Source: Alphaproteobacteria bacterium
GTDB taxonomy: Bacteria > Pseudomonadota > Alphaproteobacteria > CADEGL01
Direction: 5' to 3'
Length of the DNA stretch: 64,000 nt
Assembly: GCA_026400755.1 (NCBI GenBank)
Contig: JAPLOM010000030.1
Coordinates: 7,145 to 71,144 of the forward strand
Shown: piece by piece, positions 1-64,000 of the stretch
How positions within the stretch are numbered: position 1 is the first letter of the stretch
Layout of the letters: each line of letters opens with the position of its first letter
The notes under the pieces: model-generated
Told to the model about the DNA's origin: nothing
The model's input: the letters and a program-made list of their open reading frames with translations, nothing else
Databases searched by the model: none
Translations under genes and position numbers: made by a program

Positions 1-2
1 AC

Positions 3-1399
3 TTGTCGCAGTATGCCGCCAACCCCGTCATTCGCCGACTGCTCGTGGCCAATTTTATCGCGCGGAACGAGGCTTACTATTGGGACGACGAAGTCGAGAC
101 CAAGGAAAGAGCAGGTGCTCTTCGCGTGGTTAATGCGATCCTGGCTATCCCCGATCTGCCCGCCGGCGAGGATCTCGATCGCTTGGCATCGCTGCTCTAT
201 CAGCTTGGTCTCTACGAAGATGCTGAAAAATTGACGGCCACTGCGGAAACGCCGCTGGGTCTTTGGGTGCGCGCGAAACTGGCCATGCGGCGTGGCGACC
301 GCGCCGCGGCGATCCGCGATTGGACCGCCGCGGTCGCAGGGATCGACAGCACCGAAGAACGAGATGTCCCCTATGACGGCGCCAAAGACCGTGTTCGTGG
401 AGAGCTTGCCGTCGTTCGGCTGAGCGAGGGCGAATACCGGGACTCTTTGCGCCTTCTATTGCCTACTGCGTACTGGGGCGATGTTGTTCATGTCGCCGAA
501 CGCGTGTTAACGGTCGATGAACTCAAGGCCTTCGTCGATGCCCTGCCCCCTGATTCGGCGGAGGAATTGCGCGCCTTGCTTGCCCGCCGATTGACGCGCG
601 ACGGGCGCGTCTCCGAAGCGCTGCCTTATTTTAGAACGAAACCGTCCAAAGATGGACGTACGGACGCCGACGACGCGCGCGCCTTCCTGGCCGCGGTCGA
701 AGATGGACGCCCAGGTTGGCCGTTCGATTGGCCGTGGCAGAAGGTTTCTCGCGCCGAAGCCTTGTTCCGCGTCGCCACTCTTGCCCGAAACCGGGGAATG
801 GAGTTGATGGGGACCGAAGGCCTGCCGGACGAGGCGGCGCTTGGTGGCGCCTATTCGTCTGGTATCGGCCAACCCGATCTCAGTGGTGCCGTTATCTACG
901 AAGGCTCGCTCCTCGGTCCGGACGAAGCAAACCGGTTCATCGCCAGTGCGCCGAAACCCGATGTTCGGTTTCACTACCGGGTGATCGCGACGGACCGCGC
1001 GCTTGAAGCGGCCGATCTTTTGCCGGAGCGCTCGCAGGCCTATGCGGCCACTCTTTGCTGGGCAGCCCGCTTTGCAGCCGACAGTTCGGGCGAAGATCGA
1101 TGGGGGGCAGCCCCAGGCGCTCGGAGTCCGATCGATTCTCGGTGATCTACAAGCGCTACGTGGCAACTGGCCTGTACCAGTCCTGGGCGGTGAAGTTCGG
1201 GCAGATTTGTCCGCAGCCGGATTTCGCGGCCGCCCGGACGTTCTGGCTGCGTCGCATCGTTGCGTGGCCGTCCGACGTCGCTCATGTGCTCTGGCGGCAT
1301 AAGTTCGCCGCCATCGCCGTATTGTTCACGGCCGCCGCACTCGTGGTTGGGCTGGTATGGCTCGCGCGCAGGCCGGCCGGCCGTTGGGAAGGTCGCTAG
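3..1399 (+). pseudogene. Large helical-repeat (TPR-like) hypothetical protein, 5' end outside window, frameshifted near 1100-1136, with a C-terminal membrane anchor
   Basis: ORF 3..1145 carries RFHYR...AADLLP...LCWA. The natural-looking C-terminus (IYKRYVATG...FGQICPQPDF plus hydrophobic helix FAAIAVLFTAAALVVGLVWL) is in the frame of ORF 1055..1399. Could be a sequencing indel. Confidence 0.6.
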
Positions 1400-1535
1400 G
1401 AATTCTGCTGCCAAACGGAGGGCACGCAGAAGAAAGTGCGAAAACCTCTTATCAGCATATCATTTTCCGACTTAGTCTAAGAATGCGTCTTTCGACGCCT
1501 AGACAATCCTTTGGGAACTCTTCGGAGGTTGGCCA

Positions 1536-2360
1536 ATGGGAACGCCTGCTGATTTTATTGATCTAGCTCGCTACCCGATCGACGACCTGCAAAGCCCGCG
1601 TGGCCGCGCTTTGATCGCGGACATCAAACGCAACATGGCGGAGCGGGTGATCTGCTCATTGCCCGGGTTTTTGCGCCCCGAGGCGCTGGCGCGCATGGTG
1701 GCGGAGGCGGAAGCGCTTGAACCGCTCGCTTATCGCGGTCCTGCCGAGGCCAGTCCCTATTTCTACAACTACCGCACCGCCGTCGATTTGCCGTCCGACC
1801 ACCCCCGGGTTCGCAAGACTCCTCGGCGCCTGCGCCAGATCGCCTACGACCTCATTCCGCCGACAACGGCCATTTGGCAGCTCTACAACTGGGATCCGTT
1901 GGCGGCGTTTCTGGCCCAGGCGAGCGGAGTCGAACGGCTCTACCGTTCGGCCGATCCGTTTCAGGCGCTCAACATTTCCGTGATGGACGAAGACGGGTGT
2001 CAGCAGTGGCATTTCGATGCCAATGAAATCAACATCACGCTGCTTCTTCAGCCGCCTGAGGCGGGCGGCGAATTCGAGTATGTGCCGCTCATTCGCTCGA
2101 CTGAGAACGAGAACTTCGATGACGTGAAGGCCGTGCTGGATGGAAGCCGGGAACGCGTCATCCAGTTGCAGCTGGAGGCTGGCGCGCTGGTTCTCTTCAA
2201 GGGGCATCATTCCATGCACCGCGTCGCGCCCGTGCGCGGCGCGCGCCGCCGCTTCCAGACGATCCTCGGCCATAACACCCGTCCGGGCATGGTCGGGTCG
2301 CGAGAGTCGAGCATTTTGCACTATGGCCCGCGCGTTGCCTTGATCGCACCTTCCCAATGA
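1536..2360 (+). CDS. 2OG-Fe(II) oxygenase, BesD/HalD-like fold (hydroxylase-type HxD motif)
   Basis: WHFD...HRV facial triad, GGEFEY strand and distal Arg (RRFQ). Confidence 0.8.
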   Translation: MGTPADFIDLARYPIDDLQSPRGRALIADIKRNMAERVICSLPGFLRPEALARMVAEAEALEPLAYRGPAEASPYFYNYRTAVDLPSDHPRVRKTPRRLRQIAYDLIPPTTAIWQLYNWDPLAAFLAQASGVERLYRSADPFQALNISVMDEDGCQQWHFDANEINITLLLQPPEAGGEFEYVPLIRSTENENFDDVKAVLDGSRERVIQLQLEAGALVLFKGHHSMHRVAPVRGARRRFQTILGHNTRPGMVGSRESSILHYGPRVALIAPSQ

Positions 2361-2402
2361 AAGTCGGTCTCGGCGGTTGCGCGCCCTCGCAGTCAAACCA
2401 AC

Positions 2403-2437
2403 CCGCCATGTCATACAGACTGGCGGAGTTTTCTTTG
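2403..2437 (+). terminator. Rho-independent terminator
   Basis: CCGCCA/TGGCGG stem (2403-2408, 2421-2426) followed by AGTTTTCTTT, 43 nt after the stop at 2360. Confidence 0.6.
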
Positions 2438-2483
2438 TCCGCTTGGCAACCTTTCCTCTAAGTTCCCGCTTCCGTGCGCGCCC

Positions 2484-2500
2484 TTGGCACGGCGTCTGCA
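2484..2500 (+). promoter_or_regulatory. Sigma-54 (RpoN) -24/-12 promoter
   Basis: TTGGCACGGCGTCTGCA matches TGGCACG-N4-TTGCW with exact GG/GC spacing and one mismatch; intergenic and oriented toward the mscS-like gene. Confidence 0.6.
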
Positions 2501-2780
2501 GAAAGATGTGGCGGAAGCCCAGGAACAACGGGACTAATTCGGGCGCCAGGCACGGGCATATCGCGATAGGGCGGGAAATGGCGACAGCTCGGGGAGACGC
2601 CGCCCGATCTGGCCGGTCGCTTGCCGGTCGCAATCGAGCCGGCCGCGCCGCCGGCGCTCCACCTCCAATTGTTTGGCGCCACGCTGATGCGGAATTATGC
2701 GGATTGGTCCTGCGACCAAATCCGCTATTAGCCGCGGCAGGAATACGCACCCACGCTTGACGCGTTTCGGCGGATGGACG

Positions 2781-5078
2781 ATGGATAGGGACTATTGCTC
2801 AGGCGTGCGTTCCAGCGCGGGAAGCTTTGGGGGATTTCATATAAATCGGTTAGTCACTCGCGTGGCGCGGCCGTCGGTACTGTCCGGATTTGCGAAGGCG
2901 TTGGCCGCCGCAATCCTGCTGCTGGCCGTGGTTTCGTTCGCGCCCGATGGCGCCGCCGCGAAATCGGCCTTTCCGGGCATGCCGGAGAAGTCCGAAAAGG
3001 CAGACGAGGCCACGCCGCAGAAGGATGGGCCGCCGGAAACCCTGGCGGGTGATCTGAGCGCCGATATCGACGCGGCCGAGCAAAGTTTCACCGACATGAT
3101 CCACGATCTGCGCGCCGGTCTGCGCGAGGCCGCGGTCAGCGGCCACAACCTCTGGCCCACGCTCGAGATGGCGGTTCGCACCAGCGGCGAGGACGGCACC
3201 TCCGATTGGCTCGTGCCCGCCGTGGAGGTTGGCGCCGTCGGTATGCTGTGCGGCTGGGCCGTGGCGCTTCTGTTCCGGTGGTGGGCCCGGCGGTATTTCC
3301 TCCGCGGTTTTTCGGACCATCCCGCCGACCGCTACGAAAAGATTTCCTATCAACTGTCCGGCGGTGCCATCGCGCTGGTCGCGACGCTCCTGTTCGCCAT
3401 CGTCGGTTGGGGCGTGAGCGAGTATGCCCAGGGTGAGCAGGGCATCGCCCATCGCACCGCGATGATCATGGTTGCCACGGCGGTCTTCATCCAGATTTTC
3501 ATGACCGTCATCTATGGCCTGTTGTCGCCGGGCAACGGCACCCAGCGCGTCATCGCCATGGACGACCGCCATGCGCAAAGCCTGGCCGCCATCCTGACGC
3601 TGGTTCAAATCCTGGGCGGCGTGCTGTTCGGTATCAACGCTTGGTTCAAGTCCATCGATCTGGACGATCCCACCCACGACTTATTTTCCATCATCACCAC
3701 CGGCGTGGCCGTCGTCCTTTTGGGCGCCGTCTGCGCTGTGTGCCGGAAGCCGATCGCCGATGCGCTTGTGCCGCCGTCCTCGGAGACGCGGGGCTGGGGG
3801 CGCTGGCTGGCGCGCCGCTGGTACATGATCGGTATCATCTATTTCGTTTTCGCCTGGCTTGTCCGCGCCGTCCGCGTTCTGCTCGACCAGCCGAATGCCG
3901 AAGGGCTGGTCGCCGTGCCCGTGTTGGTGCTGTTCGTGGGCTTGGTTTTCTACGGCATCACTTTGTTGCTGATCGCGCGCGTCATGAAGGGCGGCGTCGA
4001 GTTGCATGTGGGCGGCCCGAACGGGCGGCGGATGCCCAACCATCGCGACCTGGTCGAACGCGGCGCCGCGATCGCCTATACGGTCATCGGCCTGGCGGTA
4101 ATCTTCAACGTCTGGGGCATCAACGTCGTGGGCGGCGGCGCGTGGGGCGGCCGGGTCTTCGATTCGCTGGTGGTCGTCTTCTTCGGCTGGCTGGTCTACG
4201 ACGTGGCCAAGCTCACCATCGACCGCAAGATCGCCGCCGAAGACCCCATGGACGGTACGGCCGGCCAGGATGTTGAGGGCGATGTGCCCATGGCCACGGC
4301 CAAGACACGCCTAGCCACCCTGCTGCCGTTGGTTCGCGTGGTGGTGCTGTCCACGATCACCGTCACCATCGCGATGATGGCGCTGACCCAGGTGGGTGTG
4401 AACATCACGCCGTTGTTCGCGGGCGCCGGCGTGGTAGGCCTGGCCATCGGCTTCGGCTCGCGCCAGCTGGTGGAGGACGTCATCTCCGGCGCGTTCTATC
4501 TGGCCGATGATGCATTCCGCGTCGGCGAATACATCGACATCGGCAAGGTGAAGGGCACGGTCGAGCGCATCTCGGTGCGTTCGTTCCAGTTGCGCCACCA
4601 GAATGGCCCGCTCAACACGATCCGCTTCGGCGAGGTCTCGCACGTCACCAACTTCTCGCGCGATTGGGCGATCATGAAGTTGCCCATCCGTGTGCCGCTG
4701 GACGCCGACAGCGAGAAGATCCGCAAGATCATCAAGAAGGTCGGAGAGGAGTTGCAGAACGATCCAGAATTGGGGCCGAAGTTCCTGCAGCCGCTCAAAT
4801 CCCAGGGCGTCTACCAGATGGACGATTCGGCGCTGATCATCCGGGTCAAGTTCATGACGCGGCCGAACGACCAGTTCATCCTGCGGCGCGTGGTCTATCA
4901 CCGCATCCAGGAGGCGTTTCACAAGGCGGGCATCCAGTTCGCGAACCGCGTCGTCACGGTGCGCGTCGAGGGTGACAACACAACGCCCGGAACGCCCGAG
5001 GCGACCGCGGCACGCAATATGGCCATCGCCCAGGCCGCGCAGGACGCACTCAACGCCAACCCGCTGTCGAAAGGCTGA
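2781..5078 (+). CDS. Large mechanosensitive ion channel, MscS family (YbiO-like)
   Basis: Signal-like N-terminus, many TM helices, C-terminal MscS core LFAGAGVVGLAIGFGSRQLVEDVISG...FRVGEYI...GTVERISVRS. Start uncertain (ORF opens at 2697). Confidence 0.9.
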   Translation: MDRDYCSGVRSSAGSFGGFHINRLVTRVARPSVLSGFAKALAAAILLLAVVSFAPDGAAAKSAFPGMPEKSEKADEATPQKDGPPETLAGDLSADIDAAEQSFTDMIHDLRAGLREAAVSGHNLWPTLEMAVRTSGEDGTSDWLVPAVEVGAVGMLCGWAVALLFRWWARRYFLRGFSDHPADRYEKISYQLSGGAIALVATLLFAIVGWGVSEYAQGEQGIAHRTAMIMVATAVFIQIFMTVIYGLLSPGNGTQRVIAMDDRHAQSLAAILTLVQILGGVLFGINAWFKSIDLDDPTHDLFSIITTGVAVVLLGAVCAVCRKPIADALVPPSSETRGWGRWLARRWYMIGIIYFVFAWLVRAVRVLLDQPNAEGLVAVPVLVLFVGLVFYGITLLLIARVMKGGVELHVGGPNGRRMPNHRDLVERGAAIAYTVIGLAVIFNVWGINVVGGGAWGGRVFDSLVVVFFGWLVYDVAKLTIDRKIAAEDPMDGTAGQDVEGDVPMATAKTRLATLLPLVRVVVLSTITVTIAMMALTQVGVNITPLFAGAGVVGLAIGFGSRQLVEDVISGAFYLADDAFRVGEYIDIGKVKGTVERISVRSFQLRHQNGPLNTIRFGEVSHVTNFSRDWAIMKLPIRVPLDADSEKIRKIIKKVGEELQNDPELGPKFLQPLKSQGVYQMDDSALIIRVKFMTRPNDQFILRRVVYHRIQEAFHKAGIQFANRVVTVRVEGDNTTPGTPEATAARNMAIAQAAQDALNANPLSKG

Positions 5079-5206
5079 GCGTTGCGCGACGTCGATTCGG
5101 CATAGGCGCCGGTCGTGATGGTGGTCCTGGGCTGAGGGGTCGACCGCGCCTGGCCGATCGCCTAACGTCCGTCCTTCGCCCTTCCCCCATCGCACGGATT
5201 CAAGTC

Positions 5207-6178
5207 ATGACGCTGCCCTCGAAGGACAAGTTGAACGTCTGTTTCGCCCATGTGGCCTATCGTCTGGGCGACAATTTGAAGGCGCGCAACACCGGCATTT
5301 CCTATTTCGAGGCGCGCAGCGCCGATGAGCTGAAGGCGCGGATCGGCGAAGCCGACGTGCTGGTCATCTCAGGTCTCTGGAAGAACGACCTGATCCCCCA
5401 CGCCAAGCAGCTCAAGTTCATCCAGTCGATCAGCGCTGGCGTGGACCAGTACGGCAAGGATGCGCTGAAGGCGGCGGGCATTCGCCTGGCCAGCGCGGCG
5501 GGCGCCAACGCGCGCGCGGTTTCCGAGCACGCCATGTCGCTGATCCTGGCCCATACGCGGCGTCTGGCCGAGGCGCGTGACAACCAGGCCAAGCGCGCCT
5601 GGCGCGGCATGATTGCCGATCCCGCCGCGCGCGAGGACGCGTTGGGCGAAAAGACGCTCCTGATCGTAGGGCTCGGCCGCATCGGCCAGCGCCTGGCCCA
5701 TCTGGCCAAGGCGTTCGACATGAAGGTCGTGGGCGTGCGGCGCGATCCGTCGGCCGGCGGCGGCGCGGCCGATTCGGTTCATGCCTTTCGCGAACTGCAC
5801 AGCCTGTTGCCCCAGGCCGACATCGTGGCGCTGACCTGCCCGCTGACGCCCGAGACCGAGAATATGATCGACGCCAAGGCCATCGCGGCGATGAAGCCCG
5901 GCGCGCATCTGGTCAACGTGGCGCGCGGGCGCTGCGTCAACGAGACGGACCTGATCGCGGCGTTGCAGTCGGGCAAGCTGGCCAGCGCCTCGCTGGATAC
6001 CTTCCATAGCGAGCCGTTGCGGGCGGAATCGCCCTTGTGGAATTTCCCCAACGTCCTGATCACGCCTCATACGGGCGGCGAGACCGGCCGTTACGAGCAA
6101 AACGTCAACGATCTGCTGGTGGAGAATCTGGATCGGCTCTGGAGCGGCAAGGCCGAATTGCGCAATCAGATCGTCTAG
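5207..6178 (+). CDS. D-2-hydroxyacid dehydrogenase family protein
   Basis: GLGRIG Rossmann motif; catalytic R (VARG), E (SEPL) and H (TPHTGG). Confidence 0.9.
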   Translation: MTLPSKDKLNVCFAHVAYRLGDNLKARNTGISYFEARSADELKARIGEADVLVISGLWKNDLIPHAKQLKFIQSISAGVDQYGKDALKAAGIRLASAAGANARAVSEHAMSLILAHTRRLAEARDNQAKRAWRGMIADPAAREDALGEKTLLIVGLGRIGQRLAHLAKAFDMKVVGVRRDPSAGGGAADSVHAFRELHSLLPQADIVALTCPLTPETENMIDAKAIAAMKPGAHLVNVARGRCVNETDLIAALQSGKLASASLDTFHSEPLRAESPLWNFPNVLITPHTGGETGRYEQNVNDLLVENLDRLWSGKAELRNQIV

Positions 6179-6948
6179 AGCTTGCTGCCGCCGTTGATCA
6201 GGATCGTCTCGCCGGTCATGTAGCGGGCGCCGACGGCCAGGAACAGGATGGCATCGGCATAGTCGGATGGCTGGCCCACGCGCTTCAACGGCACGCTGCG
6301 TTCGGCGGCTTCGTCGATGTCGCCGAACGAACATTCCCAGTTGGAGTTGACGAAGCCCGGCGCGATCCCGTTCACGCGCACGTCGGGCGCCAGGCTTTTC
6401 GCCAGCAACTGCGTCATGCGGACGAGGGCCGTTTTCGCGCAGGCGTAGGCCAGGCTGCTGGCGCCGCCGCCAAAGGCGGAATCGGACACAGTGTTCACGA
6501 CCGCGCCGTCGCCCTGGCGCAAGGCGGGCGCCGCCGCGCGCGTCGCCCAGAACGCGCCCAAGAGGTTGACCGACAGGATTTTGGTCCAGAACTCCTCGGT
6601 CAGCCGGTCCAACTCGGTGACGGGGATGGGCTTACTGGTCCCAGGTGTGCCGGCGTTGTTGACCAGATAGTCGAGCCCGCCCAGCCGCTTCACGGCCGCG
6701 CCAATCGCCCCTTCGATCGAAGCCTGCTGCCCCACGTTGGCCGGGATGGCCACGACCTCCAGACCTTCGCCGCGCAGCCGTTTGGTTTCCGCTTCCAGCC
6801 GGGCATTGCCCGGCAGGTCCAGCATGGCGACCGCGGCGCCCGAACGAGCCAGCCGCTCCACCGTGCCGAGCCCGATGCCTGATGCGCCGCCGGTCACGAC
6901 CGCGCGCTTTCCCTTCAGGTGGTAGGTGATCAGTTCGGACAACGGCAT
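6175..6948 (-). CDS. Classical SDR family oxidoreductase
   Basis: TGGASGIG, NNAG, YACAK catalytic motif, VRVNGIAPG. Confidence 0.9.
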   Translation of the reverse strand: MPLSELITYHLKGKRAVVTGGASGIGLGTVERLARSGAAVAMLDLPGNARLEAETKRLRGEGLEVVAIPANVGQQASIEGAIGAAVKRLGGLDYLVNNAGTPGTSKPIPVTELDRLTEEFWTKILSVNLLGAFWATRAAAPALRQGDGAVVNTVSDSAFGGGASSLAYACAKTALVRMTQLLAKSLAPDVRVNGIAPGFVNSNWECSFGDIDEAAERSVPLKRVGQPSDYADAILFLAVGARYMTGETILINGGSKL

Positions 6949-7037
6949 CTCCCCGGCTTTTCGCGCGATCGCGGCCTTGGCAACCGGCTGCGCGGACCCT
7001 AGCCTAGAGGCTTACCCAAATTCTTTCGAGGCGCGGC

Positions 7038-7880
7038 ATGAGCGGGATTGAAGTCAGGCCCATTTCGGGAGCGCTGGGCGCCGAAGTGCACGGCGTGCAG
7101 CTGGGCGATCCGTTCGACAACGCGACCATGGACGCCATCCACCGCGCGTTCCTCGATCATCTGGTGGTGTTCTTTCCGGACCAGCGGCTCACGCCCGACC
7201 AGCACAAGAATTTCGCCCGCCGCTTCGGCCCCATCTACATTCACCCCATGGTGGAGGGGATGCAAGACCATCCGGAAATCATCCGCGTGGTCCGCGAGCC
7301 GGGCGAGCGCACCAACTGGGGCAGCAAATGGCACATGGACGGCGCCTTTGCCGAGCGGCCGCCGCTCGGCACCATGCTGCATGCCCAGCAGATCCCGCCC
7401 TACGGCTCCGACACGATGTGGACCAACCTATACCTGGCCTATGACGCGCTGTCGGACGGGCTGAAGCGCACGCTCGAAGGCTTGAAGGCCGTGCACGCTT
7501 CGGGCGCCGCCACCCGCTATGACAGCAAGTATAAGGGCATGAAGTCCAAGCCGGCCGAAGCGTCGCAAGCCATTCATCCGCTCATCCGCACCCATCCCGA
7601 GACAGGACGGAAATGCCTGTTCGTGAACAACGATTTCATGGTGCGGTTCGACGGCATGACGGCGGAGGAAAGCCACCCGCTGATGAACTACCTGTTCGAG
7701 CATTGCATCCGGCCCGAATTCACCTGCCGCTTCCGTTGGAAGGCCGGCACGCTGGCGTTCTGGGACAACCGCTGCACCCAACACAACGCCATCTCCGATT
7801 ATTTCCCCAGCCGGCCCGAGCTGTTCGACAGCCCGCGCATCATGCACCGCATAACGGTCGAGGGCGACCGGCCCGTTTGA
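7038..7880 (+). CDS. TauD/TfdA family 2OG-dependent dioxygenase
   Basis: WHMDG (HxD), HPLIRTHPETGRK, FWDNRCTQH, MHRITV. Confidence 0.92.
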   Translation: MSGIEVRPISGALGAEVHGVQLGDPFDNATMDAIHRAFLDHLVVFFPDQRLTPDQHKNFARRFGPIYIHPMVEGMQDHPEIIRVVREPGERTNWGSKWHMDGAFAERPPLGTMLHAQQIPPYGSDTMWTNLYLAYDALSDGLKRTLEGLKAVHASGAATRYDSKYKGMKSKPAEASQAIHPLIRTHPETGRKCLFVNNDFMVRFDGMTAEESHPLMNYLFEHCIRPEFTCRFRWKAGTLAFWDNRCTQHNAISDYFPSRPELFDSPRIMHRITVEGDRPV

Positions 7881-7922
7881 GCCGGCCGCCCTCGATGCGG
7901 CTTTCAAAACGATCGCGAAGGA

Positions 7923-8513
7923 TTAGGCAGTCGTGCGCAACTCCACCGCCGGGCGCGGGGTCTGGACGGCCAGACGCCGGGACGGCGCGACCGGCTCGTC
8001 CACCAAGCGCGTCAGTTCGGTGGGTGCGCGGTTGATGCGCGACTTGATGGTGCCGACCGCGCATTTGCACACCGCGGCGGCCTCTTCGTAACTCATGCCC
8101 GCCGCGCTCACGAGGATCAGGGCTTCGCGGTACTGCACGGGGACCAACTGCAGCAGCGCGCGGACCTCTTTCAGCTCCAAGCTGACCATCTGGTCGCCGC
8201 GCGTGGTCTGCAGGCGTTCCGGCAGATCGTCGAGGCTGCCGCCGTCATAGCGCGCCTTGCGGCACTCGCTGAAATGGCAATTGCGCAGGATGGTGAACAG
8301 CCAGGCGCGCATGTTGGTGCCGGGCTGATAGCGATGGGCCGCGCCCAGCGCGCGCGCCATCGTGTCCTGGACCAGATCGTCGGCGCGGTCGCGGCTGCCC
8401 GACAGGCCGCGGGCGAAGGCGCGGAGTTGAGGGACGTGCTCGAGAAGCTGCGTGCGGAACTCGGCGTTGTCGGCCTGGCCACGCGTGATGGTCTCGTTCT
8501 CGATGATCGTCAT
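7923..8513 (-). CDS. ECF sigma-70 factor, EcfG/SigT (general stress response)-like
   Basis: PQLRAFARGL...ADDLVQDT...YQPGTNMRAWLFTILRN; region 4 REALILV...SYEEAAAVCKCAVGTIKSRINRA. Confidence 0.85.
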   Translation of the reverse strand: MTIIENETITRGQADNAEFRTQLLEHVPQLRAFARGLSGSRDRADDLVQDTMARALGAAHRYQPGTNMRAWLFTILRNCHFSECRKARYDGGSLDDLPERLQTTRGDQMVSLELKEVRALLQLVPVQYREALILVSAAGMSYEEAAAVCKCAVGTIKSRINRAPTELTRLVDEPVAPSRRLAVQTPRPAVELRTTA

Positions 8514-8677
8514 ATGTGTCTCCTGCGGTTATCCCCGGAACCGGAGGAGCGTGGACTTGGCTGCTCCCCGGACCGCCGCCGTGATGACGGCAATGCGATA
8601 ACTCCAAACTAGGCAAAAAGGACACGTCCCAGGGGTGACAACGTTGTGACATTGCTGTGGTTGGGCGAGGGCCCCTT

Positions 8678-8705
8678 AAGAAACCGCTGTTATCGGCGGT
8701 TTCTT
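8678..8705 (-). terminator. Terminator hairpin downstream of the NCS2 permease
   Basis: Perfect 10-bp inverted repeat AAGAAACCGC-N8-GCGGTTTCTT. Confidence 0.65.
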
Positions 8706-8763
8706 GTACCGTCTTTGCAAAATGGGATGGGATTGAACCTAACGGCGGGCGATCAATCGCCCC

Positions 8764-10053
8764 TCAGTCGGCTGGCGGATCGCGCAACAGGGCGTAGAGG
8801 ATGATCGCGCCGAAGGTGGCGACGCCGATGCCGCCCAGCGTGAAACCGCCCAGCTTGAGGGCCAGGTCGCCCGCGCCGACGGTCAGGGTCACGCCCGCCA
8901 CGATCAGGTTGCGCACGTTCGAGAAGTCGACCTTGTTTACGACCCAGATGCGCGCCGCGGTGGCGGCGATCAGGCCGAACACCACGACGGACAGACCGCC
9001 GATGACGGGGCCGGGAATGGTGTGGATCGCGGCACCGAACTTGGGCGAGAAACCCAGCAGGATGGCGAACAGGGCCGCGACAACGAACGCCAGCGTCGAG
9101 TAGATACGCGTCACCGCCATGACGCCCATGTTCTCGGCATAGGTGGTGACGCCGGGTCCGCCGCCCGCGCCGGACAGCATGGTCGCGACGCCGTCGCCGA
9201 TGAAAGCGCGCCCAAGATAGGGGTCGAGATCGCGCCCGGTCATGGCGCCGATGCCTTTGATGTGGCCCAAGTTCTCCGCGACCAGCACGATTGCCACCGG
9301 CGCGATCAAGACCATCGCGGTGGCATCGAAGACGGGCGCGGTGAATTGCGGCAGGCCGAACCATGCCGCCTGCGCCACCGGCGAAAAGTCGATCGGCGGT
9401 GCCAGGCTCATCCCGTTGGCGACGATCAGATACGCGATGTACGCGATCAGCCCGCCCAGCAGGATCGGCAACCGCCGCGCCATGCCGGGCGCATAACAGG
9501 CCACGATGCCCACGATGGCGACGGTGAACAGCCCGATCCAGGTGGCGACAGGGTTCGCGGATACCGACTTGATCGCGACGGGCGCCAGGTTCAGGCCGAT
9601 CACGGCCACGACTGAGCCCGTCACCACCGGCGGCATCAGCCGCTCGACCCAGCCATGCCCGGCCCAATGCACGGTCAAGCCGATGGCGGTGTAGACGGCG
9701 CCCGCCGCGATAATGCCGCCCAGCGCCACCGCAATGTTGGTGTTAAGCCCGCTGCCCGCATAGCCCGTGGCGGCGATGACCACCGCGATGAACGAGAAGC
9801 TAGAGCCCAGATAGCTGGGCACCCGCCCACACGTGATGAAGAAAAAGATGAGCGTGGCGATGCCCGAGAACAGGACCGCGACGTTGGCATCGAACCCCAT
9901 GAGAAGGGGCGCCAGCACGGTCGAGCCGAACATGGCGACCATGTGCTGCAGTCCGGCCACCAGCGTCTGCCCGGCGGGCAGGCGCTCGTCGGGCATGATC
10001 GCGCCGCCTGTCTTCAGCGTCCAACGCGGCAGAAACCCGTCATCGCTTCGCAT
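8764..10053 (-). CDS. rutG: NCS2 nucleobase:cation symporter (RutG/UraA-like pyrimidine permease)
   Basis: QHMVAMFGSTVL, PSYLGSSFSFI, ENLGH and the signature TTYAENMGV. Confidence 0.85.
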   Translation of the reverse strand: MRSDDGFLPRWTLKTGGAIMPDERLPAGQTLVAGLQHMVAMFGSTVLAPLLMGFDANVAVLFSGIATLIFFFITCGRVPSYLGSSFSFIAVVIAATGYAGSGLNTNIAVALGGIIAAGAVYTAIGLTVHWAGHGWVERLMPPVVTGSVVAVIGLNLAPVAIKSVSANPVATWIGLFTVAIVGIVACYAPGMARRLPILLGGLIAYIAYLIVANGMSLAPPIDFSPVAQAAWFGLPQFTAPVFDATAMVLIAPVAIVLVAENLGHIKGIGAMTGRDLDPYLGRAFIGDGVATMLSGAGGGPGVTTYAENMGVMAVTRIYSTLAFVVAALFAILLGFSPKFGAAIHTIPGPVIGGLSVVVFGLIAATAARIWVVNKVDFSNVRNLIVAGVTLTVGAGDLALKLGGFTLGGIGVATFGAIILYALLRDPPAD

Positions 10054-10163
10054 GTCGCCCCCCGGCCTTACGCGGCGTTGCCGGGAGCTTAGCAGAGAGT
10101 GGGCGCGGGCGCGGGGCGGGTGCTAACCTTCCCTCCCAAGATGAAGCGGAAGGGGAGAAGACC

Positions 10164-10634
10164 ATGGCGGGCGCGCAAAAGGATGGGCCATTCAAGACGC
10201 TGCACCATCTGTGCATCATCGTGAAGGACATCGACAAGGCCGTGAAATACTACGAATCGATCGGCATCGGCCCCTGGGTCGACTATCCGCCGCTGGGCGA
10301 TTTCAAAGAGCTGAAGATGCCCGACGAGGATGGCTTCCGCGCCATCACCTTCAAGTATGTCCAGCTCGGCCCGGTGCAGATCCAGCTTGGCCAGCCGAAT
10401 GAAGGCGACACGCCGCAGAAGCGGTTCCTGGAAGAGCATGGCGAGGGCGTCTTCCATATCGGCTTCGTGCTGGACGACGTCGATGCGGGCGAGGCGCAAG
10501 CCAAGGCGCTGGGCCTGGGGCCCTATATGCGCGGCCGCCGCAACGACGGCACGGGCTTCACCTATTTCGACACCGCGAAGAAGGCCGGCGGCGTCAACCT
10601 ATCCATCCGCAAGAGCCCGCTCGCGAAGACGTAA
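10164..10634 (+). CDS. VOC family protein (methylmalonyl-CoA epimerase/glyoxalase-like)
   Basis: LHHLCIIVKDIDKAV...QIQLGQP...FLEEHGEGVFHIGF. Confidence 0.8.
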   Translation: MAGAQKDGPFKTLHHLCIIVKDIDKAVKYYESIGIGPWVDYPPLGDFKELKMPDEDGFRAITFKYVQLGPVQIQLGQPNEGDTPQKRFLEEHGEGVFHIGFVLDDVDAGEAQAKALGLGPYMRGRRNDGTGFTYFDTAKKAGGVNLSIRKSPLAKT

Positions 10635-10695
10635 GCGTATTTCCCGGTAACGATCAGCCGCCGGCCGCACGGCGCGGCGGACCATGGAGATTTGA

Positions 10696-11679
10696 ATGGC
10701 CGACAAAGGCGAAATCCTCTATTTGCGCCGCAGCGACGTGGAAGCATCCGGCGTCTCGTATCTGTCGATGATCGACGAGCTGGAACAGAGCTATCGCGAT
10801 TGGAGCGACGGCACGGCGTTCGGCCATCCCAAGGTCGTGTCCAACACGCCCGACGGCAGCTACTTCTTTTCGCTGAACGCATGGTCCAAGCGGCTTGGCC
10901 TTAACCTCTGCCACAACTCCATGGGCGTGCTGTCCGAGTTGGCGCCGCCGGGCGAGCATCATCTGAACGGCATGGAGGTTTTGAGCGACTATCGCACCGG
11001 CAAGCCGGTGGCCTTCATCGACACGTTCTGGATGTCGACCTGGATTCCGGCGGCCACCTCGGGCGTTGCCGCGCGCAAGCTGGCGCGGCCCGACAGCCGC
11101 TCGGTCGGCTTCATCGCCACGGGCGCCCAGGCGCGCGTCCATCTGCCCGCGTTGAAAGCCGTGTTGCCCAAGCTTGATCGGGTGATCGCCTATAACCGCA
11201 GCCGCAAGGGCGCCGAGGCCTTCGCGGCCGAGGCCCGCGACGACGGCTGGCAGGTCGAGGTGACGGAAGACCCGCGCCAGGCCTGCGAAGCGGACGTGGT
11301 GGTGTCCAGCATTCCCAAGTCCAAGGCGTCCCAGCCGTTCTGCGATCCCGCCTGGGTCAAGCCGGGCGCGTTCGTCAGTCTCGTGGATTGCGGCCGCGCG
11401 TGGCATCCGGGTCTGGAGAAATGCGAGCGCCTGGTGACCTACGAGCATGGCCAGGCCGCGCACGAGATCGCCATCGGCCACTTCCATGTACCGGGTCCGT
11501 TCGAGGCCGACCTGAAAGACATGGCGAACGGCAAGCTGGCGCCGCGACGGTCGGCCACCGAACGCGCGGTGGCCTGCCACAGCGGCCATTCGCTGGGCAT
11601 CCTGGCCATCGCATCGCTGGTCTATCAGCACGCGAAGAAGGCGGGCCTGGGCGGTTGGGTGCCGTCGAACTATCGCTGA
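10696..11679 (+). CDS. Ornithine cyclodeaminase/mu-crystallin family (imine reductase/cyclodeaminase)
   Basis: PAATSGVAARKLARPDS, GFIATGAQARVH, YNRS, HSGHSLG. Confidence 0.85.
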   Translation: MADKGEILYLRRSDVEASGVSYLSMIDELEQSYRDWSDGTAFGHPKVVSNTPDGSYFFSLNAWSKRLGLNLCHNSMGVLSELAPPGEHHLNGMEVLSDYRTGKPVAFIDTFWMSTWIPAATSGVAARKLARPDSRSVGFIATGAQARVHLPALKAVLPKLDRVIAYNRSRKGAEAFAAEARDDGWQVEVTEDPRQACEADVVVSSIPKSKASQPFCDPAWVKPGAFVSLVDCGRAWHPGLEKCERLVTYEHGQAAHEIAIGHFHVPGPFEADLKDMANGKLAPRRSATERAVACHSGHSLGILAIASLVYQHAKKAGLGGWVPSNYR

Positions 11680-11686
11680 CACCGCC

Positions 11687-12523
11687 GTGCGTCCCGGCCG
11701 GACGATTCCGCTCACGCCCACCGCGACCCTCATCCAAGGCGTCGTTTGGCAATGCAATTGCGTGGTCATTCGCAAGGATGGCCACGCGTTGGCGGGCGAT
11801 GCGATCTGGAGCCATCACGATATGGCCGTTCTGACGGGCATGATCGTGGATCACGACACGCATCTGCTGATCACGCATGGAGACATCGATCATTGCAGTT
11901 GCATTGGCGCGCACCCGTACGCCAAGGCCGTCGGCAGCGCCGCCACCGCTGCGCGCATCGCCTCGGGCTCGGCCGCGAAGAATCTGCGCGCCGAAGCGGC
12001 GGCGTGGGGCCTTCAATTCGAAGGCGAGCCCCGCATCGATATGATCGTGGCGGCGGACACGCGCCTGACCCTGGGCAAATGGCAAGTCCGCACGCTCGAG
12101 GCCGCGGGCCATGCGGGCGACGGCATGGCTTACCTGATCGAAGAGGAATCTCTGTTCCTCGTGGGCGACTATCTGATGGCGTCGCAGCATCCGATGGTCT
12201 GGTGGTCGCTGCACGAAGCACGCCGGACGACGGAGCGCCTTCTGGAGACCATCGAACGATACCGCGTCGAGCGCATCGTGCCGGGCCACGGCCCGTGGTT
12301 GTCCCGCACGGAGGCCGTGGCGGTCGGCCAGCAAGACATCGTCTATCTGCGCGAGGTGGAGCGTATCGCCGACGATGCCCAGAGAAAGGGATACGCGCGA
12401 CGCGAATGGGAACTTGCGGTCATGGCCGTGCCCGTGCCCAGGCCTTGTGCGCCCGATATCGAGATGCTCTGCCCGCGTTTGCTCAACGCCCAAGCGACCT
12501 TGCGGGACCGGGCGCTTCTATAG
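11687..12523 (+). CDS. MBL-fold metallo-hydrolase
   Basis: THGDIDH, AGHAGD, VGDYL and VPGHG metal-ligand motifs; GTG start. Confidence 0.75.
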   Translation: MRPGRTIPLTPTATLIQGVVWQCNCVVIRKDGHALAGDAIWSHHDMAVLTGMIVDHDTHLLITHGDIDHCSCIGAHPYAKAVGSAATAARIASGSAAKNLRAEAAAWGLQFEGEPRIDMIVAADTRLTLGKWQVRTLEAAGHAGDGMAYLIEEESLFLVGDYLMASQHPMVWWSLHEARRTTERLLETIERYRVERIVPGHGPWLSRTEAVAVGQQDIVYLREVERIADDAQRKGYARREWELAVMAVPVPRPCAPDIEMLCPRLLNAQATLRDRALL

Positions 12524-12580
12524 CCTTCGCCGAAGTTGGCGATTGCGGCTTTGCTCCGGGGGACACAAAATCCGCCCCCC

Positions 12581-14398
12581 ATGGCGGCACCCCCTCTCGT
12601 CACGCTCCGCGAAGCCCTCGTCACTTTCGGCGGCAGGCCGGTTTTCCAGGACATCGCGGTCGGGCTTGGCCGCGGCGAACGCGTCTGCCTGGTCGGCCGC
12701 AACGGCGGTGGAAAATCGACGCTGCTGAAGGCGCTGGCCGGTATCGTCGCCCTCGATGCGGGCGAGCGGTTTTGTCAGCCCGGCGCCCGCATTGCCTATA
12801 TGCCGCAGGAGCCGGTGTTCGCGCCTGGCCAGAACGCCGGCGACTTCATGGCCCGAAGCCTGTCCGCCATCGCCGGAGAGGCGCCGCATCATCGCGTCGA
12901 GGCCGCGTTGGATGAAGCGGGCATCGCCCCCGACCGGATTTTGGCCGAGCTGTCGGGTGGCGAGGCGCGGCGCGTCACCTTGGCCGCCGCGTTGGGCGGC
13001 GATCCCGATATCCTGCTGCTCGACGAGCCCACCAACCATCTCGACATCGCCGCCGTCGAGGCGTTGGAAGAACGGCTCGGCGCGCATACCGCCGGCCTTC
13101 TGATCATCAGCCACGACCGCGCCTTCCTGAAGCGCCTGTCGCGGCGGACCTTGTGGCTCGACCGCGGCCGCTTGCGCGAACACGACCGTGGCTATGAGGA
13201 TTTCGAGGCCTGGTCGGAAGCCGTGCTGGAGATCGAGGCGGCCGAACGCGCTCGCGCCGATAAACGGATCGAAAGCGAAACCCTGTGGTTGCGCCAGGGT
13301 ATTTCCGCGCGAAGGCGGCGCAACCAGGGGCGCCTGCGCCGGCTTTACTACATGCGCGCCGAGCGCGCCCAGCGCCAAAGCCTGCGCCTGGCCACGCTGG
13401 GCACGGTGGAGGCGAAATCGGGCGGCCGTATCGTCGCGGAACTTGAGAATGTCGCGAAAGAATTTCCCGGCGAATCCGAGCCCAAGACGATCCTCGATGG
13501 GTTTTCGACGCGGATCGTGCGCGGCGACCGGATCGGCATCATCGGCGCCAACGGTGTCGGCAAATCCACGCTGCTCGGCATCATCACCGGCTCTCAGGCG
13601 CCGGATAGCGGTGTCGTCCGCCATGGCACGAATCTCGAGATCGCCTTCTTCGACCAGCGCCGTGCCATACTCGATCCCGAGCTGACCCTGTGGCAGACCT
13701 TGGCGGGCGGCGGCGACACCGTCTTGGTCCAGGGCCAGCAGCGCCACGTCACCTCCTATCTCAAGGATTTCCTGTTCGACGATTCGCAGTTCCGCGCCAG
13801 GGTCTCGACCCTATCGGGCGGCGAGCGCAACCGGCTTCTCCTGGCCCAGGTGCTGGCGCGGCCGTCGAATTTGCTGGTGCTCGACGAGCCGACCAACGAT
13901 CTCGACATCGAAACCCTCGATCTCTTGGAAGAAGTGCTTTCGGACTATGACGGCACGCTGCTGCTGGTCAGCCACGACCGCGATTTCCTGGACCGCTTGG
14001 TCACCAGCGTCATCGCCATGGAAGGCGATGGCGTGGTTGACGAATATGTCGGCGGATATAGCGACTATCTGCGCCAGCGCAGCCCGCGAACAACAAAGCC
14101 TTCGCCGAAGCCCGCCGCGCGCCCCGCAGCACCGCCTCTGCCGTCTCCCGTGCGCGGCCAACGATTGAGCTGGAAAGAAAAGCGCGAACTGGAAGACCTG
14201 CCCCCGCGCATCGCCGCGCTCGAGGCCGAGAAATCCGTCCTTGAGAAGTCGCTGGCCGATCCCGATATGTATGCGCGCGACCGTTCGTCGTTTGAAAAGG
14301 CATCGGCCCGCCTTGGCGTGGCCGTGGCGGAACTGGCCAGCGCGGAAGAGCGCTGGCTGCTTCTGGCGGAGCGGGCCGAGAAGGCAGGGACGGCATGA
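12581..14398 (+). CDS. uup: ABC-F family ATPase Uup
   Basis: Two ABC domains (GRNGGGKST, GANGVGKST; LSGGE; LLLDEPTNHLD), linker GISARRRRNQGR and C-terminal coiled coil. Confidence 0.9.
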   Translation: MAAPPLVTLREALVTFGGRPVFQDIAVGLGRGERVCLVGRNGGGKSTLLKALAGIVALDAGERFCQPGARIAYMPQEPVFAPGQNAGDFMARSLSAIAGEAPHHRVEAALDEAGIAPDRILAELSGGEARRVTLAAALGGDPDILLLDEPTNHLDIAAVEALEERLGAHTAGLLIISHDRAFLKRLSRRTLWLDRGRLREHDRGYEDFEAWSEAVLEIEAAERARADKRIESETLWLRQGISARRRRNQGRLRRLYYMRAERAQRQSLRLATLGTVEAKSGGRIVAELENVAKEFPGESEPKTILDGFSTRIVRGDRIGIIGANGVGKSTLLGIITGSQAPDSGVVRHGTNLEIAFFDQRRAILDPELTLWQTLAGGGDTVLVQGQQRHVTSYLKDFLFDDSQFRARVSTLSGGERNRLLLAQVLARPSNLLVLDEPTNDLDIETLDLLEEVLSDYDGTLLLVSHDRDFLDRLVTSVIAMEGDGVVDEYVGGYSDYLRQRSPRTTKPSPKPAARPAAPPLPSPVRGQRLSWKEKRELEDLPPRIAALEAEKSVLEKSLADPDMYARDRSSFEKASARLGVAVAELASAEERWLLLAERAEKAGTA

Positions 14399-14946
14399 GC
14401 AAGGCGTTCGTCAAGGAAGACGCGGAAGCGGACGATGACGGCCCCGAGCCGGAGGCGGCTCTGCCCGTGGGCGTGAAGAACTACATCACGCCGGAAGGGC
14501 TGAAGCGTCTGCAGGACGAACTGTGCGACCTTCTGACCGTCCAACGGCCGAAAATCGTGGAAACCGTGTCCTGGGCGGCGGGCAACGGCGACCGGTCCGA
14601 GAACGGCGATTACATCTACGGCAAGAAGCGCCTGCGCGAAATCGACCGCCGCGTCCGTTTCCTGTCGAAACGCATGGAGATCGCGCTGGTTGTCGATCCG
14701 GCGCGGCAGACGAACCGCGACCGCGTGTTCTTCGGCGCGACCGTAACCTATGCCAACGGCGCGAATGAAGAGAAGGCCGTCACCATCGTCGGCATCGACG
14801 AGGCCGATCTCGACCAAGGCCGCGTCAGCTGGGTCTCCCCCATCGCGCGGGCGATGATGAAGGCGCAAGAGGGCGATACCGTCGAGCTGCGCTCGCCCGG
14901 CGGAACGGAAAGCCTCAAGATCGTTTCGATCCGCTATCCCGGCTAG
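14395..14946 (+). CDS. greB: Transcription elongation factor GreB
   Basis: NYITPEG, VSWAAGNGDRSENGDYIYGKKRLREIDRR, VFFGATV, SWVSPIARA. Confidence 0.95.
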   Translation: MSKAFVKEDAEADDDGPEPEAALPVGVKNYITPEGLKRLQDELCDLLTVQRPKIVETVSWAAGNGDRSENGDYIYGKKRLREIDRRVRFLSKRMEIALVVDPARQTNRDRVFFGATVTYANGANEEKAVTIVGIDEADLDQGRVSWVSPIARAMMKAQEGDTVELRSPGGTESLKIVSIRYPG

Positions 14947-14949
14947 ACG

Positions 14950-15435
14950 CTAGCCGCGCCGGGCCTTCTCGATTGCGGCGACGTCGATCTTCCCCATCTT
15001 CATCATCGCATCGAACGCGCGCTTGGCTTCATCGCCGCCGGCCGCCATGGCCTCGGTGAGCACGCGCGGCGTGATCTGCCAGGAAACGCCCCACTTGTCC
15101 TTGCACCAGCCGCACACGCTCTCCTGGCCGCCATTGCCGACGATGGCGTTCCAATAGCGGTCGGTCTCTTCCTGGTTGTCGGTCGCGATCTGGAACGAGA
15201 AGGCTTCGGTCTGTTTGAACACGGTGCCGCCGTTAAGGCCGATGCACCTGACGCCGGCCACGGTGAAATCGACCGTCAGCACGTCGCCCTTCTTACCGGA
15301 CGGATAGTCGCTCGGCGCGCGATGGACGGCATGCACTTCGCTGTCGGGAAAAATCTTGGCATAGAAGTTGGCCGCCGCTTCGGCGTCCTTGTCGTACCAA
15401 ACGCAGATCGTGTTCTTCGCCGCGACGCGTGCCAT
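14950..15435 (-). CDS. VOC family, 3-demethylubiquinone-9 3-methyltransferase/PhnB-like protein
   Basis: LNGGTVFKQTEAFSFQI...QEETDRYWNAI...CGWCKDKWGVSWQITP. Confidence 0.9.
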   Translation of the reverse strand: MARVAAKNTICVWYDKDAEAAANFYAKIFPDSEVHAVHRAPSDYPSGKKGDVLTVDFTVAGVRCIGLNGGTVFKQTEAFSFQIATDNQEETDRYWNAIVGNGGQESVCGWCKDKWGVSWQITPRVLTEAMAAGGDEAKRAFDAMMKMGKIDVAAIEKARRG

Positions 15436-15705
15436 TCCGTGTCCTTTCGCTATGAAGCCTGTCTTTTGAGGTAGGGCGCCTGGGGGCGTTTAGCCACCCC
15501 GGAGAGTGCGCATTCTGTGGGGTGGTACTTTGCCCTCCGATCCCGCGTCTCCCGCTCTCGATCTCAACAAAGGGTTAAAGCAGAGCAGCAGCCTTCGTGA
15601 TATGGCGGTGTACAGCTGCCTTCTGAGCTTAAACGTGGGTACCCTCTCAAATTTTTTGATAGAAATTCACTAACGACGGCTTCGATATGTAAGCGGGGGC
15701 GAAAC

Positions 15706-16518
15706 ATGTACATCGCGCCAGATGCTCGTAAGAACATTTTCTTTGTTGGATTCAACTCCAATGACGGCCAAAAGTGGGACGGAACAGGATTTCTTACAGG
15801 CACTCCTGCGGTCGATCCTGGTCAAGCATTTCATTACCTCGTAACCGCCAAGCACGTTATTGAACAGATCGCACGAGGCGCGGCCGACGGAAAAGTGCTC
15901 ATAAGAATCAATATGATTGACGGCACTGCGGAAACGTTCGAGACCCAATTAGATCAGTGGAAGTTTCACCCAGAAGACTCCTCAGTGGACGCTGCTGTAG
16001 CGCCAGTTGCCTTGGGTAACAGGATCGACCTTAAGGCCCTCCCTCTTGCGTTGATGCGTCATAACAACTTGCCCAGTTGGATTGAGCCCGGAACCGATAT
16101 TTTCTTTCCAGGCATGTTCTATCGCCATGTAGGCGCTACGCAGAATCAGGCGCTTGTTCGAACTGGTAGCGTCGCCGCGTTCCCCAAGGAAAGAATTTTC
16201 ATCGAGCACGGCGGTTCGATGGAGGCGTATTTGGTCGAAGCCCGCTCGATTGGCGGTTCGAGCGGCTCACCGGTATTTGCGCAGAGAGAAACTCCCACCG
16301 GACGATTCTCCCTCGACTTTGAGGTTTACTGGATCGGGCTTTTGTTGGGGCACTACAAATCTCCAGCACGGACTCGTCGTGAGGAGGCTGGGGATCTCTT
16401 TGAGGAAGCGTGGATTAACATGGGAATCGCAATTGTGGTTCCCGCGAAGAAAATATTGGAAATCATAGATGGCCCAGATTTTCGACCAGCGCGCCTAGCA
16501 GCAGGCGCTCCTACATGA
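15706..16518 (+). CDS. Cytosolic trypsin-like (S1/PA clan) serine protease
   Basis: Catalytic triad motifs LVTAKHV (His), VDAAV (Asp), IGGSSGSPVF (Ser); no signal peptide and no PDZ domain. Confidence 0.85.
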   Translation: MYIAPDARKNIFFVGFNSNDGQKWDGTGFLTGTPAVDPGQAFHYLVTAKHVIEQIARGAADGKVLIRINMIDGTAETFETQLDQWKFHPEDSSVDAAVAPVALGNRIDLKALPLALMRHNNLPSWIEPGTDIFFPGMFYRHVGATQNQALVRTGSVAAFPKERIFIEHGGSMEAYLVEARSIGGSSGSPVFAQRETPTGRFSLDFEVYWIGLLLGHYKSPARTRREEAGDLFEEAWINMGIAIVVPAKKILEIIDGPDFRPARLAAGAPT

Positions 16519-16519
16519 A

Positions 16520-17185
16520 ATGACGGCGAACTCCATACTTCCGGATGATGCATTAAAAGATGTCCTACGGATCATCGAGCGAAATGCTGCTCGTTTGTTG
16601 GCGGACGCTCGCCTCATGTTTGATGCAGCGCGCTACCCAACAGCCCTAGCACTATCGATTCTTTCTATGGAGGAGGCGGGAAAATACTATTTGGTCAAAT
16701 GGCAGAACACTCCCAAAAAATCTGGCCACGACGCCCCCGCAGCAAAAGGACGGCATGCTCATCGACAGAAGCAAAGCGTCGCTAGCACTTTCCACATCGC
16801 GGGATCAGTTAAGGCATTTCTTAGGGAGGACGTGGGCAGACGCCTAGGCCTCGAGGGGGCTGCTTCAGAGCAACAGGTGATGGCTTTCTTTCACGCGATG
16901 TCCTACCACCGCGATAAACCAGACTCAGAATTTAGGGCGTTGGCCGTGGAAACCGAAAGGGAGATCGAAGTGCTACTTGCAAAGGCGATAGCGTCTTCCA
17001 AAGGTGCGGCGTTACAGCAAAAGGCTTTCCAAGGCGAGATCGACAATCTCAAGCAGCGGGGTCTTTATGTAGATGTCAGCGCTGAGGGAAAAGTTGTTGC
17101 TGACCCCAATTCAATTACGAAGGACAATGCGAGTGAGTGGATCGACAACGCGAGTGTGTTAGTTAGCAAGCTCGGGAAACCCTAG
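16520..17185 (+). CDS. AbiV-family abortive infection protein (HEPN-like)
   Basis: NAARLLADARLMFDAARYPTALALSILSMEEAGK, HRQKQ and LKQRGLYVD match the AbiV family pattern (NA..L..DA..L....Y..A..L.....EE.GK / H..K / LYVD). Confidence 0.8.
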   Translation: MTANSILPDDALKDVLRIIERNAARLLADARLMFDAARYPTALALSILSMEEAGKYYLVKWQNTPKKSGHDAPAAKGRHAHRQKQSVASTFHIAGSVKAFLREDVGRRLGLEGAASEQQVMAFFHAMSYHRDKPDSEFRALAVETEREIEVLLAKAIASSKGAALQQKAFQGEIDNLKQRGLYVDVSAEGKVVADPNSITKDNASEWIDNASVLVSKLGKP

Positions 17186-17223
17186 CTAGTGAAGTCGTTC
17201 CCATCAGACTAATCGAGCGCGGT

Positions 17224-17267
17224 TGGCGACCCCAACGGGATTCGAACCCGTATCTTCATCTTGAAAG
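17224..17267 (-). tRNA. 3' half of tRNA-Glu(UUC), non-functional fragment (att-like remnant)
   Basis: Minus strand reads CTTTCAA GATGA AGAT ACGGG TTCGAAT CCCGT TGGGGTC G CCA: anticodon loop, variable loop, perfect T-arm, acceptor 3' strand and CCA. No matching 5' acceptor strand, D-arm or 5' anticodon stem upstream. Confidence 0.75.
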
Positions 17268-18514
17268 AGTGCGATCACTCAGTCCTGCGGTCGCCGGCTC
17301 GGTGGTGCCGCCGCCCTTGGCGCGCTGAAAGATCCCGAACGCGTTCTTCAGCGTGTGAAGGATGCCGCCCTGCCAGGCCATGCGGAAGACGCGCAGGCCC
17401 GGATAGCGCGGCGCGATCTGGCCCGCCAGGAACAGGCCGATCTGGCGGCCCCATATGCCCATCTTCTTGGATGTTTGGTGTGGCTGGGTGTCGTGCAGCA
17501 GGGCGAAGCTTTCGCCACCCTGGATCGTCAAGGCGCCTGCGCGCGCGGCCGCCTCGACCAGCGCCTTGCCGCGCGGGGTGCGCGCGAGCGCGCCGTCGAG
17601 CTCCACCGGCAGGTCGGCGATCCGCCGGGCCAGATGTCGTAGGCGATCACGTCGGCCTGCTCGCCCACGGGATCGACGCAGACCTTGCAGCGGAACTGCA
17701 GGAACCAGAACCGCTTGTCGGCCCACATGTCGTTGTAATTGGCGTTCAGCTCGCGTCCGTCCTTGGTCTCGAAGCGCGTCGGGCCGGGGCAGCCATGGCC
17801 GCGATAGCGCATCAGCTTCAATTCGCTCTCCTCAATGGGAAAGCGCCGCATCTGGCGCCAGGTCAGCTCCAGCTCCGATTCGCCGCCGCACGAGATCGAC
17901 AGCAGGTACTTCAGATGCTTCCCCACGCGCGGATCGTGCTTGGCCAGATTGCGCACGGCGGCGACGTCGCACGGCTTCGCGACCAGCGCGAAGGGCCGGC
18001 CCTTGGCCAGATGCGCGTCGAGGTGGAGCAGGGGTGCCACGGGCCCATAGCGCGAGCCCATGCCGTCCAGCACGCCCGCGCGGTCCACGCTCACATGCGG
18101 CACGTTGCGCAAGGGCGCGTCGTCCGGCGATCTCACGTGGGCGATGAAATCGACCTCTTTCGATTCGAGCAGATAGATCGCCAGCGCCGTCAGCACGCCG
18201 CCGGTCGCGGCCCGGAAGCGCACCTCGGGGTCGGCGGCCCAGCCGCGCCAGTGGCCTTGCGCGTAGCCGAAGGCCGTGTCGAGCGTGGCGCCCTCGCCGG
18301 CGGTCGCACGGTCCATGCCCTCGGTGTGGAGGCCGGGGCAGACACGGTTGATGAGTTTCAGCGTGGCGCGATCGGGTGGCGTCTTGGTGATGGGGCGCAG
18401 GCGGCCTTCCGGCGTCCAGCGCATCTCCACGCGGTCATGGCCGGCCAGGCTCGCGCACAGGCCGCAGCCGATGCACAGGCCATTCTTCACGATGGCGTCG
18501 AGCGAATGGACCAA
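17256..18514 (-). pseudogene. Coenzyme F420 hydrogenase/dehydrogenase beta-subunit (FrhB)-like Fe-S flavoprotein, frameshifted at about 17612
   Basis: CIGCGLC ferredoxin motif, FRAATGGVLT, GSRYGP, KPCD, CGG, RCKVCVDP. After DIWPGGSPT the sensible continuation (ELDGALARTPRG...) is in the frame of ORF 17256..17726. TTG start after GGGAGG. Confidence 0.75.
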
Positions 18515-18664
18515 GCCCCGTGTCCTCCCCAAGGCGGCCTGATCCTGCCATGCCGTGACGGACGCTTGGAATGGCCTATCGCCATCCGATTGCGCGCGTT
18601 GACTCGCCTGGACGCGCGGCCCGGGCACCGCGTATGGCTAATTCGGCATCAAGGCATGGGGGGC

Positions 18665-20347
18665 ATGATGACGGCGAAAACCAGAACAGGCGCGCAATAC
18701 ATCGCCGAGGCGCTGTGCGCCTATGGCGTGACCCACACGTTCTTTGTCGACGCCATCCTTCGCCGTGGCCTGATCGAGATGGAAAAGCGCGACGTCACGC
18801 GCGTCTTGACCCACACGGAAAAGGCGGCGGCCTATATGGCCGACGGATATTCGCGCGCGGCGGGCCGCATTGGCGTCTGCATGGCCCAGGCCGTGGGTGC
18901 GGCCAACCTGGCGTCGGGCCTGCAGGATGCGTTCTTCGCGCGCTCGGCCGTGCTGGCCATCACGGGTCACAAGGCGTATCCGCTGGTTCACCGCCATGCG
19001 TACCAGGAGCTTCCGCACGAGCCGCTGTTCCGTCCCGTCACGCGCTTCTCCGCCCAGGTCGAGACGGCCGCGCAGTTGCCGTTCCTGCTGCGCCAAGCGG
19101 TGCGCGAGGCCACGGGACCCACGCCCGGGCCCGCACATCTCGATTTCAGCGGGCATATGGGCGAGCTGGTCGATATGGACGAGGTGACCGGTCCGCTCGA
19201 GGTCGATGCGCGCCACGCGCATTATCCGGCCTATCGCTATGTGCCGCCGATGGAAGAGATCGAAGCGGCGGCGAACATGATCGGCGCGGCGCAGCGGCCG
19301 GTGCTGGTGATCGGCACGGGCGCCGCGCAGTCGGGCGCCGGGGCTGAGCTGCTCGCGCTCGCGAACCGCACGGGCGCGCCCATTGCCATGTCGCTCGGCG
19401 CCAAGGGTCTGATCTCCGACCGCGACCCGGTGAATGTGGGCATCATGGGCCACTACTCGGCGCCCCATACGAACAAGACTGTCTACCAGGCCGATCTGGT
19501 CGTGTTTGTCGGCTGCTATGCGGGCGATCTGGTGACCGACAAGTGGCGCATCCCGGCGCCCGGCACGCGCGTGCTGCAGATCGATCCCAACCCGGCGGAG
19601 TTGGGCCGCAACTACCGCGACGCGGTCGGGTTGTGCGGCGATCCGAAGTTGACTCTGGCGTTGCTCGCCAAACGCTGTCCGGCGCGCGCCGATCAATCCT
19701 GGCTCAAGAAGGCGCAAGTCCTGCGCGCCGAATGGCAGGCCCAGATCGCGCCGCGCTTGCGCTCGGACGCGCGCCCCATCGCGGTCGAGCGGCTGTGCCA
19801 CGAATTGACGAACGCGTTGCCGCGCGATGCGATCCTGGTCGCCGACACGGGCTATAGCGGCGTCTGGACGGGCACGTTGGTCGACACCAACGGGGCGGGG
19901 CAGACGTATCTGCGCGCGGCGGGCTCGTTGGGCTGGGCGTTTCCGGCCGCGATGGGCGCCAAGTGCGCGGCGCCCGACCGGCCCGTGGTCTGTTTCTCCG
20001 GGGACGGTGCGTTCTACTACCACATGGCGGAGTTGGAGACGGCCAAGCGCTGGAACATCCCACTCACCGTCGTCATCAACAACAACTCGGCGCTCGGCCA
20101 GTGCATCGCGGGCGTGCGCGACCTTTACAAGGGCAACAACGGCCGTGTCGGTGACATGTACGATTTCGTGCCGGTGAATTTCGCCAACATCGCCGAGGAG
20201 TTCGGCTGCAAGGGCATCCGGGTTGAGAATCCGTCCGACCTTGGCGACGCGCTGCGCGCTGGCATCGCGTCGGGCGTGCCGTGCGTCATCGACGTGGCGA
20301 CCGACCCCGAGGCGATCGCGCCCGAGGCGTGGGCGCCGCCGGCCTAG
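18665..20347 (+). CDS. Thiamine diphosphate-dependent enzyme, acetolactate synthase large-subunit-like
   Basis: HTEKAAAYMADGYSRA, GAANLASGL, GSLGWAFPAAMGAK and ThDP motif GDGAFYY...NN. True start near 18665 within ORF 17261..20347. Confidence 0.9.
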   Translation: MMTAKTRTGAQYIAEALCAYGVTHTFFVDAILRRGLIEMEKRDVTRVLTHTEKAAAYMADGYSRAAGRIGVCMAQAVGAANLASGLQDAFFARSAVLAITGHKAYPLVHRHAYQELPHEPLFRPVTRFSAQVETAAQLPFLLRQAVREATGPTPGPAHLDFSGHMGELVDMDEVTGPLEVDARHAHYPAYRYVPPMEEIEAAANMIGAAQRPVLVIGTGAAQSGAGAELLALANRTGAPIAMSLGAKGLISDRDPVNVGIMGHYSAPHTNKTVYQADLVVFVGCYAGDLVTDKWRIPAPGTRVLQIDPNPAELGRNYRDAVGLCGDPKLTLALLAKRCPARADQSWLKKAQVLRAEWQAQIAPRLRSDARPIAVERLCHELTNALPRDAILVADTGYSGVWTGTLVDTNGAGQTYLRAAGSLGWAFPAAMGAKCAAPDRPVVCFSGDGAFYYHMAELETAKRWNIPLTVVINNNSALGQCIAGVRDLYKGNNGRVGDMYDFVPVNFANIAEEFGCKGIRVENPSDLGDALRAGIASGVPCVIDVATDPEAIAPEAWAPPA

Positions 20348-20808
20348 GGCTTCGGTTTTCCGTCGAGGAAGGCGGCCACGCGCGGATCGGCGCGCAAGCC
20401 CTTCAGCTCCTCGTCGCTCGGCAGGCGCGGCTTGTCGCGCTCCGCGTTCACCATGCACAAGAAGCCCAAGGGCTCGCCCTTGGTCGCGCGGAACTGGTGC
20501 CAGGTCATGGGCTGGATGGTGACCAGGTCGTGCGGTTTCACTTCGCGCACGTCGCCGCCGACCAGGCAGTGGCCATGGCCGCGGAAGACCATCACGGCAT
20601 GGACATGCTCGTGCCGCTCGAGCGTCGAATAGCCGCCCGCGTCCATCTCGAAATAGCGCAGCTCGCACTTGAGGGTGGGGTCTGCGAACAGGATCTGGCG
20701 CGAGATGGCCAGGAAGGGCGCGCTGCCCTCCTCTTTGTAGGCCATGCGGTCGACGCCTTCCCAGCGGAAGCCGCCGTCGGTGGGCCGGAAGGGGTTGGAA
20801 CCGGTCAT
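20344..20808 (-). CDS. Cupin protein, probable methylthio-xylulose-5-phosphate methylsulfurylase
   Basis: Cupin motifs LERHEHVHAV and PMTWHQF; 11 nt downstream of the RLP, as in the R. rubrum shunt. Confidence 0.75.
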   Translation of the reverse strand: MTGSNPFRPTDGGFRWEGVDRMAYKEEGSAPFLAISRQILFADPTLKCELRYFEMDAGGYSTLERHEHVHAVMVFRGHGHCLVGGDVREVKPHDLVTIQPMTWHQFRATKGEPLGFLCMVNAERDKPRLPSDEELKGLRADPRVAAFLDGKPKP

Positions 20809-20818
20809 TTTCGCGCCT

Positions 20819-21907
20819 TCAATGCAGTTTGGTATCCGTGACCTTGTGCACGAACGCCGCCGTCTCCTCCGTCAGGCGCTCGCGCGCGGCAAGCAGCCCT
20901 CCGCCGATCAGCAGCATGACGTCCGTGCCGTAGAATTCCAGCATCTCCGGCACGCGGTCGACGGTCATGCCACCCGCCGGCACGGGCACGGCGGGCTTGA
21001 GCCCGTCCCAGGGATCGAGAGCCGCCCGGGCCAGGTCCTTGCAGGTTTGGGTCGAATAGCTGAAGCGTCCGCCATGATTGGGAAATACGCTCGCATCGGC
21101 GCCAAACAAGCGGAACAGCTTGCCGAGGAGCAGCGGCGGGGCGATCCGCGCAGCGCCGGCCAGGGCCGGATGGGCCATGAAGCCCATCGCCGGAAACTCC
21201 TTCACCAGCGTGTGGAAGGCGGGCAACCCCACCACCATCGGCGCGATCAGCACCGTGTCCAGCCCTTCGTCGCGCGCGAGCCGTACCTGCTTGCGAAGCT
21301 GGTCCAGATTGCCCGACAGGCTGGGCAGATAGCGGGTCTTGGTGCCCGCCGCGCGCACGGCCTTGGCGCAGGCCGCGACGCGCGCGGCGAAGGGGCTATA
21401 AGCCTGATCGGCCAGGCCGTGATCGTCCTTGATGAAATCGATCCCGCCTTGCGCCATGCGGCCGGCCAAGGCGCCCAGCGCCTCCGCCGGCAGCCCTTGC
21501 GGCTTCAGCGCCGAGCAGGTCATGGCGCGCTTCTCCGCCCCGCAGCGCGCGCGCAGGCCCGCGAGCCCCTGGTTGGGGCCGCCGAAGCCCGCGGCGACGT
21601 GGGATGGCACAAGCACATCTTGCAAGGTCACGTCGTCATGGATCGAGGTGTTGCCGAACAGCATGTTCATGAACTGGCCGACCTCGGGCCCGGTGGTCGC
21701 CGTGGCCAGGCCGATGCGAACTTCGAACGCACCATCCCCGGCCGGCGTGATGGCGTCGACCTGGCCGACGATATTGTCCAGCACATGCGAATCGTCGATG
21801 GCCGCGACCGGCATCTCGACGCTCTGCTCCACCGCGATGGTCTTGGCGCGGCTTTCGATGGCGGCGGCGTCGCTGCGGACGCGGTAGACGGCCGTGATTC
21901 TCGGCAT
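20819..21907 (-). CDS. rlpA: RuBisCO-like protein (form IV), R. rubrum-type methylthioribulose-1-phosphate isomerase
   Basis: 362 aa; EQSVEMP, NMLFGNTS, CSALKPQGL, GGIDFIKDDHG (KDDH), AHPALAG, FPNHGGRF, PVPAGGM. Confidence 0.9.
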   Translation of the reverse strand: MPRITAVYRVRSDAAAIESRAKTIAVEQSVEMPVAAIDDSHVLDNIVGQVDAITPAGDGAFEVRIGLATATTGPEVGQFMNMLFGNTSIHDDVTLQDVLVPSHVAAGFGGPNQGLAGLRARCGAEKRAMTCSALKPQGLPAEALGALAGRMAQGGIDFIKDDHGLADQAYSPFAARVAACAKAVRAAGTKTRYLPSLSGNLDQLRKQVRLARDEGLDTVLIAPMVVGLPAFHTLVKEFPAMGFMAHPALAGAARIAPPLLLGKLFRLFGADASVFPNHGGRFSYSTQTCKDLARAALDPWDGLKPAVPVPAGGMTVDRVPEMLEFYGTDVMLLIGGGLLAARERLTEETAAFVHKVTDTKLH

Positions 21908-22016
21908 GGACGATATCGTTTCTTGTGGCCCCGATGGCGCCAGCCTCTCTGGGGCCGGTCGCGCTAGGTTGTATCTGGCCTGCCCGACCCCATGCCGTAA
22001 AGGGGCTGAATCGAAA

Positions 22017-22043
22017 CGCCGCCGGCCTTGGAAGCCGGCGGCG
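22017..22043 (-). terminator. Terminator hairpin after the small lipoprotein gene
   Basis: CGCCGCCGGC-N7-GCCGGCGGCG 10-bp stem, followed by TTTCG on the minus strand. Confidence 0.55.
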
Positions 22044-22070
22044 TCCGGATTTTGCGGTTTTAGCCGCTTG

Positions 22071-22385
22071 CTACATCACGAGCGGGCCGCACTTGCGGTA
22101 GGAAATCCATTTCTTGGCGTACATGCATTTCTCGAACTCTTCGGCCTGGCTGGGGGGCGGGCAGGACTTCGCCGACTCATCGAACTCCGCCTGGCCGCGG
22201 TTACCGGAGAATTGCTCCAATTTACCGTCGTCAGTGACCTTGGTGGTCACGCAGTTGCCCGAATTGTCCATCGGCACAAAGTAATTGCCCTTCACCGGGC
22301 CGCCGCACGACGCCAGCAGGGTCATGCCCCCCAGAATCAGGGCGGCGCATGCGGTCTTGGCCGAGGTTTTGCCCAAAAACACCAT
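22071..22385 (-). CDS. Small cysteine-rich lipoprotein, hypothetical
   Basis: Lipobox LASC after a hydrophobic stretch, four further Cys, followed by a terminator. Confidence 0.65.
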   Translation of the reverse strand: MVFLGKTSAKTACAALILGGMTLLASCGGPVKGNYFVPMDNSGNCVTTKVTDDGKLEQFSGNRGQAEFDESAKSCPPPSQAEEFEKCMYAKKWISYRKCGPLVM

Positions 22386-22680
22386 GTTTCTTCTCCGGAA
22401 TGGCGAGGAACTTGGCCGACGATCACCGGTAATCCCCCCGGGTCGGCCGTTTGATCGGGGCGCAATGTCACCTGCGCGCCTTCCCCGCGCAAGAGGCCAG
22501 CCGAGGCTGCCCGGCGGCCAAGTTTCCTATCCCTTTGTATAGGGTGGATTATGCTTTTATCCGGGGGCTTTGACGGCCAGTGGGCCCGCAGATTGCTGGA
22601 GAGGGAATATACGGATCATCTGCCGGCGAGGGGTGGTTCGTGATTGCAGGCCGCGAACGCGGCGTTGACGGAAGCTTCGT

Positions 22681-25600
22681 ATGACTCGGCCGCGCGTTCT
22701 GTTCGTAGCGGATGAGGAGGCTGGATCGTCGCTCCAGCATCTTCTCGATGCGTGCGACCGGGCCACCCGCCGATGCGTGTCCGACGACGAGACGCTGGGA
22801 CGCGCGTTGGCGGAGGCGGAGTGGGACGCGGTTGTCACGGTCCAACCTTTTGCGCGGCTTTCCATCGACGCGATCCTGAGTGCTCTTCGCGACCGTCACC
22901 TGCAGACGCCCGTGATCGCTGTCGTCGGTGACATCGACGCGGAAGCCGCGGCCGATCTCATACATGCCGGTGCACGCGACGTCGTCGCGATGAACAATGT
23001 CGCGCGTCTGCGCGTGGCTCTTGAGCGCGAGGCAGGTGGCGCGGCGCCTCGGCGGGATTTCGCGGACGCGAAGCAGCTCTTGGAGAATATCGCGCTGCAC
23101 GTCCCCGGTGACATCTATCGCCGGGTTCTGCACGCGGACGGGCGCGTCACGTATCCCTTCACGAGTGAGGGTTTCATCCGGCGCCTAGGCTATGGCGCGG
23201 CCGATATCGAAGCGGACGCGGGCTTGTTCGCCGAAATGGTCTACAAGGAAGACCGCGAGGCGTACCGGAGCGCTTACGCCAACTCCGCCCAATCACTCAC
23301 CCCGTTTGACCACCGTTGGCGCGTTCGCGCGAAGTCCGCCGGCCATCGCTGGGTGCACGGCATTGCCGGTGTCCGGCGCTTGGACAACGGGGACGTCGTT
23401 TGGGACGGCATCACCATCGACGTCACGCGCGAAATGGAAAGTGAAAGCCGCCTCCACAATCTCGCGGCCAGCGTTCCTGGCGTGATCTATCAACGGATCG
23501 ATCACGTCGATGGACAGGTCAGCTATCCCTTCGTCAGTTCCGGAGTCGCCGGTCTGTTCGGCTACGAGCCGCGTGAGATCATGAGCAACCCCGAGATTTT
23601 CTCCAGCGCGGTGCTGGGCGAGAGCGCCGCGGAATACAAACGCGTCATGACGGAAGCGGCGCGCACGCTGACCCCATACCGATGGTTCGGCAAGGAACTT
23701 GCGCGCGATGGGCGCGAGATCTGGACCCAGGTCATCGCGCGCCCGACGCGGTTGGAGAACGGCGATGTACGCTGGGACAGCGTTCTTCTCGACATGTCGG
23801 AGCAAAGGAGAATGGAAAGCGCGCTGCGCGAATCCGAGACGCGCCTCGCCAATATCGCCGACAATCTTCCCGGCAGCGTGTTCAGCCGCGTCCTGCACGC
23901 CGACGGAACGATGACCTATCCCTATGCCAGCGGTTACATGGAACGGGAGTTCGGCATCGGGCGAACCGATAAGGGCGGCTTCGTCAACGCCATCCATCCC
24001 GACGATCGTGCAACATGGGAAAAGGCCGTGGTCGATTCAGTGGCGCGGTGTGCACCGTTCGACCTGACCTACCGCTTGCGCACCGCGGCCGGCGATGTTC
24101 GCTGGGTCCAAACGCGCGCCAGTGTTCGCATCCTGCCGAGCGGCGAAGCGGCTTGGGACGGCATCACGCTGGATGTGACCGACTACCAAAAGTCCGAGCA
24201 AGCTTTGCGGGAGCGAACCGCGCAATTGGAAAGCCTGGCTTCCAATATTCCCGGCGTCGTCTATCGGAGAGTCCAGTATTCCGACGGGCGCGTGGTGTTT
24301 CCGTATATCAGCAAGGGGGCAAAGGACATTTACGGCTATTCGGCCGAAGAGTTGATGGCCGACCCCACGCCCTTTCGTAACGCGGCGTTGCAGGAAGATC
24401 AGGAATGGCACGACAAGGGGGCCGAGCTTTCCGCCGAAGCCATGCAGCCATGGGTCTGGGAAGGCCGTATCCGCCGCAAGGACGGACGGTTGCGGTGGGT
24501 CCATGTCCATGCCCGCCCACACCCGTTGCCCGACGGCGCCGTTGCTTGGGATGGATTCGTGCTCGACATCACCAGCCGCACGCTGGCCGAGCAGGCCGCG
24601 CGCGAAACAGCCAGTCAGATCGAAAGTCTCGCGGCCAATCTGCCTGGCGTCGTCTTCCGGCGTGTTCAATATCCTGACGGGCGATACGAATACCCCTTTA
24701 TCAGCCCTCGGGTGCGCGACCTGTGCGGCTATTCCGCGCAGGAGCTGATGGCCGATCCGTCGCCGTTCCAGGCGGTGGCCACGGAGGCCGAGCAGCGCGA
24801 GCACGATGCTTTGGCCGCGCATTCGGCGCGCACCATGCAGCCGTGGCAGATGGAATGCCGCATCCGCCATCGCGACGGAAGCCTCAAATGGATTCACTTC
24901 TGGACCCAGCCGCACAAGCGCGAGGATGGCGCCGTGGTGTGGGACGGCGTGACGATGGACGTCACGGACCGGAAGCTCTCGGAGGTCGAGTTGGACGCGC
25001 TGGCGCGTCAACAATCCGCTGTCGTGGCCTTGGGGCAGCATGCGCTGGGCGGAACATTGCCCACCTTGTTCGAGGCCGCCGTCGAGGCTATCGCCATCAC
25101 CCTTTCGGCCGATCTGGCCAGCGTGCTCGAACTTGACACACGCCATGAAGCCTTGCGCTTGATCGCGGCGCGCGGCTGGCCGGAAGGGTCGGTCGGGAAG
25201 AGCGCGTTTCCCAACGACGAGAGTGTTCCCGCCGGCCATGCTCTCAAAACACGGCGGCCGGTTATGATCTCGAACGCCGCGGAGGATACGCGCTTCAAAC
25301 TTCCGCCAGCTCTAAAGGCACAGGGCGTGGTCAGTGGGTTGAGCATCGCCATCGGCCCTCCCGAACGTCCCTTCGGCGCCCTGTCCGCGTATACACGGCA
25401 ACAACGCGACTTCTCCATGCAGGATGCGGATTTCCTGCGTGCGGTGGCCAACGTGCTGGCCGCCGCCGTCGAACGCGCGCGAACCGAGCAGGACAGGCGC
25501 AGGCTTTCCGGCGTCGTCGAGCAAAGTCCGAACGCCATTGTTATCGCCGACGCGAACGGCCTGGTTGAGTATGTCAATCAAGCGCACGAAACGATGACCG

Positions 25601-26625
25601 GGTTTCGCCGGGATGAATTCGTGGGCGCCCATATCCTGCCTTGGGCGAACCGCAAGGCGCGGGACGGACAGAGCCGGGCCATCCGGGAGGCCGTTCTCTC
25701 GGGCGAGACATGGAGTGGCGAACGCCTAGAACGGCGCAAAACCGGAGAGGCGTTCTGGTGCCGGGAAATGATCATGGGCGTTCGTGACAACGCGGGGCAG
25801 GTCACCAGCGTGGCGTCGATTCTCGAAGATGTCAGCGAGCGCAAACAGGCCGAAGCCCAACTCGCACAAGTGTCTAAGCTTAGCACGCTGGGCGAAATGG
25901 CGTCCGGTCTGACTCATGAGCTCAATCAGCCGCTCAACATCATCCGCATGGCCGCGGACAGTTGCCTGATTCTCATGGAGGAAAACGGCGCCGACCCTGA
26001 GCACCAGGCGCAGCAGCTCGAGATCATCAGCGGCCAAACCGAGCGCATGGCCGAGATCATCAACCACATGCGCATTTTCAGCCGGAGGGACCGGATCGAG
26101 GTCGAGCCGTTCGATCCCTCGAACAGCGCGCGCGCGGCCATTCGCCTCGTATCGGAGCAATTGCGATTGTCGGAGATTGAACTCGTAACCAACGTTCCGG
26201 ACACGTGCCGGCCTGTCTTGGGGCATCCGTTGCGGCTTGAGCAGGTGGTGATCAACCTACTGAACAACGCCAAGGATGCCGCGCAAGAGCAGCGTGGACG
26301 AAGCGTGGACCAGGGCAAGATCGAGCTCGAACTGGTCGACGACCGGAAGACGAGCACCATCGGTATCCGGGTGACTGACGACGGAGGCGGCATCGCGCCC
26401 GACGTGCTCGAGCATATCTTCGAACCGTTTTACACGACCAAGGATCCTGGCAAAGGGACGGGGCTTGGGCTTTCGATCGTCTATGCGATCGTCACATCCA
26501 TGGGCGGAGCGATCTCGGCGGAAAATACGGGTAACGGCGCACGTTTTACCATCTCGTTGCCGGTCGATCCGGGTTTCGGAGCCAAGCGTCAGCGCCGCGC
26601 GGTCAAGCGGGATGGCAAGGCGTGA
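22681..26625 (+). CDS. Multi-sensor histidine kinase: pseudo-receiver, 5 tandem PAS, GAF, PAS, HisKA, HATPase
   Basis: Five repeats of (N/H)xPGxx(Y/F)xRxxxxDGxxxYPxxS, H-box LTHELNQPL, N-box QVVINLLNNAKDA, DDGGGI, FEPFYTTK, GTGLGL. Confidence 0.92.
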   Translation: MTRPRVLFVADEEAGSSLQHLLDACDRATRRCVSDDETLGRALAEAEWDAVVTVQPFARLSIDAILSALRDRHLQTPVIAVVGDIDAEAAADLIHAGARDVVAMNNVARLRVALEREAGGAAPRRDFADAKQLLENIALHVPGDIYRRVLHADGRVTYPFTSEGFIRRLGYGAADIEADAGLFAEMVYKEDREAYRSAYANSAQSLTPFDHRWRVRAKSAGHRWVHGIAGVRRLDNGDVVWDGITIDVTREMESESRLHNLAASVPGVIYQRIDHVDGQVSYPFVSSGVAGLFGYEPREIMSNPEIFSSAVLGESAAEYKRVMTEAARTLTPYRWFGKELARDGREIWTQVIARPTRLENGDVRWDSVLLDMSEQRRMESALRESETRLANIADNLPGSVFSRVLHADGTMTYPYASGYMEREFGIGRTDKGGFVNAIHPDDRATWEKAVVDSVARCAPFDLTYRLRTAAGDVRWVQTRASVRILPSGEAAWDGITLDVTDYQKSEQALRERTAQLESLASNIPGVVYRRVQYSDGRVVFPYISKGAKDIYGYSAEELMADPTPFRNAALQEDQEWHDKGAELSAEAMQPWVWEGRIRRKDGRLRWVHVHARPHPLPDGAVAWDGFVLDITSRTLAEQAARETASQIESLAANLPGVVFRRVQYPDGRYEYPFISPRVRDLCGYSAQELMADPSPFQAVATEAEQREHDALAAHSARTMQPWQMECRIRHRDGSLKWIHFWTQPHKREDGAVVWDGVTMDVTDRKLSEVELDALARQQSAVVALGQHALGGTLPTLFEAAVEAIAITLSADLASVLELDTRHEALRLIAARGWPEGSVGKSAFPNDESVPAGHALKTRRPVMISNAAEDTRFKLPPALKAQGVVSGLSIAIGPPERPFGALSAYTRQQRDFSMQDADFLRAVANVLAAAVERARTEQDRRRLSGVVEQSPNAIVIADANGLVEYVNQAHETMTGFRRDEFVGAHILPWANRKARDGQSRAIREAVLSGETWSGERLERRKTGEAFWCREMIMGVRDNAGQVTSVASILEDVSERKQAEAQLAQVSKLSTLGEMASGLTHELNQPLNIIRMAADSCLILMEENGADPEHQAQQLEIISGQTERMAEIINHMRIFSRRDRIEVEPFDPSNSARAAIRLVSEQLRLSEIELVTNVPDTCRPVLGHPLRLEQVVINLLNNAKDAAQEQRGRSVDQGKIELELVDDRKTSTIGIRVTDDGGGIAPDVLEHIFEPFYTTKDPGKGTGLGLSIVYAIVTSMGGAISAENTGNGARFTISLPVDPGFGAKRQRRAVKRDGKA

Positions 26626-27005
26626 GCGCTCCGCTCCATATCCTGATCGTCGATGACGAACCGCTGGCCGTTGCCGTGATCGGCGATTTCCTAGCGAGGA
26701 AGGGTCACCGGATCACTGTCGCTCACAGCGGTCAGGAGGCACTCGAATCTCACGCGCACGATCCCGCCGATCTGGTGATTACGGATATCCGGATGCCGGG
26801 GGGCGACGGGCACATGCTGATCGCGAAACTTCGCGAAGCTGATGCGAAATTACCGATCATCGTGGTGACGGGGCAGATCGAGCTGGGCGTGGCCGGTTTC
26901 GGTCAGGACCCGCCCGTCCTTAAGAAGCCCGTCGATCTCAGAAAGCTCGTGGCAATGATCGACCGCCTGCCACCTGCCGCGACCAAGGCCGCTTACGAGC
27001 GATAG
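26622..27005 (+). CDS. Single-domain response regulator
   Basis: LIVDDEP, DLVITDIRMPGGDG, VVTG, KKP; GTGA overlap with the kinase stop. Confidence 0.9.
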   Translation: MSAPLHILIVDDEPLAVAVIGDFLARKGHRITVAHSGQEALESHAHDPADLVITDIRMPGGDGHMLIAKLREADAKLPIIVVTGQIELGVAGFGQDPPVLKKPVDLRKLVAMIDRLPPAATKAAYER

Positions 27006-27744
27006 ATCCATGCCTTGTAAAAGCCGGCCGCGTAAAGCGGTTTGAAATGCAACTCGGCGCTGCCCCACGTCGCGATTTCATCCGTCCGGCCGTCGAGCAC
27101 GTAGGCGATCCCGTCCAATTCGACAACGGCCATCGCATGGGCCTTGCCGGTGATGGTGTCGGTGCCGACCACCAGACGAAGCTTGTCCGCGGAAACGCCG
27201 GCTTGCTTCAGCACCGCCAGTTTGGCGATCGCATGGTCTTCGCAATCGCCGCCGCCCGCGGCCAGCATCTCGACCGGAGTGGCCCAGTAATCCGATACGC
27301 CGTAAACCTCTTGATCGCTGCGGTACGGTACTGCGTTGATCAACTTATTCGTCGCCACGAACATGTCGAATCCGGATTGCGCCGCCACGTGTTCGACGAT
27401 GCGGCTGAAGGCGTCACGCACCTTCGCGGCCTGGTCGGCGGACATCGATGCAGGCGAGGTGCCGTTCAACTGAAGATCCATGCGCGTGATGGCGGCGTGC
27501 CATTTCGGAAACAGCGCGGCGTCCACGGTGCGGAAGGCGGTTCGTGCGAACGGTGTGGGATAGACGAGAGTCTCCGTGGCGCTGACCGGCCTCGGTACGG
27601 CGTAGGCCAATTGAACCAACGGCTGCGATCCGCGGCGGTGGCCGCGCGGGGTATGGCGCCAAGCGTCGCGGCGGCCAGCAACATGCAGGCGGCCGTCGCG
27701 CGAAGCGCATTTGAAGTTCCGCAGGCGGGTTCGAGGCGTCCCAT
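26993..27744 (-). pseudogene. Transglutaminase-like cysteine peptidase (BTLCP/LapG-like), frameshift at about 27630 between signal peptide and mature domain
   Basis: SDQEVYGVSDYWATPVE, GGGDCEDHAIAK (Cys), AHAMAVV (His), YVLDG (Asp). The signal peptide MLLAAATLGAIPRAATAA is in another frame (ORF 27466..27744). Confidence 0.75.
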
Positions 27745-27902
27745 GACCGTCCGTTGGAATGAAGCCTACGGGTGTGACAATTATCCGTGGCGCCGGACGG
27801 CGAAATTCCCGTGAGGCATGGTCGTAAAGGGCGGGTGTACCTTGGTACGGGATCGACCTATACTTTTGCCTGAGATCGGAAAAGGGGCTGGCTGTCAGGT
27901 CG

Positions 27903-28538
27903 ATGCGCGTTGTTCTTGCCGACGACCATGAATTGGTGCGAAGCGGTCTTCGTTTCCATCTGGAGCGCCTTGCGACCGACGTCGCGATCGTGGAAGCCGC
28001 CACATTGGACGAGGCTTTGATCGCGGCCAAGACGGCGGCCACCGATCTGATCATCCTCGACCTGGCCATGCCTGGCATGAACGGGACCGCTGGGCTCGAG
28101 CAGATGCGTGCGCGCCATCCGAATGTTCCCGTGGTCGTCCTGTCCGGCCGGACCGGCCGTGAAGACATCATGGGAGCCCTCAACCGCGGCGCGAACGGCT
28201 ATCTTCCAAAGACGCTGAGCGGCAAGGCGATGCTGGCCGCCTTGCGATTGGTGCTTTCCGGCGAGACATTCGTGCCGTCCATTTTCATGGAAGAGCGCTC
28301 CCGTTCTGGCAGTCGCGCCGAACCCGGTGCGGCGCCGGGCATGGATGCCTTGACCGAGCGCGAACGCGATGTTCTGGACTTCCTGTGCCAGGGCAAGGCG
28401 AACAAGGAGATCGCGCGTGACCTTGCGATCCGCGAGGTGACCGTCAAGGTCCATGTCGGCAACATCATGCGCAAATTAGGAGCTTCGAACCGCACCCAGG
28501 CCGTCCGGTTGGCGCTCGATTCGAAGGCCAGGACTTAA
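27903..28538 (+). CDS. NarL/LuxR family response regulator
   Basis: VLADDHELVRSG, LDLAMPGMNG, LTERERDVL...GKANKEIARDLAIREVTVKVHV. Confidence 0.93.
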   Translation: MRVVLADDHELVRSGLRFHLERLATDVAIVEAATLDEALIAAKTAATDLIILDLAMPGMNGTAGLEQMRARHPNVPVVVLSGRTGREDIMGALNRGANGYLPKTLSGKAMLAALRLVLSGETFVPSIFMEERSRSGSRAEPGAAPGMDALTERERDVLDFLCQGKANKEIARDLAIREVTVKVHVGNIMRKLGASNRTQAVRLALDSKART

Positions 28539-28647
28539 GATCGCCCCAATTCTGGCTCCCGTATATCCCCGGCCTTTCTGGCCCTAGAATGGGGACGATA
28601 GCCCGGCGGAAGCCCGGCGCAAGCGTGGATCGCGGCAATCGGTCTGC

Positions 28648-30498
28648 ATGAGCCATGGAATCGCCCTGCGCGGGGCCAAACGGCGCGCCCCCGATGATGA
28701 TCTGGCCGATCGGCTGAAAAGCCTGGGCGAGATCGCAAGCGATGTCAGCTCGGAAGGCGATCTCGTGACCGTGCTGGGCCGCATCGCGATGGCGGTCTGC
28801 CGTCATTCGTCGTGGACGTCCAGCGGCATCATGGCGATCGACCGGGATGAGGGTTACTCGGTCCTGATCGCCAACTACGATCCCTATGCCAAGCCCAAGG
28901 TGGACTACGCGCGCCGCTGGCAACTCGACACCAGCCCGACGCTCGCGGTGATCGCCAAGAACCGTCCACTGGTGATCGATGACGCGCCCAACGATGAGCG
29001 TTATCCGGGCTATCGCGAGGATGCGCGCAGCCGAGGCTATGTCACGGCGGCCCTGTTCCCCTTGAACGTCGAGGACGGAAACGGCCGTCCCATGGTGCTG
29101 TCGGTCCAGTCGCGCCGTCGGGTCCAGGTGGGCGACGACGATTTGGCCTTCCTCGAAGCCGTCACCAGCCTGGCGCGCCTCGCGGTCGAGAAAGGAAGCC
29201 GGCTGCGCGCCGAGCAGGCCCAGGCGGACAAGCTCCGAAAGGCGCTCGGCGCACATGCCCGCCTGATGGACGTGGTGCTGCATGACAGCACGCTGCGCGG
29301 CGTGTCGGCCACGATCGAAACCCTGCTGTCCCATCCTTTCATCGTCGTCGACGCGACCGCGGGGCTGGTCGTATGTGGACGTTCGCCGGCGCCGGATCGT
29401 TTCCCCGAAGCCGTGTGGCGCGATCTTCTGACGTCCAAGGCGGCGCGCCATCTCACCACCTTTGCCCGCACGTTCGAACCGTCGGATGCCGAGCGCGCGA
29501 TCGATCTGCGCGCCTGCGGCATCGACTTCGCGGCGGCCGCGAATGTCGCGCCGTTGACCGTGGATGGCGAACGAGTGGGCGCCTTCATCGTCTTTCCCGG
29601 CGCCGAACCGCTCGACGATCTGGAATTGCTGATCGCCAACGCGGTCAAGTTCGCCCTGGCCGTGCAGATGATGCGCGGCCTGATCAGCTTCCGCGTCGAG
29701 ACCCGGTCTTTGTCCGATCTGCTGGGGCAGCTGTTCCGGGGCGAATGGAGCAACCGCGAGGATATGGTCGCCCGCGCCGGACAGTTCGACCTTCCGCTCG
29801 ATCGTCCCACGCGCCTCTTGGTCGTCGCGGCGTCCGCGCCGGGCGCCGCCGCGGATGATTCTCATTTCCTGCGTACCTTGACCCGGACGGCGCGGATCGT
29901 TCGCCCCGATGCGCGCGCCGCCGCCGATGGCGGCGACACCGTCGTCGTCGTGCCGGGTTCGGACGCCGAGAACGACCGGGCATGGTCACGCTTGGCCAAC
30001 CGGGTGGCCGATGAGGCTCAGGCGTTCTTTGACGGCGCCATCGTGGCCGCGAGCGGCGTTTGCTATCGCCTGGAGGATTTCGGTGCCGCGCGCGAGGCGT
30101 GCCGCCGCGCGATCAACCTGGCGCGGATGTTCGGCAAGCGCGGATTGATCGCGGAATCCGAATTTGGTCCCTATGCGCTTCTACTATCCGCCATGGACCG
30201 CGAGGCCATGCGGCGTTTCGTGCAGGACAGGCTGGGGCCGGTCCTGGCCTATGACAGTCGCCACGGCGGGGACCTGGTGCCCACCTTGGAGGCGTTCCTG
30301 GCTAGCGGCTGCCGCTACCAGGCTTGCGCCGACGCCATGGCCATCCACGTCACGACCCTGCGCTATCGTCTGTCGCGGGTGTCCGAGCTGTTTAACATCA
30401 GCCTCGAAGACCCGGATTCTCGCTTCGGTCTCGATTTGGCGCTGCGCCTGCGGCGCATGATGGAGCAGCCCGTCCCGGGCATCCCTAGCCGTTCCTAA
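28648..30498 (+). CDS. PucR/CdaR family transcriptional regulator with N-terminal GAF domain
   Basis: GAF domain, GGDEF-like middle domain, C-terminal YDSRHGGDLVPTLEAFL...AMAIHVTTLRYRLSRV HTH. Confidence 0.88.
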   Translation: MSHGIALRGAKRRAPDDDLADRLKSLGEIASDVSSEGDLVTVLGRIAMAVCRHSSWTSSGIMAIDRDEGYSVLIANYDPYAKPKVDYARRWQLDTSPTLAVIAKNRPLVIDDAPNDERYPGYREDARSRGYVTAALFPLNVEDGNGRPMVLSVQSRRRVQVGDDDLAFLEAVTSLARLAVEKGSRLRAEQAQADKLRKALGAHARLMDVVLHDSTLRGVSATIETLLSHPFIVVDATAGLVVCGRSPAPDRFPEAVWRDLLTSKAARHLTTFARTFEPSDAERAIDLRACGIDFAAAANVAPLTVDGERVGAFIVFPGAEPLDDLELLIANAVKFALAVQMMRGLISFRVETRSLSDLLGQLFRGEWSNREDMVARAGQFDLPLDRPTRLLVVAASAPGAAADDSHFLRTLTRTARIVRPDARAAADGGDTVVVVPGSDAENDRAWSRLANRVADEAQAFFDGAIVAASGVCYRLEDFGAAREACRRAINLARMFGKRGLIAESEFGPYALLLSAMDREAMRRFVQDRLGPVLAYDSRHGGDLVPTLEAFLASGCRYQACADAMAIHVTTLRYRLSRVSELFNISLEDPDSRFGLDLALRLRRMMEQPVPGIPSRS

Positions 30499-30521
30499 GG
30501 TTCCTACGAATCATAGGAACC
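30499..30521. promoter_or_regulatory. Palindromic putative operator upstream of the LLM gene
   Basis: GGTTCCTA-N7-TAGGAACC perfect 8-bp inverted repeat, plus a third GTTCCTA half-site at 30491-30497; no U-tract. Confidence 0.45.
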
Positions 30522-30662
30522 AGACCCCCGGGTTTCCCAGGTTCGCCTCATAGGTCTTGTCCACCCTCCTTGCTACAGAAAACGCCGCAGGGCGTGCTTT
30601 CGCACGTCCGCGAGGACCCCCAGGACGCATTTTCAATGCGCGAGGGGCAGGGAGGCGAAGCG

Positions 30663-31727
30663 ATGCAGTTCGGATTGGTGATCGACCTGACCCGGCAGAC
30701 CCCTGATCAGCGGATGGAGCAGGTCAACGAGGAGGTTCTCGAGTTGGTGCAGATGGCCGAGGCCGGCGGTTTCCATTCCGCCTACGCGGCCGAGCACCAC
30801 ACGATCGAGTTCATCGTCGGGCCGAATCCGTTCCAGGTCCTCGTCTATTGGGGCTCGCATACGAAGACCATCCGGCTGGGAACGGCCGTGGCCGTGGCGC
30901 CCTATTGGCATCCGATTCGCTTGGCGGGCGAGGCCGCGCTGGCTGACGTCCTGACGGGCGGCCGCATCGAACTCGGCATCGGACGCGGCGCCTATCAGCA
31001 CGAGTTCGACCGCATGACCGGCGGCATGATCCAGCAGAAGGGCGGCGCCTATATGCGCGAGATGTTGCCCGCGATCTTCAAGCTCTGGCAGGGCGACTAC
31101 GCCCACGATGGCGATTTGTGGAAGTGGCCGAAGGCCACCTCAGTCCCCAAGCCTTTGCAGAATCCCTTGCCGACCTGGGTGGCGGCGCGCGATCCGGACA
31201 CCTTCGATTTCGCGATCAAGAACGGCTGCGACATCATGTCGACGCCCTTGTCCAAGCCTTTCGCCGAATGCGAAGTGCTGGCCACCAAGCTGCAGAAATC
31301 GATCGCGGACAATCCGGGCTATCGCCGGCCCCGCTGGTCCATCCTGCGCCGCGCTTGCGTTTATGACGCGCCGGATGGCTGGAAGGTGCCTGTCGAGTGC
31401 TCGATCCGCTACGGCCGCGGGTTCGAAAACCTCTTCCGCCAGTTGGGCGACGTGCACAACGGCTTCCCCGAGCTCATCAGCTTCGAGGACGCGCAGGACA
31501 AGGCGGTCTATCACCCCGACGCAGTGCGGACCAGCATGGTCTTCGGCACGCCGCCAGAGGTCGTTTCGCATTTACGGAAATACGAAGCCATTGGCTGCGA
31601 CATTTTCCTTTTCGGCATGAGCTACGGTCTGCCCCACGACGTGGCCAAGCGCTCGCTGCGCCTGTTCATCGACGAGGTCATGCCGCACTTTGCCGAAAAA
31701 GGCGCAAAAGGCGTCGCGGCCCAATAA
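30663..31727 (+). CDS. LLM-class flavin-dependent oxidoreductase (luciferase-like monooxygenase)
   Basis: AEHHT, IRLGTAVAVAPYWHPIRLAGEAALADVLTGGRIELGIGRG, VFGTPPEV. Confidence 0.9.
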   Translation: MQFGLVIDLTRQTPDQRMEQVNEEVLELVQMAEAGGFHSAYAAEHHTIEFIVGPNPFQVLVYWGSHTKTIRLGTAVAVAPYWHPIRLAGEAALADVLTGGRIELGIGRGAYQHEFDRMTGGMIQQKGGAYMREMLPAIFKLWQGDYAHDGDLWKWPKATSVPKPLQNPLPTWVAARDPDTFDFAIKNGCDIMSTPLSKPFAECEVLATKLQKSIADNPGYRRPRWSILRRACVYDAPDGWKVPVECSIRYGRGFENLFRQLGDVHNGFPELISFEDAQDKAVYHPDAVRTSMVFGTPPEVVSHLRKYEAIGCDIFLFGMSYGLPHDVAKRSLRLFIDEVMPHFAEKGAKGVAAQ

Positions 31728-31895
31728 TATCTCGCCCCCGGAGACCTAGAGCCTCCGGGGGTGGCCCATTCATTTTGGTTGCCGGACCTATGCTTCGATC
31801 ATAGCATCGGAGCCGTTAGCCATTTGCCGCGGGCCGTTCGAGGCTCGACGAAGATGGCTGGCGCAATAACTGCGTCCAGACGTCTCGAAAATTCC

Positions 31896-32576
31896 ATGAC
31901 ATTCGATTTATCGCATCTTGGATTGCGCCTAAGCGGCACTTCGGCGCGGTGGCGACGCATGGTTGCTGTGGCGCGCGTGGGTGCGCTGGCGCTGCTTCTG
32001 TCCCTGTCGCTGTTCATGCCGGCCGAGGTGCGAGCGCAGGAGACCCCCAAGGCCACCATCGATAACTTCTATGCCACGCTTCTCGGCGTGATGAAGCAGG
32101 CCAAGACGCTCGGTTACCAGGGGCGCTATGCCAAGCTTGAGCCGGTGGTCGACAAGACGTTCAACCTGAACGACATGGGCCGTCTGGCCATCGGTCCCCA
32201 ATGGGCCAAGCTTTCGCCTGACGAGCAGGCGCGTGTTCTCGACGTCTTTCGACGCTTTACGGTCGCCAGCTATGCGGCGCAGTTCAACGGCTATGGTGGT
32301 GAACGGTTCGAGGTCGGCAACGAGATGCCGATGCAGCAGGGCAATCTGATTGTCGACAGCAAGCTGATCCAGGGCAACGGCTCTCCGGTCAGCATGAATT
32401 ATTTGATGCGGAAATACGGCGACCGCTGGCAAATTATCGATGTCTTCATCGACGGAACGCTAAGCGAGGTGTCCCGCCGGCGTTCCGAGTTCACCTCGGT
32501 CATCGCCCGCGGCGGTATCGAAAGCCTGATCAAGCTTCTCGAACAGAAGATCCAAGTTCTGCAGAAATCCGCTTAG
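31896..32576 (+). CDS. hpnM: MlaC/Ttg2D-family periplasmic lipid-binding protein, HpnM-like
   Basis: Signal peptide, GYQGRYAKLEPVV, WQIIDVFIDGTLSEVSRRRSEF; convergent with hpnN. Start uncertain (31854, 31896 or 31959). Confidence 0.75.
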   Translation: MTFDLSHLGLRLSGTSARWRRMVAVARVGALALLLSLSLFMPAEVRAQETPKATIDNFYATLLGVMKQAKTLGYQGRYAKLEPVVDKTFNLNDMGRLAIGPQWAKLSPDEQARVLDVFRRFTVASYAAQFNGYGGERFEVGNEMPMQQGNLIVDSKLIQGNGSPVSMNYLMRKYGDRWQIIDVFIDGTLSEVSRRRSEFTSVIARGGIESLIKLLEQKIQVLQKSA

Positions 32577-35176
32577 TCCAAAGCGGATTTTCGCGGCGCC
32601 GGCCCGTCTTTCGGCGGCGGTCCCAGCAGGGCCGGCAGCACGAACAGCGTGCAGAACAGCGCATAAGCCAGCATCAAGGCCAAAAGCACGCCCATGCCGG
32701 ACGTCCCGGGATGGGCCGACAGCGCCAGGCTGCCGAACGCAACGCCCGTCGTCAGGCCGCTATACAGGATGGCGCGGGCCAGGCTCGATTGCAGCGGGTT
32801 CCCACGGCCCGCGCGCCAGTTGGTCACGAAATAGATGTCGAACGCGACGCCGATGCCTAGCAGGAGAGGCAAAGCGATGATGTTCGCGAAATTAAGCGGC
32901 ATGCGGAAAATAACCATCGTGCCCGCGGTGAGGAGTCCGGCGAGGGCCAGTGGCGCCAACACGAGAAGGATGTCGCGGACGCGGCGCAGGACGATGGCCA
33001 ACAGCAGCGTGATGGTGACCAGCGCAGCTAGGCCCGCGATCTTGAACGCTTGCACCACCGTGTTGCCTGATTCGAGGATGGTGATCGGGCTCCCGGTCAC
33101 GTCCGGGGAGACGGCCAGCGTGGCCTTGGCGAAGCGACGGATCACGTCGTTGTCCCGGACGTCGCCCTTGGGAGAGATTTCGAGGCGCGCGTGGCCGCCC
33201 TTGTCGATCCAATTGCGCCGCAGGTCGTCCGGTATGGTTTCGAGGGTCACAGGTCCGGCCTGAAGCGCCTCGCGCAGCATACCGACGCGCCGGTCGAGTC
33301 CGGACAGAAGCGCCTTGTTCAAGGTATCGACCGGCAGAGGAATTTGCGCCAGCAGCGCGCGAAGCCCAGCCGCCAAGCGGCGCGTGGCATCCGTGCCGCC
33401 GCCGGCCAGCCGTTCCAGCCGCCCCGCGCAATCCGTCATCGTGGCGCGAATCTCTTCCTCGGTGGGCGGCGCCCCGGCTGGAGGCAATGAAAGCGTCGGG
33501 CCCAACAGCATGTTCAGGTCTTCGATGATGGGCAGCTTCTTGTCCTGATCCTGCGGTACGAAGCTGGCCAGCGTCAGGGTACGCTCGACCTCCGGCAGGG
33601 CCTTCATCCGTGCGCCCAAAGCTTGCGCGTCGATCAGCGACGGAGCCAGCACATCGGCCGTGAAGGGCGAGGTGTCCGGGTCCGCGATCAGCTCGAACAT
33701 CGTCGCGGCCGATTCGGTGTGCGGATCTTTCAGGTTGAGCGGATTGAAATCGAAACGCAGGAACGGCAACAAGGCGGCGCAAGCCAACGCGGCCACAACA
33801 GCGCCGGCGATTACGGTCTTCCGGCGGTGCAATAGGAAGGCGTCCACCGCGCCGGCGCGCGCGAAGCCGATGGGTTCCGGCTCTCCGGGTGGGCGCAGCA
33901 CCGCGATCAGCGCGGGCAGCAGGGTCAGGGTGATGATCAAGGCGATCACCATGCCGCCGCCGGCGATGATGCCCAGTTCCGAGATCCCGGCGTATTCCGT
34001 TGGCAGGAAAGACAGGAAACCCAGCAAGGTGGACAGGGCGGCCAGCGCCAGCGACGCGCCGATCATGGAGGCCGTGCGGCGCAAGGCGCCCGGCAACGCA
34101 TCGTGGCGGTGCCGCTCGTCGCGGTAGCGCATGCAAAACTGGATGCCGAAATCGACCGCGATGCCGACGAACAACACCGCGAACGCGACCGAGATCATGT
34201 TGAGCGCGCCGACGGTGGCCGCTGCGAAGGCCGCGGTCGCGATCAAGCCGGACACCAGCGTGACAAGCACCGCGAAGATCAGCCGGCCGGATCGCAAGGC
34301 AAGAAAGAGGATCACCGAAACCAGCACGATCGAAGCCACGGTCGCGAGCCCGGTTCCCTCGGCGACGGTCGCGAACTCGTCGTCGGACAAAGGGACGCTG
34401 CCGGTCAGGCGCACGCGCACGCCGTTCTCTGGCGTCAGATTCAGTTCGCGCGCAGCGGCGCGGATGGCGTCGCTGGATTTCGCGCCGGGTTGGAGCGCGT
34501 TGTAGTCCAAGACTGCTTGGACGAGGACGAAGCGGCGCAGTTCCAGTGGGCCAGGCGTCCGTCCCGTCAGCATGGTCTGCCACGAAACGGGCTTGGGCTG
34601 CCCCTTCACGACCGATTCGACTGAATCGGCAAAGGCCGCGATGGGACGCTCGAAGCCGGATAACGGGATGATGCCCCGCTCGACGCCTTCAAGCGCCAGA
34701 TTGAGCGTGCCGAACACCCCGCGCAGGCTGGGATCGGCGTTCAGCGTGCCCAAAAGCGGCTGAGCCTCGATCAGCTGGTCCGCGACCTTCTGAAGCTCTT
34801 CGGTTGAAAGAAACAGAAGGCCGTACCGGCGGAAGAAGGGAATGCCGTCGGGCCGATAGATGGTTCTGAACAGCGACGTGTCGGCGGACAGCTTGTCGGC
34901 CAGGGCTTGGGCCGCGTCGTCGGCCAAATCGGCGGTGACGCCGTCAATGACGATGACCGTACGGTCGGTCATTTGCGGGAATGCCGCATCGAACGCGCGT
35001 TCGCGCGCGCGCCACGGGGTATCCGATGCGATGAGATCGTCGGTGTTGGTGTTCATCACTAGGTGGGTGGCGGCGTACCAACCCAAACTCACGGTCACCA
35101 GAAGCGCGATCGCGAGGACGGCCGGCGCCTTTGCCCGACAGGTTTCGACGATGCGGACGATCAGGTCGCTGATCAC
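32573..35176 (-). CDS. hpnN: MMPL/RND hopanoid transporter HpnN
   Basis: Two TM bundles with VGIAVDFGIQF and GIGVAFDIYF, LNLKDPHTES, SAHPGTSGMG. GTG start overlaps the upstream stop. Confidence 0.85.
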   Translation of the reverse strand: MISDLIVRIVETCRAKAPAVLAIALLVTVSLGWYAATHLVMNTNTDDLIASDTPWRARERAFDAAFPQMTDRTVIVIDGVTADLADDAAQALADKLSADTSLFRTIYRPDGIPFFRRYGLLFLSTEELQKVADQLIEAQPLLGTLNADPSLRGVFGTLNLALEGVERGIIPLSGFERPIAAFADSVESVVKGQPKPVSWQTMLTGRTPGPLELRRFVLVQAVLDYNALQPGAKSSDAIRAAARELNLTPENGVRVRLTGSVPLSDDEFATVAEGTGLATVASIVLVSVILFLALRSGRLIFAVLVTLVSGLIATAAFAAATVGALNMISVAFAVLFVGIAVDFGIQFCMRYRDERHRHDALPGALRRTASMIGASLALAALSTLLGFLSFLPTEYAGISELGIIAGGGMVIALIITLTLLPALIAVLRPPGEPEPIGFARAGAVDAFLLHRRKTVIAGAVVAALACAALLPFLRFDFNPLNLKDPHTESAATMFELIADPDTSPFTADVLAPSLIDAQALGARMKALPEVERTLTLASFVPQDQDKKLPIIEDLNMLLGPTLSLPPAGAPPTEEEIRATMTDCAGRLERLAGGGTDATRRLAAGLRALLAQIPLPVDTLNKALLSGLDRRVGMLREALQAGPVTLETIPDDLRRNWIDKGGHARLEISPKGDVRDNDVIRRFAKATLAVSPDVTGSPITILESGNTVVQAFKIAGLAALVTITLLLAIVLRRVRDILLVLAPLALAGLLTAGTMVIFRMPLNFANIIALPLLLGIGVAFDIYFVTNWRAGRGNPLQSSLARAILYSGLTTGVAFGSLALSAHPGTSGMGVLLALMLAYALFCTLFVLPALLGPPPKDGPAPRKSALD

Positions 35177-36837
35177 AGGGCGGCCGTATCTCGGTAAAAG
35201 ATCAAGATCAGTCCGATCACGACGAAGCAAATTCGCCAAATCCAGGACGGAATGGTGGCGTTTTCAGGTGGCAGACGCAGTTCGAGCCAGCGCGACCAGC
35301 CCGCGACCACGCCGAAGAAACCGATCATCAGGTGGGAGTATTCGACCAGAAGGGCGTCCTTGAAGTTGCTGAGCGCATGGCTGTGGGTCAGTAGGAACGC
35401 GGCGCCGATGCCGGTCAGGACGGGGAACACCAGTGCTGCCCGCGGCGATTTCACATAGCCGGTTCGCACCCCCCACTCGAAGAATGAGAATGCGACCACC
35501 AGAAGGACGATCAGTCGGTGTTGCAGCGATTCCGTGTCGGCGAAGCTCTCGAAAAAGCCATTGTCGCCCATCGGCCAGTTCGACGGGTCCGACCGGATGA
35601 ACAGGAAAGCGGCGAGGCCCAGGAAGACGAGCGGCCAATGGCGCGCCCATCGTGCGCGGCCGGTTCGCTCGGCCAGCGCCAAAAGACCGATCGCCAGCAT
35701 GAAAATACCGGCCCAGTTGTGGTTGAACTCGGACCAGGCGCGGTCGCCATCCGTCCGCGCCAGGTTGGGGTCGGTGTCGGCTAGATTGAAGGATTGCACG
35801 GAGCGCTGCGCCAGGGCCGCGCGCTCGGCATGCTGCTCCATGGTCAAGTTGCTCAGTTCGGCGCGGGATGGACTGACCAGACGCGGCGGACCGCCCGGCA
35901 ACAGGCGCTCGATCAGTTCGCTCGCCGTCAGCCGGTCGGAAGGCAGGTCCACCGCGGGTGGCATGGATGTCAGCGACGCGGCCATCAACAGCACGGTCAC
36001 GCCGATGGCCACCTCCGCCTCGGCGAAGCGGCGCAGCCGCGTGATCGACGTCATCGGATTGCGCCGCACGCGCTCGACGACGCCGTAGTTCAGGGCGCCT
36101 AGCAGAAGAACGCAGCCGAACAACGCGGTCTTGGTCATCAGCATGGCGCCATAGGCCGTGCCGTACAGGGCCTGGAGGCTGTCGATATAGGACAGCGACA
36201 TCAGAACGCCGGCCGCGACGATGGTGGCCACGCTGACCATGCTCATGACCGAGAAACGCCGCCCCACGGTGCGGATGGCCTCGCCCGTCCGGCAGCGCCG
36301 CAGCGTCATGAGGAAATAGGGAATGCCGCCGATCCAGGCGGCCGCGCCCAACTGGTGCAACGCATCGGCGACCAACAGGATATCGCGCTGGCCCATGCGG
36401 GCGGCGGCGTGGCTGGTGGCGGTCGAGCCGGCGATGATCGCCGCGGCCAGAAGCCCAATCCATGGCAGCATCCGGCGCAGCCCCACGCGCGCCAACAACG
36501 CGATCCCCAGCGCGGTGGCGGAGCCCGTGGCCCGGCTGATGGCATAGCTGGCGCCCAACGCGTCGGCGGCGGGCATTTCGGTCGATTGCACCAGCACGAA
36601 CACCATCTGGGCCAGCGACAGGGCCTCGATGAAGGCCAACGCCAAGGCCGAGAATGTGACGAGGCGCCGGGTCGCGCGCCAGGCGCTTTCCTCGTCGGCA
36701 TCCAGGCGTCCACCGACCGGGATCAGCAGGAATGCGGCAAAGACGATGCCGCCGACGGTCAGCGATTGCGCGGCCAGGATGAAGCCGCGCAGCAGGACCG
36801 AAAAGTAGGCGAAGGTGTCGAGAACGAGGGCTGTCAT
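35173..36837 (-). CDS. CopD-family membrane protein with an extra His-rich C-terminal TM domain
   Basis: TSHAAA, DALHQLGAAAWIGG, YGTAYGAML..K, FAEAE (CopD); second domain SEFNHNWAG, QHRL, THSHAL, YSHL. Confidence 0.8.
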   Translation of the reverse strand: MTALVLDTFAYFSVLLRGFILAAQSLTVGGIVFAAFLLIPVGGRLDADEESAWRATRRLVTFSALALAFIEALSLAQMVFVLVQSTEMPAADALGASYAISRATGSATALGIALLARVGLRRMLPWIGLLAAAIIAGSTATSHAAARMGQRDILLVADALHQLGAAAWIGGIPYFLMTLRRCRTGEAIRTVGRRFSVMSMVSVATIVAAGVLMSLSYIDSLQALYGTAYGAMLMTKTALFGCVLLLGALNYGVVERVRRNPMTSITRLRRFAEAEVAIGVTVLLMAASLTSMPPAVDLPSDRLTASELIERLLPGGPPRLVSPSRAELSNLTMEQHAERAALAQRSVQSFNLADTDPNLARTDGDRAWSEFNHNWAGIFMLAIGLLALAERTGRARWARHWPLVFLGLAAFLFIRSDPSNWPMGDNGFFESFADTESLQHRLIVLLVVAFSFFEWGVRTGYVKSPRAALVFPVLTGIGAAFLLTHSHALSNFKDALLVEYSHLMIGFFGVVAGWSRWLELRLPPENATIPSWIWRICFVVIGLILIFYRDTAAL

Positions 36838-37143
36838 CGAGGTCTGGATTGGGACTTCGGGGTCATGGGCGGCTCGCAGCGCGCGTGGAAAGGGGGCTCG
36901 AAACCGCCGGAAGTGTCGTTATTGCGGTTTTTACGTGATCCAACGGTTTCGATCATTGCTGGAGGTAAGCCGATATGCCGGGATTTCAGGGGGCATGGTC
37001 TTCAGGCTGCCGCCGGTTCTTAACAAAGGTTACCGGCCCCGACAATCTAAGAAGAGGCCTGGACAGGCCCCAAGGGGCGATGCGTTGAAGTCCCGCAACC
37101 CGGCGGGCAAGATGCGCCCCCCGATCGCCGATCAAGGTGCGCC

Positions 37144-38397
37144 ATGACCAACAAGGAAGACGTCCTTCAAAACTGCCACCCGGCCCCCGAACAGCCCTTT
37201 CCGCCGGAAGAGTATAAGGCGCGTCTGAAGCGTATCCGCGAGCGGATGGCCAAGGAAAAGATCGACCTTCTGTGGGTCGGCGATCCGGCCAGCATGAACT
37301 ATATCAGCGGCTATCAGTGCGAATGGTACCAGGCCCAGAGCCCCAAGCAGTGGCCGGGCACCAGCGGCATCGCGATCCACGTGGACCACGACCATTACAT
37401 CCTCTTCGACACCATTCGCGAGATCCTCATCACGCGCTACTGCACCCATTCCACCGACACGCGCATTTTCCCCTCCTCGGGCCCCAAGGTGACGCGTGAC
37501 GGCACCGAGTTCATCGCCAACGAGCTGAAGGAATCCGGCTGGTTGAAAGACCGCGTTCGCGTGGGTCTCGAACTGTTCAGCTATCGCCCGACCCGCGTGA
37601 TCAGCGAGCGCTTCGAGGGTCGCTTCAAGGCCGCCGGCGCCATGATCGTCGATGGCAGTGATGTGATGCGCGAGGTGCGCTGGGTGAAATCGCCGTTGGA
37701 GGTGAAGTGCCTGGAGGAAGCCGGGCGCATCGCCGACAAGGGCATGGAGGCGGCCCGCGACGCCCTGCGCGTCGGCGCGACGGAACTGGAGGTCTACGGC
37801 GAGATGGTGCGCGGCCTGGCGGCAGCGGGCGGCGAGAACACGGGCCTGACCATGCCCGTCCTGTCCGGCAAGAAGTCGAACAGCCCGCACGCCGTGTCGT
37901 CGCGCAAGAAGATCGAGAAGGGCGACATCGTCATCGTCGACCTATGCGGCGTCTACAACCGCTACCACCTCAACCTGGCGCGCACCTTCTCCATGGGCGA
38001 ACCGGCCAAGGATGTGCGCGAGATGACCAAGACCTCGCTGGCTTCGATCGACATCATCCGCCAGATGATCAAGCCGAATTTGCGCGTGGGCGATTTGGCC
38101 AAGGCGCTGCTCGACTACTATAAAAAGGTCGGCATCTGGGAGGAGCGCGGTTGGATCGGCGGCTACGAAATGGGCGTCGCCATGCCGCCGGACTGGGTCG
38201 GCAATTTCGTCTTCGACCTTTTGGACGAGGGCAATCACGACCAAAAATTCGTACCCGGCACCTGCATCAACTACGAGAACCAGTTCTTCTATCCGCGCCA
38301 GACGGGCATGTACTTCATGATCGAAAGCCTCCTGTTCAAAGAGAATGGCGCCTCGATCCTGTCGAAGTTTCCGAACGATCTGAACGTGATCGACTGA
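37144..38397 (+). CDS. M24/creatinase-fold hydrolase
   Basis: Creatinase_N-like start (EEYKARLKRIRERM), VKSPLEV, SPHA, DLCGVYNRYHLNLART; metal site partly degenerate. Confidence 0.8.
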   Translation: MTNKEDVLQNCHPAPEQPFPPEEYKARLKRIRERMAKEKIDLLWVGDPASMNYISGYQCEWYQAQSPKQWPGTSGIAIHVDHDHYILFDTIREILITRYCTHSTDTRIFPSSGPKVTRDGTEFIANELKESGWLKDRVRVGLELFSYRPTRVISERFEGRFKAAGAMIVDGSDVMREVRWVKSPLEVKCLEEAGRIADKGMEAARDALRVGATELEVYGEMVRGLAAAGGENTGLTMPVLSGKKSNSPHAVSSRKKIEKGDIVIVDLCGVYNRYHLNLARTFSMGEPAKDVREMTKTSLASIDIIRQMIKPNLRVGDLAKALLDYYKKVGIWEERGWIGGYEMGVAMPPDWVGNFVFDLLDEGNHDQKFVPGTCINYENQFFYPRQTGMYFMIESLLFKENGASILSKFPNDLNVID

Positions 38398-38406
38398 ACC
38401 GGCGCG

Positions 38407-38433
38407 CGGGTGGCTGGTTGACCCAGCCACCCG
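38407..38433. terminator. Intercistronic hairpin
   Basis: CGGGTGGCTGG-N5-CCAGCCACCCG 11-bp stem. Confidence 0.5.
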
Positions 38434-38479
38434 TCTTGTCGTCCACTTGCCAACCGCCGCAAGCGCGAAAGGGAAGACC

Positions 38480-39643
38480 ATGGGGCCGAAATTCGCCGCG
38501 TTTCCCGAGGCCGACTACCGCGAGCGCATGGCACGCGCGCGGGCCGCATTGAAGAAGGCGGGCATCGACGCCTGCATCTCCGTTGGGCCGGAGCATCTTT
38601 ATTATCTCGGCGGTTACGATTCCTGGGTTGCCGCCAATAGCCCGCAGGCCATGGTCTTCATGACCGAGGGGGGCGAGCCCGGCCTGATCGTGCGCGACGT
38701 GGACGAACTTTTGGCCACGGAATCCACCTGGATCAAGGACGTCCGCACCTACCGGCTGCATGCCGAAAACGCGGCCGAGCGCATTGCCGCGCTGGCGCGC
38801 GAGAAAGGTTTGAAGGGCGGCAAGGTCGCCATCGAGACCCAATCCTTTGCCCTGCCGTTCGCGCTCGGCGATGCGCTGCGCAAGGCGCTGGCGCCGGCCG
38901 AGATCGTCGATGCGACCGAGCTTCTGGGTGACATCCGCCATATCAAGTCGGCGCGCGAGATGGTGTATGTCGAGGAGGCTGCGCGCTTCACCAATATCGG
39001 CCTCGAGGCTGCCCGCAAAGCGCTCAAGCCCGGCATCACCGAGATCCAATTGGCCGCGGCGCTGGAAGGCGCCATGCGCGGCGCGGGTTCGGATTACTGG
39101 TCGATTCCGACGGAGTTGACCGGCGGGCCACGCAGTGCGGGCGGTCATGGCACGCCGCGTGACCGGGTGATCGAGGCGGGCGAACTCGTGCATGTGGAGT
39201 TCGCCGGCGTTTCGAACCGCTATCACACCGTGTGCTGTCATACGATGTCCGCGGGCGAGCCCAGCAAGCGGGCCCGCGATGTCTACCGGATCACGCGCGA
39301 ATCGCTTCAGGCCGCGCTCAAGGTGATCCGCCCCGGCGTGCCGGTCGGGGACGTGGAGGAGGCGTCCTATGTCCCCCTCCGCCGCGAAGGGCTGGAGCAT
39401 GCGGCCATGATGCGCTTCGGCTACGGCATCGGTGCGGCGTTCCCGCCGGTCTGGCTGGAATCGCTCCAGATCAGCCGCGGCTTCGACCGCACGCTCGAGC
39501 CCGGCATGGTTTTCGTTCTCCACGCTTCCCTGGCATTGATCGACGAGGGGATCGGCACGATGCAGGGCGGCACCTACACGATGACCCCGTCTGGCCTCAA
39601 GATGCTGGTGGGCGGCGGCGACCGGGACCTGGACGTCCGTTGA
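38480..39643 (+). CDS. M24/creatinase-fold hydrolase, ectoine hydrolase (DoeA)-like
   Basis: EHLYYLGGYD, IKSAREM, EFAGVSNRYH, FGYGIGAAFPP; canonical metal ligands lost. Confidence 0.8.
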   Translation: MGPKFAAFPEADYRERMARARAALKKAGIDACISVGPEHLYYLGGYDSWVAANSPQAMVFMTEGGEPGLIVRDVDELLATESTWIKDVRTYRLHAENAAERIAALAREKGLKGGKVAIETQSFALPFALGDALRKALAPAEIVDATELLGDIRHIKSAREMVYVEEAARFTNIGLEAARKALKPGITEIQLAAALEGAMRGAGSDYWSIPTELTGGPRSAGGHGTPRDRVIEAGELVHVEFAGVSNRYHTVCCHTMSAGEPSKRARDVYRITRESLQAALKVIRPGVPVGDVEEASYVPLRREGLEHAAMMRFGYGIGAAFPPVWLESLQISRGFDRTLEPGMVFVLHASLALIDEGIGTMQGGTYTMTPSGLKMLVGGGDRDLDVR

Positions 39644-40614
39644 TGTCCAAAAACAGTTACGAGAGCGGCCGTCTTAACCTGCCTTTCGTCGGGCATTGCA
39701 CCTTTGGCAAACAGCCGGTCTGTTTGGATTGGGACGAGATCGACGCCGACGTGGCCGTGATGGGTGCGCCCTTCGACATGGGCACGCAGTACCGCGCCGG
39801 CGCGCGCTTCGGTCCACGCGCGATCCGCGAGGCGTCCACGCTGTTCTCGTTCGGTCATGGCGGCGCCTACGACTTCGAGGATGACGTGGTCTACTTGCCC
39901 GTCGATGAAGTTCGTATCGTCGACATGGGTGACGCCGACATCATCCATACGGATACGCTCAAGAGCCACGCGAACATCGAGTTCGGCGTGCGCAAGATCC
40001 TCCAGGCCGGCGCGATGCCGGTGGTGCTGGGCGGCGATCATTCCGTTCATATCCCCTGCATCCGTGCCTTCGACGACCAGGCGCCGGTCCATATCATTCA
40101 TATCGACGCACACTTGGATTTCGTCGACGAGCGGCACGGCGTCCGCTACGGCCATGGCAACCCGTTGCGCCGCGCGTCGGAGATGAAGCACGTCACTGGC
40201 ATGACCCAGATGGGCATCCGCAACGTCTCGTCGTCCAACAAGTCGGACTACGACGCGGCGCGCAAGGCGGGCTCGGATATCCTGTCGGTGCGCGACGTAC
40301 GGCGGCTCGGTACCGCGGGCGTCTTGAAGCGCATCCCCAAGGGCGTGCGCTATTACTGCACGATCGATATCGACGGTTTCGATCCGTCGATCGCGCCGGG
40401 CACGGGCACGCCCAGCCACGGCGGATTCCTCTATTACGAGGTCCTGGAGATTCTGCAGGGCCTGGTCCAACAGGGCGATGTCGTCGGTCTCGACCTGGTC
40501 GAGGTGGCGCCGGACTACGATCCTGGCGGCGTCACGGGTTTCCTGGCGGCGCAGCTTTTGATGAACCTGCTGGGCTTCGTCTTCCACGCCCGCGGCCGGC
40601 GCAACTCTCCCTAA
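39643..40614 (+). CDS. speB: Agmatinase (ureohydrolase family)
   Basis: GAPFD, GARFGPRAIR, GGDHS, DAHLD, GHGNP, DIDGFDPSIAPGTGTP, VEVAP. ATG overlaps the previous stop. Confidence 0.9.
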   Translation: MSKNSYESGRLNLPFVGHCTFGKQPVCLDWDEIDADVAVMGAPFDMGTQYRAGARFGPRAIREASTLFSFGHGGAYDFEDDVVYLPVDEVRIVDMGDADIIHTDTLKSHANIEFGVRKILQAGAMPVVLGGDHSVHIPCIRAFDDQAPVHIIHIDAHLDFVDERHGVRYGHGNPLRRASEMKHVTGMTQMGIRNVSSSNKSDYDAARKAGSDILSVRDVRRLGTAGVLKRIPKGVRYYCTIDIDGFDPSIAPGTGTPSHGGFLYYEVLEILQGLVQQGDVVGLDLVEVAPDYDPGGVTGFLAAQLLMNLLGFVFHARGRRNSP

Positions 40615-40625
40615 CCCAAAACGAA

Positions 40626-40651
40626 ACGGGGCGCCCTCGCGGGCGCCCCGT
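40626..40651 (-). terminator. Terminator between convergent operons
   Basis: ACGGGGCGCCC-TCGC-GGGCGCCCCGT 11-bp stem with TTCGTTTT on the minus strand. Confidence 0.7.
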
Positions 40652-40675
40652 CGCATTCCGGTCGGCCGGGGCGCG

Positions 40676-41605
40676 TTAGTCGCCGGCGGCGCGGCGCGCG
40701 GCGTTGGCCGGGGTCAGGAAGCCGGTTTCCTCGTAGATCGCGCGCAGCTTGGCTTTCTGCTCGTCGGTGAACATCAGCATCGGCGGGCGCGAATGGCCAC
40801 CCGGCAGGCCGAGTAGGTTCATCGATTCCTTGATGGCGATGTAGCCGCTGCCGACGCCGAACAGGTCGTAGACGCGGCAGACGGTCTCGTGCGCCTTGCG
40901 CGCGCCCTTGATGTCGCCCTTCTGCCAGCAATTGTAGATGTCGACGGCCGTCTTGCCGATCACCTGCGGCACCATGGCGACGCAGCCAACCGCGCCGACC
41001 GCGAGGGCGGGCAGGTAGAGATTCTCCAGGCCCACGAAGATGCGAATCTTGTCGCCGACCAGGCGCACCAGATTGTTCATCTGGAACATGTCGAAAGAGG
41101 TGTCCTTGATCGCGACCACGCCGTCGATATCGGCCAGGCGATCGACCAGCTCCGGCGTCAGCACGGCGCGCACGTAGCGCGGGCTGTTGTAGAGCATGAT
41201 CGGCAGGCCGCTTTCGCCCGCGACCCGCTTGTAGAACTCGACCACCTCGCGCTCGTCGAGGCCGACATAGAGCGGGGTCAAGGTCATGCCGCCGGCGCAG
41301 CCGATCTTCTTGGCATGCTTGGCGATGTCGATGACGTCCTCGGTGCGGATGCCGGCTGGACCGCACAGGACGGGCACGCGGCCTTTGGCCTGTTCGACCG
41401 CGATCTCCTGCACGCGCTTGCGCTCGTCGGCGGACATCAGGAAGAACTCGCCCGTGCTGCCGCCGGCGATCACGCCATGGCAGCCCGCCGCGATGACGTT
41501 ATCCACGACTTGGCGGAAGGCTTTCTCGTCGAGAGCGCCGTCCTTCTTGAACGGCGTCACGATCACGGCGAACGAACCGTGCCAATCGACGCGCTGCTTG
41601 GCCAT
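40676..41605 (-). CDS. DapA/NanA-family class I aldolase/dehydratase
   Basis: IVTPF, GGSTGEF, MLYNSP, Schiff-base Lys in AIKDTS. Confidence 0.88.
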   Translation of the reverse strand: MAKQRVDWHGSFAVIVTPFKKDGALDEKAFRQVVDNVIAAGCHGVIAGGSTGEFFLMSADERKRVQEIAVEQAKGRVPVLCGPAGIRTEDVIDIAKHAKKIGCAGGMTLTPLYVGLDEREVVEFYKRVAGESGLPIMLYNSPRYVRAVLTPELVDRLADIDGVVAIKDTSFDMFQMNNLVRLVGDKIRIFVGLENLYLPALAVGAVGCVAMVPQVIGKTAVDIYNCWQKGDIKGARKAHETVCRVYDLFGVGSGYIAIKESMNLLGLPGGHSRPPMLMFTDEQKAKLRAIYEETGFLTPANAARRAAGD

Positions 41606-41672
41606 TTCTCTCTCCCGTCTTCGCGCTGGCTAGGAAGTCATGATTTTGCGCCGGTTGGGGCCCGAGGGCAAC

Positions 41673-43226
41673 TCAGGCGCCCGGGCGGCGGTGGTTGCGC
41701 TCCAGATAGGCCAGATACCCGTCGGCTTCCTTCTGAATCCGCGCCTCGTCCCAGCCCATGATGTCGGCCACGGTTTCCGCCGCCTTGTGCGCGCCCTCGC
41801 GTCCCTGGGTTTCGGTCCAGCCGGCGCCCACGCGGCGGCACAGGATATCCACCAGGTTCTGGGGCTGCTCGTGTTCGGCCGCATGGCGCAGGTCGCTCAG
41901 CTTGATCTCCGGATAGTGGTTGAGAAGGGCGGGCGAGGACGGGTTGTCCGGGAACTTGCGCGGCCGGTAGTCCAATTCCTTGGGTGCGCCGGATGGCTTG
42001 ACCACGGCCTGGATTCGGCCGGCCAGTTCGATGCCCGCCGAGCGATGGGTGGTCAGTGGTCCTGCCGTCATGGCGAAGACGTTAGGCATACCCTCGCCTG
42101 AGAAGTCGTGGACCTCGCGCGAACGCGCGCCCTTGGGCAGGTCGGGGTCGTAGGTGAGGGGGCGCACGCCGGCCCAGGAGTAAAGGACGTCGGAGCGCTT
42201 CAGCCCGATGCTGGGCAGCAGATGGTTGGCTTCTTCGAGGAGCCAGTCCATGTCCTCGTCGTTCGGGCGGATGTCGTCGACATCCCCGTCATAGACCGTT
42301 TCGGTCACACCCATGTAGTGGAGCCCTTGCCGCCACGGCACGAGATAGACCGGCTCCACGCCCTTGCGGTTCAGCGTGATGATGCCGTAGCCCGCGCATT
42401 CCTCGGGCAGGCGGATCACCACATGGACGCCCTTGGTGCCCAGGATGCGCCGTTTGGCTGCGCCGCCGGCCAGCTTGTTCACCTTGTCGATCCAGATGCC
42501 GGCCGTGTTCAGCACCGACTTGGCGGTCACGGTGACGGGCTTCTCGCCGCCGTTCGCGTCGGCCAGCGTCAGCGTCCAGCTTCCGCCTTTGCCTTGCGCC
42601 ATGCCGGTCACGGGCGTGTAGGTGCGCACCACGGCGCCCATGCGTTCGGCGTCCAGCGCCATGTCGACGCCCACGCGCTCGGCCCAGTCGAACTGGTATT
42701 CGCGGAACATGGCCACGCCCTCGAGCTTGTCGAGATCACGCAACCGGCCGAACAGCGGCGAGGCCTTGGCTTCGCTCGCGTTCAGGCGTTTGTAGTCCAA
42801 CGGCGGATCGGTCGGACCCAGCGCCTTCAGGACCTTGAAGGCCAGATCGAGCTGCCAGGGCCTGTAGGCGCCGCCCTTGTAGATCGGGAACCCGAACTTC
42901 ACCAGGCGCGTGCGCGCCTCCGAGGTCTTCACGAACTCGCTGCGCGCGATCATGGACTGGCGCGTCATGCGCAAGGCGGTCGAGAGCTTTTTCGGACTTG
43001 AGATCAGGTCCCACATGGTTCCGCCGGGCGCGAGATAACGCAGGCCGCAATGGATCAGGCGGGTGGAGCGGCTCGACGAAGCCGCGGCGATGTCGCCCTT
43101 GTCGACCAGCAAGACGGAATAGCCGAGGGCGGCCAGTTGCTGGGCGGCGCTGCAGCCGTTGATGCCGGCGCCGGCGATGGCGACGTCGAACTCGCGGCCT
43201 GCGAGGCTGGCCAAGGTCACGCGCAT
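41673..43226 (-). CDS. FAD-dependent glycerol-3-phosphate dehydrogenase/oxidase (GlpD)-like oxidoreductase
   Basis: GAGINGC, SSRSTRLIHCGLRYL, NTAGIW, KGVHVV, WAGVRPL, DILCRR. Confidence 0.85.
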   Translation of the reverse strand: MRVTLASLAGREFDVAIAGAGINGCSAAQQLAALGYSVLLVDKGDIAAASSSRSTRLIHCGLRYLAPGGTMWDLISSPKKLSTALRMTRQSMIARSEFVKTSEARTRLVKFGFPIYKGGAYRPWQLDLAFKVLKALGPTDPPLDYKRLNASEAKASPLFGRLRDLDKLEGVAMFREYQFDWAERVGVDMALDAERMGAVVRTYTPVTGMAQGKGGSWTLTLADANGGEKPVTVTAKSVLNTAGIWIDKVNKLAGGAAKRRILGTKGVHVVIRLPEECAGYGIITLNRKGVEPVYLVPWRQGLHYMGVTETVYDGDVDDIRPNDEDMDWLLEEANHLLPSIGLKRSDVLYSWAGVRPLTYDPDLPKGARSREVHDFSGEGMPNVFAMTAGPLTTHRSAGIELAGRIQAVVKPSGAPKELDYRPRKFPDNPSSPALLNHYPEIKLSDLRHAAEHEQPQNLVDILCRRVGAGWTETQGREGAHKAAETVADIMGWDEARIQKEADGYLAYLERNHRRPGA

Positions 43227-43343
43227 TGGGTGCTCTCCCGAGGAGGTGTGATCATCTGTGGGAACGGGCGGATGCTAGCCGACCTGAATCGCCCGCGAAA
43301 CGCCGTCGCTGGTTAATTACATGGCGATGAAGGTCTCGTTTGC

Positions 43344-43373
43344 TTGACGGGTTTTAGGCCACCTGTCTAGTAT
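43344..43373 (+). promoter_or_regulatory. Sigma-70-type promoter for the ABC operon
   Basis: TTGACG-N18-TAGTAT in the divergent intergenic region. Confidence 0.5.
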
Positions 43374-43593
43374 TTGGGCTGGTGTCCGAGGGGCAGGATT
43401 GGCTTAGCTTCGGCCGCGCTGGTCCGCCCCACCTAAGGGCTTCGGAGACGCAAAAAGGGCAAAGACCCTTTGGGTCCGAAGTCGTGGATGGATGCGGCCG
43501 TGTCGGCTGTGGAGGCGGTCGGGACGGCAACTGGGATGTCTGGGAGCGCGCCGGGCGGCATGCAACGCCTCCGGCTTAACGGGGAGAATCCGT

Positions 43594-45174
43594 ATGACTA
43601 TCCATGATTCTAACGGCGTTGGCCGTCGTTCATTCTTGAAGGGTGCGGCCGCCGCCGGCGGTATGGCCGTTGTGACCGGACCGATGTTGTCCCGCGTGGC
43701 ACTTGGTCAGACGCGCGGCGGCACGCTGCGCGCGGCGCTTCTCGGCTTCGGCGTGGTCAACACGCTCGACCCGCAGAAGGCCGGTTTGAATTCGGACTTC
43801 TTCGTCTTGAACACGATGTTCAACTCGTTGGTGAAGTTCGACGGCAACATGAAGATCGTGCCTGATCTGGCCGAGTCTTGGACCAATCCCAACCCGACCA
43901 CTTACGAATTCAAGCTGCGCAAGGGCGTGAAGTTCCACGACGGCAACGAGATGACCTCGGACGACGTGAAGTTCACGATCGAGCGCGTCGCCGCCGAGGC
44001 CACCAAATCGCCCAACCGCGCCAAGTTCACAGTGATCGACAAGATCGAGACGCCGGACAAGTACGCCATCCGCTTCGTCACCAAGACGCCTTTCGTCCCG
44101 CTTCTGTCGTTCTTCACGAACACCACTACGGGTTCGCAGATCATCTCGCGCAAGGCGCTCGAGAAGATGGGCGACGAAGCGTTCGGCAAGGCGCCGGTCG
44201 GCACGGGCGCGTTCAAGTTCAAGGAGTGGAAGCCGGGCGAGAAGGTATCCTTTGTCGCGCATAAGGAATATTTCGAGCAGGGCTTGCCCTATTTGGACGC
44301 AGTCGACATCCCGCTGATCCCCGAGGAGTCGTCGGGCATCACGGCCATTCTGGGCGGCCAGATCGACATCGCGAGCACCGCGCCGTTCGCCGACGTGCCG
44401 AAGCTGCAGCAGGACCCGAACATCACCGTCTCCAAGATGCCGGGCCTGAACTTCCGCTTCATCCAGCTCAACATCCAGAAGCCGCCTTTCGACGACGTGC
44501 ATTTCCGCCGCGCGCTCTCGCTCGCGACCAACCGCGAGGCCATCGTCGCGGCCGCTTTGTTCGGCGAGGGCAGCCCGATGTGGGGTGCCACGCCCCCGGC
44601 TATCGCCTGGGCCTATGAGAAGAAGCCGCGCGAGCTGTGCGTCTTCAACCCTGAACGCGCCAAGGCCGAGCTTGCCAAGTCCAAGTACAAGGCCGGCACC
44701 GAGGCGCAGGTCATCACGTGGGGCTCGAGCTGGTGGAAGCGCTGGACCGAGATTTTCGTCGCCCAGGTGAACCAGGTTCTCGGCGTGAAGTTCACTCTCG
44801 ACGTGATGGAGCCGAACGCGGCGTTTTCGCGGTTCCGCGCGAACGACATGCAGGCTCAGGCGACCGGTTGGATCGCGCGCGTGGAAGCCGATGAGTACGT
44901 GCCCGAGATTTTCCGCACCGATGGTTCGCGCAATTTCAACAAGTACTCGAACCCCGAGGTCGACAAGCTGGTGGACGCCAGCCGTCAGGAGTTCGATCAG
45001 GCCAAGCGCGGCGAGCTTTTGAAAAAGGCGGAGGATCTCGTCGTCGAAGACATGCCGATGATCTTCACGATGAACAACAACGCCCACAATATGTGGAACA
45101 AGAAGGTGAAGGGCTTCGTGCCGCTGCCTTCGCAGAGCTTTGGTAATCAGTTCCCGCCGGTCAACCTCGGCTAA
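43594..45174 (+). CDS. ABC transporter substrate-binding protein, family 5 (Dpp/Opp), Tat signal
   Basis: GRRSFLK Tat motif, PDLAESW, LRKGVKFHDG, PVGTGAFKF. Confidence 0.92.
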   Translation: MTIHDSNGVGRRSFLKGAAAAGGMAVVTGPMLSRVALGQTRGGTLRAALLGFGVVNTLDPQKAGLNSDFFVLNTMFNSLVKFDGNMKIVPDLAESWTNPNPTTYEFKLRKGVKFHDGNEMTSDDVKFTIERVAAEATKSPNRAKFTVIDKIETPDKYAIRFVTKTPFVPLLSFFTNTTTGSQIISRKALEKMGDEAFGKAPVGTGAFKFKEWKPGEKVSFVAHKEYFEQGLPYLDAVDIPLIPEESSGITAILGGQIDIASTAPFADVPKLQQDPNITVSKMPGLNFRFIQLNIQKPPFDDVHFRRALSLATNREAIVAAALFGEGSPMWGATPPAIAWAYEKKPRELCVFNPERAKAELAKSKYKAGTEAQVITWGSSWWKRWTEIFVAQVNQVLGVKFTLDVMEPNAAFSRFRANDMQAQATGWIARVEADEYVPEIFRTDGSRNFNKYSNPEVDKLVDASRQEFDQAKRGELLKKAEDLVVEDMPMIFTMNNNAHNMWNKKVKGFVPLPSQSFGNQFPPVNLG

Positions 45175-45197
45175 CGGCGGTTCTTTCTTCGGGATAT

Positions 45198-45223
45198 GCC
45201 CCGGCGCCGTCAGGCGCCGGGGC
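45198..45223. terminator. Intercistronic stem-loop after the SBP gene (mRNA stabiliser/attenuator)
   Basis: GCCCCGGCGCC-GTCA-GGCGCCGGGGC perfect 11-bp stem. Confidence 0.6.
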
Positions 45224-45246
45224 AAGCTTTAGAGTAACAAGCCGCG

Positions 45247-46200
45247 ATGGGCTTTCTTTGGTATCTGACGATCCGCATTGGTGGCGCGCTCGCGACCATC
45301 GCCGCAGGGTCGTTCCTCATCTTCCTGATCATGCATCTGGCGCCCGGCGACCCGGCGCTGGCGGTGCTTGGAGAATCCGCGACCACGGAAACGATCGCCG
45401 CTTATCGCGCCGAGCACGGGCTGGACGAGCCGGTGCTGGTTCAGTTTGTGATCTGGGCCAAGATGGTCCTGCAAGGCGATCTGGGTAAGTCGATCGCCTT
45501 AGCTGGCAAGTTCCCGATCTCGGACCTTCTGGTCACGCGCCTGCCCAATACGATCTTCATCGGCCTCTATGGCCTGGTCATCGCGCTGGTCATCTCGCTG
45601 ATCGCGGGAACGGCGGCGGCGTTGCGCCAAGGCAAGCTCGTCGACACCGTGGCCACGGGCGTCGCGGTCCTCGGTATCTCGATGCCGGACTTCTGGTTCA
45701 GCTATGTGCTGATCCTCTTCTTCGCGTTGTCGCTCGACTGGTTCCCGTCCTACGGCTTCACCCCGCCCGGCGAATCGCTGATCGGTGCTTTCCACAGCGG
45801 CTTTCTTCCGGCCTTGGCCATCGCCGCGCCTATGGCGGGTGTTTTCGCGCGTATCCTGCGCGCCTCGCTGGTTGAGACCGCACGGCGCGAATACGTCACG
45901 GCTGCGCGTTCCTACGGGTTCGCCGCGCCGTTCGTGTTCATCCACTATGTCTTCCGGAACGCGATCATCCCGTTCGTGACGGTCTTGGGCCTGCAGGTCC
46001 GCTACCTTCTAGGCGGCGTGGTTATCATCGAGCGCGTTTTCGGCATTGCCGGCATGGGTTCCCTAATCGTGGATGGGGCTTTCGCGCGCGATTATCCGGT
46101 CGTTCAGGCCTGCGCGCTCACGTTCCTGGCCATCGTTCTGTCGGTCAATCTCATAGTCGACATCGTGTGCGCGCTGCTCGACCCGAGAAGGACCCGCTGA
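45247..46200 (+). CDS. ABC permease, DppB-like
   Basis: APGDP, GDLGKS, ISMPDFW, EYVTAARSYG, ARDYPVVQ. Confidence 0.92.
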   Translation: MGFLWYLTIRIGGALATIAAGSFLIFLIMHLAPGDPALAVLGESATTETIAAYRAEHGLDEPVLVQFVIWAKMVLQGDLGKSIALAGKFPISDLLVTRLPNTIFIGLYGLVIALVISLIAGTAAALRQGKLVDTVATGVAVLGISMPDFWFSYVLILFFALSLDWFPSYGFTPPGESLIGAFHSGFLPALAIAAPMAGVFARILRASLVETARREYVTAARSYGFAAPFVFIHYVFRNAIIPFVTVLGLQVRYLLGGVVIIERVFGIAGMGSLIVDGAFARDYPVVQACALTFLAIVLSVNLIVDIVCALLDPRRTR

Positions 46201-46201
46201 T

Positions 46202-47062
46202 ATGGCTACTCTCGCGACGCTGAAAGGCTTGGGACGCGAATTGCGCCACAACCGCGTGGCGTTGGGCGGCTTTGCCATCACTTCGTTCGTCCTGGTGGCC
46301 ATCGTCATTGGGCCTTCGTTTTCGCCCTACGATCCGACATTGATGGACTTTACTGCGATCCTGCAGCCGCCTTCGTGGGCGCACCCGTTCGGGACCAATT
46401 CCTTCGGCATCGACGTGTTGACCCGCGTTCTCTATGGCGCGCGGAACTCCTTCATGATCAGTTTTGCCGGGGTGTCGTTGGGCGCAATCGTCGGCACCCT
46501 GATCGGCATGACCTCGGCTTATATGGGCAAGCTGTTCGACGCCGTCGCGATGCGCCTGGTCGATCTTCTGTTCGCGTTCCCGATCTTCGTTCTGGCACTG
46601 ATGTTGATGCTTATCCTGGGCTTCGGCGTGCAGAATGTGATTGTCGCGATCGCGCTGGTCTACATTCCGAACTTCGCGCGCATGGCGCGCAACACGACCA
46701 TGGTGGTGAAGTCCGAACCTTATGTGCAGGCCGCCCAGGTCATGGGGCAGCCGCGCCTCCGCATCATGGTGCGCGAGATCCTGCCCAACATCGCCGCGCC
46801 CTTGTTCGTGCAATTCACGGTCGGCCTGGCGTTCGCCATTATTATCGAGGCGGGCCTGAGCTTCATCGGCCTGGGCGTGCAGCCGCCGACGCCATCCCTC
46901 GGCGTCATGATGGCCGACGGCAAGGATTACTTCCATCGCGGGCCTTGGGTGCTGACGCTCACCGGCTTGGCGCTCATGTTCGCGATCCTCGGCCTCAACC
47001 TTCTGGGCGACGGTTTGCGCGACCTGCTCGATCCGCGTCTGCGCCGGAGGTCAGCGGCATGA
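46202..47062 (+). CDS. ABC permease, DppC-like
   Basis: HPFGTNSFGID, YVQAAQVMG, EAGLSFIGLGVQPPTPSLG, LNLLGDGLRDLLDPR. Confidence 0.92.
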   Translation: MATLATLKGLGRELRHNRVALGGFAITSFVLVAIVIGPSFSPYDPTLMDFTAILQPPSWAHPFGTNSFGIDVLTRVLYGARNSFMISFAGVSLGAIVGTLIGMTSAYMGKLFDAVAMRLVDLLFAFPIFVLALMLMLILGFGVQNVIVAIALVYIPNFARMARNTTMVVKSEPYVQAAQVMGQPRLRIMVREILPNIAAPLFVQFTVGLAFAIIIEAGLSFIGLGVQPPTPSLGVMMADGKDYFHRGPWVLTLTGLALMFAILGLNLLGDGLRDLLDPRLRRRSAA

Positions 47063-48048
47063 GCGACGTCACTCTCACCCTCAGGAACCTTTCCACGGGG
47101 TTCAAGATGGGCGGCCGCGTGATGAACGTGGTGCGCGAAGTCGATCTTGAGGTGCGCAAGGGCGAGATGCTTGGGCTGATCGGCGAATCGGGCTCTGGCA
47201 AGACCGTGACAGGCATGTCGATCCTGCGCCTGTTGCCCGAGAATGCCGTGACCGAGGCCGACACGCTCGACTTCCTGGGCATCGACCTGCTCAAGCTTTC
47301 GACGGAACAGTTCCGCGAGATGCGCGGCACGCGCCTGGCCATGGTCTTCCAGGACCCCGTCGGCGCGTTCAATCCGGCCAAGAAGATCAGTTGGCATCTG
47401 AAGCAGGTGTTCGAACGGGCAGGTACGAAATCGCCCGCCCATGCTGAACGTGCCAAGAACTGGCGCGCCTCGGCCATCAAGCTCCTGGCTGACGTGGGGA
47501 TTCCCCACGGCGCCAACGTGATGCGCCAGTACCCGCACCAGCTTTCCGGCGGCATGCTCCAACGCACCCTGATCGCCTTGGTGCTGGTATTCGAGCCCGA
47601 ACTGATCGTGGCCGACGAGCCCACGACGAATCTGGATAACATCGTCGAGCGGCAGATCCTGCGCTTGTTCCGCGATCTGCAGAAGCGGCTCGACTGCGCC
47701 TTCCTCTATGTGACCCACGATATGACGATCGCGGCCGTGTTGTGCGACCGCATCGCCGTGATGTATGCGGGCAGCATCGTCGAGATCGGCCCGACCAAGC
47801 AGATCTTCGCCGATCCCAAGCACCCCTATACGCAGGGCCTTCTGGCCTCGGCGCTCGCTCTCGACACCAAGACCGAGCGATTGCAGGAGATTCCGGGCGA
47901 ACTCCCCAGCCCGGGCAAACTGCCGCCCGGATGCCTGTTCGAGCCGCGCTGCAAGTTCGCCAAGCCCGAATGCCGGGCCAAGGAACCGGCCATGGTCGAT
48001 GTGGGAGGAGAGCGCCACGTCCGCTGCGTTCTGTATGGCCATGGTTGA
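47059..48048 (+). CDS. ABC ATPase, DppD-like
   Basis: GESGSGKT, YPHQLSGG, ADEPTT, HPYTQGLL, C-terminal Cys cluster (GC.F.PRC). Confidence 0.92.
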   Translation: MSDVTLTLRNLSTGFKMGGRVMNVVREVDLEVRKGEMLGLIGESGSGKTVTGMSILRLLPENAVTEADTLDFLGIDLLKLSTEQFREMRGTRLAMVFQDPVGAFNPAKKISWHLKQVFERAGTKSPAHAERAKNWRASAIKLLADVGIPHGANVMRQYPHQLSGGMLQRTLIALVLVFEPELIVADEPTTNLDNIVERQILRLFRDLQKRLDCAFLYVTHDMTIAAVLCDRIAVMYAGSIVEIGPTKQIFADPKHPYTQGLLASALALDTKTERLQEIPGELPSPGKLPPGCLFEPRCKFAKPECRAKEPAMVDVGGERHVRCVLYGHG

Positions 48049-49045
48049 GAAGGCGGCGCAGGTGGACAAAAATACGCCGCTCCTGTCGGTGCGTGAGCTG
48101 CTGGTGCGGTTCAAGCTGGGTGATGGTCTCGCCGCCGCGCTGTCCAGGGGGCCTTCCTATCTCAAGGCTGTCGATGAGGTCAGCTTCGACGTTGGCCGCG
48201 GCGAGGTGCTGGGGCTGGTCGGCGAGTCCGGCAGCGGCAAGACCACGATTGGCAAGGCGATCCTGCGGCTTTACGAGCCGCAGAGCGGATCCATCGTCGT
48301 CAACGGCGTCGACATCACGCGCATGGGCGACCGGGCGCTGAAGCATTACCGGCGCGATCTGCAGATGGTGTTCCAGGACCCGCTGTCCTCGCTCAATCCG
48401 CGTCACACCGTGCGGACCTCGCTGCGCACGCCGCTGTTGCTCCATAAGATTTGTCCGTCGTCCGAGGTCGAGCAGCGGATCGACGAGGCGCTGACCCGCG
48501 CTGGCCTGTCGCCGGTCTTCAAGCCGCGCTATCCGCATGAGTTATCGGGCGGCCAGTTGCAACGCGTGGCCATCGCGCGCGCGTTGACCATGTCGCCCGG
48601 TTTGGTGGTGGCGGATGAGCCCGTCTCCAAGCTCGATGTCTCCGTCCGCGCGCAGATCCTGAACCTGTTCAAGGACCTGCAGGCGAAATTCGGCATCTCC
48701 ATCATCTTCATCACCCATGATCTGCGCGTGGCGCGCTATCTGTGCCACCGGATCGGCGTGATGTATTTCGGCAAGCTGGTCGAGATCGCGTCGGTTGAGG
48801 AATTGTTCACCGCGCCCAAGCATCCCTACACCAAGGCACTTCTCGGCACTCTGGGCGCGGAGGGCGAAAACCTCGATGGCGCGCAGGTGGCGGGCGAAGC
48901 CTTCAATCCGGCGGCCGACACCACCGGCTGCCGCTACTACGCGCGCTGTCCCATGCGCGTCGATCATTGCAAGACGGCGCATCCGCCGACGGAAACGATC
49001 AAGCCCGGCCACGACATCGCCTGCTACGAGTGGCGCCGGAGCTGA
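48041..49045 (+). CDS. ABC ATPase, DppF-like
   Basis: GESGSGKTT, FQDPLSSLNPR, YPHELSGGQ, ADEPVSKLD, HPYTKAL. Confidence 0.92.
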   Translation: MVEKAAQVDKNTPLLSVRELLVRFKLGDGLAAALSRGPSYLKAVDEVSFDVGRGEVLGLVGESGSGKTTIGKAILRLYEPQSGSIVVNGVDITRMGDRALKHYRRDLQMVFQDPLSSLNPRHTVRTSLRTPLLLHKICPSSEVEQRIDEALTRAGLSPVFKPRYPHELSGGQLQRVAIARALTMSPGLVVADEPVSKLDVSVRAQILNLFKDLQAKFGISIIFITHDLRVARYLCHRIGVMYFGKLVEIASVEELFTAPKHPYTKALLGTLGAEGENLDGAQVAGEAFNPAADTTGCRYYARCPMRVDHCKTAHPPTETIKPGHDIACYEWRRS

Positions 49046-49803
49046 CGCAAACACCGGCGGCGCGCGATGCCGCGCTCGCCGGTCAACGTATCGTCCTCAT
49101 CGGCGCATCCACCGGAATCGGCTTTGCCACGGCCAAGGCGGCCCTCGCGGCCCGTGCCCGCGTCGTCATCGCCGGACGGTCCGTTGAACGGCTGGACAGG
49201 GCCTGGAACGCGCTGGAGCGTAAGGTCGAGGCCTTCCGCCTCGATGCGACCGAAGAGCACTCCATGGCGGCCTTCTTCGCGCGCATGGAATCGTTCGACC
49301 ATCTGGGCGTTTTCGTGCCGACGGCGCCCTCGGCCGCGGTGCGGGCCCAACTCGGCGCCTTCTTGGAAACGCCGCCTGAGGCCTTCGAAGCCGTCATCCG
49401 CAACAAATTCTGGCCCCAGCTTTATGCCGCGCGCCACGGCGCGCGGCGCATCGCGCCGGGCGGCTCGCTCCTGTTCGTGACCGGCCAGGCACACCGGAAA
49501 TCCCTACCCGGCTATGCGGCCAGCGCGACGGCCAACGGCGCGACGGAAGCGCTCGTGCGCACGTTGGCGGTCGAATTGGCGCCGGTGCGGGTCAACGCGA
49601 TCGCGCCGGGCCTGGTCGAGAGCAATATCCTGCGAACGGCACCCGAAGCCTTCCGCCGCGCCGCGTCGGAGAAGGTCGCCCGCCATCCCGTGCCGCGCAT
49701 GGGCACGACCGAGGAGACGGCGGCGGGAATCCTGATGCTGATGGTCAATCGCTTCGCGACCGGCACCGTGCTTGAATTGGACGGCGGAATGAAGCTCACT
49801 TGA
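49030..49803 (+). CDS. Atypical SDR oxidoreductase
   Basis: IGASTGIG, ELAPVRVNAIAPG, LELDGG; Tyr present but YxxxK Lys absent. Start uncertain. Confidence 0.8.
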   Translation: MAPELTQTPAARDAALAGQRIVLIGASTGIGFATAKAALAARARVVIAGRSVERLDRAWNALERKVEAFRLDATEEHSMAAFFARMESFDHLGVFVPTAPSAAVRAQLGAFLETPPEAFEAVIRNKFWPQLYAARHGARRIAPGGSLLFVTGQAHRKSLPGYAASATANGATEALVRTLAVELAPVRVNAIAPGLVESNILRTAPEAFRRAASEKVARHPVPRMGTTEETAAGILMLMVNRFATGTVLELDGGMKLT

Positions 49804-49831
49804 GCCGTCCGTGAAACGGGGAGGGTGGTTC

Positions 49832-50497
49832 ATGCGCCGTTCATTGCCGTCATTCGCGCGGCTCGCGCTTCTTGCGCTGGTTTTAGCGGCAGCGCCCGCA
49901 ACCGCCCAGACGCCGCCCGTCGTCGTTTCGTTCAATGACATGACGGTTGGCCAAGCCCCGCTGGGTTTCACGACGGGCCTGGGCGGAACGGGGGCTTCGT
50001 CCGTCTGGCGTATCGAGGACGATCCGCGCGCGCCGCGGGGCAAGGTGCTGATGCAGAAAAGCACCGACAGCAGCAGCATGCGCTATCCGATCTGCATCTA
50101 TGACGGCATTCGCACGTTCAACGCGGACGTGACCGTCTCCTTCAACATCGTCTCGGGCAAGATTGCCCAGGTTGCCGGGATCGCGCTGCGCGCCACCGAC
50201 GAAGGAAACTATTACCTCGCGCGCGCCAGCGCGAAGGACAATGCCGTCACCTTGTCCCGCTTCGTCGGCGGCAGCGGCTCGGATCTGACCTCGGCCTCGG
50301 TCAAGGTGCCGCCGGGAACATGGCAAACGCTGCGTTTCAAGATCGACCGCGACCGGCTGACGGTCTATCTCAACGGCCAACAGGTCATCGATTGGTCGGA
50401 CAGCCGTCACACGCGCGAAGGCCGTGTCGGTCTGTGGACGCGTGTGGACAGCGTCACCATGTTTGACGACCTATCGATCATTGTCGGACGCGACTAG
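49832..50497 (+). CDS. Secreted ConA/LamG-like beta-sandwich protein (DUF1080-like)
   Basis: Signal peptide ending ATA; GIALR...NYY, WQTLRF, VYLNG, GRVGLWT, FDDL. Confidence 0.6.
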   Translation: MRRSLPSFARLALLALVLAAAPATAQTPPVVVSFNDMTVGQAPLGFTTGLGGTGASSVWRIEDDPRAPRGKVLMQKSTDSSSMRYPICIYDGIRTFNADVTVSFNIVSGKIAQVAGIALRATDEGNYYLARASAKDNAVTLSRFVGGSGSDLTSASVKVPPGTWQTLRFKIDRDRLTVYLNGQQVIDWSDSRHTREGRVGLWTRVDSVTMFDDLSIIVGRD

Positions 50498-50508
50498 CGG
50501 GTTCCGCG

Positions 50509-51244
50509 ATGTCTCTGGCCGGGCATCGCATCGTTTTGATCGGCGGATCGTCGGGGATCGGTCTGGCGACCGCCAAGGCCGCGGTCGCGCGCGGCGCGTC
50601 GGTCGTCGTCGCGGGCCGGTCGGCCGAACGGCTGGAAAGCGCCTGTCATGAAATCGGCGCACGGGTCGAAATCCATTCTCTCGACGCAACGCAGGAAGCA
50701 TCCGTCGAAGCGTTCTTCACGTCGGTGGGCGCCCACGACCATGTCGCCGTCCTGGTTCCGACCGTGCCCGACGCGGAAGCGCGCAAAAGCGTGCGCGGCT
50801 TCGCCGATACGCCGCAGCAGACGATGGAAATCGTCATACGCCATAAGTTCTGGCGCCCGGTCTATTGCGCGCGCCATGCGCGGCGTCATCTGCGCCCCGG
50901 CGGCTCCATCGTTTTCATCACCGGCCAGGCGCATCGCAAAAGTCTGCCCAATTACCCTCTGGTGGCCGCCGCCGACGCGGCGGTCGAAGCCTTGGCGCGC
51001 GAGTTGGCGCGGGAGTTCGCGCCGCTGCGGGTCAACGTGGTGGCGCCTGGCCTGATCGAGACCCCCTTGATCCGCGCCCTGCCCACCGGCCATCGCGACG
51101 CATTGGAAGCGCTGGTCGGCCCCCCAGCCAGTGCCGCGCATGGGTACGGTCGAGGAGATCGCGGACGCGATCCTGTGGATCATGGGCAACGGCTTCGCGA
51201 CGGGAACCGTGCTCGAAGTGGATGGCGGGTATAAGCTGACCTAG
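50509..51244 (+). pseudogene. Atypical SDR paralog of 49030..49803 with an extra C at the C6 run 51120-51125
   Basis: Removing one C restores QPVPRMGTVEEIADAIL...TVLEVDGGYKLT*, colinear with the paralog. Likely a homopolymer error. Confidence 0.75.
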
Positions 51245-51260
51245 ACGGCGGGAGGGGTGC

Positions 51261-53633
51261 ATGACCTATCTTGGACAATCCATTCGGCGGCGCGAAGACC
51301 CCCGTTTCCTGACCGGGCGCGGGCGCTATGTCGACGACGTCCCGGCGGTGCACGCCGCCCATGCGGCCTTTGTGCGCAGCCCCCACGCCCACGCGCGGAT
51401 CCGCGGCATCCAAACCGCCAAGGCGCGCAAACTTCCGGGCGCCCTCGCCATCGTGACCGCAGCGGATTGGTACGACGCGGGCCGGGGCGATTTTCCCCTG
51501 TGGGCGCGCATTCCCTCCATCGACCAGGTGGAACGCAGCCAGTTCGCGCGGCCTGTCCTCTGCAAGGACGAGGTTTGCTTCGTGGGCGACCCCGTCGCCA
51601 TGGTGGTCGCGGAAACACTCGCCCAGGCGTTGGACGCAGCGGAGGCGGTCACGGTTGACTACGACCCACTGCCGTCCATCACGGAAACGGCGCGCTCGCT
51701 CGACCGCGATGCGGTCATCGCGCATGCCACGCTGGACACGAATCTCTGTTTCATCTCGGAGGTGGGCAAGCGCGCCGAGACGGAGGTGGCCTTTGCTCGC
51801 GCCGCGCACGTCACCGAACTGGCTTTGGTGAACACCCGCATCACCGCGAATTCGCTCGAGCCCCGTACCCTGTTGGGGCTCTACGACGACACGGAGGACC
51901 GCTACACGCTGTGGGCCTCGCACCAGGCGCCGCATCTGCTGCGCCTGTCGCTGGCCGAGAACTCGTTGCGTCATCCGGAGCACAAGATCCGCGTCGTGGC
52001 GCCCGATGTCGGCGGTGGCTTCGGCATGAAGCTGCCGGATTATTCCGAGGAACCGCTGGTTCTATGGGGCTCCAAGCTGACAGGTCGGCCCGTGCGCTGG
52101 ACCGCGACGCGTTCGGAGGGAATCCTGACCGACGCGGGCGCGCGGGACCATTTCACCCGCGCCAAGCTGGCGCTCGACCGCGACGGTCGTTTCCTGGGGC
52201 TGGACGTCGACACGATTGCCTGCCTCGGCGCCTATCTGACCCATCGCGGCGCCAGCATCCCGGCATTCTTCTATGGCGGCGTCTTTGGCGGTCTCTACAC
52301 GACACCGGCGATCGTCTGCCGCGTGCGCGGCGTCTATACCAACTCGCCGCCCGTCCACGCCTATCGCGGCGCGGGGCGGCCGGAGGCGGCCTATGTGCTG
52401 GAGCGGCTGATCGACAACGCCGCGCACGAGATGGGATTGGAGGCGGCGGAGATTCGCGCTCGAAACCTGATCCCGCGCGAACGCTTCCCGTACCTTAGTC
52501 CCACCGGCCTGAACTACGATTCGGGCGATCCGCCGGCACTCCTCGCGACCCTTCGCGCGCTCGTGGGCTACGATGCGCTGCGGGCGGAGCAGCGCGAACT
52601 GCGCGCGCGTGGCATTCTGATGGGCATGGGCTTTTGCGGCGTGGCGGACGCCATCGGCGCGCCCAGCAAGACGACCGCCGCGATCTACGAGCGGTGCAGC
52701 GGCCACGATTCGGCCACCGTGCGCATCCACCCGACCGGCAAGGCCACGGTGTTTTCCGGTGCCCATTCGCACGGCCAAGCCCATGCCACCACCTTCGCCC
52801 AGATCGCGGCCTCGCGCCTGGGCGTACCGTTCGAGGATGTCGAGATCGTCGAGGGCGATACGGATCGGGTGGCATTTGGGCACGGCACCTACGCCTCGCG
52901 CTCCACGGTCACGACCGGCATGGCCGTGGTGAAGGGAGCCGACCGCATCGTCGAGAAGTGCAAGAAGATCGCGGCCTTTCGCCTGGAATGCGCGGAAGAG
53001 GATATCGCGCGCGACGGGTCCGACTTCGTCATCCCGGGCACCGACCGTCGCATCACCTTCCGCGAGGTGGTGCGCGAAGCCTATCAGGGTGATCGCTCGC
53101 CGCCCGGCCTCGATCCGGGGCTTGAGGAGGTCGTCTATTTCGATCCCACGGCCACCACCTGCGCCACGGGTCTGCATTTGGCGGTCGTGCTGGTGGACGC
53201 GGAAACCGGGCGCGTGACCTTGCGCGATTACGCTGTTGTCGACGATTGCGGCTCGATCATCAATCCGATGGTCGTCGAGGGCCAGATCCATGGCGGGCTG
53301 GTTCAGGGGATCGGCCAAGCGCTGATGGAACACCTGGCCTTCGATCATGAGACAGGGCAGGTGCTGGCGGGCAGCTTCATGGACTACGCCATGCCGCGTG
53401 CGGACGACGTGCCGTCGTTCCGCTTGGACCGCATCGAGAATCCGAGTCCCACGAACGCGTTGGGGGTGAAGGGCGCGGGCGAATCGGGCACCATCGGTGC
53501 GCTCGGCGCGGTCGGCAACGCGGTGGTCGACGCCCTGTGGCACCTGGGCGTGCGGCATGTCGAATTGCCTTTTGCCCCGCAGCAGATCTGGCGCGCCATC
53601 CAACGGGCAAAAGACGGATCGACAGGAGGATGA
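51261..53633 (+). CDS. Xanthine dehydrogenase family molybdopterin-binding large subunit (CoxL form II-like)
   Basis: RREDPRFLTG, GGGFGMK, AYRGAGRPEA, SHGQ, EGQIHGG, KGAGE. Confidence 0.9.
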   Translation: MTYLGQSIRRREDPRFLTGRGRYVDDVPAVHAAHAAFVRSPHAHARIRGIQTAKARKLPGALAIVTAADWYDAGRGDFPLWARIPSIDQVERSQFARPVLCKDEVCFVGDPVAMVVAETLAQALDAAEAVTVDYDPLPSITETARSLDRDAVIAHATLDTNLCFISEVGKRAETEVAFARAAHVTELALVNTRITANSLEPRTLLGLYDDTEDRYTLWASHQAPHLLRLSLAENSLRHPEHKIRVVAPDVGGGFGMKLPDYSEEPLVLWGSKLTGRPVRWTATRSEGILTDAGARDHFTRAKLALDRDGRFLGLDVDTIACLGAYLTHRGASIPAFFYGGVFGGLYTTPAIVCRVRGVYTNSPPVHAYRGAGRPEAAYVLERLIDNAAHEMGLEAAEIRARNLIPRERFPYLSPTGLNYDSGDPPALLATLRALVGYDALRAEQRELRARGILMGMGFCGVADAIGAPSKTTAAIYERCSGHDSATVRIHPTGKATVFSGAHSHGQAHATTFAQIAASRLGVPFEDVEIVEGDTDRVAFGHGTYASRSTVTTGMAVVKGADRIVEKCKKIAAFRLECAEEDIARDGSDFVIPGTDRRITFREVVREAYQGDRSPPGLDPGLEEVVYFDPTATTCATGLHLAVVLVDAETGRVTLRDYAVVDDCGSIINPMVVEGQIHGGLVQGIGQALMEHLAFDHETGQVLAGSFMDYAMPRADDVPSFRLDRIENPSPTNALGVKGAGESGTIGALGAVGNAVVDALWHLGVRHVELPFAPQQIWRAIQRAKDGSTGG

Positions 53634-53634
53634 G

Positions 53635-54474
53635 ATGAGGATGGTTCGTTCGCGCGGCGGCTGTGCGATGCCGGCGCTCGGTCTCGGCACCTGGAAGATG
53701 GGCGAGGATCGCAACCATCGGAAGGCCGAGGTCGAGGCGCTCCAGTTGGGCGTCGATCTGGGCATGACGCTGATCGACACGGCCGAGCTCTACGCCTCTG
53801 GCGGTGCCGAGGAGGTGGTGGGCGAAGCGATCCGTGGACGCCGGGACGGCCTCTTCATCGTCAGCAAGGTGCATCCGACCAACGCGACCTTCGATGGAAC
53901 GATCCGCGCGGCGGAAGCCAGCCTGCGCCGGTTGGGCACCGACCGCATGGACCTTTATCTGCTGCACAACAAGAACGGTCCCTATCCGCTCGAGGGTACC
54001 CTCGAGGCCCTCGACCGGCTGAAGCGGGACGGCAAGATCCTCCATTACGGGCTTAGCAACTTCGACGAGCCGGCGATGGAGAAGGTGGAAGCGATGACTC
54101 ACGGTGCGGATATCGCGGCCAACCAGCTTCGCTACAGCCTGGCGCGGCGGGCGCTCGACAACGGGCTGCTCGATTGGCACGCCAAGCGCGATATCGCGGT
54201 CATGGGCTACACCCCGCTGGAGGAAGGCTTCCTGCGGCCCAAGCCCGGCCTGGCCCAGGTGGCGGCGCGCCACAACGTCTCGCCCATGTGCATCGCGCTG
54301 GCCTGGACCTTGCGCCATCCTTCCGTCGTCTCGATCCCAAAGGCCACGAATCCCGGCCATGTGCGCGACAATGCGCGCGCCATCGACATCAAGCTGACCG
54401 GCGAGGATCTGGCCGCGCTCGACAGCGACTATCCCAAACCGCCGGCGGGTACCTTCGACGTCTGGGGAACCTGA
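53635..54474 (+). CDS. Aldo/keto reductase
   Basis: LGLGTW, IDTAELY, FIVSKV, DLYLLH, IPKA. Confidence 0.9.
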   Translation: MRMVRSRGGCAMPALGLGTWKMGEDRNHRKAEVEALQLGVDLGMTLIDTAELYASGGAEEVVGEAIRGRRDGLFIVSKVHPTNATFDGTIRAAEASLRRLGTDRMDLYLLHNKNGPYPLEGTLEALDRLKRDGKILHYGLSNFDEPAMEKVEAMTHGADIAANQLRYSLARRALDNGLLDWHAKRDIAVMGYTPLEEGFLRPKPGLAQVAARHNVSPMCIALAWTLRHPSVVSIPKATNPGHVRDNARAIDIKLTGEDLAALDSDYPKPPAGTFDVWGT

Positions 54475-54487
54475 GCGCCGAAAAAGA

Positions 54488-54514
54488 AAGGGCCGGCCCA
54501 TGTGGCCGGCCCTT
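54488..54514 (-). terminator. Terminator for the HtrA-family protease gene
   Basis: AAGGGCCGGCC-N5-GGCCGGCCCTT, with the A-run at 54481-54489 giving a U-tract on the minus strand. Confidence 0.75.
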
Positions 54515-54535
54515 CCATTCAGAGATGCGTTGTCT

Positions 54536-55918
54536 TTACTGAACGATCAGCACCATCCGCGAATCGCCGCGGATGAGGTTGAGCGCGATGGGGCCTTGGG
54601 CGGTCGCGCGAACCGAGCGGGTGAACCCGTCGATCGTCGTGACCGGCTCCCGGTTCACCGCGGTCACGATGTCGCCCGGGCGCAGGCCCGCCTGCCAGGC
54701 CGCGCTGTCGCGGTCCACGGTCGCGACCTCGATGCCGCGCAGACGCTGCGGTTGCGTGCTGCTGGGCTGCACGGCGTTGAAGGTGGCGCCGGCCAAGCGG
54801 GGCGTGATCTCGCTCGCCCGCGCCGCGGTCTGCGGTTCCTTCTTGGCCACTTGGACGGTCAGATTTTTGAGCGACTTGTCGCGCGAGACGGCCAGTTCGA
54901 CTTTGTCGCCCACGCGCAGAAGTCCGATCCGGTTGCGCAGATCGGCGCCGCTCTTGACCGTGCGGCCGGCGATGCTGGTCACCACGTCGCCTTCCTTCAG
55001 GCCGGCCTTATCGGCGGGCGAGCCGGGTTCGACGCGGGTCACGAGCGCGCCCTGGGTTTTATCCAACTTGAGAGCGAGCGCGATGTCGGGCGTCAAATCC
55101 TGGACCGATACGCCGATGCGGCCGCGGCGAACCTCGCCGTACTGCACGATGTGATCGGTCACCGCCCGCGCCATGTCGATCGGCACCGCGAAGCCGATGC
55201 CGATGTTGCCGCCGGCCGGCCCTAGGATCGCCGTGTTGATGCCGATCAACTCGCCTTTCATGTTGACGAGCGCGCCGCCTGAGTTGCCGGGATTGATCGA
55301 CGCGTCGGTCTGGATGAAGTCTTCGTAGCCTTCGATGCCGAGGCCGCTGCGGCCCAGGGCGCTGACGATGCCCATGGTGACCGTCTGGCCTAGGCCGAAG
55401 GGATTGCCGACCGCGACGACGAAGTCGCCGACCTCCAGCTTTTCCGAATCGCCGAGCGGGATCTGGGTCAGGCTCTCGGCCGGCACCTGCAGCAGGGCGA
55501 TATCCGTCTCGGGATCGCCGCCGACCAGCTTGGCCTTGAGGACGCGCTGGTCCTTGAGGGTAACGTTAATCTCCACCGCGTTGTTGATGACGTGGTGGTT
55601 GGTCAGGATGTAGCCCTTCTTGGCGTCGATGATGACGCCTGAGCCCACGGACTGGGTCTGCTGCTCGCGCTGGGGCTGGCCGGGCAGGTTGAAGAAGCGG
55701 CGTAGGAACGGATCCTGGAACAGCGGATTTTCTTCGACTGGCGCCTTGGTCTTGACGGTGATGTTCACGACCGCCGGTGTCACTTCCTTGATCAGGGGGG
55801 CGATGGTGGTCATCTGCTGCCCGCCCATGGGGGCCTGGGGCAGGGACGGCGCCGCAACGGCGGGGGCCGCGAACGCGATCAACGCTACCGTGGCGATGGC
55901 GAGGCGTTTGATCCTCAA
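54536..55918 (-). CDS. degP: Do/DegQ (HtrA) serine endoprotease with two PDZ domains
   Basis: Signal peptide, TNHHV, TDIAL, INPGNSGG, two PDZ domains; TTG start after GGGAGA. Confidence 0.9.
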   Translation of the reverse strand: MRIKRLAIATVALIAFAAPAVAAPSLPQAPMGGQQMTTIAPLIKEVTPAVVNITVKTKAPVEENPLFQDPFLRRFFNLPGQPQREQQTQSVGSGVIIDAKKGYILTNHHVINNAVEINVTLKDQRVLKAKLVGGDPETDIALLQVPAESLTQIPLGDSEKLEVGDFVVAVGNPFGLGQTVTMGIVSALGRSGLGIEGYEDFIQTDASINPGNSGGALVNMKGELIGINTAILGPAGGNIGIGFAVPIDMARAVTDHIVQYGEVRRGRIGVSVQDLTPDIALALKLDKTQGALVTRVEPGSPADKAGLKEGDVVTSIAGRTVKSGADLRNRIGLLRVGDKVELAVSRDKSLKNLTVQVAKKEPQTAARASEITPRLAGATFNAVQPSSTQPQRLRGIEVATVDRDSAAWQAGLRPGDIVTAVNREPVTTIDGFTRSVRATAQGPIALNLIRGDSRMVLIVQ

Positions 55919-56156
55919 TGTCTGTCTCCCGGTAGGGGGTGGGCGCCGGGAAGGCGCGCCGAACCTCCGATTGGCTCCATTTTCACACAACGCTCGGGCC
56001 GCCCGAAGCAATAGGCGGGTCCGCTGTCGGGAGAAATATGGATTCGATTGTGACTTGGCCGTGGCCCGTTCGGGGAGTTCGTGCCGCAATTGGCCGAAAC
56101 CCATCTAACTCATTGAAGTAGATATAAAAGAAAACTCGGAACTTCTTTGCCGTTGC

Positions 56157-56186
56157 CTTGACTCATCACAGGCCCACCCGTACATA
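56157..56186 (+). promoter_or_regulatory. groESL promoter
   Basis: CTTGACT-N17-TACATA (sigma-70/sigma-32-like) overlapping the CIRCE left arm. Confidence 0.6.
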
Positions 56187-56210
56187 GCACTCTCATCAGG
56201 CGAGTGCTAA
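56184..56210. promoter_or_regulatory. CIRCE element (HrcA operator)
   Basis: ATAGCACTC-N9-GAGTGCTAA versus consensus TTAGCACTC-N9-GAGTGCTAA. Confidence 0.92.
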
Positions 56211-56268
56211 CAGGCGGCAGGGGCCGCCCTCGCTTCGAGTTCTTGGGAAAAATCAAAGAGGTAGGGAC

Positions 56269-56583
56269 ATGAAGTTCCGTCCATTGCATGACCGCGTCGT
56301 CGTTCGCCGCATCGAGCAGGATGACCGTACGAAGGGTGGCATCATCATTCCAGACACCGCGAAGGAAAAGCCGATGGAAGGCGAGATCATCGCCGTCGGT
56401 CCCGGTGGCCGTGACGAGAAGGGCAATCTGGTTCCGCCCGACGTGAAGAAGGGCGAGCGGATCCTGTTCGGCAAATGGTCCGGCAGCGAGGTCAAGATCG
56501 ACGGCGAAGAGCTGTTGATCATGAAGGAGTCGGACATCATGGGCGTCATCGAAGGCGCTGCGAAGGCCAAGAAGGCGGCCTAA
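56269..56583 (+). CDS. groES: Co-chaperonin GroES
   Basis: [36 protein letters not shown]. Confidence 0.98.
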
Positions 56584-58242
<1,659 letters not shown>

Positions 58243-58296
58243 GCCGAAATCAAAACGGGTTGCTCCGCCCTTCGTGCGCGGGGCGGACAAGAGGAA

Positions 58297-58324
58297 GGGG
58301 CCGCGGGAAACCGCGGCCCTTTTC
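58297..58324 (+). terminator. Rho-independent terminator of groESL
   Basis: GGGCCGCGG-GAAA-CCGCGGCCC followed by TTTT. Confidence 0.85.
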
Positions 58325-58412
58325 GTTTAGTGCCTAAAAGATCTCCTTCGGCGCTTGCCTCGGGCTCGGTCCTCCCGGCATCATGACGGCTCGATCCGGG
58401 ATGGAGAGACCG

Positions 58413-59657
58413 ATGCGCGTGATTCCCGAGGACGTCTACAATCCGAAATCCTACGAGAAGGTCCGGCTGCCGCTCGACGACGCTGAGACGCTGCCCGCCT
58501 GGTGCTATACCTCCGAGGCGTTCTGGCGCGCCGAGGTCGACCGTATCTTCATGAAGGTCTGGAACTTCATGGGGCGCGTCGACCTGATCCCCAAGTCCGG
58601 TGACTATTACGCGGTCAACTTCGCGGGCGTGCCCGTGGTGATCCTGCGCGACGAGAAGGACGTGGTGCGCGCCTTCGCCAATACCTGCCGCCATCGCGGC
58701 GCGCGCATTGCCGACGGCAAGGGCAATACGCGTGCGTTCAAGTGCCCGTACCATGCGTGGGTTTACGGTCTCGACGGCCGCCTCAAGGGCGCGGCCGGCA
58801 TGGAGAGCACCAAGGGCTTCGACCGCGCGAATTACGGCCTGGTGCCGATCCGCCTGGAAACCTGGGGCGGCTACATCTTCATCAACTTCGACGAGAAGGC
58901 GGAAAGCCTAGCCAGCTATCTGGGCGATCTGCCCGAGCAGTTGGCCAGCTATAACTGCGAGGATCTGGTCACCACCCGGGTCACGGAATACGACCTTAAG
59001 TGCAACTGGAAGCTCTTCATCGAGAATGCGATGGAGGAGTACCACTTGCCCACCGTGCACAAGGCCTCGCTCCAGCTTCTGGAAATGAAGCACGGCATTG
59101 TTCCCGTTCAGGGCAATTGGGACGTGATTCGCGAAAAGCACGACGGCACGCGCGCGCTGCTCGATGAAGACTGCGAACACGGATTCGCGCGCATCAAGTC
59201 GCTGACGGGCCACCCCGCCGAGGGTACGCATTATGTCGTGCTGTATCCGTCCACCATGCTGGGCATGACGACGGATTGCGTGTGGTGGCTCGAGCTGCGG
59301 CCCGATGGTCCGCACAAGACCAAGCTGATCGTCGGCACCTCCTTCCCAAAAGAGACGGTGGCGCGCAACGATTTCGAGGAAAAGGTGCACTACTACTACA
59401 AGCGCTGGGACCGTTCGGTCGGCGAGGACAATGAGATTTCCGAAGTCCAGCACGAGGGCGTGAGCTCGCCCTTCGCGGTCTCGGGCCGCCTGTCGCACCT
59501 GGAGCCGCTAGTGCACCATATCGCCAATTGGGTCGCGGACCGGATCGTCGGCGGCGACACCTTCGAACGCCGCCACGATGCCGACAAGACCAGCGCCATC
59601 GCCCTCAGCCTGACCAAGTCGGGCGGGGGTGGACGCCGATCGGCCGCGGCGGAGTAA
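58413..59657 (+). CDS. Rieske non-heme iron oxygenase alpha subunit (choline/betaine/carnitine monooxygenase-like)
   Basis: CRHRG...CPYHAW Rieske ligands, EEYHLPTVH and EDNEI mononuclear Fe ligands. Confidence 0.9.
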   Translation: MRVIPEDVYNPKSYEKVRLPLDDAETLPAWCYTSEAFWRAEVDRIFMKVWNFMGRVDLIPKSGDYYAVNFAGVPVVILRDEKDVVRAFANTCRHRGARIADGKGNTRAFKCPYHAWVYGLDGRLKGAAGMESTKGFDRANYGLVPIRLETWGGYIFINFDEKAESLASYLGDLPEQLASYNCEDLVTTRVTEYDLKCNWKLFIENAMEEYHLPTVHKASLQLLEMKHGIVPVQGNWDVIREKHDGTRALLDEDCEHGFARIKSLTGHPAEGTHYVVLYPSTMLGMTTDCVWWLELRPDGPHKTKLIVGTSFPKETVARNDFEEKVHYYYKRWDRSVGEDNEISEVQHEGVSSPFAVSGRLSHLEPLVHHIANWVADRIVGGDTFERRHDADKTSAIALSLTKSGGGGRRSAAAE

Positions 59658-59693
59658 TATCGTCCGCCGTCACACGCTCAGGGGGAGACACCG

Positions 59694-60713
59694 ATGAAGA
59701 AGAAGACCGCGACCGGCCGTGCTGCCGGCAAGACGTGGCATCTGCACTGCGAGAACTCCAAAAAGCTGGGCGAGGTGTTCGCGATCACCGGTGAGCGCGT
59801 GCGGGACGCGCTCAAGCGCCATCCCAAGCTCAAGGGCAAGCTGAAGGTGACCCTGGGTCAGGACAACGACATCTACGACAAGGCGATCCGCACGGCGGAT
59901 TTCATGTTCGGTTGGCATTTCGACCGCAAGGACCTGAAGCGCCGGGCGCCGAACCTGAAGATGATCCATGTGCATGGCGCGGGCGTGAACCATGTCATGC
60001 CGCTCGATTGGATGCCCAAGGGCTGCACGCTCACCAACAGCCGCGGCGTCCATGGGCCGCGCGCGGCCGAATACCTGATCATGGCGCTGTTGATGCTCAA
60101 CAACCGCCTGCCCGAGATGGTGACGCACCAGCGCGCCTCGCGCTGGAAGCAGTGCTATGCCAGCGTCATCACCGGCAAGACGCTGTTGGTCATCGGCGTC
60201 GGCCAGATCGGCGGTTCGGCGGCCGACTGGGCGAAGAAATTCGGCCTCACCGTCCTGGGCACGCGGCGCACGGGTGAGCCGCATCCTTCGGTCGACAAGA
60301 TGTACAAGCCGAAGGACTTGCCGAAGCTGTTGCCGAAGGCCGACTTCGTCATGATGTGCGTGCCCGCGACCGACCACACCAAGCACCTTCTGGGCAAGAA
60401 GGAGATCGGCCTGATGCGGCCCGGTACGGGTTTCATCAACTACAGCCGTGCCGACCTGGTCGATTACGAGGCGCTGCGCAAGCGGCTGGTGAAGGGCGAA
60501 CTGACCGCGGTCTTGGACGTCTTCAACCCGGAGCCGTTGCCGCCGTCGTCTCCCTTGTGGAAGACGCCCAACCTGATCATGACGCCCCACTGCTCGTCGG
60601 ACGACAGCATCCACTACACCCCGCGCACGCTGGATGTCGTGCTGTCGAACATCGAGCGGATTCTGGCCGGCAAGAAGCCCACCAACGCGGTCGATCCGAA
60701 CTGGCAGTACTGA
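59694..60713 (+). CDS. D-2-hydroxyacid dehydrogenase family protein
   Basis: GVGQIG, YSRADL, DVFNPEPLP, TPHCS. Confidence 0.88.
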   Translation: MKKKTATGRAAGKTWHLHCENSKKLGEVFAITGERVRDALKRHPKLKGKLKVTLGQDNDIYDKAIRTADFMFGWHFDRKDLKRRAPNLKMIHVHGAGVNHVMPLDWMPKGCTLTNSRGVHGPRAAEYLIMALLMLNNRLPEMVTHQRASRWKQCYASVITGKTLLVIGVGQIGGSAADWAKKFGLTVLGTRRTGEPHPSVDKMYKPKDLPKLLPKADFVMMCVPATDHTKHLLGKKEIGLMRPGTGFINYSRADLVDYEALRKRLVKGELTAVLDVFNPEPLPPSSPLWKTPNLIMTPHCSSDDSIHYTPRTLDVVLSNIERILAGKKPTNAVDPNWQY

Positions 60714-60748
60714 CCGCGTCCGGCGCGCCGCATCGCTAGGGTGGGGCG

Positions 60749-61573
60749 GTGACGCCGCTGGTTGTCGGCCTGGTCCTCCTGGCCGCGTTGATGCACGCGG
60801 TCTGGAACGCCCTGGTGAAGGTCTCAGGCGACCGGCTGGCGGTCATGGTCGGAATGAGCGCTGTGGGCGGCGTCGCTGGCTTGGCCGTGCTGCCCTTCGT
60901 GGTATCGCCGGCCGTGGCAAGCTGGCCGTTCCTGGCGCTGACCACGGCCATCCATGTCGGCTACTACCTGTTTCTCCTGCGCGCCTATGCGGCGGGAGAT
61001 CTGAGCCAGGTCTATCCGGTCGCTCGCGGCGGCTCGCCGCTGATCCTGGCGCTGATTTCCGGTCCCGTGGTGGGCGAGGCGCTGTCGGTCACCCAGGCCA
61101 TGGGCGTCGGCCTCATCTCGCTCGGCATCATCAGCTTGTCGCTCGGCCGTGGCAGCCGCCTGGCGCTTCTCTACGCGCTTTGCACGGCTTGTTTCATCGC
61201 CGCTTATTCGGCGACCGATGCCTTGGGCGTGCGGCGATCGGGCAGCCCGCTCGGCTACATCGGTTGGCTGTTCTTCCTCGACGGCGCGATGATGCTGGCC
61301 TTCGGCTTCTGGCGCCGTGGCCGCACGCTTTTTTCACCATCTCGGATCGACTGGCGGCAATGGATCGGCGCCGGCGTGCTGGCGCTGTGCGCCTAGGGCA
61401 TCGTCGTCTGGTGCTACAATTTGGGCACGGTCGCGCCCGTCTCCGCCCTGCGCGAGACCAGCGTGGTTTTCGCGGCTCTCATCGGCTCGCTGTTCCTGGG
61501 CGAGCAGTTCGGCGCGCGCCGTGTCATCGCGGCGTTCGTCGTGGCATCGGGGGTCGTGGTGATGAACCTGTAG
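60749..61573 (+). pseudogene. EamA/DMT transporter interrupted by an in-frame TAG at 61394-61396
   Basis: HAVWNALVK, GDLSQVYPVARG; the frame continues past TAG as GIVVW...VSALRETSVVFAALIGSLFLGEQFGARR to a stop at 61573. Confidence 0.8.
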
Positions 61574-61577
61574 CGGT

Positions 61578-62453
61578 TCAGTTGCGGATCTGCAGGCCCG
61601 TGTCGGTGAAGCGGGCGAAGCGCTCCGCATTCAGCCGTTCGGGCCGCGGCCACACACGTGGGAAATAACCGCAGTCGACGCTCTCGCCCGGCTTCAGCCC
61701 GTGGCCTTCGAAATGCGGACGGCCCGACGAGGGGCGTTCGGCATAGCGCGCATCCTCGCCCATCCAAATGGACGACAAGGCGCGCCGACGGCGGGCGGAG
61801 CCCTGGTTGCCCGGTGCGCCGTGGACGGTTAGGCCGTTGAAGACGATGCAGTCGCCCGGCTCCACTTCCCAGGACAGGATCTCGTATTCGTCCCGGCTGC
61901 CCTCGATGTCCGGCATGCGCTCGAATGTGGCGCCGCTGGCGGTGCGGTAAAGATCGCGCCCGTCCTTGCTCAGCTCGGGCGCGAACCAGCGGTTCCATTT
62001 GTGCGAACCGCGCACCAACTCCAGCGAGTTCTCCTTGGCCACGGGATCGAGCGGAAACCAGATCACCGTCATCTGTCCGTCGACCCAGAAGAAAGGCTGG
62101 TCCTGATGCCAGCGCGTGCGTTTGGATGTGCCGACGTCCTTCACCCACAGCGTGTCGGCGAAAAAATTGATCTTTTCGGATTTCATCAACTGCGCGGCGA
62201 TGGCGGGCGCCGGGCCGTTCAGCATGAAGTCGCGGAATTCGGGGATCTGCTGGGACATGCAGATGTCCGACAGGAAAAAGCCGCCTTCGCCCTGGGCGGT
62301 CTGCACCGTATGCAACGGCCCCGGCTGGGCAATGTTGCGCTCGACGCCCTTTTCCAGCTTGGCCAGCCAGTCGTGGCCGACGACGCCCTTCAGGTGCATC
62401 ACGCCGTCGCGTTGGAAAGTCTCGACTTGCGTGTCCAAAATCGTGGCGCTCAT
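61578..62453 (-). CDS. Phytanoyl-CoA dioxygenase (PhyH) family 2OG-Fe(II) oxygenase
   Basis: FQRDG, TRWHQDQPF, RGSHKW, TVHGAPGN, RRALS. Confidence 0.9.
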   Translation of the reverse strand: MSATILDTQVETFQRDGVMHLKGVVGHDWLAKLEKGVERNIAQPGPLHTVQTAQGEGGFFLSDICMSQQIPEFRDFMLNGPAPAIAAQLMKSEKINFFADTLWVKDVGTSKRTRWHQDQPFFWVDGQMTVIWFPLDPVAKENSLELVRGSHKWNRWFAPELSKDGRDLYRTASGATFERMPDIEGSRDEYEILSWEVEPGDCIVFNGLTVHGAPGNQGSARRRRALSSIWMGEDARYAERPSSGRPHFEGHGLKPGESVDCGYFPRVWPRPERLNAERFARFTDTGLQIRN

Positions 62454-62462
62454 CGCTGGCTC

Positions 62463-63341
62463 CTAGATGCTGACCTTGAACGTCGAGTTGTCGGCAAAGC
62501 GCGGGCCCTTCGCCAGACCGGCGCCCGAGGAACCTGGCCAAACGCGCGGGAAATAGTCGAAGTCCATGGCGTCGCCGGGCTTCAGCCCGTGGCCCTGGAA
62601 CAGCGGCCGCACGGGCCCCGGCCGCTCGGCATAAACGGCGTCGTCGCCCAGCCAAATGGTCGACAGCGCGCGGCGGCAGCTCTGTTGGTTCGGGTTGCCT
62701 GGCGCGCCATGCACGACCATGCCGTGGAAGGCGATGATGTCGCCCGGCTGCATGTCGAACGAGACGATGTCGTACTTCGCGCGCTCCGCTTGGATGTCGG
62801 GCATGCGCTCAAAAGCGTCGGTATCGGGATAGAGGTCGTTGCCGCTGCGCGTCAGCTCCGGCTGGAACCAGCGGCCCCATTTGTGCGAGCCGCGGATCAG
62901 CTCCAGCGAGACGTCCTTGGAGACGGGGTCGAGCGGCAGCCAGAAGATGCACATATGCTGGCCATCGACGGAGTAATAGGGCTGGTCCTGGTGCCAGCGG
63001 GTTCGCTTGGGCGTGCCCGCGCCCTTCACCCAGATCGCATCGTAGAAAAAGTTCGTGCGCTTGGAGCGCATCAGCGCGGCCGCGATGCCGCCGGCCGGAG
63101 ATTCGCAAATGAACCTGCGGAACTCGGGCAGGCGCTGTGACATGCAGAAATCGGTCAGGAAGAAACCAGAATCGCCTTCGGTCTGTTGGATGGTGTGAAG
63201 GGGGCCGGGCGTGGCGATGTCCTTCTCCACCCCTTGGGCCAGAAGGTCGAACCATTCCTTCGAGAAGGCGCCGCGGATGCAGGCGACGCCATCGCGCTCG
63301 TAGGTCTCGATATCGCGTTCGGTAACGGCGGGGTGGCTCAT
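62463..63341 (-). CDS. PhyH family 2OG-Fe(II) oxygenase, tandem paralog
   Basis: YERDG, TRWHQDQPY, RGSHKW, VVHGAPGN, RRALS. Confidence 0.9.
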   Translation of the reverse strand: MSHPAVTERDIETYERDGVACIRGAFSKEWFDLLAQGVEKDIATPGPLHTIQQTEGDSGFFLTDFCMSQRLPEFRRFICESPAGGIAAALMRSKRTNFFYDAIWVKGAGTPKRTRWHQDQPYYSVDGQHMCIFWLPLDPVSKDVSLELIRGSHKWGRWFQPELTRSGNDLYPDTDAFERMPDIQAERAKYDIVSFDMQPGDIIAFHGMVVHGAPGNPNQQSCRRALSTIWLGDDAVYAERPGPVRPLFQGHGLKPGDAMDFDYFPRVWPGSSGAGLAKGPRFADNSTFKVSI

Positions 63342-63405
63342 CGCGATCCTCCCTTGCGGTTGCTAAGAATAGGCCGTTTGGCGCTTTTCCGGCAATCGGC
63401 GCTGA

Positions 63406-64000
63406 TTACGTTGCGGGCTCGCGCGCATGGTCGCGCAACTCCACCAGGCCCGCGGAGATAATGAGGGCGGCGCCCACGGCCTCGCCCCAGCCGAAGCCTT
63501 CTCCGGCCAGAAGCGTCGCCGTGATGCCGGCGACTGCTACCTCCAGCATCAGGAGGACCGCCGACCGCCCGGGATCGAGGCGGCTCGCGCCCCATAGCTC
63601 GACCACCACCATGGGCGACAGCCACACGGCGGAGATCACCAGCAGGACGGCCAAGGCGGGCAGATCGAATCCGGCGGCCGGCGTCGCGGTCTTGGAAAGG
63701 ACCAGCGCGAACACGAGTCCCATGAAGGCCGAGCCCGCGAAGTTGGCGATGCTTTTGTCCACGGCCGGAATCTCCGCCGCACGGCGGAACAGGGTGAGCG
63801 AGACGGCCCACAGGAAGCCCGAAACCAGGCCCAGCCATTCGGGAAAGGTGCGCGGCATGGGAAAGCCCTGGCCGTAACCCAAGACGGTCGCGGCGCCCGC
63901 GATGCCCAACAAGATCGACAGCACGCGGAAGAGCCCCAGCCGTTCGCCGAGGAAAATCGTGCCCAGGACGCTGGCCCACACCGGCACCAGATAGAACAGA
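63406..64000 (-). CDS. EamA/DMT family transporter, 5' end outside window
   Basis: Frame open to the window edge: LFYLVPVWASVLGTIFLGE, LDPGRSAVLLMLEVAVA, LLAGE. Confidence 0.85.
   Translation of the reverse strand, partial: LFYLVPVWASVLGTIFLGERLGLFRVLSILLGIAGAATVLGYGQGFPMPRTFPEWLGLVSGFLWAVSLTLFRRAAEIPAVDKSIANFAGSAFMGLVFALVLSKTATPAAGFDLPALAVLLVISAVWLSPMVVVELWGASRLDPGRSAVLLMLEVAVAGITATLLAGEGFGWGEAVGAALIISAGLVELRDHAREPAT

What the first reader, a model, noticed from the sequence alone, without database searches (positions are those of the whole stretch)
15706..17185. Candidate undescribed anti-phage module: cytosolic trypsin-like protease coupled to an AbiV/HEPN-like effector
Seen in sequence: two co-oriented genes separated by 1 nt (TGA-A-ATG, 16516-16522), in an AT-richer islet ending at a tRNA-derived att remnant. 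The first has an intact His/Asp/Ser triad but no signal peptide or PDZ domain. The second carries the AbiV-family motifs (EE.GK, H..K, LYVD) with a helical insert between them. Established: lactococcal AbiV is an abortive-infection protein that shuts down translation, it is grouped with HEPN domains, and cytosolic trypsin-like proteases act as activators or effectors in several bacterial conflict systems. Inference: the protease may sense a phage component and cleave or activate the AbiV protein, or act as its antidote or a second effector. I do not know of a named system with this two-gene architecture.
Basis: partly seen in the sequence, partly recalled or inferred. Interest (0 to 1): 0.85.

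Follow-up and report, generated by a model that had tools for sequence, protein, structure and literature searches.

The report
Protease and AbiV genes, one-off pair
A small foreign DNA islet carries a cytosolic serine-protease gene and an AbiV-type abortive-infection gene one base apart, but this pairing is found nowhere else, so it is most likely two stand-alone defence-type genes that travelled together, not a new two-gene immune system.

Summary
Window 15706-16518 encodes a 270-aa cytosolic chymotrypsin-fold serine protease with an invariant His50/Asp95/Ser186 triad. It resembles the PADLOC candidate PDC-S45. Window 16520-17185 encodes a 221-aa AbiV-family HEPN protein that scores above the Pfam and NCBIfam cut-offs. 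Its model's best structural matches are the Lactococcus AbiV crystal structures. The genes are separated by TGA-A-ATG and have the same foreign composition (GC3 about 0.54 against 0.80-0.88 in flanking genes). They end at a tRNA 3' fragment.

None of 80 genome loci or 5 viral loci with protease homologues has an AbiV. None of the AbiV-relative loci examined has this protease. The closest homologues of each gene stand alone. No protease-AbiV fusion appeared among the 120 and 150 closest AbiV relatives listed.

The best reading is a co-transferred, co-transcribed mini defence islet of two single-gene-type modules. Real coupling is not excluded (about 0.2), because this AbiV has the protease gene where lactococcal AbiV has its essential upstream abiV2 RNA element.

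As a side finding, the wider protease family is a passenger gene of about 2-kb IS1595-type elements.

The parts
15450..17262 (.). Low-GC islet of about 1.8 kb inserted among housekeeping genes. The flanks are ABC-F, GreA-like and VOC genes on the left and an FrhB/FdhB-like gene on the right.
   Evidence: GC is 0.49-0.55 inside against 0.60-0.72 outside. GC3 is 0.535-0.55 inside against 0.80-0.88 in flanking genes.
15436..15705 (+). Upstream intergenic region, presumed to hold the promoter for the cassette. It contains a 16+16 nt palindrome at 15494-15525 and a G-rich stretch (GCGGGGGCG, about 15692-15700) 5-13 nt before the protease ATG that could serve as a ribosome-binding site.
   Evidence: Sequence; inverted repeat I6. 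The consensus scan found no sigma-70-type promoter.
15706..16518 (+). Cytosolic chymotrypsin-fold (PA clan) serine protease of 270 aa. It is PDC-S45-like and resembles the LmuA protease N-terminus. The triad is H50 (15853-15855), D95 (15988-15990) and S186 (16261-16263).
16516..16522 (+). Gene junction TGA-A-ATG. The gap is 1 nt, with no Shine-Dalgarno-like sequence and no terminator or promoter between the genes. This implies co-transcription and probably termination-reinitiation coupling (inferred).
16520..17185 (+). AbiV-family HEPN protein of 221 aa. It has EEAGK (16670-16684), the alternative conserved His H81 (16760-16762), LYVD (17063-17074) and a helical insert at about residues 95-165.
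17224..17292 (-). tRNA 3' fragment. The T-arm (ACGGG-TTCGAAT-CCCGT), acceptor 3' strand, discriminator and CCA are good. The 5' half is degenerate. It is probably a relic of a tRNA-targeting integration site.

Best explanation
This is a roughly 1.8-kb horizontally acquired cassette in a Reyranella-like alphaproteobacterium, next to a decayed tRNA-type integration scar. It carries two defence-type genes of the stand-alone kind, transcribed as one operon.

Gene 1 is a cytosolic PA-clan serine protease of the PDC-S45 / LmuA-protease type. It has an intact Ser-His-Asp triad and is inferred to be an autonomous proteolytic effector or sensor-effector.

Gene 2 is an AbiV-family HEPN protein. By homology with Lactococcus AbiV it is inferred to be a dimeric RNase that attacks ribosomal RNA and shuts down translation in infected cells (abortive infection).

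Shown here: the folds and families, the foreign composition, the 1-nt junction, and the independence of the two families elsewhere. Inferred: catalytic activities, an anti-phage role, and that each protein acts on its own, so the tight linkage reflects co-transfer and co-expression and not an obligate partnership.
For: The two genes have identical foreign GC and GC3.

Each family occurs without the other:
- 0 of 80 genome loci and 0 of 5 viral loci of protease homologues contain an AbiV, tested with a 7-sequence and a 122-sequence AbiV HMM.
- 0 of 27 AbiV-relative loci contain the protease. Three further AbiV contexts also lack it: one next to an integrase, one after a DEAD-box helicase gene, and one solo.
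- The closest protease homologue, P0002 (53% identity), is followed directly by a housekeeping-like gene. P0005 is followed by a convergent gene. P0003 is followed by a 37-aa ORF.
- The closest AbiV homologues (L082, L088, L098) have no protease C-terminus upstream.

The immediate downstream neighbours of 71 of the protease homologue loci (the 71 with a qualifying ORF) are heterogeneous: IS1595 transposases, housekeeping genes, Cas1, DUF4238 and TIR.

All 120 AbiV hits are single-domain. All 150 best representatives are 296 aa or shorter.

Anantharaman et al. 2013 (PMC3710099) list no conserved genomic context for AbiV. PDC-S45 is a single-gene candidate in PADLOC.
Against: The 1-nt spacing without a ribosome-binding site suggests translational coupling, which is more typical of partners than of unrelated genes.

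Lactococcal AbiV is toxic alone and needs the element immediately upstream (abiV2 RNA). Here that position is occupied by the protease gene. Solo relatives keep about 150-490 nt of non-coding DNA upstream.

Both subfamilies are rare. The nearest non-self relatives are 53% identical (protease) and 40% identical (AbiV), so absence of the pair in databases is limited evidence.

One nearer protease relative (P0007, 43%) is followed by an AbiJ_NTD4 protein, and AbiJ is another HEPN Abi family.

No experiment shows a defence function for PDC-S45 or for this protease family.
Confidence: 0.55

Rival explanations
1. This is a genuine two-component system. The protease and AbiV are made in fixed ratio from one coupled message and act together. 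Either the protease keeps the HEPN RNase in check, as a proteolytic antitoxin replacing the abiV2 RNA of Lactococcus, or it senses a phage product and cleaves AbiV to activate it.
For: The junction is TGA-A-ATG with no ribosome-binding site. The two genes have identical foreign composition, so they arrived as a unit. The pair is kept intact in every contig of this population that reaches far enough. Lactococcal AbiV needs an upstream-encoded inhibitor, and that slot is filled here by the protease gene. Enzymatic antitoxins of HEPN toxins are known (MNT/HepT; own knowledge). The P0007 protease relative precedes an AbiJ_NTD4 protein.
Against: No recurrence was found in either direction, and there are no fusions. 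The helical insert proposed as a possible cleavage target is also present in solo AbiV relatives such as P0122 and in the full-length matches. Close relatives of both genes live alone.
Confidence: 0.22
2. The cassette is a selfish or decaying remnant without a current anti-phage role. It would be the last cargo of a degraded integrative element, possibly kept by toxin-type addiction from the AbiV RNase, or drifting towards loss.
For: Only a tRNA 3' fragment remains, with no integrase, no intact tRNA and no second att repeat. A 99.7%-identical relative carries G181V in the otherwise invariant GLYVD motif of AbiV, while the protease is unchanged. No sigma-70-type promoter was detected.
Against: Both ORFs are intact, with all family-invariant residues in the window copy. 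The islet is fixed in every contig of this population that extends into it (contigs from seven samples carry the identical flanking VOC gene).
Confidence: 0.13
3. The protease is primarily a mobile-element gene whose function serves the element, for example host manipulation or element maintenance. It is unrelated to phage defence, and its adjacency to AbiV is accidental.
For: In 20 of 80 homologue loci an IS1595-family transposase lies nearby on the opposite strand in 19, directly adjacent in about half. Conserved 24-28 nt terminal inverted repeats bracket protease plus transposase in 12 of the 85 genome and viral loci, across phyla.
Against: The window copy and its closest clade have no transposase and no such inverted repeat. 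All 36 family members match the defence-candidate model PDC-S45, and 29 match the Lamassu LmuA N-terminus.
Confidence: 0.1

Closest known systems
Lactococcus cremoris AbiV (abiV1/abiV2; PDB 9bj5, 9bj6, 9bj7; Haaber 2008-2010; Zhu et al. 2024 bioRxiv 10.1101/2024.05.05.592566)
   Same: Both belong to the same Pfam and NCBIfam family. Both have the HEPN helical-bundle fold, the EE.GK dimer-interface motif, the alternative conserved His (H93 in Lactococcus, H81 here) and the (L)Y.D motif. Both are single-domain proteins of about 200 aa.
   Different: Identity is only about 13-15% in structural alignment. This protein has an extra helical insert of about 50 residues. Lactococcal R91 and H97, assigned as the Rx4-6H motif, correspond to H79 and Q85 here. 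There is no upstream non-coding abiV2-like element, because a protease gene abuts the start codon.
PADLOC phage-defence candidate PDC-S45 (single gene, untested)
   Same: The HMM match is nearly full length (profile positions 30-279 of 293). All 36 family members match it. It is a stand-alone cytosolic protease gene found in mobile or foreign contexts.
   Different: The match is weak (48 bits, 1.8e-13; best in family 5.7e-24) compared with a bona fide member reported at 4e-94. This looks like a sister family and not PDC-S45 proper. No function has been demonstrated for either.
Lamassu LmuA protease-type effectors
   Same: The N-terminal half of the protease resembles the LmuA model PDLC03855. 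29 of 36 homologues match it, the best at 2.8e-9. This shows that the protease type is used as a defence effector.
   Different: The match is partial (profile positions 16-92 of 425). No LmuB/SMC partner is present, since the flanking genes are housekeeping.
HEPN-MNT (HepT/MntA) and type III toxin-antitoxin modules
   Same: In these modules a HEPN RNase toxin is encoded directly next to, and co-expressed with, its neutraliser. That is the logic that would apply if the protease controls AbiV.
   Different: The neighbour here is a protease, not a nucleotidyltransferase. There is no repeat-RNA antitoxin upstream in the window. The upstream gene has homologues that live alone.
IS1595-family insertion sequences with passenger genes
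   Same: Homologues of the protease at 33-40% identity sit between conserved terminal inverted repeats together with an IS1595 DDE transposase.
   Different: The window copy and its nearest clade lack both the transposase and the inverted repeats.

Membership tests
AbiV family (Pfam PF18728 HEPN_AbiV / NCBIfam TIGR04498) | Profile score above the curated cut-off | tested here: met
   PF18728 scores 79.6 bits against a 27.1-bit cut-off. TIGR04498 scores 72.8 against 27.
AbiV family (Pfam PF18728 HEPN_AbiV / NCBIfam TIGR04498) | HEPN helical-bundle fold resembling solved AbiV | tested here: met
   The model has pLDDT 75. The 25 best Foldseek PDB hits include 24 chains of 9bj5, 9bj6 and 9bj7 and one HEPN protein (2hsb), all at probability 1.0, with TM normalised to the target of 0.5-0.64 and E about 1e-2. 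The subfamily profile hits 9bj5 and 9bj7 at 1e-9.
AbiV family (Pfam PF18728 HEPN_AbiV / NCBIfam TIGR04498) | Family motifs: EE.GK, the alternative conserved His between helices 2 and 3, and (L)Y.D | tested here: met
   E51, E52, G54, K55, Y183 and D185 are invariant, and H81 is conserved in 6 of 7 sequences. The alternative His is described for AbiV by Anantharaman 2013.
AbiV family (Pfam PF18728 HEPN_AbiV / NCBIfam TIGR04498) | Canonical HEPN Rx4-6H motif (R91/H97 in L. cremoris AbiV, needed for RNase activity) | tested here: not met
   There is no R-x(4-6)-H anywhere in the protein. R91 maps to H79 and H97 maps to Q85. This motif is not family-defining: Anantharaman 2013 lists AbiV as lacking it, and Zhu 2024 notes it is not conserved.
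AbiV family (Pfam PF18728 HEPN_AbiV / NCBIfam TIGR04498) | Upstream abiV2-like RNA inhibitor (the two-component organisation of the lactococcal system) | tested here: not met
   The protease coding sequence ends 1 nt before the start codon. There are no tandem repeats. The last 146 nt of the protease gene fold no better than chance, with z = -1.7.
AbiV family (Pfam PF18728 HEPN_AbiV / NCBIfam TIGR04498) | RNase activity and abortive-infection phenotype | not testable with these tools
   This needs expression, RNase assays and phage plating.
PA-clan (S1 / Trypsin_2) serine protease | Pfam PF13365 score above the gathering cut-off | tested here: not met
   It scores 23.8 bits against a 27.6-bit cut-off, E = 8e-5, covering profile positions 1-138 of 144.
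PA-clan (S1 / Trypsin_2) serine protease | Double beta-barrel chymotrypsin fold | tested here: met
   The model has pLDDT 86 and pTM 0.85. It gives 433 PDB matches at E <= 1e-3, led by DegS, Deg5 and HtrA, 3C proteases and trypsins.
PA-clan (S1 / Trypsin_2) serine protease | Catalytic His/Asp/Ser in canonical order, with Ser in a G-x-S-G-x-P motif | tested here: met
   H50, D95 and S186 (GGSSGSP) are invariant in 36 homologues. The triad geometry in the model was not inspected.
PADLOC PDC-S45 (single-gene defence candidate) | Match to the PDC-S45 HMM over most of its length | tested here: inconclusive
   The match is 1.8e-13 (48 bits) over profile positions 30-279 of 293, and all 36 homologues match. 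It is much weaker than a reported true member at 4e-94. PADLOC itself could not be run.
PADLOC PDC-S45 (single-gene defence candidate) | Demonstrated anti-phage activity | not testable with these tools
   It is a candidate only. The single paper found (PMC12429752) merely lists it.
Proposed new two-gene protease + AbiV/HEPN system | Conserved synteny of the pair across unrelated genomes | tested here: not met
   0 of 80 genome and 0 of 5 viral protease loci have an AbiV. 0 of 27 plus 3 further AbiV loci have the protease. The nearest homologues are solo.
Proposed new two-gene protease + AbiV/HEPN system | Domain fusions linking the two families | tested here: not met
   All 120 AbiV hits carry PF18728 only and are 177-279 aa long. 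The best 150 of 399 representatives are 296 aa or shorter.
Proposed new two-gene protease + AbiV/HEPN system | Operon organisation in this locus | tested here: met
   The genes are on the same strand with a 1-nt gap and no terminator or promoter between them, and they have identical GC3.
Lamassu (LmuA protease effector + LmuB SMC) | An adjacent LmuB/SMC-family partner | tested here: not met
   The neighbours are ABC-F, GreA-like, VOC and FrhB/FdhB genes. The LmuA match covers only positions 16-92 of 425.

The most novel reading that the evidence does not exclude
The protease is the protein-level controller of this AbiV RNase. Being co-translated from a coupled message, it either continuously neutralises the toxin, as a proteolytic antitoxin replacing the abiV2 RNA of Lactococcus, or it licenses the toxin by cleavage when a phage product is sensed. 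That would be a protease-gated HEPN abortive-infection module not described so far, seen here in a single lineage.
Probability: 0.2. Interest if true: 0.7.

Novelty: new member of a known kind. Interest (0 to 1): 0.3.

Why it matters
If the two genes are independent, this is an ordinary mini defence islet, and DefenseFinder or PADLOC would probably flag both parts.

It has two modest points of value. First, it documents a divergent AbiV subfamily that has a helical insert and no room for an abiV2-like element, which raises the question of how its presumed toxicity is restrained. Second, it draws attention to an uncharacterised, widespread family of cytosolic serine proteases. That family has about 1,700 database relatives, resembles PDC-S45 and LmuA, and in many lineages rides as a passenger gene inside IS1595-type elements.

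If the pair is truly coupled, it would add a protease-controlled HEPN RNase to the known ways of regulating abortive infection.

Tried and rejected
- att site: I looked for a second att copy or direct repeats flanking the islet and found none above chance.
- Expression signals: the sigma-70 promoter scan found none. The terminator-like hits lie inside coding sequence and are within about two standard deviations of the shuffle expectation.
- Empty site: every contig encoding the identical flanking VOC protein that extends far enough carries the islet. Another Reyranella genome is not syntenic at this gene.
- Phages and plasmids: the protease has no tblastn match in either. AbiV matches only a distant Sinorhizobium plasmid copy that follows a DEAD-box helicase gene. 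There are no AbiV relatives in viral contigs.
- PDB by sequence: neither the AbiV protein nor the protease profile gave a significant hit. Only the AbiV subfamily profile reached the AbiV crystal structures.
- RNA antitoxin hidden in the 3' end of the protease gene: the fold is no better than shuffles (z = -1.7 and -0.15), and there are no tandem repeats.
- IS1595 inverted repeats in the window: absent.
- Second passenger ORFs in the larger IS1595-protease elements: these are heterogeneous, with no HEPN domain.
- Upstream and downstream neighbours of AbiV relatives: these include a NucS-like nuclease, an HTH protein, PagL, DUF1889 and unknowns, but no protease.
- Literature: I found no paper describing a protease-plus-AbiV pair.
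Full report
**1. What is there**

The window holds two co-oriented ORFs, at 15706-16518 (270 aa) and 16520-17185 (221 aa). They are separated by a single base, TGA-A-ATG. They lie in a stretch of GC about 0.52 (roughly 15450-17250), while the window as a whole is about 0.65.

Third-position GC is 0.535 for the first gene and 0.55 for the second. The flanking genes have GC3 of 0.80-0.88. The two genes are therefore foreign and arrived with the same composition.

Immediately downstream, on the minus strand at about 17224-17262, lies a good tRNA T-arm, acceptor 3' strand and CCA. The 5' half is degenerate. The Rfam tRNA score is 22 bits against a 29-bit threshold, and ARAGORN finds no tRNA in the whole window. 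No second copy of this sequence and no flanking direct repeat was found.

The flanks are housekeeping genes: ABC-F, GreA-like and a VOC / 3-dmu-9_3-mt gene on the left, and an FrhB/FdhB-like gene on the right. Cluster mates of the VOC protein are named Reyranella sp., so the host is probably a Reyranella-like alphaproteobacterium.

**2. The first gene**

- Pfam Trypsin_2 matches profile positions 1-138 of 144 but scores 23.8 bits, below the 27.6-bit cut-off.
- The PADLOC candidate model PDC-S45 matches nearly full length at 1.8e-13. The Lamassu LmuA model matches weakly at its N-terminus.
- All 36 aligned homologues match PDC-S45 (best 5.7e-24), and 29 match LmuA (best 2.8e-9).
- H50, D95 and S186 (in GGSSGSP) are invariant in the alignment.
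- The AlphaFold model is confident (pLDDT 86, pTM 0.85). Its best PDB matches are the DegS, Deg5 and HtrA protease domains, picornaviral 3C proteases and trypsins, all at probability 1.0.
- There is no hydrophobic N-terminus and no space for a PDZ domain.

The family is large, with 1,668 database proteins at E <= 1e-3. It is absent from the phage and plasmid collections searched and rare in viral contigs, where 5 loci were found.

**3. The second gene**

- HEPN_AbiV scores 79.6 bits (cut-off 27.1) and TIGR04498 scores 72.8 (cut-off 27). PADLOC AbiV matches at 6e-8.
- The motifs EEAGK (residues 51-55), H81-R-Q-K84 and LYVD (182-185) are present and conserved among relatives.
- About 50 extra helical residues sit between the last two motifs.
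- The model (pLDDT 75) retrieves the Lactococcus AbiV crystal structures 9bj5, 9bj6 and 9bj7: 24 of its 25 best PDB matches are chains of these entries and one is another HEPN protein, 2hsb.
- A profile of the subfamily hits those chains at 1e-9.
- The canonical HEPN Rx4-6H motif is absent. Lactococcal R91 and H97 map to H79 and Q85. This is typical of the family. Anantharaman et al. 2013 list AbiV as lacking the motif and having an alternative conserved His, which is H81 here. Zhu et al. 2024 say the same of more than 100 family members.
- The start codon at 16520 is the real one. Homologues align from about residue 12, and the first HEPN helix (N22...L26...D29-A30) lies upstream of the M33 that a gene caller chose for the 189-aa version.

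**4. Is the pair a system?**

(a) I fetched 80 genome loci of protease homologues (33-40% identity) from many phyla, with 5-kb flanks. Neither a 7-sequence nor a 122-sequence AbiV HMM finds an AbiV ORF in any of them, or in the 5 viral loci. The only hit is L001, a 99.7%-identical contig of the same locus.

(b) The nearest protease relatives (48-53% identity) are informative in three cases, and none has an AbiV.
- P0002 is followed after about 130 nt by a GC-rich housekeeping-like gene.
- P0005 is followed by a convergent gene.
- P0003 is followed by a 37-aa ORF.

(c) From the AbiV side, 27 loci were fetched: 4 from look-ups of the nearest relatives and 23 from the metagenome scan. A protease HMM finds nothing in them. 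The closest relatives (L082, L088, L098 at 30-37% identity) have 250-525 nt of upstream sequence, which would show a protease C-terminus if one were there. Three further contexts also lack a protease. P0123 sits beside a phage-type integrase. P0126 is solo. The Sinorhizobium plasmid copy follows a DEAD-box helicase gene.

(d) No fusions exist. All 120 AbiV hits carry PF18728 only and are 177-279 aa long. In an exhaustive HMMER search, 399 representatives reach E <= 1e-3, and the best 150 are all 296 aa or shorter.

(e) I took the largest ORF next to the 3' end of the protease gene in each of the 71 loci that have one. These neighbours are heterogeneous. They include IS1595 transposases, DNA ligase, OTCase, PlsY, SpoU, dUTPase, Cas1 (two loci), DUF4238 (two), TIR (one) and DUF559.

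(f) The neighbours of AbiV relatives are equally heterogeneous and include no protease.

(g) I found no paper describing such a pair.

**5. What argues for coupling all the same**

- The 1-nt junction without a Shine-Dalgarno sequence suggests termination-reinitiation. That would tie AbiV synthesis to translation of the protease (inference).
- The two genes share composition, so they came as a unit.
- The pair is intact in every contig of this population that reaches far enough.
- In Lactococcus, abiV1 alone is toxic and hard to clone, and it confers no resistance. It needs the roughly 170-bp element immediately upstream (abiV2), which acts as an inhibitory RNA. Solo AbiV relatives keep about 150-490 nt of non-coding DNA upstream. 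In the window that slot is the protease gene.
- I tested whether the 3' end of the protease gene might hide a structured or repeated RNA. It folds no better than shuffles (z = -1.7) and has no tandem repeats.
- One nearer protease relative (P0007, 43%) is followed by an AbiJ_NTD4 protein, and AbiJ is another HEPN Abi family.
- Both subfamilies are rare, with nearest non-self relatives at 53% and 40% identity, so the negative synteny evidence has limited power.

**6. Verdict on mechanism**

Most likely (about 0.55), this is a co-transferred, co-transcribed mini defence islet left at a decayed tRNA-type integration site. It contains two modules of the single-gene type.
- One is a PDC-S45 / LmuA-like cytosolic serine protease, inferred to be an autonomous proteolytic effector. 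Its function is untested for the whole family.
- The other is an AbiV-family HEPN protein, inferred by homology to be a dimeric RNase that attacks rRNA and stops translation in infected cells.

Rivals are:
- a truly coupled protease-gated AbiV (about 0.22);
- a selfish or decaying remnant without a present defence role (about 0.13);
- a mobile-element protease unrelated to defence that lies next to AbiV by accident (about 0.10).

**7. Comparison with known systems and novelty**

The AbiV gene is a divergent but clear member of the AbiV family. The protease is a sister of the PADLOC candidate PDC-S45, not a clear member. The pair does not meet the criteria for Lamassu (no LmuB), for HEPN-MNT (no MNT), or for a type III toxin-antitoxin module (no repeat RNA). 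Nor does it meet the criteria for a new conserved two-gene system, since there is no synteny and there are no fusions.

I file it as a new member of a known kind and give it an interest of about 0.3. The residual novel reading is a protease in the place of the abiV2 antitoxin. It is worth a simple cloning test.

**8. Side finding**

In 20 of the 80 homologue loci an IS1595-family transposase (DDE_Tnp_IS1595 plus Zn_ribbon_IS1595) lies within about 2 kb of the protease gene. It is on the opposite strand and downstream in 19 of them, and directly adjacent in about half.

Conserved 24-28 nt terminal inverted repeats (GGnACTTATCCCTTGACAGTAGGTA) bracket protease plus transposase about 1.95-3.3 kb apart. 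I found both repeats in 12 of the 85 genome and viral loci, from Saccharibacteria, Gammaproteobacteria, Dehalococcoidia, Acidobacteria and one viral contig.

The wider protease family is therefore a passenger gene of an IS1595-type element. The "N-terminal extensions" of many database homologues (...GDYPLTVG...) are translations of the left inverted repeat. The window copy and its closest clade lack both the transposase and the repeats.

Noticed in passing
L007:4902-6866, L025:4904-6948, L029:4888-6815, L049:4898-6871; also L039, L052, L066, L068, L076, L078, L122: Homologues of the protease (33-40% identity) sit with a convergent IS1595-family transposase between conserved 24-28 nt terminal inverted repeats (GGnACTTATCCCTTGACAGTAGGTA). 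The repeats are 1.95-3.3 kb apart, and the loci come from several phyla and one viral contig. The family is a passenger gene of an IS1595-type element. The larger elements carry an extra, heterogeneous ORF between protease and transposase.
   Followed up: partly
Alignment A1 (e.g. P0016, P0063, P0011); L007:4887-5000: The 25-40 residue N-terminal extensions of many database homologues (...GDYPLTVG...LGG.PRYY...) are translations of the IS left inverted repeat and the sequence after it. They are probably start-codon mis-annotations. The conserved Met aligns with M1 of the window protein.
   Followed up: partly
window 17061 (AbiV codon 181) vs L001: A 99.7%-identical metagenome contig of the same locus has G181V in the otherwise invariant G-L-Y-V-D motif of AbiV. 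Its two other AbiV differences are synonymous, and its protease gene is identical. This may be an inactivating variant of a toxic gene.
   Followed up: no
L098:332-409: A 38-nt unit repeated 2.1 times (90% match) lies immediately upstream of an AbiV relative that is 30% identical to the window protein. This is reminiscent of the repeat-RNA antitoxins of type III toxin-antitoxin systems. It was the only such case among the 27 AbiV loci scanned.
   Followed up: partly
window 17587-17611: A cluster of substitutions and five single-base indels separates the window from L001 inside the FrhB/FdhB-like gene. In the window the gene reads as two overlapping ORFs (17256-17726 and 17528-18628, minus strand), while L001 has one 420-aa gene. 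This is either a frameshift or an assembly difference. In L001 the gene's stop (window 17256-17258) lies inside the tRNA fragment.
   Followed up: no
contig of P0007 (no DNA held); L011:5882-6646; L016:5895-6728: Some protease homologues are followed at 32-111 nt by co-oriented defence-type genes: an AbiJ_NTD4 protein (P0007 contig), a TIR/ThsB-like protein (L011) and DUF4238 (L016 and one more locus). These are singletons or doubletons, compatible with defence-island clustering.
   Followed up: partly
window 15494-15525: A 16+16 nt palindrome (CCACCCCGGAGAGTGC / GCATTCTGTGGGGTGG, 81% complementary) lies at the left edge of the low-GC islet, between the divergent VOC gene and the protease gene. 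Its role is unknown.
   Followed up: no
L083:756-3808 (also L084, L085): An AbiV relative (P0124) lies in a defence-island-like context, downstream of genes with PRTase-CE and ORC-CDC6-like domains and a methyltransferase, and upstream of a DUF1889 protein.
   Followed up: no
window 20819-21907 (-): A RuBisCO-like large-chain homologue of 362 aa lies about 3.6 kb to the right of the islet. It is ordinary host context and unrelated to the finding.
   Followed up: no
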